Source: Camelus ferus (taxonomy: Eukaryota). Taken from it: 64,000 nucleotides of DNA. The notes beneath the pieces are model-generated. The model saw nothing but the letters and a program-made list of their open reading frames with translations, searched no databases and was not told the DNA's origin. Of the stretch, positions 1 through 64,000 are shown piece after piece. The DNA lies in assembly GCF_009834535.1 (NCBI RefSeq), contig NC_045696.1:26290001-26354000 (forward strand). The letters run 5' to 3'. A program made the translations under genes and the position numbers. Positions within the stretch are counted from its first letter, which is position 1. Each line of letters starts with the position of its first letter.

Positions 1-1019
1 GTTCTTGCTCCCACCAGGAGTAGAGATTACACTCTCCCTCCAGCCCTTTTAAAGTCCAGCACACCCAGCTTTGCCATGTGCGAGCGATCTGCAGGCACTA
101 TTAGGCCCGCTTGAGTAGCTCTTGATAACACTCTCTAGGAAGTCAATTAGAGATGTCAGAGGGTGGGCTGGACTGCTTTCTTTTACTAACAGGCATTTGG
201 AGAGTAGAAGATGGGACTGTCAGGAACAGGTGATTTTTGGATTTCAAGGAACTAAACATGATTTGTTTTGTTTTTTCCTCTTACTATTTCAACTTCTTTT
301 TTCTTTTTGTGTTCTTGAAATGAATGATCTATTTTAATCTTTAGCCAGCACTCGCTATATAATATTGGGGATCAGATACCCAATCTAGTAAAATGATGAA
401 ACATTAGTTTAACAATTAAAATTATAAAGAGAAAGTAAAATGTCTTCCCAGTTTGAGCATAGTGAAAATCTCTATTAAGAAGGGGCTAATTTTTTGGTGA
501 AAATATCTATGTGTAAACTAAAATGAAGTGAATTGTTCACTAAGAATTAGGTATAAAAATCGCTTGGCATTATAGTAGTACTATTCTTTGCACTGACTTG
601 CTACCACTGTGGTTGTTTTACTGAAACTCTTAATCTACTTGTTCTATACGTTTTTTACCAAGAAAGACTACCCGAAAAGTAAAGGGTTGATTATTTTCTG
701 AAATCATACAAAGCAAAATTAAAATGCCGCAGCTCTACAATCTAATTAATATAAATATTTAAACCAATTATTTAGGCCCAATAAATTTATTTTGCTTATA
801 CAAAATATTATTTGATGTTACTAACTATTACATTATTAAATTGATGCATAATAGAGAAGTTTCCATTTTATTGTGTTTAATCTACAACTTATATATTTAG
901 GTACTTAATCGGGAGAGCTATCACTGTGGGGAGATATCTACTTTATAAGGGAGAATATGTAACTTTAAACATCACTGTTTATTTGATTATGTAAACCCAT
1001 GAAAATGAATGAATGTTTC

Positions 1020-1200
1020 CTATTTGCTAGGTATGTACTAAATGCTTTCACTTAATCCTCATTGTCACCCCAGATGATAGGCACTATTATCTCCATTTTA
1101 CAGATGTAGAAGCAGAAGTTTACAAAGGGTAAATAACTTACTCCAAATGCCAAAGCTAATAAGCAACAGTGCCACGACTCAGACTGAGGGCTTTCATTCA
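1020..1200 (-). mobile_element. MIR SINE
   Basis: MIR core in reverse: cactattatctccattttacagatgtagaagcagaag...aaataacttactccaa. Confidence 0.75.
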
Positions 1201-2389
1201 CCAAAACCTGTGGGCCTGTCCAGCAGAGGGCCAGGAATAGCTAAATACGCAGTGTTCTGCCTGTACTTGTCATTGTAAAAATTAGAACCTCATAGTGATT
1301 ATATCACTTTGAGAAATGAACTATCTCCAGGATGGTTATGTGTATTTTCTAATGTTCTGTTAAAAATAAATGAGAATAAAAAGATTGAATCTGACTAAAA
1401 GTTTCCTTTTGCTGAAAAAAGAGATTGACCTTTATATTAAAAAAAAAAAAGAAAACTGCAATGCTAAGGCCTTGAGCTACCATTAGAAAAGCTGCAATAG
1501 TTTATTATACAGAAAGACAGCAATGTGGTACTGATCAGCTGTGCACTCACCATTAGCTTTTGTTCTTACGTTCTTAGGAAAAAGCAGTTGTACAGAATCA
1601 AGCTCATATTAAGGGTTCATTCAAAGAAGTAAGTTTCATCATGAATTTTAAATTAAAAATAGATTTAGCCTAATGTTTGAAATCACCACCTCACAGCATG
1701 ATATAATGACTGATTATAATGAAGACCTTAGTTACCAAGTTAAATTATTTTCGGTGTACTTTAATTATTAGGTTAAGGGATTATAAAATATGTCTGGTAT
1801 GCCTAAGTTTCTATCAAAATAATTGTAAAGTGTAAGCTTTAGAATGAAAAAAAAAAGGCCTATTTTCAAATCCTTGCCACTCCTCTTGTTAACTGGAGAA
1901 GTTGCATCTTGAAAATTTGTCTTTTCACTTATAAATATACCTACCTCACAGGTCATTGTGAGGTTCCCATTGACCTTGTAGGCAAGAAATCTTGACCATT
2001 ATTAGACTTGATTTATCCCACTGAACTAGGTAAATGAGATATTTTAAAATAAACATTCAGAACATGATCGTGGAAAGATTATGAATGTGGTAAGCAGTGA
2101 TGTTTCTGACATTTTTCTGACCATTTGAATAATGTGAAATTTTGAGTTTGTTTTTAACTTTGAAAATAAGAAGCTACCTCCATTCCACTACTGGACATTC
2201 ATTCCACAATAATGCCTCTCAAGGCATGCTATATTTTTTTTTTTACTAAAACAAAGAACAAGCAACTTCTTATCTATTTATTGAATAAAATCATTAAACC
2301 AATTTAGGGACCTTTCTACTAAAGATACATATATAATAACCAGCTATATCCAGTTTAGTCTTAATGACAAGAACTGGAATTCCTCCCTC

Positions 2390-3770
2390 ATCTATCCATT
2401 CAGTAAATATTTACTCTGCACTTGCCGTGTGCCAAGAATACCATTCTAGACTCTAGGGATACTACAGTAAACAAAATGAACTTGGGCCCTGATTTTATGG
2501 AGCTGGCTTACATTCTACTGAAGGCAAATAGATAATGAACAAACAGACAGGCAAGAATGATCTCACATAGTGGTGTGTGACATGCAAGGGAAAAATACCA
2601 GACCATTGTGATACGTGTGATCTTGTTGCTTCTTTAGATTTGGTAGTCGTAAGAGGGGAACTCAAAGAGTTGACATATAAACTGAGATTTGATAGACAAG
2701 AAGAGGAGAGCTAAAAGGAAGTCTTGGGGGAAGAACATTTCACAGAGATAGTAGAATAGTGTAGAAAAAGGACCTACAGAAGTTATTTTCCTTGCTAGAA
2801 GAGAAGGGCCAGTGTGGCCGGGGGAGAATGGAGCCAGAGAAGCGGGTACTTTGAGATGAGAGGCCAGATCTCAAGATACCTTGTAGGCCAGAATAAAGAT
2901 TTGGATGTTTTTATAGATGTGCTGAGTCTTCTGGAGAATTTTAAGCAGAAGGATGGCAAGATTTGTTTTATATTTTTATGCTGTTGATTTTTTTTTTTTT
3001 TTTTTTCTGAGATGGAGCAAGGGTAATTAGGTTTGTTTATTTACTTATTTTAATGGCGGTCCTGGGATTGAACCCATGACCTTGTGCATGCTAAGCATGA
3101 GCTCTACCACTGAGCTATACTCTCCCTACCCATTTTATAGTTTTAATGAGGTAACTCTGTCGGCTATGAGAAGAATTGACTATAAGAAAGGCAAGAGTGA
3201 AAGTAAGATCGTTATGAGTCAGCTACAGTATTCCCTGAGAGATGACAATGACTCAGAACAAGTGACAGGAGTGGAGGCAGAGAAAATTAGATTCTGGATA
3301 AGTCTCACAGTCATTGGGCCTTACTGATGGACAAGATGAGGTGTGTGTGTCTAGGGTGGATGAGTGCTTTCATGGGCAACAGGAATGAAGGAAAAATAAT
3401 TTGTTGAGTAATTTATACACGATTATACCATATACAAAGACAGAAGATTGGGGAGGTGATTTCTGTGACAAGAATCAAGAATTCAATTTTAGTCATGTTA
3501 AATTTAAGATACTCTTTAAACACTCAAGTGGTGATGTCAAGCAGGCAGGTGAATGCAAGTCTGGAGATTGAGGGAGTCCAACGCTGGAAGGACTCATTTT
3601 AGAGTCATCAGGTGGAGGCAGGACTGGCAGAGGTTAATTTTGAAAAATGTGTCTGGGAGCACTCCATTTTTTAGTGATATTGACTACATTTTTAAGAACA
3701 GGAAGTCTCTGGCAAAGTACAGGCAAGAGTAATGGCTATTGGGAGGAAAATTCAGAGAGTTTCTCAGAAC
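2390..3770 (-). mobile_element. L2 LINE 3' fragment, interrupted by a SINE
   Basis: Starts with the reverse complement of an L2 tail (ccattcagtaaatatttac...gtgtgccaag...ctagggatac...acagtaaacaaa) and continues with L2-like text (ttttaagcag; tagtcatgttaaatttaagat...caagtggtgatgtcaagcaggcag). Confidence 0.7.
2988..3126 (-). mobile_element. tRNA-Ala-derived SINE, camelid Vic-1-like
   Basis: Reverse complement: gggagagtatagctcagtggtagagctcatgcttagcatgcacaaggtcatgggttcaatcccagg...aaataagtaaataaacaaacctaattaccc...poly(A). Has Pol III A and B boxes and an A tail. Confidence 0.85.
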
Positions 3771-6564
3771 ACAGGATACGAAATACACACTTAGATATAT
3801 TTTATGCAGTGCTTTAATGGTATTGTTTTCATCATGTAGGATTTGAGGGAGTATACAAAAAAGTCACTGTAGGAATTTCCCCCTTTTAATTCTCATCAGT
3901 ATTATTAAGCAATTACTATGGCTAAGCTACTATGGGAGAGAAACATGAAATAATTACATCTGCATTGGAGATATAGCTAATTTCCAGTATAATTTCCACC
4001 TGACTCTCTCCAGTCTTACAAGGCACAGAATTAATATCTAGTGAAGGCAATTAATTGTAATATTTAATTGACACCTGTTATTGTATGGAAATCCTATTCT
4101 GCCTAAACATTATAAATATTCAAAAAGAAATAAAGACTATGTTAGTATATTTTAGTATATATCAAAAGATTTTCTATCTCTAATAATCACCATCTCTAGT
4201 ATGGCCACTTTTTCTAATGGAAAAAAACAACCAAGAACTCTGCAAGAAAAAAATTATTTTCAGAAAATACATTTTTAATTATTGGACTGTTTAATTTTGG
4301 AAGACTATTGAAAATATACAGTGAACCTTTTTATTATGCAAATATATTCAGTTCTGAAAATAATTAAGTGATAATAAAGCATTCTCTTTTTCTTTACATC
4401 ATATTCCAGTAATGAAGCTGTTACCTCTCAGTGTGCATTTAATGAGTTTTAACTAACATTGTCATGAGCTGACATTATCATAAAGCTAAGAATTAGACAA
4501 AATTGAATTTACTGGTATAGAGAAAGTTTCCTCAAGAGTTAATTATATTATTTAAGATGGACTATAATTCATTTTATGATATACCACCATCATCCTATAA
4601 GAAAAACTGTATTAATAGATCATTATACTTAACCTGTACAAACATGTAACCTTTTTTGCACTTTTAAAATAAAAAACTCATGATGTCTTTATATACTCAA
4701 GTCATATGAATATAAAAGGCACAAGCATATCAAAGAAAATAAACCAAAATTTTTATAAAGTTAAATACATTTTTCCACATTTTCTCTAAGTAAAATTCCA
4801 TAAAGAACTTTCAAATGGAGATAAGTTTTTATTTTTTAAGGAAGAATTATTTATAATTTTCTTGATTCAGCTATTTAAAGTGGACTTATAGAATTGCAAC
4901 TTATAATTTGATAGAGATGAGGAACTTTTTCTAAATAAATGATATTTTGGCTTTTACGGATTATATGTTGACAATAAATATACGTGACAGGTTTAAGCCT
5001 TACAATCACTGTTGTTTGCTCCTTCCTCCATAACTTCCTCATTTTTTAGTCCAGTCCTGCAGTGAGGCAATTATGAAGCTTAGATCTAGATCAGAAGGTT
5101 GTCATCTATCTCACTCACCTTTGTCTAATACCTAGCTCAGAGTAGGCCTTCAAGTTGTCTTAAATGAAAAGAGACCTTTTCAACATTAAATTTTTTTTTG
5201 AATTTCCATTTCTATCTTAGAAAATAACTAATTAATCAAGTTGCATACTTTGATCTCTAAGGTCAGGCTTATTACCATCCTACAGATATTTTGTTTACAT
5301 TTGTATTTCAAAGCACCATTCTTATGGAAATTTGCAGTTTGTGTCACTGAGTGACTTGTGAGAAACCAGGTTTCCATACCCTCTTCACAACTCTTCACAT
5401 TGAATCCAGTTGGAGCAGATGGTGTACTTTTAAAACACTCTTAATCAAAATTATTCTTCTTCATACATTGTTAAACATACACATTAGTAATTAATACATT
5501 TGCGGGGTTCAAAATCAAAACGTATAAACTACATGTAGCGGAAATCTTCCTCTCTCATCCCTCACTTTCTGCTTTTGTTTTTCTCTGCAAAGGCATTTGT
5601 TATTATTAGTTTCTTGTGTATCCTTCTAGAGATTGTTTTTTGTACATGCAAGCACATTCCAGCATGTTTCTTTCTTTTTGTAATTAATTAAAACATACAG
5701 CGCATATTGCAAATCCAGCTCTGAAGCTGGCTCCTCTAAAAGGCCTTCTTTGTTGAAAGTAGTTTCCCTCCTTTGTTATCTTGATATATTTTCAATGTGA
5801 TTCTCTGATGCTGCGTGCTTTTTTTATTTCTTATTGTGGTTTTTGAGTTACATTCGGTAACTTTCCTACATCTCTTTAGCACCCTGAAGGCAAGAGCTCA
5901 GCTTGAAATATTTTGTACTTCTAAGTGTGTTATGTAGCACTTGTCCCCATTGGGACATTCAGTACTTACTTATTAAATAAAAGAGAAACCAATGATTTAA
6001 AAAAACTCTTCTGTCATCTCAAGGTAGTAGTTACAACTGGAACTGATTGAAAAGTGAAAATATCTGATTTATCTGATATTGATGAAACCAAAGCAAAATT
6101 AAATATCATATTAAAAACACCTTTTAGAAATGAACTGGGTAAAACTTATTGAGTAAAGTTACACTTTTTGATTTGGAGAAACCAGTGACATTTTATTGCC
6201 CAGATAATACTTCACAACATAAAGAATAACACCTAAATACATTTGACTTGAGGATTATACAGTTGTATATAAATCCCAACTCCGACAGTTCTCACTTACA
6301 GTAATTATCACCATCTGGGAGCAACTGCATGTATTTGACTGTCTGACCCTCCAGACTTTAAAAGGAGAAATATTTTATACACGAGATGGAGTTCTTCAAG
6401 ATTATTAACCATTTGACAGTTGAAGGAATTAAAACTTGACATATCATTAAATTCACTTAGAATCAGATAAAAAGTACAATTTCAGGGTCATTGTTTTTCA
6501 CTAGTACTCCTAATTCCTAACAACAGCAATGATTTTCATTTCTGAAATGCTTCCTTTAGCTTGT

Positions 6565-6775
6565 AATGTGCTTTACGAAGATCACTGTGTTTATTCTTCA
6601 AAACTACCCCAAGACATAAGCTTTAATATCCCCATTTTACAGATCAAGAAAGTGAGGCTTGACATGGCTGGCAGATTTGAATAAGACCATCCAGTTAATA
6701 AAGTAACAGAGCTGACACTCAGAATCAGGCCTCTGACTAAGCCCATTATTTTAAACACGATGCCATATTGCCTCC
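6565..6775 (-). mobile_element. MIR SINE
   Basis: Core atccccattttacagatcaagaaagtgaggc followed by cagagctgacactcagaatcaggcctctgact. Confidence 0.75.
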
Positions 6776-7027
6776 CTGTCAAAAAGTAGTCATTCCATAA
6801 ACATTTATTAAGTGGAAGTTCCAGGTCCCATGAAAGGAACTGGGCAAATGGTGGAGAACTAGATTGCATTTAGAATAGAAAAGCATGTGGAGACACTAAG
6901 GCGGCAAAGAGCTTGCCGTGTTCCAGGACCTGAGGAAAGGCCGAGAAGGGTGAGAACTATGACTGAGGGCCAAAAGCAAGGCAGGAGAGATTTTTAGAGG
7001 ATAAACCACATAGATGTAAAGAGGAGG

Positions 7028-7140
7028 GTAGGTTAACATTCCATCTGGCTTTCCTGGAACTGTCCTAGCATAACTTTGAAGAATGCTCCCATTTGCTTTC
7101 CTAAATATTTACTATGGAGGATAAAATACACGGTTATCCA
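7028..7140. mobile_element. Degenerate MER94-like hAT DNA transposon remnant
   Basis: taggttaacat...ctggctttcctggaactgtcc...ggaggataaaatacacggttatcc resembles the remembered MER94 consensus with decayed terminal inverted repeats. Confidence 0.35.
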
Positions 7141-10100
7141 AGTCATAGGTAAGGTTGAAGATTTTTGATTTCAGAAGGAATGTGTAAAATGTTTCCTCAG
7201 CTACTTGTGATACTAGCAGAAAAGTGAGAAGTCATTTAGTCCAAACTCCATACCTAGCACTTTTGTCAACTGACAACATTCCCAGTGGTGGACTGAAGCC
7301 ATGTGTCCTGAAGCTTATTGAAGCCAAGGTCTTCCTTTTAAGTAAATAGGAAAAACCATCTCAAGTGCAATACTAGCCATGTGCTTTAGACATCAGTGCA
7401 TAAATATATGTAACATCTGATTACTTTTGATTCTCTAATTCATTTTGAAAATTAACCCATTTGCCAACCTCAGACTTTCCCTTAGTTGCCCACATTTGCC
7501 TTACATTCAGAAGAGTTATAAATTGTTCATTGAGAGTAACAAGGAAAAAAAGTTTCTAATTTTATCATTTGTAGAAAGTTTTGGGGAACAGTGGGTTGAA
7601 GTGTTTGATATGTGGTGCATGAAAATGGTCAAAATTAGGAATTAAAATAATTTGTGAATTATAATAATTTGTGGATTTTAATAGTCTGGCATCATGAATA
7701 GCCTTGATTAGAGCTAAATAATGAAGGCTTGGCAGACTTTCTGAAAAATCTTACTTTTCAAGTTTTGGTACCCTCCCAGGCAGAGAAGCTAAAAGAATCA
7801 CATGCAACTAGGTAGTTATCTCCATATAGGGGGTTGGGATTGGCACCTCTCCAAGCAGGAACTGGCTCTATCTATTTATTTTTTGTCCCTGACTATTTAG
7901 GGAGTGAAAGTGTTCTGAATCCTTGTCCTAGGAATAACTGTGGAGCCCAGAGAATGAAAATATAGTGAAAGACTCAGAAGACAATTAGATTTATTCCCTT
8001 ATTGCTGAGCATATGCTCTGTGGCTGCCAAGGTTCAATCCAGGGTATCAGAGAGAAGGGGGACTTTTTTAAACCTCCATGCTTAATGAGACTTCTTTCTG
8101 GTTTCATATAAGATATGAAGGTTTGACTAAAATATCCATGAATTTTTAAATATTTAAACACTTTTGGGGAAAACACACAGTAACTTTTCATCATGAGAAC
8201 TCAGTCTTACACCTAAAAAACAAAAAAATCTGTCATTTATCTTTGGTATCGCTTTGTTTTCTTAGAGTATATGGCAAGATTGGATGCGTGAGATGGAAGC
8301 CTGTGGATTTAGCATCAGGAATAAAAGAAATTACGCTTCTCATACGTAAACAAAAATTGTCAAGCACATTGTCTTCTGGTTGTCAGTGGAGTAATATGAG
8401 TTTTCTGAAATAATTTAAATGTGGTCTTTAGCACATTTGCATTCATAAAAAGTGCTTGGATATGCTTCTTGCTTCCTCTTCTCCTGCTTAGCTGTCAAAA
8501 CATGGTGATGCTTTTGAAGATTTATGGTGGGTGGCTAATGAGATTGCTGAATGTTAACTGCAGCATTCAGAATTCGTTTGGTGGCAAAAGGAAAGAAGGT
8601 TACTGGGTCTTTGGGATAGAGTAGAGAGATGATAGAGCTTTTTTAAATCAGCCAATTTAAAACTAAATATGCTATATTCTGGATTAGGAAACATTTCAAG
8701 CTTCTTGTCATGTAGTAATCAAATAGAACATTTCCTGAAGAATATAAGATGTCAAATTATATCCATTTCAGCAGAATTCCTGACAGCTTACAGTAATACT
8801 CATATTTTGAAGTGTGGACATATGCAAATATTAATATTGGATGGGAAAGACTGAAGAGGTCACACAGGCATGTGGGACATGGGACATGATTTTTTTTTTA
8901 CTATGTAAGTTTCAGGTAGACAGCATTACAGTTGAACACCTGTATACACTACAGAGTGATGACTGCAGGTTTAGAAAAAGAACTTTCATTGTTGCATTAA
9001 AAACTGAAGTAAGTCTCATGTAGTTGGGCTTTGGTCTACATTTCTGTGTAGAAGAGGAAAATAAACAGCGTATTCTTCAAGTGGTCATTTTTAAGTTCAT
9101 GAATAATGTTAAGATTCATGGTTATCCTCTAAATCAGACCTTTAGTGATTATAGTCATGAAACATGTTGTTAAAATAGGTGAACTTATGGAAATTGTGAA
9201 ATCAGCAGGATTATGTTGAAAGCCCATAGGAGCATGATAAGATATAGCCCACTCATTCACTAATTCACTGAGTTTCAGGTTGAGGGGAGAAAAAGGTAGA
9301 TCAACAGCAGTTTCAAAGTAACTGGCATTCTTGACAAGGAAGGTTGACCTTGACCTTCTTCTCCTTCCAACCCTCATTTCATCAGCAGGGGTGAGATTAC
9401 TTTGAGACCCTGCCAATAGGTAATAAATAACACGTAAATTCCAGAACACCCTTGCACTGTAGGGTGCCCTAATGTGTAATAATCCTTAGACTATTGAGTT
9501 TATAACTCATGACATCTGGCAGTTACTTGGCATTGTAATTCATGTTGATCATGCACGTCAGAGTGCACCACGGGAGAGGAGTATCAGCACTAACCCGGTG
9601 ATTCTAGGAGAGGGTGAAATGACAGGAAGAGGCTGCTGAGGCCGTGAACTGTGCAATGTTAGAATGCTGTAGCAGCTAATGCCTTCAGAAATGGACTAAC
9701 AGGGCGGGAGGAGAGCACTAATCTATTGGGATCCAGATTAAAGCAGCACATTAATGTCTACTTGATAGCATTCTTTATTCCTTTATTCAAATTGACAGAT
9801 GTAGCATTAAGGCAATAATGAATCTTGAAATTTGAATTTAAATGTATACTTACGTATATTTTAAATTTAAATTTGCTCTTAAATATATAAATATTTTAAA
9901 TTTAAAAAGTATATATATGTATATGTATGTATGTGTGTATATATAGATGAGATTTGGCCCTTTGAATTTTTGGTTTTCTTTGGTCTAGTAGTGAGAGCTA
10001 AATGAGACAGAAGAGAAAGAGAGGGGTGTTGGGAAAAAATGAGAAACAGCAGGGGGAAAAAAAGCATTCTACAAAGCACCTGTAACAAGCCTTCCCGACA

Positions 10101-10228
10101 CCCAGCAGCCTAACTGCTTTAGCTGAAGACTTGAGGCTCATGGGACATGAACCAGACTGAAGAGTTAGAAGCAGACAGATGGTTATTTGTAATCTTCCTG
10201 TGGATGCAAATCCTACAGAGATGTTGTG

Positions 10229-10229
<1 letters not shown>

Positions 10230-10272
<43 letters not shown>

Positions 10273-10273
10273 T
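10230..10273. repeat. (TTTA)n microsatellite
   Basis: About 11 perfect units read directly. Confidence 0.95.
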
Positions 10274-11784
10274 GCATGCATGCCCCAACTCAAGATTTAG
10301 AGAAAGTAGGAGGCAGTATTACAAGCTTGAAATAATCTGGTGTTTCCCTTTGTTACCATCTTGATAGACATTATTTAATTATTTTTAAAGCTAGTCTGTG
10401 CAGTTCTGAATTTTAAATTCAACATATTATTTCTTCTGGTATCCAGAGTTATAGCCATTCTGTGACCAAGACTGGAGTTAGTCCGAAACTGGCAGATGCT
10501 GGGAGGAGGCTGGGTAGCAGAGTAGAACATTTTGGGCATGTGGAGCGTTTTTGTTTTCCAGCAGAGGAAGGCATTGCCCTGAGCAGGTTTTGGCCAGTAC
10601 CCTCAATTCCACACTCCGTCCTCCTCCTGACATACTATATTTGGGCACACCCTCTAATTTGCCCTTACTCCTTTGAGTTCTCTGTGATCCTGGAGACATC
10701 AATCCCCCATGAACGATTTTGTGAACAATGGCACTTTAAGGAAGAAAAAAAGAGGAACTGATTAAACATTAATTAGCCTCAATCCGCAACTTCCTCCTAA
10801 GCTAATGGATAGGGTATGCAGATCCCTGTCAAATATCAGATGCTAGGCTTTGCCAAAAATAGGACTTCCAAGTGTTGAAGGCGTGCCAACTGCTGGCTCC
10901 TTAACTCAAACCAAAGGAAATGATTGCCAGAGACAGGCCTCGAGTCTGCCGTGGTCAGATGTCACCAGTTTACAGTGCCACATGTGATCCAAGAGTTTAT
11001 GAATGATCTCAACACTTGGTCCCCAAGGAGAACATATGCATTACAGAGGTTATGGATACAAATTACAGAGAGCACAATATTTCCATGCAATTTCTGAGAA
11101 TCCTTCAGCAGATTTTAAACATTAATGGAAAACATTAAGGAAGACTTGGCACTCTTAGGGAGACTTCAAATTATAATACGAGTGAGGACGGAACAGGGCT
11201 AAAAAAAAGGATTTGAGAATAAAGACTTGGCTTAGAAAGTTGGAGCTGGCCAGTCCTCTTGGGTAAATTGTGTGTTTGTGTGTTTTATTCCCTGCAGAAT
11301 TCCAGGCTTCACAAAATGCTATGACTTGAAAATGAGCAAGTTGCAGGGTATCCTTGTTCTTTCGGCATGCTCCAGTTCATACCACTGGTTGATCTGGATC
11401 ATTTGCTGAGTGAATTTGCTTGCACAGGGAATCTGAGTGGAGATGGGGGGTGAGAGCTTCTCATTTTGGAGTTGTCAGTGTGTTGCAGAGGTGCCAGAGT
11501 GTCAGCTTGCACAGCGGTAGCAGAATGTCTCCCCACTGAGTTAGTTCTTTCCCGTTCCCCTTCTGTGCAGAAGAAACCACTTATGACTTTTTCCCTAAAT
11601 GTCAGATTTTATTGTCTGGTTAGCTGTTGGCTGGCCTGTCCGTTCCAACCATATTTTGTTTGATTGCACCAAATGTAATAAAGCAGGGGGTTATGAATGA
11701 TGATTCCTCTTTAGATTTATTAAGTTTTTTGGTCACTGAAACTTCTAAAAAATACAGAATTCTTATAGCTTGTCCGTGGGGAGC

Positions 11785-12140
11785 TAGCTTTCAGTTGAAG
11801 CAGGAAACTCAATTTAAACCAGCCTAATAATGAAAGAAAACTTAGTTAGATCACATCAAGTCCAGCTTTAACACAGTCTTCAGGATTGATTTGTCTAGCT
11901 ATGTCATCAAGAACCCTGATTTTTTTCTAGTGTTCAGAGCTGTAGTTTCATCCTAAGGTTGGAGCTCCCCCTGGGGTCACAGCATGACTGCCAACAAGAG
12001 CCATTTAGTGCAGCAGGAAGAGACGGTGTGCCTTCCTCAGAAGTAGAGTAGAGGACCCGAACTTCAGGCAAGCTGAGATTACACCTGATCACTCCCCATG
12101 GTGATGGATGATGCTGGTGAATGTGGTGGTGTACCTGCTG
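11785..12140 (-). mobile_element. Old MaLR LTR fragment (MLT1J/K/L-like)
   Basis: ctttcagttgaagcaggaaactcaatttaaaccagcctaa...gtcatcaagaaccc...ggtcacagcatgactgcca resembles reversed MLT1 LTR text. Confidence 0.45.
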
Positions 12141-13987
12141 TAGGAATGGTGATCACTTTTTTCCTAGTCCATTGTAATATTCACTATGATATACTGTCAT
12201 TTGTGCTAACAGTTTTATTGGTTGCATATAAATATGTTGCTTCTCTGAGTGATTGATTTCTGACCTTCTTGAACTGCCCGGCTTTTATTTTATAGATATA
12301 CGAGCTTGTAGGTAGGCAAGTTGAGTGCACTGTCTCTTAAATCCTACCAACTTAAATTGTTCTTCAGAAATGACATTTTGAAATCAAATTAAAACATTGT
12401 GGTCTATTTTATATAATAAGAAAAAGACTGCAACACCCCCCAAAGAGTTCATCAATTCAGTCAACCTATCAAGTATGCGGGATGAGCTTGTCCAATGGCC
12501 TTCAAGATGGGGGCCCTTTGGAGGGTTACCTAGCCCAGTGTTAGTATAAAAGAAAAATCTTTTCAGATGAGTGAGTCCAAAGCTGACACCAAAGGAACAG
12601 TATGTGTTTGAAGAAAGAAAGAGGATTCAGAGAACAAAGGGGTATCAGGGAAATTTTCAAGCAGGAAGGCTACGTATGCTAATGTACATTGGTAACTAGA
12701 TGTTACTCTGTATGTCTAGGGCAGGAGAGTTGCAGAAACGTTTGTGATGAGCCTGGAAATGTGACAGGGTCTTGATTCTATGCAACATTTGAAATGACAT
12801 TCAGAAGAGAATTTTATCTTAAAAGCCATTTAAAAAGTTGTAAAAACGGAATTGACGCGATCGTATTTACACTTTGGCAAACTCATAATAGCCACAATAG
12901 AGAGTTTAAAAGAGGAATCAGAGAAAAAGTTCAAATAGGATACTCTTTTAGTAATTCAAGGCAGAGATGAGGACATTGTGAACTAGGGCAGTGGGGACAA
13001 GATAAATAGATGTAGATGCTATTACAAATCAGTGTAGCCTAATGACTGTGTGTAGAGTCTAATGTCAGACATGCAGGGTTCATACTCTGTACTTCCTATC
13101 AAAATAGGTCATTCTAAATGGCCTATTACATATCCATGGTGCCAGGTTTTACACATAGTGTATACTCATTAAATATTAGCTATTATTGTAAGGCAGTTGC
13201 TTTTAAAATAGGGAGAGCAAAGTGTTATTGTGTATGAGGCTAACTGGTCCAGAAAAACAAGTTTGTAAAAAATCCTTACTGAAAGGCAGCATGTAATTTC
13301 ATCTGTTATCTATATGCATGACTAAGGGCTTATGACAGTTCCTCTAAGTATCAAGATTTACTCAAATTTTGCACTTGTACACCAAAATGCATGCCAGATA
13401 AGTATTGCTTGGAACCAGGGGTCAGTTTTTGACTGTGAAGTCTCATGCCACACAGCTCTGTCAGACCCTGTGCACAGAGAAATCCTGCTCACAAAGAAGC
13501 CTTGTGTTCAGTGTTGCTTTGATTTGCTAGACATTTCACCTGCAGCTAAGCATGGGTTTTCATGACAATTTCTTTGTAAATTACCCCTCTCATGATCAAA
13601 TTAGTTTCTTTATGTGGATAGTTTTCTTTATCCAGTGGTGTAGGTGAATACTTTTCACCAGTAATATTTTTAGGCTCTCCATTTCTAATAACTGCTTGGA
13701 AGCATGTGTACATTGAAAATCAGAATCATGTATTTCAGAAATCTGTTAATTATGCAGTCTCATCTCATTGTTATTGCTAATCTATTTTAATAAAATAAGA
13801 TGGAAATGTCTAAGTAAAGATCTGCCTTGGCTTTGTTGATTGAGGCAAAAACTAATTTTTGAGAACTATTGATTTAGGACAGAAGGGAGAAAACTTGGTG
13901 AGTGAATGAATGTGGGGTTGAGAAGAAGCAGGAGTCAAAGAGGTCAGCTCTAAAGGGACACCTAGATGTGAAGCTCTTTTAGGGCAC

Positions 13988-14567
13988 TATATTAGTTACC
14001 TACTGCTGTATGAAATTGCCACAGAATTTAGTAGCTTAAAGCAGCACATGTTTCTTCTCTCACTGTCTGTGGGTCAGGAACCCAGGTATGAGCAAACTTG
14101 TCTTCTGCTGTGTGATCTCTTACAAAGCTTCAATGAAGATGTTGATCAGGGCTGTGGTCTCATGTAAAACCTCAACTGGAGAAGCTTTTGCTCCCAAATT
14201 TAAATGGTTGTTGGCAAGATCTGGGTCCTCAAGGGATGTTGGACTGAGGGCTCAATTCTTTGCTTGCTGTTGGCTGGACGCTGCCTTCAGGTCATTGCCA
14301 GAGGGGCCTCTCCATCCAGCAACAAGGTATCTTGCATGATCAGAGGATGGCCATGAGGAGAGAGAGGGAGACAGACAGAAAGACAAAGAGAGCCAAAAAG
14401 ATGTATGTTACAAGCTTTTATAACCTAATTTTGGCAGTGACAGTCCATCACTTCATTAAAAACATGTTACCGGGTCCAGCCCACAGTCAAGAGGAGGGGC
14501 TGACACAAAGAAATAAATACCAGGAGGGAGAGATCACTGAAGAACATTAGAGAAAAAGCCTGCCACA
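13988..14567 (-). mobile_element. MaLR solo LTR (MLT1F/G-like), near full length
   Basis: Begins tatattagtt and ends ctgccaca, the reverse of the TGTGGCAG...AACTAATACA LTR termini. Internal motifs tctgtgggtcaggaa and gttggactgagggc. Flanks ggcac/gacac fit a 5-bp target-site duplication with one mismatch. Confidence 0.8.
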
Positions 14568-17070
14568 GACACAATCGTGTCATTCTTGTTTTACACGGTA
14601 TTCCTTAACCATTTTATACGACAGCGCCAAGCATATTGTAGTATTTTCAGTATCTTCCTGCAGAATTGAATCAATTTGTTACAAATCTTTATGTCATAAA
14701 TATGAACTATATTTTCTCAAACACACAGTAATTCAGAATTTTCTAATCTTACAGAATAACTTTCTAAGTCACAGTGCTTGTCAATGTAAACAAGAATGCC
14801 AAGCAAATCCAGGTTATGATTAGTTCATTAAACCCTCCTTTGTGCTTTTCTGCTCATACACAGAAATGAATATTTGGGTTCTGGCCAGTTCGATTTCTGT
14901 TTTTCCCCGATGGAGATTTGAACCCTTGTATTCTGAATATAGATCTGAAAACAAGTGCTATGCCAAATTTGTACCTATTTTATCTTTTTTTTTTTTTCAA
15001 GTATAACTTACTACTACCCTCCCAGCTTTTGTCATTTCAACCAGATTCTTTTTAGTTCACAAAGTTTATTTCTCTTCACCCTGTTCAAAAAGCTGTTTGG
15101 AGCTTTAGGTAATACACATATCACTGCATGTTCTTGTTTTGCCTTACTTGTCAAACCACGTTGAAAATATAGCTCTCTATAATTCTTTATAGAATAAGGG
15201 CTTACTGAGAAAAATATATATAGACTCAAATTTGGACTCACTTTGTTTTTTTACATTTATAAGACTATTTTAGCTCTCTTTACCTAACATACATGAATCC
15301 TTTACTATAAAGAACACTTCTATTCTTTATCACTTGCAGTAAAGCACAGGGCAAAATCCAAGACAGAAATGAATACTTAGTACAAAAATTAGAAACAATG
15401 AATATTTCATGTTATTGTGTTTACATTTGTGAGTGGATTATACAAACCTCAGAAACATCTAAGCACCTATCAGAACATTTATACAATTTAAGGAGCGTAA
15501 AAATGACTTTTCTTTTTCCTAAGAGTACGTTCTCTGTGTGCTGTGCTAGAACCTCCTGAAAAGGTTGTTTTTGTCTCTTGAATGTTTTATCTGAGAGAGA
15601 GAGAGATGAAACACATTTTATTACCCACAAAGACTTAGGATAAAAGAAATGGTATCACTAAGCAAAAATGAATTACTATACAAACCCCAAAGAGCATTTT
15701 ACAAGTTGAAGAGGGTACAGTACCAATTATACTATTATCTCACCCTACTCGCTGGGTGAATAGTCTGAAAGCCTAAAATTACAGTTGATGTTAGATTTCT
15801 TGGCTTCATTTGCAAATGGGAGTCATTTTCTTTTTTTTTGTGACTGCCATAAACACATGTTATATTGTTTAAGAGCAGCAATCCTTAGTTTGTTATGATA
15901 TTTTCTCCTTTTTTTGTCCCCCATGTCAAAGGACCATTTTTTTCCCCCTCTTAATCTGGCTTGTTGCAAATTGATGTAATAGTGTGTTTCTGAATGATTT
16001 ACAGTGGTCTTAAGTACCATTTGAGCAGAGGCTTTTTGGCATGTGATTTGTTAGGAGACCAGTTCTGGAGAAGGTCCTCCAACTGGCCAGATGTGTCATT
16101 TTGGAACAGATTGAGGGCCTGCCAAAACACCATTTGTTGCCAGTACCAGATATTGTAGGGGTACTCACCACCCTGTTACCATATTTTTGCACATCTTAAC
16201 ATTGCATAAATAGGCAGCTGTTCTGTATTTAGAATATAAATGAGTCACCAGCTTGCTCTCCCTTGAGGATTTACCTGCAGTAGGGAACCACAGTGTTAAC
16301 TCCTTCTTACCCTCCTGTTTTAACATCACATTTAAATACACACTCTCTCAGCCCATTCAGAAGCAAATCTTTATGCATGTAAATCACACCTTTCTTGCCA
16401 GTTAGACAAAAGAACCAAAAAATGTGCAGTTCACTGTGCTAAAATGGAACACATTTCCTCAGCAGCGAAAGCGGTACATTAATCAGCATATAAACTGAGA
16501 GTGAGCAATTTGTGCGGAATTCTAATCTCATAAAAGGCCATAAGTTCATTAAGATGGAAAACCATGTTGTTTCAAGAGACAAGAAAAGAAAAGCCTAAAA
16601 GTCACTCAGTTGTCTCTCTGGACCTATTTTCAGGACAGAGAACTTTTATTTATTTGGAGAATGACAATTAACCTAGAGACTTGGCCCAACAAAGAAGCAG
16701 AGTGCTGAAGTGGGTCTCATTACAGGACATCAAAGGCAGTTGGTTTGACCTAATCCACATTTGCAGCAGATGATTTACATAACAGGCTAGCCCAGCTGCC
16801 CAGTTTTGATTTCAAATAGCTTGACCAAATTATATATATAAAATGTATATGTGTGTGAATGTGTATATATGTACACACACACATAGAGAGAGAGACATAT
16901 ATGCACACTATTTGTGCGTGCATAATTGTTTGTTTAACCCCAAGATACACTTGGGGGGAAAAAAACTTGTCAGTGTTAGAATATCAAAGAATAGGAAAAG
17001 TCAAGGCATTAACAAAAAGCAAAGGCAGTTATGGTTTATGGTTTATGGTATATTAACTGGTTTCAACTAC

Positions 17071-17280
17071 TTTTTTAAATTGAATTATTGTTGACTTACA
17101 ATATTGTATTAGTTTCAGGTGTACAACATAGTGATTCAAGTATTTTTATAAACTACACACCATACAAAGTTGTTATAAAATGTTGACTATATTCCTTGTG
17201 TTGTACATCACATCCTTGTAACTTATTTATTTTGTAACTGGTAGTTTGTACACCTTAATCTCCTTTACCTGTTTTCTCAA
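17071..17280 (-). mobile_element. L1 LINE 3' end (L1MA-like)
   Basis: ttttttaaattgaa...gttgacttacaatattgtattagtttcaggtgtacaacatagtgattc...gtaactggtagtttgtac is a typical reversed L1 3' UTR. Confidence 0.8.
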
Positions 17281-18205
17281 CTGCTTTTTCAAATGTTTAC
17301 CCTAAAATAGACATAGTCCTTATTTACTAAATAAGCCAGCATTCTGCAATCTGAGAGGACCGAGTCATTTCTCCAGGCTTTCCATCTTGCCAGGGGAAGT
17401 ACACAGATAGATAGGTGACATTTGGAGATCCAGGCATGCCAGATTTTCAGAGGTTACAACGGAGGTCCAACCTGCTGTTCTCCTAATGAAAGGAGGGGAA
17501 ATTCAGACTGGCAAAAGTGCTATAAGGGATATCTCTGCTTCGAATGTCACGCTGCCCAGATGTCGCTTGGCAGGTGGAGATGCAGACAGAATGGAAATGT
17601 AGCCCTGTGTATGTGGGTGCTAGTGCGTTGCAAGGGTGAACAATGAGTCTATCTTCTGAAGAGTAATGAAAACACTGTGGATCTTGTCCATATTCATGTC
17701 ATGAGAGAGGGTTTTCTCAAAGAGTTCTCACCCTGCTTCCCCTCCCAGACGGACATGCATACATGCTCCCAGACCACATGCACGTGACTTGTTTCAGAGC
17801 TTTAAGTATAAGGTGGCAATTTATTTTAATGTATTTATATACATGTATGTATATGTGTATTTTTAATAGAAAACAGGATCATACTACATAAATTGTTTGG
17901 TACTGTGAATTTGTATTAAATCTGAAAGCTATATCATGAATGTTTCCTATCCTATTGTCCTTTGACTTACCTCATTTTTTAATCAGATTTTATAGCAAAG
18001 ATTCATGATCATATAGTCAGCCATTCTCCTGTTGATGAGCAGTTAGGTTGGCTCTAAAATATTCTAAAGTGGGCCAGGCTTTGTTCTCGGCAAATATCCT
18101 GGCAAATATTATTAGAATAAAGTAAGATTTCGAAGTCACCCTTTGCAAGAGAAAGCTAAGGTTACTGTCACTGAGTTTTCTTTTACTCCAATTGTTTTTC
18201 TTCAG

Positions 18206-18363
18206 TGTTACGAGATGACTTCCGGCAAAATCCCACAGATGTTGTAGTGGCAGCCGGAGAGCCTGCAATCCTGGAGTGCCAGCCTCCCCGGGGACACCCA
18301 GAGCCCACCATCTACTGGAAGAAAGACAAAATTCGAATTGACGACAAGGAAGAAAGAATAAGT
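18206..18363 (+). CDS. ROBO2: ROBO2 coding exon (exon 3, 158 nt), first part of Ig domain 2
   Basis: Acceptor ttgtttttcttcag|, donor |gtgagt. After 2 nt completing a split codon it reads [52 protein letters not shown], recognised as ROBO2 Ig2. Ends in phase 0. Confidence 0.97.
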
Positions 18364-19534
18364 GTGAGTTAAATTAAAATGAACACCTAGAAAGATTGAA
18401 TATCCAGTCTTAACTTGGATGTATTTTATTCTTTTCTTTATTGTTAATAAAGTTGTAGAACTGTATTTGAGTGCTAATTACCATTTACACTGTATTGAAA
18501 GGACTGAAAAAGGGTAACCAAAACCAAAAACTTCTAAATGAGGCTTCAAAGAGACAAAAATTGTATAAATCAAGTGTCCATGATGTATTAATAATTGCAT
18601 CAACCTGAATATGTAGATATATCTTATGCAGTGGAATATTGACGTTGAACCTCGTTTCAAGATCTCCAAACGTATCTTTTGATCACGCAGTACATGACTG
18701 TAAATAAATGATGGCTATAAACCATATAAACTAGAACGTTTCTTTTTGCACTACTTTCAAAATTAAAAGAGGAAATAATTTGAAGTGATAAGTATTTCAA
18801 GCTCTTTTCCAATTTTTCCAATGTAATAATATTTATATCTAAAATATTACACATTGAATTTGTTAAAAGTTGAAGAGATATTAAAATCAGTGGAAAAATG
18901 ACTACCTGGTTCTGCAATTTAGCTCTTATAGAAAAATAGTCTGTTTTCAAAGGAAATTCTTGATCAAGTTAATCAGTTGATTAATATTCAAAATAAAACA
19001 CCCAGGAAAGGGTAAAAAGGTTAAGGGGAATGGCATACAATAATTTTATTTTTTTCAGAAGATCCACTCAACATGTATGTGAAGTTTGTAAGTGAAAACA
19101 GTCCACTGAAATAGTAGATAATGCCTCAGCCTTCTGACATTGTTTTTAGTATAATTTTTATATTCAATACAATAATTGAGAATGAATATATTTTATTTAA
19201 AGTCATGACATTTAAGTGAACAAATATGTCATTTCTATCACAAAGTCCATATTGTCTGAGTGGCTCTTATCTTTTAAATTGTCTTAAGTTTGAGGGTTTT
19301 TTCTTACACATGCATTGTGATTACATCATAGCACAGAGCCAGAGAGGCCAGGCAAGAGTATCGCATACATCACAGTGTGTGTCCATGTGATTCTGGCTTG
19401 GACTGTTGACACTGCGAGGACCTATACGGAAGGAGAATTTGGCTCCCAATTGTCTGTGCTTGGATACCAAACTTATGAAAATGTGCTCTCGGTAATGGAG
19501 TCAAATCAATGTTCAAGGGTTTCTGATTCATGAT

Positions 19535-20080
19535 TGTGTGATTTAGCTTTTGCTTTTTAACAAACCATGCCAAAATACAGTGGCTTCTAATAACCATTAT
19601 ATTTACACTATGATTCTGTAGGGAAGCTGACAGTTCTTTGCTCTGGGACAACCTGGCTGATCTTTGCTAGGTTTTCTCATGGTTTCGTGGCTTGTTAAAG
19701 GTGTGCTGGCAGCTGAATAATCCAGGATAACCTAACTCACATGTCTGACCATTGACTGCCTCTCAGCCAGGCATCTTGGTTTTTCACCTCATGGCCCCTC
19801 ATTTTCAAGCAGGCTAGCTCAGGCTGGTTCCCATGGTGGTCTCAGGGTTCCAACTGTAGCAAGAGAAAGCAAGTCCCAGTGTGTGACCACTTTTCTTCTG
19901 GTGAAACATTGCTTTATTTCCATTGGTCAAATCAAGTCATATTGTCACATTCATCTTCAGGGGAGGAAAAATGGCCTCTGTGGTTTATAGCCTAACATTC
20001 ATTATGCTCCACTGCATATAGTTGAGAACAGGTTGACGGTATTTTCTTCCTATGTTAAAAAAAAAAAGTTGCAAATCCCT
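19535..20080 (-). mobile_element. MaLR LTR (MLT1H/I-like)
   Basis: taacaaaccatgccaaaatacagtggctt...tatgattctgt...actcacatgtctg...gcaggctagctcaggct...catggtggtctcagggttcc...cattggtcaaatcaagtca. Confidence 0.7.
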
Positions 20081-21119
20081 TTGTATGACATGACAAGTTT
20101 TAGAGCCTGAAATATGTCTGATGAAAACATACCTGCTTAAGTTCTGTCTGCCTTTGAAATTAAAAATTAATGGAGGAAACCAGCATGTTCTTACCTCATA
20201 TCTCTTTAAGAACACTCAATCGTTATAAAGTTAAGATTGTTGAACTAGATAAATACCAAAAAAGCCCTCAAAATCAGAAAAGAAGCTGTAAGTTGATGAT
20301 ACACTTACTGAAAACGTAATTCTGCTTTAATGTCCTCTTCAACAAACAGATATTTTAACATTATCATATTTGTTTATTCAATCAATAAATGCTTCTCATT
20401 TAAGAAACATTAATGGAGCACCTATTAGAAGCCAACGATTTGTACCAACTCATAGTCATCATTTTAAGAACTTTGTTTTTATCAAACCCAACCTCCTCTT
20501 CAAAAATTATCTCATAAATGCAATTAGGATGAGACAAAGATAATTTTAATACTAACAACTGAAATGTAAACTCCACAAAGGCAGACATTTTTATTATTTG
20601 GTTTACTATTGAAACTCAAGGGCCTAGAACATTGTCCAGCCCCAAAGGTACTCCACAAATACTTGCTGAATTCTTCTGGATCAGTTGGATTTCATTATAT
20701 TATCCAAAGCAGATAATAACTCTTTTCTGGTGACAAATGTCAATGGGAGCTCATTCAACAGAATCAGAGTGAAGACTAACCCCTGGGGTTTGACGGGGAC
20801 AGTCACAAGACTGATAGGACCAGGCGAGAAATAGGAAGACGACCTTAAAGAAGCATTACCTAGAAAGGGAGCACGGAGGCTTATACCAAGGGGGGATTTA
20901 AGAGCAGAAAGGACAGGATTTAAGAGAAGATAGGACACATGCAGATACCAAAGCAGTGGGAGAGTTTTGTGTCTTAGACACTGAGCTATTTCCCTTAGGG
21001 AGAAAATATGCTTAAATACTCAAAATTATTTATTAGTGACCTTTCTTTCTTTGTTTGTTTCTTTTCCTTTCATTTTCTTTTCTTTTCTTTCTTTTTCTTT
21101 CCTTTTTCAATTTTAACAG

Positions 21120-21240
21120 ATCCGTGGTGGAAAACTGATGATCTCCAACACCAGGAAAAGTGATGCAGGGATGTACACCTGTGTTGGCACCAATATGGTG
21201 GGAGAAAGAGACAGCGATCCAGCAGAGCTGACTGTCTTTG
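21120..21240 (+). CDS. ROBO2: ROBO2 coding exon (exon 4, 121 nt), second part of Ig domain 2
   Basis: Long pyrimidine tract ending ttttaacag|, donor |gtaaaa. Reads [40 protein letters not shown] plus 1 nt, with the Ig D-x-G-x-Y-x-C motif. In frame with the previous exon. Confidence 0.97.
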
Positions 21241-23542
21241 GTAAAACTCTCTTTTAAATTATAAATTGCTATTTATATCTACTTTTCCTTTGCTTTTAAA
21301 CTTTTTTATTACACCAGGCTGTATAGGAACAGTTAACTTATGACTTGTGCTGAGCATTGATAGACTAGAATTGTCTTGTTTTCTGGTTTTGTCTTTCATA
21401 TGAAATCTTTGCTATGAAGAAAAACAAAACTTTTGAAACATTAATTTACCTGCTTTATTCATATGTATTTATAGGATTTTGCCTTTCATCAAAATGTAAA
21501 AACTTGCTCTTTCTCCAAATCTATTTGAGAGATTATATCCACCTAAAGTTTATCATTCATTCCATTGTGATACATTTATCAAGTATTTATTATGTATATG
21601 ACCCAGGGTAAGGTTTTTAAAAATTAGAGAGTGCAGTGTAAAGACATTGCACTTGTTTTCTGCTTTAGGAAATTTCAGTGGAGCTATTTGCAGTTTTAGT
21701 TCATGACAAAAAGACAAGCTTGCCAGCTATATGCACACACAATCAAAATTAGAAAAAAAATATAGTAAACTGTTTTGCTATGGTATTCATGATATGATAT
21801 GAATATCATATTAATTCAATAATTAGCATCGAAAACCCACAAGTACGGTTTCTTCAACTATAAGAACCAAGGGACTCTTGGGAGTAATTCAGTTAATTGG
21901 TTGAAACCTGATTAGATCTGTATTACAGACATAGTGGCGAAGGCATTAGGAAGGAGAAGATTGGACATGATAAAGATGGTCGAGAAAGCAAAAGTAAGGA
22001 CAATACTACAGGGCAGCTGTGGAAAACTAAAAAAGAAATACAGTGACAGAAAACTGAGGAAAACAGGGATTCCAAAGATACCAGAAAATTAAACATTCCT
22101 TTAGAAGACACTAAAGTCCCATTCAAGTCTCATGTGGAGACATTTATTATACACGCACACAAATGCATGTACACAGACAAATACATAAGTACTTATACAC
22201 ACATTTATTACAGATGTTTATCTATCTATCTATATTTGAATAAAAGAATCACTATTGCAGATATTGCATGATTTTTCTTAAATACAAAAGATAATTGTGA
22301 ATTTTAAATTCCTTTTTTTTGTGCCAGTAAAACAATCTTCTGGATCTATGCATGATATGTTAAGGTCCTATTTCTGGTCATTACTCCAGAACATACCCGA
22401 GGACAGAATCAGAATCCAGCATACATCCCAAAGAACCTCTTTTGCCTTTTGAGATGTGCCACCCATGGTGTAATGGGAGTGCCACGATGCAAAAAAGAGC
22501 CATGTTATGATTTCCATCACATTTAGAGTGTTAAGGTGTGCTTTATGAATATGTACCAGAGGGCTCTGAGTACTGAGTAATCTCTGGTAATACTCCTGTG
22601 GATACTAAGCAGCTTGAAGTCCCAAATAACAAAACCAGGAGAAACCCCATAATTCATTAAAGGAATTGAACAGTAGAAATAAAACTGTTCAAAGTACGCA
22701 TGCAAATTTCTCTCCTGTGGAGCTTAGACAAGTATCAGTTTGCCCTTAAACTTCATGCAGTCATCTATAAAGGTCCGAAAATGTGCTTTACACCGTAATG
22801 AATAAAATACAGTTTTGCCTGCTAAGATATGAAATTAGTGGTCACTGAACATTAGCATTGAAAACCCACAAGTACAGCTCTTCTATTTAAAGAAACACTC
22901 ATCTCTCTTTTTCTGTAGCTACCACAAGCTTTGGAACAGAAAAATGTTGCATTACAGCAGTATATATTGCCTTCAGAAGGAAATTGAAAGGTTTAGTGTC
23001 ATTACCCAAGCAATTAGACTTACCAAAATGTGACTGTGTTATGAAATATTTACCCTGTTTTCCCTAAAGACATGATGAGAACTACAGGAGATCCCTAAAC
23101 ATGTCAGGAGTTACAGGGGGGACTTCTAAATTATTTTGAAAGTAGCTATAAACCAAAGAGATTGAATTTGTCTAGAGGCAGTTCCTCTGGAACAATTGAT
23201 TTAGAAAGCTGAGAAACATTTATCTCATGGTGTAAACTAATCAGAACTGACCTAAGGGGTTATAAGTATAATATTAAGTTGAGGGAAAAACTAAAATTCC
23301 ATTATTGATAAGAAAATAACATCCAAATTCAGAAATGGAACATGAAAATAGTAGTGATGGTCTAAATCATGGTTGTGACAAAGTATTACTTGAGAGAGAA
23401 CCCTCCTGCATCTTGATTCCCTAATTCTTAGAGAATATAAAATAGTGTGCTATGTTTAATGAGTCCTTCTTTATTTCATTTTGATGATCTTGCATCCAGA
23501 AAATGTTTTCTAGCAAACCTGTTTGTGTTTCATCGCTGTTAC

Positions 23543-23652
23543 TTTCCTTTCTTTCTTTTTCTCTTTCTTTCTTTCTCTTTCTTCCTTTCTTTCTTCCTTC
23601 CTTCCTTCCTTCCTTCCTTCCTTCCTTCCTTCCTTCCTTCCTTCCTTCCTTC

Positions 23653-23715
<63 letters not shown>

Positions 23716-23716
23716 T
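23543..23716. repeat. Compound (CCTT)n(CTTT)n polypyrimidine microsatellite
   Basis: About 170 nt of only C and T, with a CCTT block followed by a CTTT block. Confidence 0.97.
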
Positions 23717-24489
23717 GATACTATCATTTCTGATCTAAGGTTCATAAAAGAAAAACTGGTTACATTTTATCCCTCTTCCTTCTCAATTATGTTTTCATGT
23801 AGCAGCAATTCTGCCTTAAAAATTCTGGCTACTAGAACCACTCTATACTCTTCCAGCTACAGGTAGTTTATAAGTGTCCTTTGCAGCTCAGTCTTTAATT
23901 TATGTAATACAGAGAAAAAAACTGATGATATTTAATTATTCAAAAATACAACTCCATTATAAATGGCAAAGACACCAATGAAAGGGATAAAGGGTCTTTG
24001 TCAGTGCAATAGCCATCTGTAAGTTTTGATTCTTTATTAAGTGGTCTTTCACTTAGAAGGTATTTTTTTAGGTTGAAAATTGCAACTTATGCTTTTAAAA
24101 TCGGCCCTTTAGACAAAGACATAATTAGTGTAACTTAATTTTCAAAATGTTACAGTGCCATTCTCTATGAATCATTTATTCTGTTCTTCTTTAATATTTG
24201 TTGGCTATAAAATAGCATCCTAGTTAAGTGGCAGTACCAAATCTAAAAATTAGAAGTAGGCATCATGGTGTAAATAGACACTAAAATCTGTGGCACAGTC
24301 TAGATGTCTTCATAAAGAATACTTCCTAGCAATTTACAAATATCAATTAAATTCTAAAGATCCTGAAGACAGAAACTAGAGTTGACTTACATAATTACAT
24401 TTCTAATTATGGGTAGGTTTGGGATATCTGTTATCCAAAATTTAACTGTCATTAAAAAACAACCAAAAATAACAATTTTTTCCAAATGA

Positions 24490-24613
24490 TTTTTAATTGT
24501 TTATCAAAATAATACATAAAAAAAGATTTTCTATGTTACATTCCTAATAGACATTGGAAGAATTACAAAACTTATAATGAAATACAGAAGTATCTTCCTG
24601 CCTCCCCTCCTCC

Positions 24614-24655
<42 letters not shown>

Positions 24656-26150
24656 ACATACACATTCTCTTCTTTGAACATTCCTGTAAGCCTGTTTTAT
24701 CTTTTTAGGAATTTATTTCCATATTTCTATGTGCTGATTCTGCAATCTTATACATTATTTTGACTTCTTATTTTGGAAGATGATGATTTGACCCACTTAT
24801 ACTCCCTTCCCCACCTTCTCACCTCCACTTTCTTTTTGTCCTTTCAGTATATTGACTTCAGAAACATTGGTTATATTAATATTTAGAATTTAAATTATTA
24901 TAACCATGTAAATATTGACTATGAACTAAGTGTTATGCTATTACAATGACATTTTTTCTGGTATTATATTTAGTCTTCTTTAAGTTAATAATAAGCTTAT
25001 TTTTCCCTTTAACTAATATCTATCTATACTTGTGATGAATTCTTGAAATCCTCAACAGAAGGTTTAAAATTCTCTAAATTCTGTTTAGCTGTTAAGTCCA
25101 CCCTGGCTACAGCCTTCCTGCAGGCCTCAGATCTTCTGCCCAATTTGACAGGCTGGATGCTAGTTAGGTCTACCCCAGAAACTTCATTCTGATATCCATC
25201 TTCCCTTTCCTCTGTTGCTGGATTCCCTGTCTTCTGTATCCTGTATTTGGTTTTTTTCTTGGTTTAACTCCTATATTCAGAACAGTGTTTTCTCTCCTGT
25301 TTTCTGCTTGACTGGAGCGTAGAGTACATTCCAGACCAAACTGTCTTTATTTTATCCAAAGCTTAACGAACACTTTGGCTGGTTATAGAATTCAAGTTTA
25401 AAACAAGTATTTTTGCTCAGAATATTAAATATTAAAGTTGCCACTCCAATATCATTTTGCTTCCACTGTTACTCTTGAGAAGTGTACTGTACTTTTGATC
25501 CCTATGTGATCATTTTTTTATTTTTTCTCTTAACAAACTTTACTTAGTACTTTCTCTTTATCCCAGTGTTCTGAAATGTTTTAACAGTATGCCTCGGTTT
25601 GGTACTTTTTTCGTTTACTCGCTGGACATTCGGTGAGCAATCTCAATCTAAAAATGCTCTATTGAAACAATTCAGTGAAATATACTCTCTTTTTTTTTTC
25701 TATTTCATTTCTCTGTCAAGCAAAAATTCACTAATTAGATGTTAAATCTCCTAGGTCTTTCTTTTCTTGAATTATTCCTTATTTATAGCATCTTGTTCTT
25801 ATTTCATGGATATTTTAACTTCTCTTGTATCTTAGGATTTTAATAATAAAATAAATAAATAAATTTATTTAAATAAATAAATTCTGTTTAAATAAAATCT
25901 TCTGTTTAAATAAAATCTTCTCATGATGTATACCTGCTTTTATTTTTTCTAAGTTCCTCTCCCTGCCCTCCTCCATGCATTGTTCTGTCTTTTACACTGG
26001 AGACTTTCTTCAAATGGCAAGCAATCTGTTGTTCATTCATATTTAATTGCTGTTCACTAAAAAGACTATTGGAAACGGTGTCAGCTGATGGCTTTCACAG
26101 TAGGATAATCAGATTGGGCACTAACCACTTTGTTGGGAATGGGGACAGAG
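24490..26150 (-). mobile_element. Ancient degraded L1ME/HAL1-like fragment
   Basis: T-rich stretch with reversed L1-like motifs (ttggctggttatagaattc; ttccactgttactcttgagaagt; ttagatgttaaatctcct). Boundaries uncertain. Confidence 0.45.
24617..24664. repeat. (CA)n microsatellite
   Basis: 17 perfect CA units followed by an imperfect tail. Confidence 0.95.
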
Positions 26151-29100
26151 GTTGGTGCTGGTGAGGTTAATTTTCAGTTATTGAATGAGAGGTAATTGTT
26201 GATGGCCAGAGTGTAGCTGAGATACTCTGAGACAAAGCTGCAAGGGAAGATATCTCAGAACTGAACCTTAGGAATATAAGTTATTGATTTACTGGTAACT
26301 TGTGGTCTTCGTTTAAGAATTCAAAACATAAGGTGTTATTAAAATCAAGATGATTGTTAAGAGCAATACAGTTCTTTTAAATAGCATTACCTTGCAAACT
26401 TTAAAACAGCAAAATATTTCTTGCTACTGCATTTATTTCACAAACATCTCTTGAACACCTACTATGTGCCAAGCTTTGAGTGATTAAGTAGAGTAGAGAG
26501 ATGAATAGACAGGTGCCCCACTCTCAGCACAACTCTCATATCAGCAGTAACATGAAACTTTGCCTCTAAAACATGGTGAGAAAGGCATTTTTCCCCCTCT
26601 GAGAACATTTACCTATGTTTGGTTTCGCTTCACAGGATGATTTCTCTCAGACAAAGAAAATCCTTGGCGAGAAAAGAAATTAATGCAGCCAGAACTTATT
26701 TAATCACATTGAGACAGACTGATCATTATCACCCAGTCTGTTTCGGAAGGGCACAGTAATTCACATTCAATGGCTATCATAACCCCTGCCCTTCATACAT
26801 ACCCAGTTAAATAAAAGGAGACCTACTAGGGCTAGCCATCTGACTTCCCAGTTTAATAGACACCACAGTGCAGCAGATCCTTCTGGGTCAGCTAACGCTC
26901 AGATAAGGTTTACAAGCAGTGGTTAGATCTCATGTGCTTTTACTGCATAGCTTCGGTCTTAGAGGACTTACAGGACTCTACCTATGTAATTATTGCCATA
27001 ATGCTACTTTTATAATGTCAAGCAGAGTTTATTTTTAAATTGTTGAGGTTGTCCTAGTAATAGCTGTCACGGCGCAGCCATTGACAATTTTATAGCCATA
27101 TTCAATGACTGAATACAGTTGAAAAGAGAAATTTGTTCCCTGGGTACTTAATTTCCTTAATTGTAGCATGAAAGTAAGAAACTTAAGAGATATTTGGGAC
27201 CACATTTCAGATTTATGGTTTCGGGGTTAAATTGAATATTTCGCTTTCTGAGTGTTTTGACGTAACTACAATGAGACCTGGCATTTGATTTTATTACAGT
27301 TGCATACAAAGTTGGGTTTTCCATAATGCCAATTTGGAACTAAATTGACCTGACTACTTGAGAGCTGTACTTACATAGTACCAGGCTGCCAAACAACAGT
27401 GCTGTCTCAAGAGAGATTAACGTTGTAAGCAAGTGATGCAGGTGATTCAAGTCTAGTTAATCTCACGTTAAAAAAAAAAATGTTAATTGCATTGGCAAAG
27501 GCATTGCCTTTGATCACTCCTTGGCTATATAAGTAGGGATCAGGGCATTCAGAGGGACTCTAGTCTAGTTGATAAACAGTCAGCAAACAGCCCTTGAGAT
27601 TTCTCCCTCTGTTTTTCAATATGTGATCAGACATAAGGTGATAACATGGAAAACTCAGTGACCTTATTTTCACATGCCTTAAAATTAGGTTTGCTTGTTA
27701 GGTAGTAGTTCACAATGTTTTATGTACATTTATTTTAATCGTACAAACTCCATGGAGCATTACTGGGTATTGAATGCGGTCACCTCTCCACCTACTGGAT
27801 GTTTCGCCTTACTTTCTAATCCTTCTGACTGCATTTCTTTGCAAATGATTTTGACGTAAACCAATAAACCCGAAGATAATTCCTTGTAATTTTTGTAATT
27901 TGTGTCTGAAAGGGATGTGGCTTTATGTTTGGCTTTTAGCAGTAGCCACTAAAAGGCAAACATTTAAAAATACTGCTGTTATAACTTCTTCAGTCTTTAA
28001 TGTTCATGTTTCTGATTCTCAGGTTTTCTGGAAATAAAGTCTAGTTAAGGAAACTGAAAATAGTTCTTACAAAAAATGTCTTTCCATTTAAATAAATGTT
28101 AAGCAAATCTACAGTTTTTAACGTCCTATTTTTTTGTAGGCAGCTAAAATTACAAAGTAGAAGGTGAGCTTATAAATTAACAGAAAACCCATTGAAATAA
28201 TGAATATTACAATTTAGAAATAATTGCTACAATGCATGCTATGGAAATTCTCCAAATAATTCTTTAAAATTTGTAACCAAACTCTAATGTATTGGTAAAT
28301 TTTGATATTACTTTGTTAGAAGGCCCAATCTTAGGAATACTCAGGTATAAAATCCATCTTGATGCACCATATATGCAGATGAGTTTCATCTGGGTTTTTC
28401 TTTGCATCATCTGTTTTTTTTTTAAGTCAATTGAATGGCATTTTCCACTATGATCCAATGTTAGACTTCCAAAAATTCTGTACTATCTGCTGTCCTGTGG
28501 TTAACTAGTTTCTAGGCAAGTAGACTCTGCTTGAGGGCAGAAGGGAATTGAGAAAGTTCATTGAGAAGTTCTCCACCCCTACTGAGTTCATCAGAACAGC
28601 AGCAGGGGTTCCCATATCTTTCTTCTTCTTGAAAATATGAATGAGATGCTTCCACATGTCTCTATACAAAATAGTGGGGCTTAGAACATGTATGATAACC
28701 AAAAAACCCCTCAAGGATCTTGATATTGTCCCCTGGAGGAAGAGATGGCTTCGTTTTGTGACAACTCTAATGTAAAGTTTGCTCTTTGGATTAATCATAG
28801 TCATATGTTGTGATTTTGCAACTGGTAGCATGTTGAAGGAAGCATACGAAACTTTGCCTGAAAATATTCACTTGTATTTTGGTGGAACTAATGTATATAC
28901 TCTTACTGCAATTTATTTTGTGATCAACATCATGCTATGAAAATTTTCCATGTTAGATAGATAGCATTAACATCCCAATGTGTGAATGTGCCACAATTTA
29001 TCCAAAAATCCCAGTTTTCCAGTATTGCCATTATTACTGCAATGATCCTACATTATTCTTATTTTTGTGCAGTCATCAATGATCAAAGTTACTGTTCCGT

Positions 29101-29577
29101 GTTATTTGTATTGCAGGGTGTCAGCAAGTAATGACTGTTTTGGTCCTTCTCCAGTACTCACACTTCCCTTCTGTTTCTTGCTGATTGTTAATGTTGACAT
29201 GCCCATCATACTCCTGATTTTAATAGACATGACCTTAGTGTATTACTTTTAAAGAATAATTTTTTGCATTTGATTTCTGATAAAATATATTCATCATACT
29301 TAAGAAGATTTTTTATGATTCCTTCTTTATTTAGAATTTTTAATCCATCAGATTTTCTTTATAGACGTGGCATTTATTTTTTCTCTTTGTTATATAAAGC
29401 CTCCTTTACTATATTAATTAAGAATGCGTTTGACTTCAAGTAACAGAAACCTGACTAAAAATGCATAAAGAGTCCATTTTTCTCATGTCTACTGTTTCTG
29501 CAACGAAAGGATGCCCACCCCCACATTCATACTTTACCTGCCACTTTGTTCCAGTTTGCTCAGTGGAAATTAATCTT

Positions 29578-29730
29578 TTTTTCTTTTTAAATTTTTTAAG
29601 CAACTTTATTGTGGTACAATTTCTGTATAGTAAACTATACATAGTTCAGCTATGCAATTTGATGAATTTTGATAGATGCATACACCTATGAAATCAGCAC
29701 CACAATCAAGATACCTCACATTTCCATAGA
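29578..29730 (-). mobile_element. L1 3' end fragment (L1MB-like)
   Basis: aactttattgtggtacaattt...caatttgatgaattttgatagatgcatacacc...caccacaatcaagata. Confidence 0.75.
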
Positions 29731-32158
29731 CTTTCCTTCCACGTCTGATGTATCACCCAATTCTGGTATCTTTTCATTCTCTTCCCTTTTCCATATCCCT
29801 AGAACCACTGTGTCAGTTCTGAGCTGAAATAATTTCTTACAGTAACCATTTGACCTAATTCACCTTTCATATTTTCTGCTAATTCATCTTTCACAGACCT
29901 GCCAACACGATCTTTTTCGTATGCTTATTAAAAATGGTGCTTCCTTACTTAAAATCCTTTAAGAGCGCTCTATCACCTTCAGGGCAGAGCTCACATTCCT
30001 TGACATGAGTGCAAGGCCCATGATGGCCTTACCACTTACCAACTGACTAGCTTCATCTCTCACCACTTTTCTAACCTGCTGGCTCTTTGCCAGCTACCAG
30101 GCTCCAAGCCTGACATGGGAGGAGCTGTATTAACATGTGCTGAATGGGAAAGACTTCTCTTAGCTCGCTCATCCATATGCCAGGTTGGAGGACAATTCTC
30201 CCTTTAAAATCAGAGGGAGCAGGCAGGGCCTCTTGATTATTTCTCAGTCGTAAGTGATATCACTGGTGACTCAGCTATCTTTTAGTATAGGGTTATTGCA
30301 GCTTTTGGATGAATTGGATGAACGTCCCCAAGTGATAACAGAAAAATTCAGTCCTCCTTTCTATGTAATGATTAATTTTTACTATTACCATTGTAAACAC
30401 TCATAAGGATATACTGATCCTGTTGTCTATTTACTGCCAGAAACAATAGCACCATATCAACTATGCAAGCACCGAAATAGTTGTTTGGAGCACAAAGTGT
30501 CCAGAGTTTAAAAGGATAACACGAAATAATTCCATTCAACTTGCAGATTTATTCTGTTGTCTTGAGGGCACACTTAGCTGCTAATTGATTCTGACTACCT
30601 AAAATCTTTAAGAGCAAACTATCTTCCCCAAGTTTTTATGGATTATTTCTAAATCTTGCATTAAAAAACCCTCTCCATGATAAAGTCCCAGTCACCTTGT
30701 TTTATGGCTTGGGATTCAGGGTCCCAGAGTATAGATACTTGAGCATATGTAGATCTGTGTTTCAAAGAAAATTTTGATCCTTACTGTCAGGTTCACTGTA
30801 GAGAGATGCCATTGTCTTCCTTCTGAATACTAATGATGGTTGACTTCATTGCAATCAGATATGGCTCTTGTAACTTACACATTTGTTTCATAAATATGGA
30901 TCTTTATTTAGTCAATAAAATAATATACTTCCAGTCTATACTCAACATATGTTATTTGACGTGATTTATTTTCCTTAAAGATTTCTTGCTAAATATGTTT
31001 CAATTTTTTGTGCCACTGTATTCACATTTTTTAAGTGGGTTGAAATTAAAGTTCTAAGTGACTAAATATGGCCATATGGCCAGATAAATTGTGTCAACTC
31101 CCTATGGATTTCGTTTTTCTTTTCCTTGACTTCTCTTTTTACATCAGTAAGTAGCAAAATTGGACTTGTCTATGACTGAGAGACATGGGCTAATAAAAAT
31201 TTAAATGATAATTTTTCCTGTAACACAATCAGATCATTATAAAAAGAATAGGGAACTAGACAAGGAATTGAAGTGTTTACAGATATATAAAACTGCATTT
31301 TGTTTTATATCTCTCATTAATGATAAGATTCTTATGGACAGGAATTTATTTTTTCCAGGCTTTATTTTGAGGAGTGCTAGAATGCAGATTAACAGTATTA
31401 GGTACAGATTAACAACAAAAGACTAAAGGACAGGAAACACTGAAACAGAATACTAGAGAAATAAACATAAAAGTTAAGTGAAAAAAAAATCTGGAACATT
31501 TAGGAGAAGATATTCGAAGTGGCCTTAGAAAATTATCTATGACAGTAATTAGTTTACAATAATCAATAATGACAGCATTTTTTATTTAAGAAAAACATCA
31601 GATTATCATTTTTTTTTATTTAAGAAAAAAAATCAGGTGGGCAGCTTTCCACATATGAAGTGAAAAGATTCATGAATGTATTGGATCCTTATCAAATCAA
31701 ATGCCTTAGTGAGAAAATTTAGACAACTTACGTTAAAAGCACAACTATTTTTGTTCTCTCTAGTATTCTTGATGGAATATTAATATTTGTTTATTTTTTG
31801 ACATTTTTCATCTGTTTCAACTTTCAGTTTTCCCACTCTGAACCATTGTAATACATTAAAGTAATCATTTTTGTCTCTTTGTTTTTGTGGAATACAGTGT
31901 TCAGAATTTTTATGATGGGATACACATGATTTAGCTCAGGAATTCACAGAAGAATCAATTTAATATTTTTCCAACAGTATGTATGGATTCATATATAAAC
32001 CATAGGTATTTATTTGTTTCAAAATATTTTATTTTGTACAATTATGTTGGATTCATAAGGCCTTATCAAGACATAGTTGAGCTATAAAGTTAGATACCTA
32101 TGTACCAAAAACATCCATGACATTCATTTAATTTTACTTTTTTTTTTTTTTCCCTAAG

Positions 32159-32297
32159 AACGACCCACATTTCTCAGGAGGCCAATTAACCAGGTGGTGC
32201 TGGAGGAAGAAGCTGTAGAATTTCGTTGTCAGGTCCAGGGAGATCCTCAACCAACCGTGCGGTGGAAAAAAGATGATGCAGACTTGCCAAGAGGAAG
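32159..32297 (+). CDS. ROBO2: ROBO2 coding exon (exon 5, 139 nt), first part of Ig domain 3
   Basis: Poly-T tract then ccctaag|, donor |gtaaga. Reads (E)[45 protein letters not shown](R). Phase 1 in, phase 2 out. Confidence 0.97.
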
Positions 32298-33829
32298 GTA
32301 AGAACATCATGGGTGGAAGATTGTTAGATAATCGTTGAATAATTCAAAAAGAAAAAGACAGCTCCAGCTGCACCACCAAAGTCTCTCGTACCTTGGTATA
32401 TTATTTTCACACATAGTATTTTTACATATGCAAGCCACATATCTGCTGTTCTATATACTGAGATCCTCCAGGCTTCTGATGGCCTCTTTTAGTGAATTTT
32501 CGCATAAATGCCTGACCACTCCACTCCATCTTTCATCCTCCAATATCAAGGATTCCTGAGGCACTTTCTTTTTCCGGCCCGTCTAGGTCTTTCATTGTGT
32601 TCCTGCTACCCACCCACCCCGACTGCCCCCTTCAACCACTGCTCTGTCGCTATGATGCTTCACCTCACCCTGGATACTCTCTGCCTTCCTTTTTAGCTCA
32701 GAGCATCACTAACAAAAAGGTGCTGAGTGTAGCTAACTGTAGGGCCTGCAGTAAAGGAGAGATCTCATTTAACACAATAATGATAAGGCACCAAGCAGCT
32801 GACATCACTATCTGCAAATGGGACTTTTCACTTACGGACCTCCTGTCACATTCTCACTTGCCGTCTCCTCATAAAGACCTTCTCCCCCAGCTCTTTTCTG
32901 TTCTTACATCACCAAACCCCAAACCCATTCTCTCAGCTCTCTAGGGTACATTCAGAAATGCTTGTTATCTTTTATAAAAATAAATGTAAAACTGTTTTGT
33001 AATCTTAAGTTCTCGCAAGACCTTGCCTTTTATGATCAAATAAATCATTCAGGAATTTTTTTTATATATAACGATCAAGTTTAGCTTTAAGATTTGTTTT
33101 GCCTTCCTCCTAGTCCTGCCTTCTGAAACTACAGCTACCACACCTACTGCAATCATTGTCTGCAAAAAATGTCACATCCTGCTATTTTTTTCCCTAATTT
33201 CCTTTCCTAAAAAAGAAATGTTCATTCAACTGACTGAAATGAAACATGCTGTCACAGAACTCAAATTGCTTTTTTTGTGCTTTCACTGGCATTGCTCTCT
33301 ATACTGTCCTGAATCTACACATTCATTTCAGAATCTCAATTTTACAGACCCCTAGGTCTGTAATACTTTCTAAAGTCACATCGTCAACAGCACTGGCTTC
33401 AAATGGACCAAACATTTTAAACAATGAGAGGTTCATTGCAATCTATAGGAACGAAACAAGTGAAAATTGTTTGGGTTAACTTTTCAGCATAACTAGTAGA
33501 GAAAGTAGACTCTGTGTTTCTTTTCTCACTTTTTCAGACCACTAGTTTTATAGGAATGTTGTTACTAGGAGAGGTTTTTGAAGGTGAGGCTTCTCAAACT
33601 TTCTTAATGGACAAGCAGGTTGAAAAGCAAGCAGAGTTGGTGGGACTGAGTTGGTGAGTCCATCTTTGTGTTTATACTCAATAACTTTCCACAGATTTGA
33701 GGCCCATTAGTATATAATTTTGAAATGTTGGTGTAAGACTTAGAGATTAATTATGTTGTATAATTAATGTAGACAAAGGTTAATTTTCAATTACTGGAAT
33801 TAAATAGCTTGTCTATAAAAACAGTCTTT

Positions 33830-34340
33830 CCTTTTGGAAGAATTTTGGATTTATAGAAAAGTCACAGAGATAGTACAGAGAATTCCCATATCCCTCTACC
33901 CGGTTCCCCCTACTGTTAACGTCTTACATTACTATGAAAGATTTGTTGCTTATAATGAACAAATGCTGATACATGATAATCAAAGTTTATACCTTATTTT
34001 AATTTCACTGGTTTTTCTGTGAATGACTCCTTTCTCCAGGATCCTGTCTAGGGTATTTATTTAGTTGGATATTATAGGATATTGCATTTAGTGTCCTGTT
34101 TTCCCAGTCTTCTCTGTCCTGTGACAGGTTCTCAGTTTTCCCTTGTCTTTATGACCTCAACAGTCTTAAGGAGCACTGGCCAGGTATCCCAAGAATGTCC
34201 CCCAACTTGGATTTGTCTAGTGTTTTCTCATGATTAGACTGGCTTTGTGGGACTTTAGGAAGAAAGCCACAGAGAGCGCCATTTTGTCACATAATGATCA
34301 GGGGTTACATGATATTCACATAACATCCCTGGTGATCCTG
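33830..34340 (-). mobile_element. L1MC-like 3' fragment
   Basis: gatttatagaaaagt...agatagtacagagaattcccata...ccaggatcc...ttgcatttag...gagcactggccagg...ttggatttgtct...ttctcatgattagact. Confidence 0.75.
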
Positions 34341-37300
34341 CCATTTTTAATCATTAAATAAGACCGAATTGATGAAAGTTGCAAAAATAGAAACTTATGC
34401 AGGTGCATTACATTTTAATGGGTCTGCGTCTTTGAATTAAGGTAAAATACAGCTTAAGCCCAGTTTGATTTCTTCCCAGATTGCTCTAGGTGTTAGGTCA
34501 TAAACCTGACAACTTTATTTGCCACAGTTATTCTCCCAATCTTGCCATATCCATTTGCTTCAGAGCTCAAATAATACATATAAATCAAACAACAGCATTA
34601 AAGCTGCATATTTAGAATGTGTGAAATAAAGGCCTCTAAAGATAAGGCTGAATTTTTTAGAAATCCTTCCTCTACTAATTTCCCTTAGGACACTTTCATA
34701 GATTCACCCTCGTTATTTTTCTGTGACCGGCATGATACTACTGCAGTGCTTGGTGTGACCGGCTAAATATTTTTAAAGTATTAGGCAAATGGAAATGCTG
34801 TGTAAGCTTTAAATTGTATGTTAGAAAGGCTTAAAGCAAGGATCAGTGCAATATAGAAATTGAGGTCAGCATTTTATCATGATAGAAGCCATGTACTTTT
34901 TCTTGAAATCTCAATCTTTAAATGGTATTTCAAAGCAGCTTATTCATCCTTAGATTTGTATGCATTAGCATAAGCTTCACTTGTGCATAATGAGGGGAAA
35001 AAGGACCTCTTTACTTGGTGAAGAACAACAGTGATGACTTTTAACCAACCACAGCCTAAATCAACAACATTGATTCTATTACATTATTTAGGTCTCAGGC
35101 TAGGGAGATGGCCATTGTTCTTGTGTAAGCAATTGTGTGGAGTGGTGTGGAAGATGACATTTCTTTGGCTTAACATTTAATGCAATTTGAATAAGGTTTG
35201 TGTAGTGGTTCATGCTTAACACATTTATAGTAAAGCTTTGCAGGGCAGCTGCGTAGCCTGTAATTACTACGTAAGTAATATGTGACTGTTTCTCTTTTGG
35301 AGACGAGAAAAGCTTTTCAATTCAAGTTTAAATTTATGAAATGCTGTGATAGCTATTTAAACTTCCAACACAGAGGAAGATATCTGTGCCAACCTTTCAG
35401 TAACCAGAGATGAATTAAGGGAGTAGTTTTTTCTTTGCTGTGAATATATTTTTAAGGTAGTACCCCTCTACCTCTTTCTTTGATTTAGCCCTAAACTCCT
35501 TACCTTTCTCAGTAACTCTCGTTAAGGAAATTACAACTTACTATTGGTAAGTTGTTTTAAAGACAGCTTCCGATTAGATAAATATTTCAGTGAGGTTGGT
35601 AAATAGCAACTCCCGAGTCTGACAATAACCCTAATGCCCAACCAAGGAGAAATTATTTATTTGGATATTTTCCATATGACAAAGGGACAAAATAGGGAGG
35701 AGCCATCATTTTATATATGTTGCTGTCGAACGTTAAGTGCTTGCAGAAACGTCTGAAGATTCTACAATTTCAGAACTGAAGATTTCAGGAAGAAAAAGAA
35801 GGTCACTGCCTTTTTTTGTGACTGTGCCAAGTATCAATATCTTTTTTTCTAGAGGGTCTGAATACATATGTGCCTAAATAAATCAACACTGACTCATTTA
35901 TGAGGGACAAGAATTTTACACACCACTGTGCAATAAGTGGTGTGGGGAACAAAATGAGGAAATAAAGGAAAAGACATTTTATAATTCATGATGATTATGT
36001 GTTTTAAAAGCATAGTTTTTTCAAGGCATTATTTAAACTATAGAAGAAACACTTTAAGGTTTACCTTTTATTAAGTGCCTCCTGTATTCATAATGCTTAT
36101 TGCTAGTCTGTAAAAGAAGAAGTCACTTTAAGCAAGGTAAATACACTGTTATTGAGTATTTTTATTTTTACGTTAATCAAATTGAGTGATGTAAGAGAAT
36201 TTCACTTACTGAATACATGAATGAGAGTTAAAACTGAAGTAACTCTAGTGTCTTATTTGGTTGCTACATCTTTTTATTTTCCCCAGGCAAACATAGAGCT
36301 TTTTGCTAATTATTACTCTTTTGAAGATAAGATGCCTTCAGCACATCTTTTCATAACGTGTTTCATATGATAGAAATTGCCAGTACTTATAACAACTGTG
36401 GCAATATTCCATTCTCTGCCAGGTTCCATCATTACATTGGGATGTTGTATATTTTGTAATACAAAAATGTATGTGTATGCTGAAGCTGTATGAAAAATAT
36501 CATGTATTAATATTAAAAAAAAACAGAATGTTATACATCTACAACCAAAAATATTACAATTAAATTGAAATACACCAACACAACAATATTCTGTTCAATT
36601 CAATATTTGTGAGGAGAATATAAATATCTCTTCTCAGAATGTGAGTAAGAAGTAGTATGATTAAATTAACCATGATTTCGTGTCTGGACTTGTCAGGACA
36701 GTTTGTATTTCAGGTAATTATTATTAATCTTTTAAAGGACTATAACCAGGAGAGTTGAAATCTTGCATCAGTCAGATATTTGTATACTATCATTAGTTAG
36801 TTCCAAGATATATTTTTATTCCATTTTTACTTATTGTCCAAACTAACTCTAAAGTGACACTAACTTCCTCAATAAGGATCTAGAGTCAAGAAAGGAATGT
36901 TCATAATAGCTTCTCAGAGAAAAAAAGAAAGAAAATGTGCCATTTGAATTCTTATGTATGCCTGCAAATTCTAAATGCAGTTGATGGCTTGCACATAGTG
37001 GATATCATTCATGAATATTTCATAAAAATAGAAAAGAGACTAGAGAAAAAGAGTTTCAAGATATATAGTGCAAAATTCTATCAATTTTCCTGAACCCACT
37101 GACAAATTTCTTTTTCTAAAGTGCAAGTCTATTTTAAGAGAGACTTTTCAGAGTTCTTAGTTCCATGAAATGTGAGATTCACATAAATACATGATTCCTA
37201 AAGAAAAGGAATTGAATAGAAACACTTACAATTCCCCTTTTCTGTGGCATTTTTACACTAAGTGGCTCTTTCTACTTAGCCCTGGAAAATGTTCTTGTAT

Positions 37301-38509
37301 TAATTGTTTGGAAGCTCCATTGTTTAGAGCATGTGCTTCTGGGATGCAGAGATGCTGAACAGGTGCTTAGCCACCCTGCTGAGGAGATCGGCCTTCTTCA
37401 CATACAGTGTCTGCTTCAAGGACATGTGGTAATTTGGGCTCATGATAAATAACCACACTGATTAGGTTGGCTGGTCAAGATTGGTCAATTAAAATGATTT
37501 TCAAAAAAGGAGGAAAAAAACTGAGAGCAGGAGAAAAGCAATGTATATAAATATTGTACATGACATTTGAAAAAATGGACTCTTCCTTAAGATTCAGAAA
37601 TATAAGGAACAATTTTAATGAAAATTCTATGCCTTTTTTTTCAGCTGTACAGATGTCTTATCCATTTCTGTTTGAAAAAAATCAGAAGCACGTGGACTGT
37701 TATTGTTGGATCTTGTAATACAGCTGCCAATAACATAAAGAATATTTAGGCCATTGTCAGAGATGTTAGATTTTAGCCTTGTTCTGACACTGTTTGATCA
37801 TTTATCCCTTTAGTTATACTCACATGTTCTGGAAATGATGTTCAACAGATTTCTCTGCCACTAACTAGGAGTGTGACCTTGAAGAAGCTATTTAACTCTT
37901 TGTACTTTACTGTCCTGAAGATATGGACCAGCGATGCTGTGGGACTAATGATTAACCTACGCTTTGACTCTTTCGTACAGGGTGAATAATTATGCCATCC
38001 TTTCTAACTCAAAGAGTTGTTAAAACGATATAACTAATTCAGAGCACTGTAAACAATTTACAATGGGTGCACATAACAGGTGCTCCAGTTTTATAAATTC
38101 AACTGATTCGTAGTATTTATTAGTGTATAACTGCAAAGAAAATAAGTTAATGCTAAAAAATATAGAGTATATAATTTTTATGGATTGAATACATGTTCTC
38201 CTCTCACTGGCCAATTGATTTCCATAGAGACACATAAAAATAGTATTGATTTAATAGATATCACTTTTGTTTTTAAATCATATTGACTTATTTACAAATT
38301 TTGCCAGCCAGTTTGCTAGCCTGAAAGTTGCCACCCATTTTTCTACCTCTGGGAGATTGTACAGGGTCCAGATATTTTATGCTAGCCCCAGTGCAATCAG
38401 ACATCTGGATTAGGAACTTCAAATTTCACACATTATACTTTATCATTTGTCTGCTGGTAATAAGAAAACCATCACCTTTATAAGAACGTTATGTAATGAT
38501 AAAAACAAT

Positions 38510-38740
38510 ATTTTTGGAGGACTTAATTATTTGCCATGCATTCTTCTAAGTGATTTCTGCTTACATTAATTCCATTATTGTAAATAATAATGTTTTAGCA
38601 TAATATTACTCCCATTTGAGGGATGTGGGAATAGAAGCTTAAAGAAATTATGTTTCTAGTGTCACACATTAATATGTGTTAGGGCTAGGACTTGATTTAG
38701 AATCTGTCCAACATGAAACCTGTATTTTAAACTAATGGAC
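38510..38740 (-). mobile_element. MIR SINE (degenerate)
   Basis: ttactcccattt...ggaatagaagcttaaagaaatt...gtcacaca...gggctaggacttga. Confidence 0.55.
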
Positions 38741-39824
38741 TCTATAATTATGTGATTATAAATTGTTTATGGAATCAAGCTGCTTACAAATTTTCCTTAT
38801 TAGATAAAATTTTACATACTTGCTCAGAAACTCTGTATTATGGATAACTTTATAGGAATACTATATAGCATTACTGGTAAGGGTAATTTTTAGACCAGTT
38901 TCATAACCTGCACATAAAATATACTTGTGTTTTGAAAATCTCAACTTGGACCAAGTCAAGGTTACCTCCTTGGAAGCTGAAAATATAGATTTTGTTTATA
39001 AACAGAATTAATTAGCAATTTTCAGAGGGATGCCAAAATGGTCCTTTTTCTGTGTTTTCATCAAATAGGTGCTAATAGTTTCTGTTAACACAAACCTAAT
39101 TGCCACCTAGGGTGAGGAGTGCGAGTTGCCTCGTCCTGTGACCACATTGGCCCATCTGTTGAGAATGTTTGCTCAGGAACAATGCATCCAATTTGGGTTC
39201 TGGCCAGTGGTCAACTAACAAGCTGGGACACACTTAGAATATAAACTGCCTTAAAGTCAGAGATGCTCTGCTGTCCATTAACTGGCAACTCTTGTATTGT
39301 GTGTGGGCAGAGCCAAGACCAGGTGCCAGTTTGCAGAGCAAATGGGTCTGCCTGAGTGCCACCTGTCATTGGCATGTGAGTGTTGTCCCACCAGGAGCCA
39401 CAGCAGGTTTGTTTCTTCCCTCAGAGTGTGGCATGTTAGAGCATTCATCTAGGCTGAGTTCAGGACCAAGGCAAGCAACATTGTACCTTGGCCCAAACTG
39501 GAGGACAAACCAAAGGCTTATCAGGAGACAGTCATCACATCACATCATGTCCCACCGGTGGATGGACTGGACATTTATCATTAGAGACTCTGTCATAACT
39601 AGGTTCTTATCTTGGCCAAATGAAATGTAAAAAGGAAAAAGTTATATAATTGGTTATATCAACACAAATTCCTGCCTTCATGAGACAATTGGTGGTTAGA
39701 ATCACTTAGATGATTTTTAATCACCCCATGGTCTTTTCTTAAAATATATTTCTGGTTGTTTTTTTTTTATTCTGTTGTTAATAAATCGAATTGTAACATG
39801 GGGCTGTGAGGTAAATGAGAATTT

Positions 39825-39970
39825 AGGAGATCAGCGTTCTTATCCCAGCTCTGCCGTAATTCATCATGTTATTTTAAACAATTTATGTTACATGTCTGAG
39901 TACTAGGGTCCACATCTGCAAAATGTGTAGGTTGCATTGGATGGCTTCTGCAGGCCCTTTAACTTCTGAA
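39825..39970 (+). mobile_element. MIR/MIR3 SINE
   Basis: gttcttatcccagctctgcc...cacatctgcaaaatg. Confidence 0.55.
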
Positions 39971-40314
39971 AAGATATAAATCTATGAATGGCAACAATGC
40001 AAAACAGTTTAGAAAGTATGATAATAAATTTTTATAGGAAAAAAATCTCTAAAATTTGAAATGAGTGGGCCTAAAAAGGAATGTTAAAATTACTCATATA
40101 CCTATTACCATCTACTTTTTATGGTCTGCATGTATCTACTCAGATTTCTGTGTATAAATGAGCATTTTTTTGAAATTCAAAATTGGTTTTGATTCTGAAT
40201 GCTTACCTAGGCTTTTTTTTTTTAAAGTCTAGTATTGATTCAAAAAAGTTGTTTTTAATTGTGTTTTCCTTTCCAATAAATATAATATTAAAAATTATAT
40301 TTACATAGCCTTAC

Positions 40315-40515
40315 TCTATAGCCTTACTCTGTATCAGACCTACTTCAGACATTTTACATTAATAAACTTATCCTTAGCACAACCCTATGATGTAAAGACT
40401 ATTATTATTCCAATATAACAAATGGGGAAAAATGAAGTATAGTGAGGGTAAATATGGCAAAGCCATTTAGTAAGGGATCTAGGATTTCTAGCTAAGTCCA
40501 CATTCTTGACTACTA
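40315..40515 (-). mobile_element. MIR SINE
   Basis: cacaaccctatgatgtaaagactattattattcc...acaaatggggaaaa. Confidence 0.65.
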
Positions 40516-43094
40516 CCTCGGGGTGCTGGATGGAAACAGCTTTTTTCCATTTGGAATTGACGATTAGGAAGTGACAGTTTAGCAAATGCTTGCCTAGAGG
40601 TGTTACTTCTGTTAGAGAATCACAAAATACATATGTGTACTAAAGTACATCATAAAGATTTTATACTCTATCATAATGGCACTTATAAGCAATATACAAA
40701 TCCATTATATTATATCAAATAAACAAGTTCACATCTTTAAAAAAATTATTATTTTCCACTGCCCATTGAAATAGAATTTAAAACTATTCTATCTTTATTC
40801 TCACAGAATATTTTAACTTAATACATCTGTTTTCTTCTCAACAGTGTATCTGGGGGAAAAAAATACAAAGTCATGAGAAATACATCAGAAGCTAAAGAAA
40901 TGCTTGCCAATTGAATTAAGTAGTATGAGTAGAGGAGAAACATCTAGAACTGTGAACTCTTCTAGGGCACGATAGTTTAACTCATCTTTTCATCCTCATT
41001 GCCTAACAGTTCACAGGACACATTTGATTTTACTAAGAGAGAGGTTTTTATATTTAATGTTTTCTTGATGATATTTGATTAACACCAGTTCCATGGATAC
41101 TTATAAATTGGCAGGCAAGACTGAGTTCCAGACTGTATTTCCTACAAACATAGTTTTTTGTTTTTTTTTTTTTTTATATGTTGTAACAATCCCTCTGGGA
41201 AACTAGATATCCCCTCTAGTTCCACTTGCTGCTTGATCTAGATATTCAAGTCAACTGGTATGCACTGAAAGAGAAAGGGGAAAAACAAACAATAACTTCA
41301 GACCTTGTATTACAATGACAAGTTGAATGAATGATGATTATATCTTTGCTAGTGTGTGAAGAAGATACAGTTACCAAAAATAAGAGATAAGAAGATGCTT
41401 TCAAAGCATTTTAAGAATATATCCTACTCCACTACAGTAGAATCAATTATTGGTCCAAATCTATTTTAGTTGGTACATAGTATTAACTCATTGGATCGTC
41501 ATTCTAAAGACCGTATCGGGGAGAGGAGGCACTGAGGCACAGTAAACCTTGGCAAGATAGTAAAGTACTAGAAGTTTCTTCTGAGTAGGTAATTAATCAT
41601 ATAGATCTCTAGAATAGCCTTATGACAAAATCTTAGTGCAGAAATTTTGCTTGTTTTTCTTATGAGCATATCTGTCAAAATTACAAAGATTATTACAATA
41701 CCTTTCAACTCATTTCGTGAAATGCATAGGTGGTTGGAGCCTTTATAAATATCTGGTTCAGTATTCTGTGTCATTACAATTCATTCAACATATGGAATGT
41801 GCTATAAAAAATGTTAAATGAAAACACAAGTAGTCCATTCATTAACTCATATTTTCTAATAGTTTTGTCCAAATATTTACAGCACATACACAGAAACAAA
41901 AAAGGTCAATCAGGACTTTTACCTTTATTTGAGGGATTTCATAAAGAGAGTGAAAGAAAATATTTTGAACATAATTTATAGTAAGATATCAATTATCTCA
42001 AAGGAATAATAAAAATCTTAACTGTGGGCTAATAAAATACTGTATTTCAAGAATTATTTCAAAGGTAATCATAGACATTAGTTTCTATGCTCAACAAACA
42101 TTCTGTGTGTTGATATCCCAACATATAAGAAAGATGAGTTTGTTCTCAAGGATTTTAATTGAAGGTATGAGATATATATAATACATTAATTACTCAGTAA
42201 GGAAAATTATACTGCAAACAATCATAGACAACACTTCTTAGGGTTTCAGAAAATAAAAGCTCCTCTATTCCCATGTGCCACTAGAGATGGGTCTGAAAGA
42301 AAGAGTAGAATTTCTGTAAGTGGAAAGAAGACTATTCCAAGAGACGGACGCAGGATGAAAAAGCTTTGGTGGTGAACAGCGTAGGCCATCAATTAGTGGT
42401 TCCGTCTCCCTGGAGCGTAGCGGAGTGGCACTTAAGGCCAACAAGGTTAGTTGAGGCTTTAGAATGAAAGCCTCCAATTCCAAGTGAAGTGTTTATCCTG
42501 AACACAGTATGAAATGGGGATTCACTAAGCACATTGAATGGAAACATATTTTTGTTTCTATGTTTAGAAAATTGATTCTTACAAATTATATGTCATATAG
42601 CTTGAAGCAGAGAAAATTTGGAGGTAGGCATACCTGGTAGAAGTTGTTTAAAAGGTAGTTAGTGGATTACATTGAGTTTTTTTCCTGTGAATACACAAAC
42701 ATGGATATTAATGCAAGTGGCAATATAAGGAAGTTTTTTTTTTAATTAGAAATTTATTGTATGTCTGGGTTCATGGGAAAAAAAAGGGTTAAAAGTAATG
42801 CAGAGATTTATACTGAAGTTGGGTGTCTGAATGAATGATGTTGTCCTGAATAAGCAGAGAAATCAAAAAGATTTGTTTAACTTAAATCATTTTCAGTCGT
42901 ATAATAATAGCATATGTCACAGAATTCAAGTTAGAATGGTTTGTGAGATCCAACCATAATTTTCCCCCGAGTTAAGGAGAAAAAAATTGCCAAATCAACT
43001 ATGATATGCCATCTGTGGTAGATGACTTCTAATTTCAAAGATGCTAAAATATGAAAAAGGTATATCTTAAAGTTGATTAGCTATGGGAGTAGGA

Positions 43095-43280
43095 GCTAAT
43101 GCTTACAATGCGTTACATGCAAGTAACTCATTTAATCTTCACAATTGCCTCAAGAAATAGATATTTTTATACTCTCCTTTTTTTACAGTTGAAGTATCTG
43201 AGGGGCAAATGTTAGTGGCAGACAGAGATTTAAATTTGAGCACTTTAAGCTCTAAAGTCCACGCTCTTAACTGCTACACT
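43095..43280 (-). mobile_element. MIR SINE
   Basis: taactcatttaatcttcacaa...ttttacagttgaagtatctgagg...agtggcagacagagatttaaa...ctcttaactgctac. Confidence 0.75.
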
Positions 43281-43776
43281 AAAATAATTTTTTTAAAGAA
43301 AATTATATTAAGATAATAACAAACGCTATCCTTTTTCCAGGACCCGCATGCTGCATGTTAGGTTGTTACACATTTTACAGTTAATCTGCCTGGTCGTCTT
43401 GAAGGCATGAATCTCCTCTTTCACAGAGTAGGAACCTGGAGCTTAGAGATAATGAGCAAGGTGCTCAAGGTCATAGGACCCGGGGTGGTGGGGCTGGAGT
43501 CCAATCCCACGTCTCTCCAACATGAAAATTCAGCTTGTGCTCATTTCCCATTTTGGACCTGGAACACCCTTCATTTCGGGTTTCACTCAACAGTCGTTGG
43601 CTGTTTTGGTTTTTGTATTTCTGTGTAACCAAGAAAATAGCACTAAATTTATCATTATTGTAGTGGTTTCTCTGTCTGTCTCCTAAACTCCTCAACTCCC
43701 TTTGCCGTATTTATCTCAGTCTCAAGTATCCAGTTCTGCGTCTGGCTTGTGCTGCTCACCAAATGCACTTTTAGTG

Positions 43777-44002
43777 CAGTAGTTCTCAGCTGGGGCCAGT
43801 TATGCTTCTCGTGCTCACAGAGGGGCCTTTGGCAATGTCTGGAGGCATTTTTGATTGCTACATTTGGGGGATTAGGTGCTACTGTCGTCTAGGGGAGAGG
43901 CTAAGAATGCTGCTAAACATCCTGCTGTTATGCATAGGACAACTCCCACAGCAAAGAATCATCTGCCCAAAATGTAAATAGTGTTGAGGCTGAGAAAGCC
44001 AG
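43777..44002 (+). mobile_element. MER20 (hAT-Charlie) non-autonomous DNA transposon, full length
   Basis: cagtagttctca...tttggcaatgtctggaggcattttt...gtgctactg...atgctgctaaacatcct...cccaaaatgtaaatagtgttgaggctgagaaagccag. Flanked by the 8-bp near-duplication ttttagtg/atttagtg. Confidence 0.88.
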
Positions 44003-45654
44003 ATTTAGTGGAAAAGATAAATACTGTTTTTATATGATTTTAGTTTTTGTTCTTAATGTTAGGGGAAAAAATAGTAGAATATAGTTCAAAGAAAGAGAAT
44101 TCAAAGGTAATAATCTTTTCTTGTTGCCTTAGCTATGAAGGTTATACCAGGGAGATGGACAAATAGTAAGTACCATGATGGGGTTTGACATAAACATGTC
44201 ATCATTGAACACAAGAATAAGGCCTTTGGTTCCCTAATGACTTGAAATGAATGCATACTTTTTGCATATTTTCTAGAATATATGAGACAGGGAATTTTTC
44301 TTTATATTTCTTGCTCATTAAATAGTTGCTGAGTGGATAAAACTGGTTAAGAGTAGCTTAATTAGAGCAGTGTCTGAACCTGCATTTTCAAATAGACCTA
44401 CCAACCCACAGGTTGTGTGACACATTTAATGATGACAGGTGCTCCTATCTCATTATGTTGAATTTCTAAATTACTCCGTAAGCACATTTCACAAGGAAGT
44501 TTCTGAGGGTAGAAGGCAGGAGAAAGCCTTTGAATGTTCCATGGCACCACCCAGACTGAATATTCTCTGAGATTGCAGAAGCCTCCCCTGCACCTGGTGC
44601 TCACTTTGAACACAGATGAAGGAGACGTCTTGGAGTCTGTCCATCACATATTACAAGGCCACTAAGTAGATGACAAATTAAAAACAAAAATCATTTTACC
44701 CCAAACTTGAAGTCCCTTATTACACAGAGTTCATTCCCAACTCAGAAGAGATCGAGAAGAATGGGAGCTACTTATCAAAACATTCTCCTCTGAACTGTGA
44801 GTTCTGTAAACTCTTGAGGATTTAATCTCTAAAGTCTTTTTCTGAAAGGACTTAAAAGTTGAGATTAATTTCTAACCAAACACACACCTGTGAGATATAT
44901 CCACTTTTCCAAATCTGATGTTGCAATATCCAGTCCTGTAATTAAACCAAATTGCCTTCATTGCATTTATGCCAATAAAGTAATTATTTCTAAATTGAAG
45001 GATAATTTAACCTACCTCACCATTTTATTCATTACAACATGGTCTCTTAATTGTGATACATTTGCACTTCTTACCCTAAATTTTTGTGTTCTCATTAGTT
45101 AAAATAATACCTGCAATATTTTAGAATTATTTAAAAGTAATACATTTAAGGGATTGCAGATATTATTTGAATAACCTTACAAAGTTTAGTGAAAAAATTA
45201 TCACGAAGATGGTTGCATACTAAGGACAGTAATGAAAATAATTAAATGTTTATTTCGATATTATGAACCAAAGAAACATTTCAACATTTCTAGAATAATT
45301 TGAACTTGATCTTATATGAGAGTGGAAGGAAGAGTGCATGATTTTATGATATTCATACATAACTGAGATTTTTCTAGGCAAATGCAACAGAAAGGCATTT
45401 GGATGAGAAAAGTGAAGATATTGGGAAGCATCTTCTGTACCATGGAATCTAAGCAGGGTAGCGAATAAGTGTTGATACAAAGGACTGAGGAACCACCCAA
45501 GGCTATGCCAGATTAGAAATTTGAGCTTTTGATTTCAAAGGTGGAGCCATTCCAGTTGAGGGCAAGGTCCAGGATCTTGCTATGAAACAATAGCCAGGGG
45601 ATGGAGATAGTATCACTGGAGGAGGAGATCTGAGAGAAATGAGGGGCACGTATG

Positions 45655-45775
45655 AAAAGTCTTATGGTAACATTTATTGGGCATTTACTGTATGCCAGGT
45701 CCAGGTCTCAACACTCGAAATTTATGAACTCATTTAATCCTTATAACAGCCTTATGAAATACATTCTTATTAACT
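45655..45775 (-). mobile_element. MIR SINE fragment
   Basis: taacatttattgggcatttactgtatgccagg...aactcatttaatccttataacagccttatga. Confidence 0.7.
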
Positions 45776-48700
45776 GTCATCTTTGTCAAAGAGAAAGAAA
45801 TTCTAAATATTCCATTTCAAAACTGGATGACATGATTTCTGTTCAATGGAATAGGACTTTGTTTTGTTTTGTTCTGCTTTGTTTTTGTTTTTAAAATTTG
45901 CTTTGTTCATTTTGAGGATAAGTTACTCCTTTAAAAAATATTTATTGAGAAACTGCTCCATGTCAGGCTCTGGGTAATTATTTGCAATGTCTGGGAAGAT
46001 GTACTTTCTTTCTTTCTTCCTTCACCCTGAACACAAACCTTCAGGAAAGAGCTAGGTTTCCATTAGGGCAAGGAGAAGAAGGTAGAAATCTGAGAAACAG
46101 AGGATAAGGAAGTTTTATAAATCAGTAAACAGGTAGTTCAGAAGGCACAGTGAAAAGTTTTGTGGAGAGGTCCACAAAAAATTGTGAGAGGTTACATCAG
46201 AGGAGACAAAATTCAGTGCAGAGGAGGTGAACATGAGGGACTAAGATGACAAGAGAAGATGGGAACTTGGATGGTGACCAAGGATAACAGGCTGTGAACT
46301 TCATGGATGTCCACAGATCTGTCAAGAGAGTTAATCCTTGGAGTCTCCAGTGTCTGTCATAGATATAGAAGATGGGAGAGACAGGGAGACTCAAAAGACG
46401 ACCATATCCTCAGTGGTTAAAACTTGGAGGCACTTCTAGTTTGGGGTGAGCAGGGTGCTTTGGACTTTCTGGAAGGGCTCAGCTGTGGTTTGGTTTAATT
46501 GCCTGATCTCCAGAGAGGGCTGTGGTTCCAAGATGGTCGGTGTCTGGGATCCCTGGCAGTGGTTGGATGCATTGTCTTTTGGGCTTAGTTATCCTGTGAT
46601 CTGAAATCAGCCTTTTATTAAATCAACTATTGTTACACTATTGTGGGTATTTTGGCCATCTTTTTGTTTGTTTATTTTCTCTTAGCTATTTAGTTGGAAA
46701 ATGCCATGCTCTCTCAGCTGTGCTGAGTCTTAGAGAGACTAGTAGAGGGGTTTTTCATCAATGGGTCAAGCTTACAAGGATAGAGTCACCTATGACTGCG
46801 GTGGAGATACGGGTAGCATTTAGGGAAAGCCAAAAAAGGATACAATATTGTCTGGTCAATTAAGACAGAGTCAGAATGCCGTCATGTTTCAAGTTTCATT
46901 TTGGCTTTCAGCACAAGCTTCCAGAACAGAACAGCAAGTTATTTTCGGAGAACACTGTGTCTCTTACTATTTCCCTATAAGTCTAATCTCCCAAGATTCT
47001 TGTGTCCTTTCCTTCCTCAATGAGTGTTACGTTAATTTTCATTTTTTAAAGGACATCTGTTCTTCACTGCTCTTAGGTGCCCTGCCCAGAAATGCTTGTG
47101 ACCAGAACCCTGAAAAAATAAAGATTTCTTCACCCAAACTATAAACATTAGCCTGCATTATAATCGTAGGTAAAAAGAAAATGTTACTCACGTAGGCTGT
47201 AGAGTACAGGAAACTTCACTTGATAGCCCTTTGCCGGCAAAATAATGGCCTCTTGTGTTCATTTCAGGGTCCCAGATCTCAACTGTGATTTAAAAGCTTG
47301 ACTTTAGGATGTATCTTAACTGTTAAAGACGAAGAAAATATCGCTGGGGATTTAGGCTACCAAGAAGTGCTTATGTGATTTTTAATAACAATTTCAAGTA
47401 TTATCGGTGGGAGGATTTTGTTTTATTTGAAATATTGTGAGCAGAGAGATTGTTTTAGGGAAATTGATCACCTCTTCCTACTTTCAACTGCCAAGAATGA
47501 AAGAAGCAAAAGATTTAAGTTTCTCCAAGAAGGTTTATGTTTTATAGAAGAGTGCCTTAAATTCAGTTATGAGTTGTTAAAATGCACTCATTTTTAGCTT
47601 GAAAAACATTACTGAATTCTAAAGGACTGGATCTCCATGTTCCCTGAAACCCACATAGTGGTATTGATGAGGTAATAGGTGTGTCTCTAATTATCAGTGA
47701 ATGATTCCATAGGATTAATAAGTAATTTTTATCCTAAAAATCCTTCTGTTGGAAAGCAAGGCAATAGAGTTTGTAACATTTTCATGTAAGAGCTCCACAG
47801 TTAAATTTTTATTGAATTTGGAACTACAGAATGCCTTTTATTGCAGATATTTATTTTCTGAAAGAATCTAAAAGGTGTAAGGTGATCTTTAGCTATTTGG
47901 ATAGAGTGCAAGTATTTTGAAAATTAAAAACAAACATTTCAAGTCTCCCTAAAAGGAAAAAAAACATTTACTTGTGTAGACATTAAATGTTTCCTGGTTC
48001 AATTCATGGTTTTTACAATTGGCCAACCTAATGATTAATAAAGCAGATACAAAATAAAAATTTAAGTGCTAATTCAAAACACTTGTTCTAGAATTGGAGC
48101 CAGACATCTTATAATAAGAAGAAGTAGGTGATTTCAAAAACTAAAAATGCTGAGAAAATAAATTTCCTTCCGTGAAAAACAAAGGTGCTTTTGAGATGAG
48201 AACAGCCATTCAGGAAGTTTTATTAGTTTAGAGCCCTCACATAATTCAAACAAGGCAATGAGATACAGGGACTTGAACCGACATGGTAAAATTCTAGCTT
48301 GTAATAGAAAATGTAGTATATTTTCTTTCATTCTTTTCTCCTCCCAAATTCTATAGCTGTTGTGGAAGTTTTGGAGGGGGCGGTCCCCGAATTATCTTAA
48401 TTATTTTCATAAAAGCCAGAAAAATCATAAGAAGTTCCTACCCTAGAAGCCTGAGATGCATTGGGGATTGCAGCATATGAGAAATGTATAAAACATAGTT
48501 ATGTTGTAAAATTTTGCCAGTTTCAAAAATTATGCTTGAGATTTTCAATGTGAATTTAGATTTATAGGAAATTTTTCCACTAGTTATGAGTGAAAGTTTC
48601 TTCAGGAGGAAGAAATAAAATAGATTCTTTCATTTAATTTTGGAACTGATTTTAGCATGTAGTCCTCTGCTTCTTAAAGATCAATAATATTTTCTCTTTT

Positions 48701-50094
48701 GAGACACTTTTAAGATTATTAAATAGAAGATCACACACAAACAGAACCTTGCATACAAACTATTGTTTTAAGTATTAAAAGAAATTTACTTTGTTTTGTT
48801 TATTATTTAGCCAAACAGATGGTAATGGTTTTGACACAATTCAGTTCCCTTTTTCTTTTTTTTTTTTTTCCTTTGGGAAAAAAATAACAGAAAAACCATA
48901 GCTTCTTTTCCCACTTTGTCACAGCTGGTTACCAATCAATCTCAATTCACGGTACAGTGATGATAGCACATGTTGTCTGGGGGCCAAATCTGATTGGGTT
49001 GCATTTTTCAGCACTGTTTCATATCAGAAAAAAAAGGTATCTTTATAGTGGGGACTGTCAGCACATGATTGTACAACTGTCATTAATCAAACCTGGCAAC
49101 AATGACTGCATTTATACAAGGCTGAGACTGGCAGATTTCACCATCAAAATCACCCCATTTCTGTTAGGATTTCCTCACCAGTAATGTTTTTTCATCTGTT
49201 TCTTTTTTTTTCCTTATTTTTAATTAAAGTCAGACAACACCTTCTACGTGTTGATCATATATAATATTCTACATTTAAAAAGTAGCTGTTTGATACCAAA
49301 GTATGCTCCAGTTACCAAAAATTTATTTTCTACTATGTAAAGAAGGCCAAGAGAAGATCTGGGCAAAATTTAGGTACATTAGATTTTTAAATAAAAGAAT
49401 AATTTTAAAGTGTGTATACATTGGGAAACACATTTATTAACCTCCTAGGATTGCAGTTGGTTTTAGAATAATGCTGAGAAAAATAATGATAAAGTTAGTT
49501 TCTGGCGTTTTGAAGACTCTGAGCACAGAGTCTGATACAGAAATACATACCTCCCTGGCCAGTGCACATGCACACTGAGCAATAAACACACACATCGAAT
49601 GGAAAAGTCATGTTACTCTGTTAGAAAAATAAATGGACTTGCTGCAGAGGACACCAGTTCCAGCCTCTCTGTAACTCAAGACAACAATCTCAGCTTCTTT
49701 TTCCATAAAATGGTGTTTGGAAATAGGCATTTTTCTCCAAGTCTTTTATTGTTGTGAAGTCATACATTAAGCTTGGTTGTAAATAGCTCTTGAAATATAA
49801 GGAACTATCATTTATAATTATTCATATTACTTAGTCAATATTTGCTTTCTAGGGGAAAATGAATATTTTCCCAATTATCCAATCTAATAGTGTAAAGCAT
49901 CAGTGAGATTACTGTTAGGCAGGTACCAATTTATCTGCAAAGAAATACAAGAAATAAGGCCATGGACCTGTGGAAATGTTTGACATCTAATTGCTTGTGA
50001 AATATGTACTTTTAGGAAGCAAATTACTGTCTCAGAGAAATCATGACCGGTTAGAGAAAGCAGAGACTGGTAGTAGATACTCACGACAGTTTTT

Positions 50095-50235
50095 CCCCCG
50101 GACTCTAATTGCCTCAATGTGTGTGGCCTTGGGGAAAGGACTTTGCCATATTTGCCTCAGATTGCCTAAATGTAAAAATAGCAATGGGCCAAATATTTAC
50201 TTCTTTCTGGGTTTTGAAGTTATTTAGATGTAACT
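50095..50235 (+). mobile_element. MIR SINE fragment
   Basis: tgtgtggccttggggaaagg...tttgcctcagattgcctaaatgtaaaaatag. Confidence 0.6.
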
Positions 50236-52149
50236 TCTTTAAAACCAAATTCTCATTTTTTTCTTAAATTTTCACAGATAAAGGCTACTTTGATCACAAT
50301 TTCATTTTTCTGGCCTGAGAGTCATCTTATTCTGAAAACCAATAAAGATACCATGATATGCTTCGATCTCCTGGGATGTGGGTACTGTCAGGATTCAGGC
50401 TGGAGACTGGCACGGTGTTCAGTAATGTTGGAAGGAGCAGTAGGTCTCCAGTTGTACAGTTGTTCAGACTTGTGTAGGCAGAGTGATGAAAGAGAAAGTG
50501 TGTACTTTGGAGAAAGACAGACCTTGATTTGAAAATCCAAATTTCTATGTGAAAATGTCAAAATTGTAAATGGTATCAGTTATTCCAATAACTTAAAAAC
50601 ATTAGTGAGCCGAAACACAAACACACACATAGACACACACACACAGCTTGCTCTCAGGCAGATTTCAGTCCACAAATGAGCAAATTGTAATTATAAATTT
50701 ATAGTATCTAGTGTAAATTTCTGTATCCAGACCATGAGGCCTAAATTATAATAACATCTCTGCCACTAAAAGCTTAATTGTGACATTGAGCATTTAGTCA
50801 TTGACCCTATTAAGGAAAACTTTGTGGGAGCAGTTTCCATTTTGGTAGTATACCCACTGCTTACTTTAATTTCCCTTTGTAGATTCATACATCATGATTT
50901 GAAAAATTGGATCTTTATGCTGTCTCTTTGTAGAAAGTTGTAACCTCTGTAATACAGCTGGTAAAGAGTATGCTAGGTTTTGAATATGGTCTAAACTTTT
51001 GCTACCAATGAATTCCAAGACTCTGGATAACAAAGTGCTATTTTTCTAATCTTAAAATTAGGGCATTAGAGTAGACTCAATTTTTTTTTTCAATTTTTGC
51101 TTTGTCTCAGAATTTATTATCTGCTGGTTTCTTGGAATAACCAGTTTCCATGTATTTCCTTATAATTGCATGACTAAATGGCCTTTGCCCCTCTTATTCT
51201 AGAGGTATTTTATTTAGGTTTCAAGTGTTCTCCTTTAACATTGATATTTTAGGAATTGCTGGATATTTCCATGTTCACTGATTCGTGTTCTTCGTGGTTT
51301 TCTAGCCTTAAACGATATTCTTCTAAAGTTATTATTTTTACACATGAAGAGTTCAAGTTTATGTATGTCACCTTTTCAATTTTTATACCTGTAATTCCTT
51401 TCTTGATAAACAGAAAGTAAAACTGAATATAATATTCCAGATTCCACTATGCCATATTTTATAACAGTATAAAAATAAACTGTATACTTTCAGGTTGAAG
51501 TTTATATGCCTAAATTTTCTAATTTTTAAAATAGAGGACAAACAGTTTTCCTCCTTACCTATCAGAATTGTCATTAGAATAATGTAAATAGTATATTTGA
51601 GTACATATGCAAATACATTTTTATTGTCATTATTTTTTTTCAATAACACCTGTGATTAGAAATCACCATAGTTGCCAAAACAATGAGTTAATATTTCAAA
51701 AGCAGCAAAACTCAAATCTTTACTTTGTTCTCCTATAGTCTTCATATTTGTTTTAAATATTCTTCTAGAATTATTTCATTTATTTTGGTGCAGAGAGAGA
51801 TTATTTTTTCATGTTACTGATTTACAGAGGGAAATTTATAATGATAATATGTAAATCAAATGTCTAGATTGCTGGTCAGGATTTGCTGATTTCTTTATTT
51901 TAGCTCCATCTCCATAGTAGCATTTGTGTATTAAATATTCTGAGCCTTAACATTTACAGTATTTTGTTGATATAACCTACATTTCAGAGCTAACTGCTGA
52001 TATATAAACCTAACAACATTACTTTGTTTCTCAGTGTAATAGAGTGCTATATTTCAAATTAGTTGGCCTTTCCATTCTTCATACAATTGTTTTACTAATA
52101 ACTGTGCTATGAAATAACTGCCAAAGAATTTTAAGCATCTGTTGGATGT

Positions 52150-52725
52150 TTCATCATTCATTAAAAGCCATTCTTCGAGCACATCCAGGATCTCAGGTGC
52201 TGTCTGGTGGAGCTTGGGGTGTATATTTTGGAAAAAGGGAGAACCAGTTCTTGTTCTCATGGAGCATACATGCTCCTGGAAACTAGAAGACAATAAATCA
52301 GCTAACAAAAATGTGATAGAGAAAGTTAAAAAGTACTAAAAGTAAAAGAAATGAAAACAAAGAATAAAAACAAATAAGAGTAATTTTAAAAGGTTTCTGG
52401 TGGGCAGAGAGCTACTTTACATTGTTTGCGCAAGAAGACATCTTTGAGGGAATATTTGATCTATCTTAAAAGTCAGGAATGATTGGCCCTGAAAAATGAA
52501 GGGCATTCCATGAAGTTACAATAGAAGAACAGACACACTGGTAATTAGGCAGTTACGTTGAGCAAATTAAAAAAAGGACCATGTGGTTTAAAGAGGATGA
52601 ATGAGAAGTTGGACAGATTATCCAAAATCTCGAAAACCATAGAAATAAATTTTATTCTAAGTGACTGAATGAGAAGTCATTGGATAGTTTCAAACAATGA
52701 AGCAACATACCAAATTTAGGTAAAT
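52150..52725 (-). mobile_element. L2 LINE 3' fragment
   Basis: ttcatcattcatt...cttgttctcatggagcataca...agacaataaa...ttttattctaagtga...gagaagtcattggatagtttcaa. Confidence 0.6.
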
Positions 52726-55359
52726 TAATCAGCGAAGCTTTTATTCTCCTTTAAACCCTTAGATTGAATAACTGCTATTATGTTATATATAGTTTGTTGT
52801 TGTTAGAAATAGTTGACATAAAAATAACATAATTCATAGGATACCTAAAATTCAAAAGGCTGTCTTGCATGAGAGAGTGTGTATTTTTCTGGCTGGCACA
52901 AGGAGTAATAGCATTAGTAGAAACTTCTGGAAGGAATGTTTTGTTTCATCATATATAGAAGATAATAGAGATGTTCAAAGATGGAAGAAGTCACTCATCC
53001 TATAAATAGGCTGGAAGACTGGTTGGTAGATTGTTGCAGACAGGAGTCAAGTGTTGATGAATGGTTGCCAAAGGTGAGCTTTTTAAAGTTTCTCTTAACA
53101 GAGGCAGTCAATCATTTTATATATATTTAAAGTATTTTTGATATAAATCCATAATGCTCATAATATTCACAATCTCTCCTTAGGCAAAGATCCAATGAAA
53201 ATGAGAACTTAAAAAGTTCTGAGCACCCCAATAACTGAGAATCCTGGAAGTGTGTTTGTTTTTCTTTGTTTTTAAATTTCAACACCCCTGTATAGTAAGA
53301 CCTCACAGGACTAGTGTATTGCAGCAGTTATTTCTAATTGGGAAAAGATAGCACTGTGCTCAGAAATGTGTGCATATCAAACCTTAGGACCAGGGTAACT
53401 TGTGCTTTAGCTACAGAAAGCCTTAAAGGTGGTTCTGATCCACACTTATGTCAAGGCAGACCTTATGCCTTCCATCTGAGAATCATTTCCCTAGGCTCGA
53501 AGCCCTGTGAAGGCATGTATCCCCAGCTTTTAATGCAATGTCTGGCATGTTGGAGACATGTCGTAAGAATTTCTTAAATAAAATAGACCTTCATTATAAT
53601 CTCCAATTTCAAGGATCTTTAAGGGGAAATTAAAATGAGATAATGCTCAGTGAGCATCTACTAATTCCCATGAACCACACAAGGCACTTTACATGCAGGA
53701 GCATTAAACTTACCATCCTAAAACCTCTTCTACTACAAAGCTTACCTTTCTCACTGCAGCTGAGCTCATTACTTGGGTTCATGTACTCTCTGTACCTAGC
53801 TGGAGTCCTATAGATATTCTAAAATTACCTTTGTACCTCCAGACCATTGTTCTTACTCAACTTTTACAGTCTATATCTGAAACTTTGTCACAGAGTTTTA
53901 AAAAAAGGAAATGTACTATTTGCTTGTAAAGGTATGCTATCTTTGAAAGGTAGTCCCTTTTATTAGCAGCTAAGATTAACTCAATTGATGCCTCCCAAGC
54001 AATATTTCATTTTTAGTTTTTCCTATGGAAACAAAAATTGCAATCATAGTGTAGAATGCAGAATTACTTGTATTTCTGATCAGGGAACCCAAAACAACCA
54101 AAAAGTTAAAATTCTATATATATAAGTTGTATATAATTATACACACACACACACACACAATGCAATGTTCCTATTACTATTCTTGACACTCTTTCACACT
54201 CCTTAAAAAAAAGAGGGAGAAATTTTGGCAAGTGAGATTTCAGATTTCTTTTGGGCTCAAATATTATGTAATCAGTAATTTTTAATTGAACACTTTTTCT
54301 TACTAGAGCCAGACATAAATAGCTCTCACGTTGTCTCTGTCTCCCATGGTGTTGCCTATATAAGTGACTTTATCTAACCTGAAGTGAAATTTTGCCACAA
54401 GGTGTAACTAAATGTTTGCTCAATGTGAAATTATATTTCTATTCAAATGATGTAAATAATGTGGCTTGTGTGTCTTAAGTTAACATTAAAAGAGTAAACT
54501 AAGTATTTTGCAGTGGGGAAGGGGTACCACAGAGCAAGGGGAAAAATGCCAGGTTGAGAGTCAGATCAAGGTTTGAATTCTTTGGTTTTTCTCTTTAGTG
54601 GCAAACTGACTTTGAGCAAATAATTTCACTGACTAACGGTCAGTTTCCTCAACTGTTAAATGACTATTTCTGTGAAATGTGCTAATGTGTGTGAATCTTT
54701 TTTTTTTTTTAATGGTGAGGCAATATACAATTTCTGATTTTGTGTCCTCAATGAGAAATCAGAATTAATGTACAATATAAGTATCTTTAATTTACATAGA
54801 ATAATTTTTCATGTGTGTTTGATCCAGAAAGGACTTTATAAATTAAGTTTATTTTTCCCTCTTTTAGCTTTTGAGAAAACTCAGAGTGATGAAGAGACTT
54901 TTCAAAAGTCAAACAAGAACTAGAGATAAAACTATAGCCAGAATTCAGTTTTTTGAGATGAATTAGAAATGTCTGCAAAATATGTTGTTTTTATTCAGTG
55001 TTTATAACTTAGAGCTAAACATGTCATGTAGAATATAGGTTAACTGCAGGAAACATTTTTGTTAGACATTAAATATATCACCAGCAACTTTTCTGAAGTT
55101 ATCATCCAAATCATTATTTCTCACGTTTTTAATTGGCAAAGTTAAGCAGAGAAAGTTTCTGTGTAATGTTACTCTCTCATGCATCTCAGTCGAATACTTG
55201 CCCCAGATTCTACATATAGCCCATGAGAAAGCCCTAAGAGATAAATATGGCAAATTTGCTGTCTTGCAGTCATTCACAATTGGTTGACCTTTATATCAGC
55301 AAGAAATGATACTCATCATGCATTCAACCAATATTTCTTGAGCTCCTAGTAAGTGTAAT

Positions 55360-55612
55360 AAAAATAGCTAACATGTATTGTGCTTTCTGTGTGCCACTTT
55401 TATGCACTTGATAAGTAATATCTCCTTTAAAGCTCATATCCAATCCATAAGATAGGTGTTATCATCAGCATGTTTTGCTAGTGAGGAATTGAGACCTAGG
55501 GAAGTTAAGTATTTTGTCCACCGTTACAAGCATAGGAGGAGGCAGAACTCAAGATGAAAGCTCTGGCTGTTTGACTGTAGAGTCTGCGCTCCTAATCCCT
55601 TGGTTATGCTAC
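55360..55612 (-). mobile_element. MIR SINE, near full length
   Basis: aatagctaacatgtattgtgct...gtgaggaattgagacctagggaagttaagta...ctgtttgactgtagagtctgcgctcctaa. Confidence 0.8.
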
Positions 55613-56955
55613 TGGATGTTAAAAGTTCTGGGTCGGGCCTGTGGATATAGCAGTGAGTGAAACAGATAGGATCTCCGCCTTTATCGAAACAGACAATACA
55701 AAACGGAAGCAATGCAGAATGATTGGTGTAACAATAAGTATTTTTGTTTTGTTTTCTGTTTTGTCTTTTGAGGAGAGAGTAATCATAGTTTTTTGGGGTA
55801 ATAATGCTTGGCTTCACACAAGGTAGTGAAGGCTTTCCTCATGACTATGACATTGAAAATCAGCAGAAATTTAACCCAAAACATGCAGAGAGAAAAGTAA
55901 CCACCATAACTGGAGGATGGTGGAGCTTGGATAGTTAAGTTTAGTTGGCATGACTCATTCGTAGACATTACTTTCTGTCTTGCAAAGTTATGTAAAACAG
56001 AACTTTTATTAGGTCCATGTCTCAGCTTGTAATAAAGTTAAGCTGTGTTATTCTTTTAGCTAAAACTAGAAGTGGAAGAAATCTGATTATAGTAAGTCTT
56101 CAATGCACGCCTAAAAAGTTTGTTTTGGTCCTGAAAGCAACAGAAAATCACAGCTAATTGTGAGCAGATAGAACCAAGTAAAGTAATATTTTGAAAATAA
56201 AGCTTTGACTGTGTGGTATGTATGAGAAAGAGAGGCATTGTGATCATTCAGAAGCTATTGTGTGAAATCACAAAGCCCATCAGTGAAAATCGATAAGAAA
56301 AATCAGATATGAAAAGGATGTAAAGATAACTTCTTTATTACTTTGTATAATTAAAATTTCTTAGAATCTAAAAAGAACATATTCTTATATAAGCTCTTAA
56401 AAAATTCGTGTTAAAATTTTAGAATTTTTTTCTGAACTAGTATGTTAGTGTACTTGCTAAAAAACCAGAAATGTGGCAAGAAATGTTTATGAAAGAGCTA
56501 AGGGTGTGCATTTCCAGAAATCACTACAAGGCATGTTGATGTTTTAAAAGTTAATATTGCTACTTTTAAAAAGGATTACACCTTATTAATTATTTTAACC
56601 AATGTCTCTTTTGTCAATTTGCCAACAAATAAGAGAAGACTTTTCTTCTTTAATGTGTTTCAGCTCTCTTATATTCAAGATGTCATAAAAATAAATCATA
56701 TATTTGAATGCAGTGTAATTCACAAAATGATAGAATATAACTCACCAAGAAACTAAAGCATACACTATTTTCTTACTAAGAGCTACCCAAAAAAGCCAAA
56801 GTGCTAATAATGCCTTTGATAGTTTTGATGCTGCCAGAGTTGTATACATATATAAGTTATAGGTAATTTATAATCAAGAAGCTAGAAATCAGATATGAAA
56901 TTAATGATCTTATTAGCAATACATTTAATCTAAACAGTTGTACTTTATGGCTGAA

Positions 56956-56957
<2 letters not shown>

Positions 56958-56996
<39 letters not shown>
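56958..56996 (+). repeat. (TG)n microsatellite
   Basis: About 19 units ending ~100 nt upstream of the exon 6 acceptor. Confidence 0.95.
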
Positions 56997-56997
<1 letters not shown>

Positions 56998-57097
56998 CTG
57001 TGTATATAATATAAAAAGAGAAAAACGAAGCTGAATATTTAGTGTTATCTAAATATAACCAATGTTATTTAATAAAGCCAATTCATATTCTGCACAG

Positions 57098-57225
57098 GTA
57101 TGACATCAAAGATGATTACACGCTAAGAATCAAAAAGGCCATGAGTACAGATGAAGGCACGTATATGTGTATTGCTGAGAATCGGGTCGGAAAAGTGGAA
57201 GCTTCTGCTACCCTCACAGTCCGAG
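57098..57225 (+). CDS. ROBO2: ROBO2 coding exon (exon 6, 128 nt), second part of Ig domain 3
   Basis: Acceptor ttctgcacag|, donor |gtaaga. Reads (R)[42 protein letters not shown] plus 1 nt. Contained in ORF-track entry 57042..57245. Confidence 0.97.
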
Positions 57226-60200
57226 GTAAGAGACTTAAGATGTGAAATATAATTGAACCAGCAGATTAATATTTGGGTAAATTGATAAGTGAACTCACAA
57301 TCAAAATATTAGCTTATACTGTTTTATTATTATATTAAAATGCCTAGATTTTGTAACCTCTCTAATATTGGTTGAAGTAAAATTACTTTAAAATTTAGAT
57401 TTGAAGGGATGATCATTTGAAATAATTTTTACTTAATAAATAATAGCTAATACAGTTTCAAAGTAAATCTTAAAATAGAAAAGATTTACAATAGTCCTTT
57501 ATGTTTCCATTACTTCAAGCTATTTAGCATTTTTAAATGTCACTAGTTTCAAAAATACTGTTTTCTGTTTACTATATTGTCACTTTATACTAGTAGACTA
57601 TTTTTTGAAATTCTTTCTTATTTCAGCAAACAGCAATCTGAAAAAAAAAATAAGCAAAAAAAATAACACTGCTTCCAAAGGTGAAAAATGGACACAAAGA
57701 AGCTCCCACATTGAGAAAATCTGATTTAGAGACTGATTTGTGAAGTTCACTGGCCTTAAATAATTGAAAGAGTCAGTGCCGCTCCTGTAATAACGTTCAC
57801 TTTCTGGGATGTCATGCACTTTCTCAGTCATGGAATAATTTTCATTTATAGACTCCTTGCAATTGCTTATAAGTGAAAGAAAGCATTACTTAACCCTACA
57901 GTGAGTAAGAATGAATTAACCGTCTTCCTGGTGATGCGTGCTGATGCACAGGAGTAAGTGATACAGCCCGGGGTAGCGAGTAGTGCCACATGCACAGCCA
58001 CACTAGTCCTGCCAAGCAGACATTACCCACGGCATTGTTTACGCTCACAGGACTTGAAACAGAGATAGGCCAGTGCATCCGTTATCCAGGAGTCTTTCAG
58101 TCTTTCCCCCACTAGCCTGACTGATGCCCCTGCCCCTCCCTCGTGATAAGGAAGCTGGCTGCATGTTTTCTTCCATGTCTCAGTTATGTCTCACCCTGTT
58201 TAGTCAGACCTTTAGCCCTGTGCAGCTTCGCTCACAGAAGTTTTCATAAGATTAGGAGAAAGGCTTGGAGGAATCTGGATTGGCAAGAAATGTGTCAGGG
58301 ATTCTCAGACTGGTCCTCCATCTGGTAAGAAAAATGGTTTTTTGCCAGATGTATGATTTGGGCATCAAATCATTAACAAAACAAAACAAAAAAACACTTC
58401 ATCTTCCTCCAGGGAACTATTAGGAGACCTTTACTCTGGATACCTAGAAAAATATTGGTAATTTCCAAACTTGTCAGTCACTCCATTCCCATTCCACCTA
58501 ATTCATCTTTTTTTTTTTTCCCCAACCAGACATGCCAGTGTGAACTTAGATTTAGGCAAATTAAATTTAGGCAAAATTGGCAAGCCAGTTGCTTAAAAAC
58601 ATTTTCATTCCTCATTAAAGGAGGAATCATATTGCAATTTTATATATATATATATAAATATGTGTACATATATGTATCATATATGATCAAAATCTAATAG
58701 CGTTTATAAGCCTCTTTACTATATTTAACCTACATTCTCTGGGAGGTGATTATATATTTATATCTATTTGTTTGCTTCAATTTAGTCAACCTTTTGCAGA
58801 AACAATTCACTTGGCCACATTTCCCCTAAAGTTTGTTTGTTTGTTTTTGCTGAAGTGAGTAGGAAAAAAAATAAACAACTAACCAAGAAATGTCCCATTC
58901 AAAAAATATTTGCTGACTAAACAAATGGTGAGGAAATGTGAGGAGCTGTTTGTTTGTAGAAGTGGCGGGGCTCCTTTTATACTTGAATGCTTGGGTGAAT
59001 GAGATTTGAAGTGGTCTGTTTCATTTAAGGTCTTTCCCAGCTAATTGTTTTCATAATTTGTTGAAAGTTTCAGGTTTACCATTTTATTTAACAAAGCATG
59101 CTCCTCCTGGATGGATGTTTGAAGCTAATTTACAAAACTAATAGAAAGAGTTGTTTGTTTTTAATGGGATTTCCTCTTAAATCAGAAAACCTTAAGTGGT
59201 CTCGCCCCTAATCTGTGTCCTGTAGATGGATTAGAGAGTTTAATCTTTGCGTTATGTATTTCATCTAAGACTGAAACCTCCAAAACAGGGTTAAAGAAAA
59301 AAAATCTCCACAATATAATAGAATGTGAGTGAAATATTGTTTAAGAATATTTTTTATCATCAGGAAAAGCGGTTGGGATTTCTCATGCTATGAGATTAAC
59401 AGGAGAAAAAACATATTATCTATGGCTTATTTTTTTCTATGCTCATTTTTCTGTGCACATAAATGAAATGTTCAGCCCTTCTCTGGATTGTTTTATTAGA
59501 ACGGGGTCAACTGACCCAAGAGGCCACATCCATTTTCATCCATTTAATGCAGGGACACAGTTTAGTTTAATTTGCTGATTTTGAAAACATCCACCTGCTG
59601 GTTTTTTCCAACATGAAATGTTGCTATGTAACAAAGGCAAGAAGTTTTATTGTGGTATTTCTGCTAAAATTGTATCATGCTATTCACTTTAGTGAATTGG
59701 GGAAAAGAAAAGGGAGTTTTATAGTTAAAATCTGAAACAGACTTACTCAGTTGTTTTCCACTTCAAAAATATGGTGAATATAGACTATAAAATTAAACTT
59801 AACAGCAAGTAGCTCCTTTTGCTGACTTGACAAACAGAAAATTAGAAAGAAACAATGTTAGACAACAACAAGCCTCTTAGCATTTATATTCTAATCAAAT
59901 AATTCATGATTTAATAGGACTTTTAAAAAATGACTCAAAATGAGTGAATACAGATTGCATATTTGTAAACACAATTTTTCCCATTTTTCAGTTGCTTAAA
60001 TTGGTTTTGCATAAATCAAGACTTCTTTGGAAAAACAATCTTGTTTCCAGAGAAATAAAACCTAATTTTTCTTGGAATTACCCTAGACTAAGTGAAACAG
60101 AAACGTATTTTATTTCTTCAAAACATGATTTCTCACCATGTTTTTTCTTTTATCTCTTTACAGTCATAGACTCATAGACTCAAAATGTATTTTTGTTTCT

Positions 60201-61684
60201 AAGAGAAACATGTTTGAGGTTCAGCTTGAGGTAGCACTTGAAAAATGCAAATTCAGAAATGAAAGACAAATTTTTTTTCTACTAAACACTGGCAAAATGA
60301 AGAGAAATCTCATCAGTTAGAATAAGTTAGAATAAGGCACACCATTATTATGTTAGTATTTGTTTTGTTCTTAGTTGTTATTTTTGTGTGCCTGGACCCT
60401 CCCCCCTCCAAAAAAGAAAGCAATTATGCATTGTTCAGCTTACATTTTCCCTCTTGCTATTAGTAAACCCACTGTAGATTGTAGGACACACCAGAGTTTC
60501 ACCAAGCTAGAATCTTCATTCTGTTGCTATAATTGCTTTTATTCTTCTCTGAAGGGTTTTAATTCCTCCCTTTTAATTGTGAATAATACTATAAGACCAT
60601 GAATCTCATGTAGAAGAAACTTCAGTGTTATTTCAGAGGTTGCACAAAGCTAGTATTATGATGTCTGTTGAGTGAATGAATGCCTATAAATATGATTTCA
60701 ATGGCTGTATAACCACACCCAGCAACACATCATCAAGACAAAACCACTCGTAAGTTCAAGAGTCATATTGTGTGCACTAGAGCTTTATCCACTGGGATAT
60801 GGGTGAAACACTTGTCTGTAGAGTAAATTTTTATTTTGAAATGTAAGATTTCATAAAAGTTCAAACACTACTGAATCCGTTCCTTCTTCATTTGAACATT
60901 GGGACCATATGTTTTATACTTGTCCATTACTTTTATAAAAAGTGGTTTACTATCTAAATTGACTTAGCATTATTCTTTTTAAAGAAAGTATTATTAAGCC
61001 AATGTCTGTCTCTTACAATTTCTATGTATTAATAACAGGGCAGCCTATTACTACTGATTTTAGTGATTGAAAGTTACGGTATAATAAAAAAATAGTAATT
61101 TGTTGAAGTAGCAGTTTGAAAGCCATTCTCGTGAGCAAGAATCAATTTGTCAGTCATTGTTTCCTGCCCTCTGCCAAGAAAAGAAAAGAGCTTAACAGTA
61201 GTTAGGGGGCTACTCAGTTGAAATCTCTAAGGATGTTCCAACCTATTTGTTATATTTTCATCCACCCTGTCCACGGATGAAAAGTGATGTGATCTTAACT
61301 TATTACTGGCTGAAAAGCAGCATCAGGGGCTTTTCAGTAGTCCTTGTAATGGTTCTGACTAACCATGCTTAAAATCCAATTGCTATTTAAATCAGACACT
61401 GAAGCCTTCTTTTATTGACATGACATTTGCTAGTCTGTGACTTGAATAGTTATATTCATCAGGTTCCTAACTTTGGGATAAACAAAGCTGTTTAGCTCTA
61501 AGGAGATCTTTGAAATAGTAACTATAGTAAGTGATGATGACAATAAGACCTCATGTAAACTGTCTCTCAAATTACTTAGAGTTAATCATGACATGCAAAA
61601 TATTTATTTTCTTAGAATTCTATTTATAATTTTCAGTTTTTATCAAGCTAAGACGTCCTGTTCATATTTGAGTAATGAGACTAG

Positions 61685-61918
61685 AAATCACCCTACTGTC
61701 CATACTTAAATGTAACATTACACATCATGCATTCTGATAATTTTCTTTTCTTTTTTTTTTTTAATTTCTTTTTTATGTTCTCACTACACCATTGTAATGT
61801 CTACAGCTCGCCCTGTTGGTAAGTAGCCATCCTCTATCCATTTCGCATGGCTTTGTATAGTGCTTCATAGCTCATGCAGAGTAGGATATAACGGAATGGA
61901 ATACATTTGTTCACCCAT
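61685..61918 (+). promoter_or_regulatory. Splicing-regulatory region around the microexon (YCAY clusters, GCATG, long pyrimidine tract)
   Basis: YCAY at 61688, 61700, 61725, 61781, 61789 upstream and 61827, 61838, 61865, 61872, 61911, 61915 downstream. GCATG at 61845-61849. T-rich tract 61741-61774. Confidence 0.65.
61807..61818 (+). CDS. ROBO2: ROBO2 12-nt alternative microexon (exon 6b), Ig3-Ig4 linker
   Basis: ctacag|CTCGCCCTGTTG|gtaagt. Phase 1 at both ends; with the last G of exon 6 it gives GCT CGC CCT GTT G (A-R-P-V), matching the remembered long isoform VRARPVAPPQF. Confidence 0.92.
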
Positions 61919-62884
61919 GTTAAAATATTACCTGAGGGACTGTCTGCTATAAAAGTTGCTCCTGATTTTTTCATCACTTTGAAAAACCATAACTTTTTGC
62001 TACCTAGCAATTAATAGGTAACCGTTTTCAAGTAAAAGAATATATGAATGATTGATGTTATAAACTGCTAACTTTACTTAAGGAGAAAAAATGTAATACT
62101 TCCTTTTATTCCTGTGCATATAAAATAGTCAATTGTGAGTTACGTTTGATATTTGTTAAGGTAAAGCACTATGAATTAAATTAGAAGTTCCATTACTTTA
62201 TGCACTTTTATTTTAAGCTGCTTGGAGTTCTTGCTTTGTAAGGGTATATTTTTTTTTACTGCTGTACACTTATCTGCATGCCTACTTCAGCAAAATTTAG
62301 TAGAATGCTTCAAGTTACTGTTACATTGATGCTTATGCTAAGAGGAAAATGGAGGGATGAGCTGTGTTCTTTGGCATGAAAAGTTTGTGATTTGAATATA
62401 TCTCATTCTTCATTTGGCTTTGCAAAATTGAAGTTAACAGCTTGAACTTGCAGTAATTTAAGTGGTAATTATTTTAAACAAATACACAATCTTCTCAAAT
62501 TTATTGGTTAATAACCTTTCTGCATTTATTTTAAAGTTTAGCTTCAACTGCCAAGAAATGTGTTTAAATCAAAGAAATCTTGATAATTGTGTTAGAAGAA
62601 AATGAATAGATGTATGTATGCATAAATGGATGGATGGGTGGATGAATAAATGAATTTAGTACATAGCTTTTTTAATACACTAAGAGATGTTTTAACAAGT
62701 TTTCAGTTTGACATAGCTTTATAAATGGTCCATCTAACTTCAAAAGCTTTCTTAATATACTGGCTTGACATTGTTGGCATTTGATATATATTAATCCAAA
62801 CTCATATAACATTTCCCCCCATTGGTTGAAACATTCACAAGCATTATTGTTATGTAATATTTTCTTATATGAGAGCAAATATAG

Positions 62885-63090
62885 TAAATAGAACTTTGGT
62901 TTCCCAATCTGAATTTCTGTTCTGCCATTTCTGAGCAGTATTTCCTTTGTAATTTATTCAAGATCCCTAATCCTCAGCCACTTCCTCAATAAAATGGAGA
63001 GAAAAACCCTGACTTGTCAAAACTGCTGTGGAATGAATTAAGTTCAAGATTGATCACACGTGTGAAAACATTTTGTATGCCAACGTTGGT
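62885..63090 (+). mobile_element. MIR SINE
   Basis: tctgaatttctgttctgccattt...ctcagccacttcctcaataaaatggag...acgtgtgaaaacattttgta. Confidence 0.6.
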
Positions 63091-64000
63091 TAACATATTC
63101 CTAGTTTCTGAGACATACATTACTTCACATTTCAATATTTTCAAAATATACTGTGGCTTACAATCGATTTGAACATAAACTACAAACATTTTTTCTTGAA
63201 ACACAATTGTTAAATTGTGCGTTTTAAAATTGATGCTGTTAAAAAATTAGGAAATATATTATCATTTTTAATCTTCATTTTTTGTATTTGTAAGAATTCA
63301 TATTAATGATAACTTTACATATCAATTATATGACATCTAAAATTAAGACATGAGTGGGAAAGAATAAGGTAATAACTTCAAATTAACAGGAAAATCACAT
63401 TTAAATTATAGATCTTTATATACAGAAACTTTATGTCGATAAACCATGACCACTTGATTTATATTATTTCACAAGTTCCTGGAACATAGAACAATATATT
63501 AATAATTTCCAATATATTAAAAGTCATGAATAAAAATACATTGAATAGAAGATATGATGTACACAGAGTACTGAGATGTATTTGTCACCTACAAGGCACT
63601 TCAAAGTTACTTCTTTTTTTATTCTTGTTTAAAATGATTTCTTAAATTCCCATTGGACTGGAACTAAAGAATAGATTCTTGACACACTATACTTTATTCT
63701 GGGAAAGTCTGTCATTTCATAAATCTATCTTGAATGACTTATGACAGTGTTCAGAAGTATGAAGAACTATACTTGAAACTTGACAACTACTATTAATTTG
63801 GGAAACTGAATGTTGGATATGATTTTACTGGATCACCAAAGAAGAGACTAATAATGGTATTAGCCTGCTTTTCTTTGCATTAACTTTTTACATCAATTTA
63901 ATTCAGAAATCATATAAATGCTAATTGTTATTGTAAGGTCAGAAGATACAAATCAAGTAAATTATGAATTTAATATTCATATAACAGAAAACTACATTTA

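Follow-up and report, generated by a model that had tools for sequence, protein, structure and literature searches.

A 12-nt element on the plus strand of a 64-kb stretch of Camelus ferus DNA (here denoted the window), CTCGCCCTGTTG at positions 61807-61818, is almost certainly the functional orthologue of the alternative microexon 6b of ROBO2. By all features open to a sequence test, the element is confirmed as the orthologue of the known exon 6b, and the biology is already known: what is gained is a further species for a regulatory event that is conserved and published. An initial annotation of the same DNA had described the element as not new biology, correctly, the exon having been studied in mouse. 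To be correct, an annotated ROBO2 model of Camelus ferus has to contain microexon 6b, which is probably part of the main form outside mature neurons.

Microexon 6b, its splice signals and its host gene

The microexon is preceded by CAG (61804-61806) and followed by the consensus 5' splice site GTAAGT (61819-61824, plus strand). It is 12 nt long, has canonical AG/GT borders, preserves the frame and lies 3' of exon 6, from which it is separated by an intron of 4,581 nt. Read in phase 1-1 with the G left over from exon 6, it encodes A-R-P-V, added between Ig3 and Ig4. Exon 7 lies outside the window, and on the downstream side the symmetry of phase is taken from orthologues. The initial annotation had placed this 12-mer, with its cag flank and gtaagt donor, at the same positions, 4.6 kb after exon 6 and in symmetric phase 1 with the translation A-R-P-V, and in all of these it agrees with our measurements, for the downstream phase by way of the orthologues.

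The branch-point consensus is yUnAy. Upstream of the microexon, an AG-free zone of 120 nt (61685-61804, plus strand) holds four candidates for this element, with the A at -70, -43, -32 and -24, together with a U-rich polypyrimidine tract (61741-61783, plus strand, 38/43 pyrimidines), with 23 nt between it and the exon. By its position directly upstream of the pyrimidine tract, the -70 candidate is the likeliest branch point. As the first step of the mechanism that we propose, which the window sequence shows, the consensus donor, the long U-rich tract and the long AG-free zone define a frame-preserving 12-nt exon. Folding of 61680-61900 also predicted an RNA stem that would hide the acceptor, in which 61711-61722 pairs with 61793-61805 and the pyrimidine tract is looped out. 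This candidate was rejected as unsupported: the helix has a z of -1.49, its p fell from about 0.99 to 0.4 and the helix was then gone in longer folding windows, and 10.8% of the 1,968 YAG sites in the window have an upstream partner as good. The predicted helix covers the conserved acceptor-proximal stretch and is not significant against the other YAG sites.

Exons 3-6 of ROBO2 were found by tblastn with three mammalian ROBO2 proteins, their bounds set by splice dinucleotides and their numbers counted backwards from the exon that Johnson, Junge and Chen (2019, PMC6687390) call exon 6. All four are on the plus strand, upstream of microexon 6b: exon 3 at 18206-18363 (158 nt, phase 1-0), exon 4 at 21120-21240 (121 nt, phase 0-1), exon 5 at 32159-32297 (139 nt, phase 1-2) and exon 6, the second half of Ig3, at 57098-57225 (128 nt, phase 2-1). 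Their phases chain, they are in frame with zero stops, and they are identical at 179/179 residues to an alpaca ROBO2 model (P0050), which carries ARPV. In the PDB, the exon 6 peptide matched human ROBO2 best (114 bits, vs 77 for ROBO1), and every one of the best 120 of 1,100 database matches was named ROBO2. By sequence, the host gene is identified as ROBO2 and not ROBO1 or ROBO3. A (TG)n repeat is found at ~56958-56996, ~100 nt 5' of exon 6. No Ig4 exon (exon 7) was found by tblastn in the window, which covers 2.2 kb of intron after microexon 6b; in mouse, the coordinates of a MicroExonator row (PMC7821500) place exon 7 ~23 kb further downstream of Robo2 6b.

Orthology to mouse Robo2 exon 6b and ROBO2 protein models

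The mouse e6b+ qPCR primer given in PMC6687390 consists of the final 5 nt of exon 6, identical to the window at 5/5, the 12-mer and the start of exon 7, and by this primer microexon 6b is 11/12 identical to the mouse exon. The first base is C in the window and T in mouse, resulting in ARPV vs the rodent VRPV. A mouse Robo2 6b-deletion guide from the same text matches the 3' splice site and acceptor-proximal intron (61784-61806, plus strand) at 22/23, with 20/20 in the protospacer, and ends on the acceptor AG; the next-best place has 7 mismatches. Conservation of the 12-mer and of its splice sites was among the checks that the initial annotation had named, and the 12-mer and its acceptor are both kept with mouse. 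The other four mouse guides have best window matches with 5-7 mismatches, namely 5 and 7 for the two Robo1 guides and 7 for the two further Robo2 guides; as these two Robo2 guides, which flank 6b, are unmatched, conservation of the intron is shown for 23 nt only. The mouse 12-mer is an annotated microexon (MicroExonator row chr16_-_74008774_74008786, summed coverage 2,120, PMC7821500), the row carrying no gene name and being assigned to Robo2 through the e6b+ primer. An exact scan of metagenome contigs for orthologous intron DNA, using the 20 nt before microexon 6b, gave 0 matches.

The insert was then tallied in the best 120 of the 1,100 matches, which are database predictions and not independent experiments, and in which clusters hide isoforms: 80 ROBO2 proteins carry a four-residue insert after Ig3 and 36 lack it, with 20 pairs of proteins differing by the insert alone. 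The form R-ARPV-APPQF occurs in 66 of these 120, R-VRPV in 10 (rodents), R-VRSV in 2 (caecilian), R-AHPV in 2 (marmot) and other four residues in 4, ARPV being the common amniote state (66/80 inserts). Models with the insert come from mammals, birds, crocodilians, lizards and a caecilian. By taxon, the included form is present in 46 of the 53 represented among the best 120 proteins; 18 of these also have the skipped form and 28 of the 53 have the included form only, while 5 show the skipped form only and 2 an odd form only. The microexon had been called hidden, a description that does not hold, since an insert-bearing model exists for 46/53 taxa among the 120 proteins and MicroExonator flags the mouse exon as Annotated. 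Orthology and the protein models support the rest of that assignment, namely the gene ROBO2, the identity as exon 6b and the position between Ig3 and Ig4.

Four bird models, P0070 and P0098 (Mycteria) and P0074 and P0100 (Balearica), have GKCS or GECS where others have ARPV. Read-through of the exon 6 donor (57225-57239) also starts with G-K, so the bird models seem to extend exon 6 by 12 nt and to miss the microexon; they are probably annotation artefacts, or else reflect a real alternative donor. Microexon 6b (61807-61809) and mouse exon 7 (per the primer in PMC6687390) both begin with CTC. Junction reads are thus ambiguous for three bases, misalignment is favoured and aligners can miss the microexon.

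No insert was found among the 120 best proteins at the exon 2/3 junction (pattern matched in 119, not in 1), at 3/4 (114, 6 not), at 4/5 (120) or at 5/6 (116, 4 not). We noticed a second 12-nt YAG..GTGAG candidate with a pyrimidine-rich upstream region at 5050-5061, in intron 2. It is probably not an exon, as there is no insert there in the 119/120 proteins that match the junction pattern.

Receptor output and the Ig3-Ig4 junction

For the mouse proteins, according to PMC6687390, ROBO2 isoforms with and without 6b are equal in surface level and Slit2 affinity, and with 6b included Slit2 is able to inhibit CDC42 and to activate RAC1, leading to stronger repulsion. A ROBO2 with neither 6b nor exon 21 shows no CDC42/RAC1 signalling and no block of crossing; either exon restores these, non-additively, and the effect of 6b vanishes when exon 21 is present. 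The isoforms differ clearly in chick over-expression and GTPase assays. In the same text, deletion of Robo2 e6b alone is equivalent to wild type in early-crossing and tract-position assays and the mice are viable and fertile, and reduction of Robo2 e6b helps to rescue Nova1/2 double knockouts only together with reduction of Robo1 e6b. The statement of the initial annotation that the exon tunes Slit repulsion therefore stands for over-expression and compound mutants; it does not extend to Slit2 affinity, which is unchanged, to receptors with exon 21, where there is no effect, or to deletion of Robo2 e6b alone, which is normal in the assays above. In the mechanism that we propose, with these mouse proteins as its model, the four residues at Ig3-Ig4 would leave surface level and Slit2 affinity as they are and act through CDC42 inhibition and RAC1 activation towards stronger repulsion.

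It could instead be that the alternative splicing is true and that the four residues have their main role outside axon guidance, or next to none in ROBO2, being redundant with exon 21 and with ROBO1, so that the included non-neural default is what is conserved. The viable, fertile and, in the reported assays, normal Robo2 e6b deletion mice, the masking of the 6b effect by exon 21 and the default inclusion across mouse tissues all speak for a minor role in guidance, but the help that joint reduction of Robo2 and Robo1 e6b gives in rescuing Nova1/2 double knockouts, the clear isoform differences in chick over-expression and GTPase assays and the conservation of the peptide from caecilian to mammals speak against it. 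We hold this alternative to be unlikely. It bears on function alone and would leave the identification as ROBO2 6b intact.

The effect of the insert raises a structural question, since a four-residue microexon alters receptor output without altering ligand binding. Among the 31 PDB sequences that match included-form ROBO2 (E <= 1e-40), three ROBO chains span Ig3-Ig4, 6IAA (human ROBO2) and 5OPE and 5O5G (ROBO1); each has a four-residue gap at the insert, and all are the skipped form. PMC5807052 describes ROBO1 Ig1-4 as having 'essentially no polypeptide linker' between domains, and two reviews present Ig4 as the face for dimerisation, which domain 7 masks in an auto-inhibited hairpin. The last step of the proposed mechanism, which we put forward tentatively and expect may well fail, is that the insert would make the abutting Ig3/Ig4 junction a short hinge and so ease release of the Ig4 face from the hairpin. 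That ARPV acts as a structural switch by forming a hinge in the linker-less Ig3-Ig4 junction, which would weaken either the Ig4-domain 7 hairpin or an Ig3-based antiparallel dimer, is doubtful. As the solved chains are all of the skipped form and the included form is apparently the default outside maturing neurons, the auto-inhibition model may apply to the isoform that is less active and enriched in neurons. Among the open-access literature matches listed, no title tests the effect of the insert on the hinge or on auto-inhibition.

NOVA sites, chance expectation and related exons

Mouse 6b has 7-10 NOVA sites, with YCAY in both flanking introns, and NOVA1/2 repress the exon through YCAY, as tested by mutation (PMC6687390, which also reports that 6b inclusion in rat spinal cord falls from E11 to E14). 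A change of 6b in Nova2 knockout cortex was seen independently (Saito et al. 2016, PMC4930328). The MicroExonator row (PMC7821500) assigns the exon to cluster I3 'Included' (constitutively included) and as differential in brain from E10.5-12.5 with direction -1, a sign that we read as skipping. The included cluster, the drop in brain and the repression by NOVA in mouse indicate that inclusion is the default state and that neurons switch the exon off. The description of the exon as NOVA-regulated is thus borne out for mouse, and the direction, which the initial annotation did not give, is repression of inclusion.

In the window, candidate NOVA sites were found by YCAY motif match on the plus strand at 61700, 61725, 61781 and 61789 (61700-61792) and at 61827, 61838, 61865 and 61872 (61827-61875), that is, four in the 110 nt before microexon 6b and four in the 70 nt after it. 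These 8 YCAY in 192 nt compare with a window mean of 3.07 and with 1-4 around exons 3-6, and 1.6% of spans reach 8. Local dinucleotide shuffles reach the observed counts in 16% (8 in 192 nt), 0.75% (16 in 512 nt) and 5.8% (32 in 2 kb) of cases, for spans chosen after looking. With a count of 8 reached by 16% of local shuffles, and with spans picked post hoc, the enrichment is modest and suggestive only; at that suggestive level, the count fits the 7-10 NOVA sites of mouse. By extension from mouse, the second step of the mechanism in Camelus ferus would be default inclusion in most tissues and early neurons, followed by skipping as rising NOVA1/2 bind YCAY in both flanking introns. Microexon 6b is presumably included in Camelus ferus as well. 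A sequencing-run search with a 5.4-kb stretch listed 24 runs, 20 of them with the stretch or part of it (2 recorded as RNA, 4 guessed to be RNA), a listing that is silent on splicing and in which a long, mostly intronic query would hide poly(A) runs.

An orthologous exon that has become constitutive in Camelus ferus, never skipped and with NOVA control lost, is very improbable. Strong splice signals, modest YCAY enrichment and the 28/53 taxa with the included form only, among the best 120 proteins, would suit such an exon, but that tally covers the best 120 of 1,100 matches and clusters hide isoforms; moreover, both forms occur in 18 taxa, mouse and rat are known to skip the exon, and 8 YCAY remain across both sides.

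The RBFOX motif is (U)GCAUG. A GCATG half-site is present at 61845-61849, 27 nt downstream of microexon 6b, and a full TGCATG at 62275-62280, ~460 nt downstream; both are possible candidates for RBFOX enhancers opposing NOVA. No title on RBFOX co-regulation of ROBO2 6b is present among the literature matches listed. For SRRM4, no UGC motif close to the acceptor was found between -78 and the acceptor, the nearest TGC being at -79. SRRM4-type control of microexon 6b was rejected, as there is no proximal UGC and inclusion falls in mouse and rat neurons.

The window is 35% GC and nearly all intron. It contains 84 look-alikes of the pattern YAG-N(3-30)-GTRAG on the plus strand, 6 of them with length 12, and 110 on the minus strand; the exact donor GTAAGT is present in 15 of the plus-strand look-alikes, and the only one of these with 12 nt is the microexon 6b site. 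With 84 look-alikes on its strand, the splice pattern alone is weak evidence, and orthology is the proof. Among the 84, microexon 6b ranks first for its AG-free zone (120 nt, against 59 for the runner-up) and for upstream pyrimidine fraction (0.78, against 0.73) and is joint-highest in YCAY count (8). Only 3 AG-to-AG gaps of at least 120 nt occur among the 4,246 AGs of the window, one of them being a TTTC microsatellite. A TTTC/TTCC microsatellite at ~23540-23715, in intron 4, contains the longest AG-free gap of the window (224 nt) and spurious ORFs. Rfam at gathering thresholds gave 0 matches in 1-57000 and 57300-64000. The mouse e6b 12-mer, at no more than one mismatch, has a single occurrence in the 64 kb, both strands included, at 61807-61818. 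A chance intronic match to the splice-site consensus that is not an exon, for which the 84 plus-strand look-alikes (6 of 12 nt) and the 10 places encoding 'RPV' across the six frames of the window could be cited, is already refuted by orthology and has a negligible probability, the 11/12 match to the mouse exon being unique, the acceptor matching at 22/23, and intron, strand, phase and peptide all being right.

The closest known system is mouse Robo2 exon 6b, with which the camel microexon shares the length of 12 nt, the place after exon 6 and, going by the orthologues, before exon 7, phase 1-1, 11/12 bases, the position in the Ig3-Ig4 linker, the identical 20 nt before the exon and YCAY motifs on both sides. 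The two differ in the upstream intron, 7,084 nt in mouse (by the coordinates in PMC7821500) vs 4,581 nt in the window, and the regulation was measured in mouse, whereas the window copy is known from sequence. Robo1 exon 6b has the homologous position, is likewise repressed by NOVA and falls during neural development; it differs in having 9 nt, in belonging to a paralogous gene and in carrying a knockout phenotype that is absent for Robo2 6b. Microexons typically have an extended pyrimidine tract and a distant branch point (PMC12871342), and the neural microexons of the SRRM4/nSR100 type resemble microexon 6b in these two features, in being very short and in preserving the frame. Unlike them, microexon 6b, judged on its mouse and rat orthologue, is skipped and not included as neurons mature.
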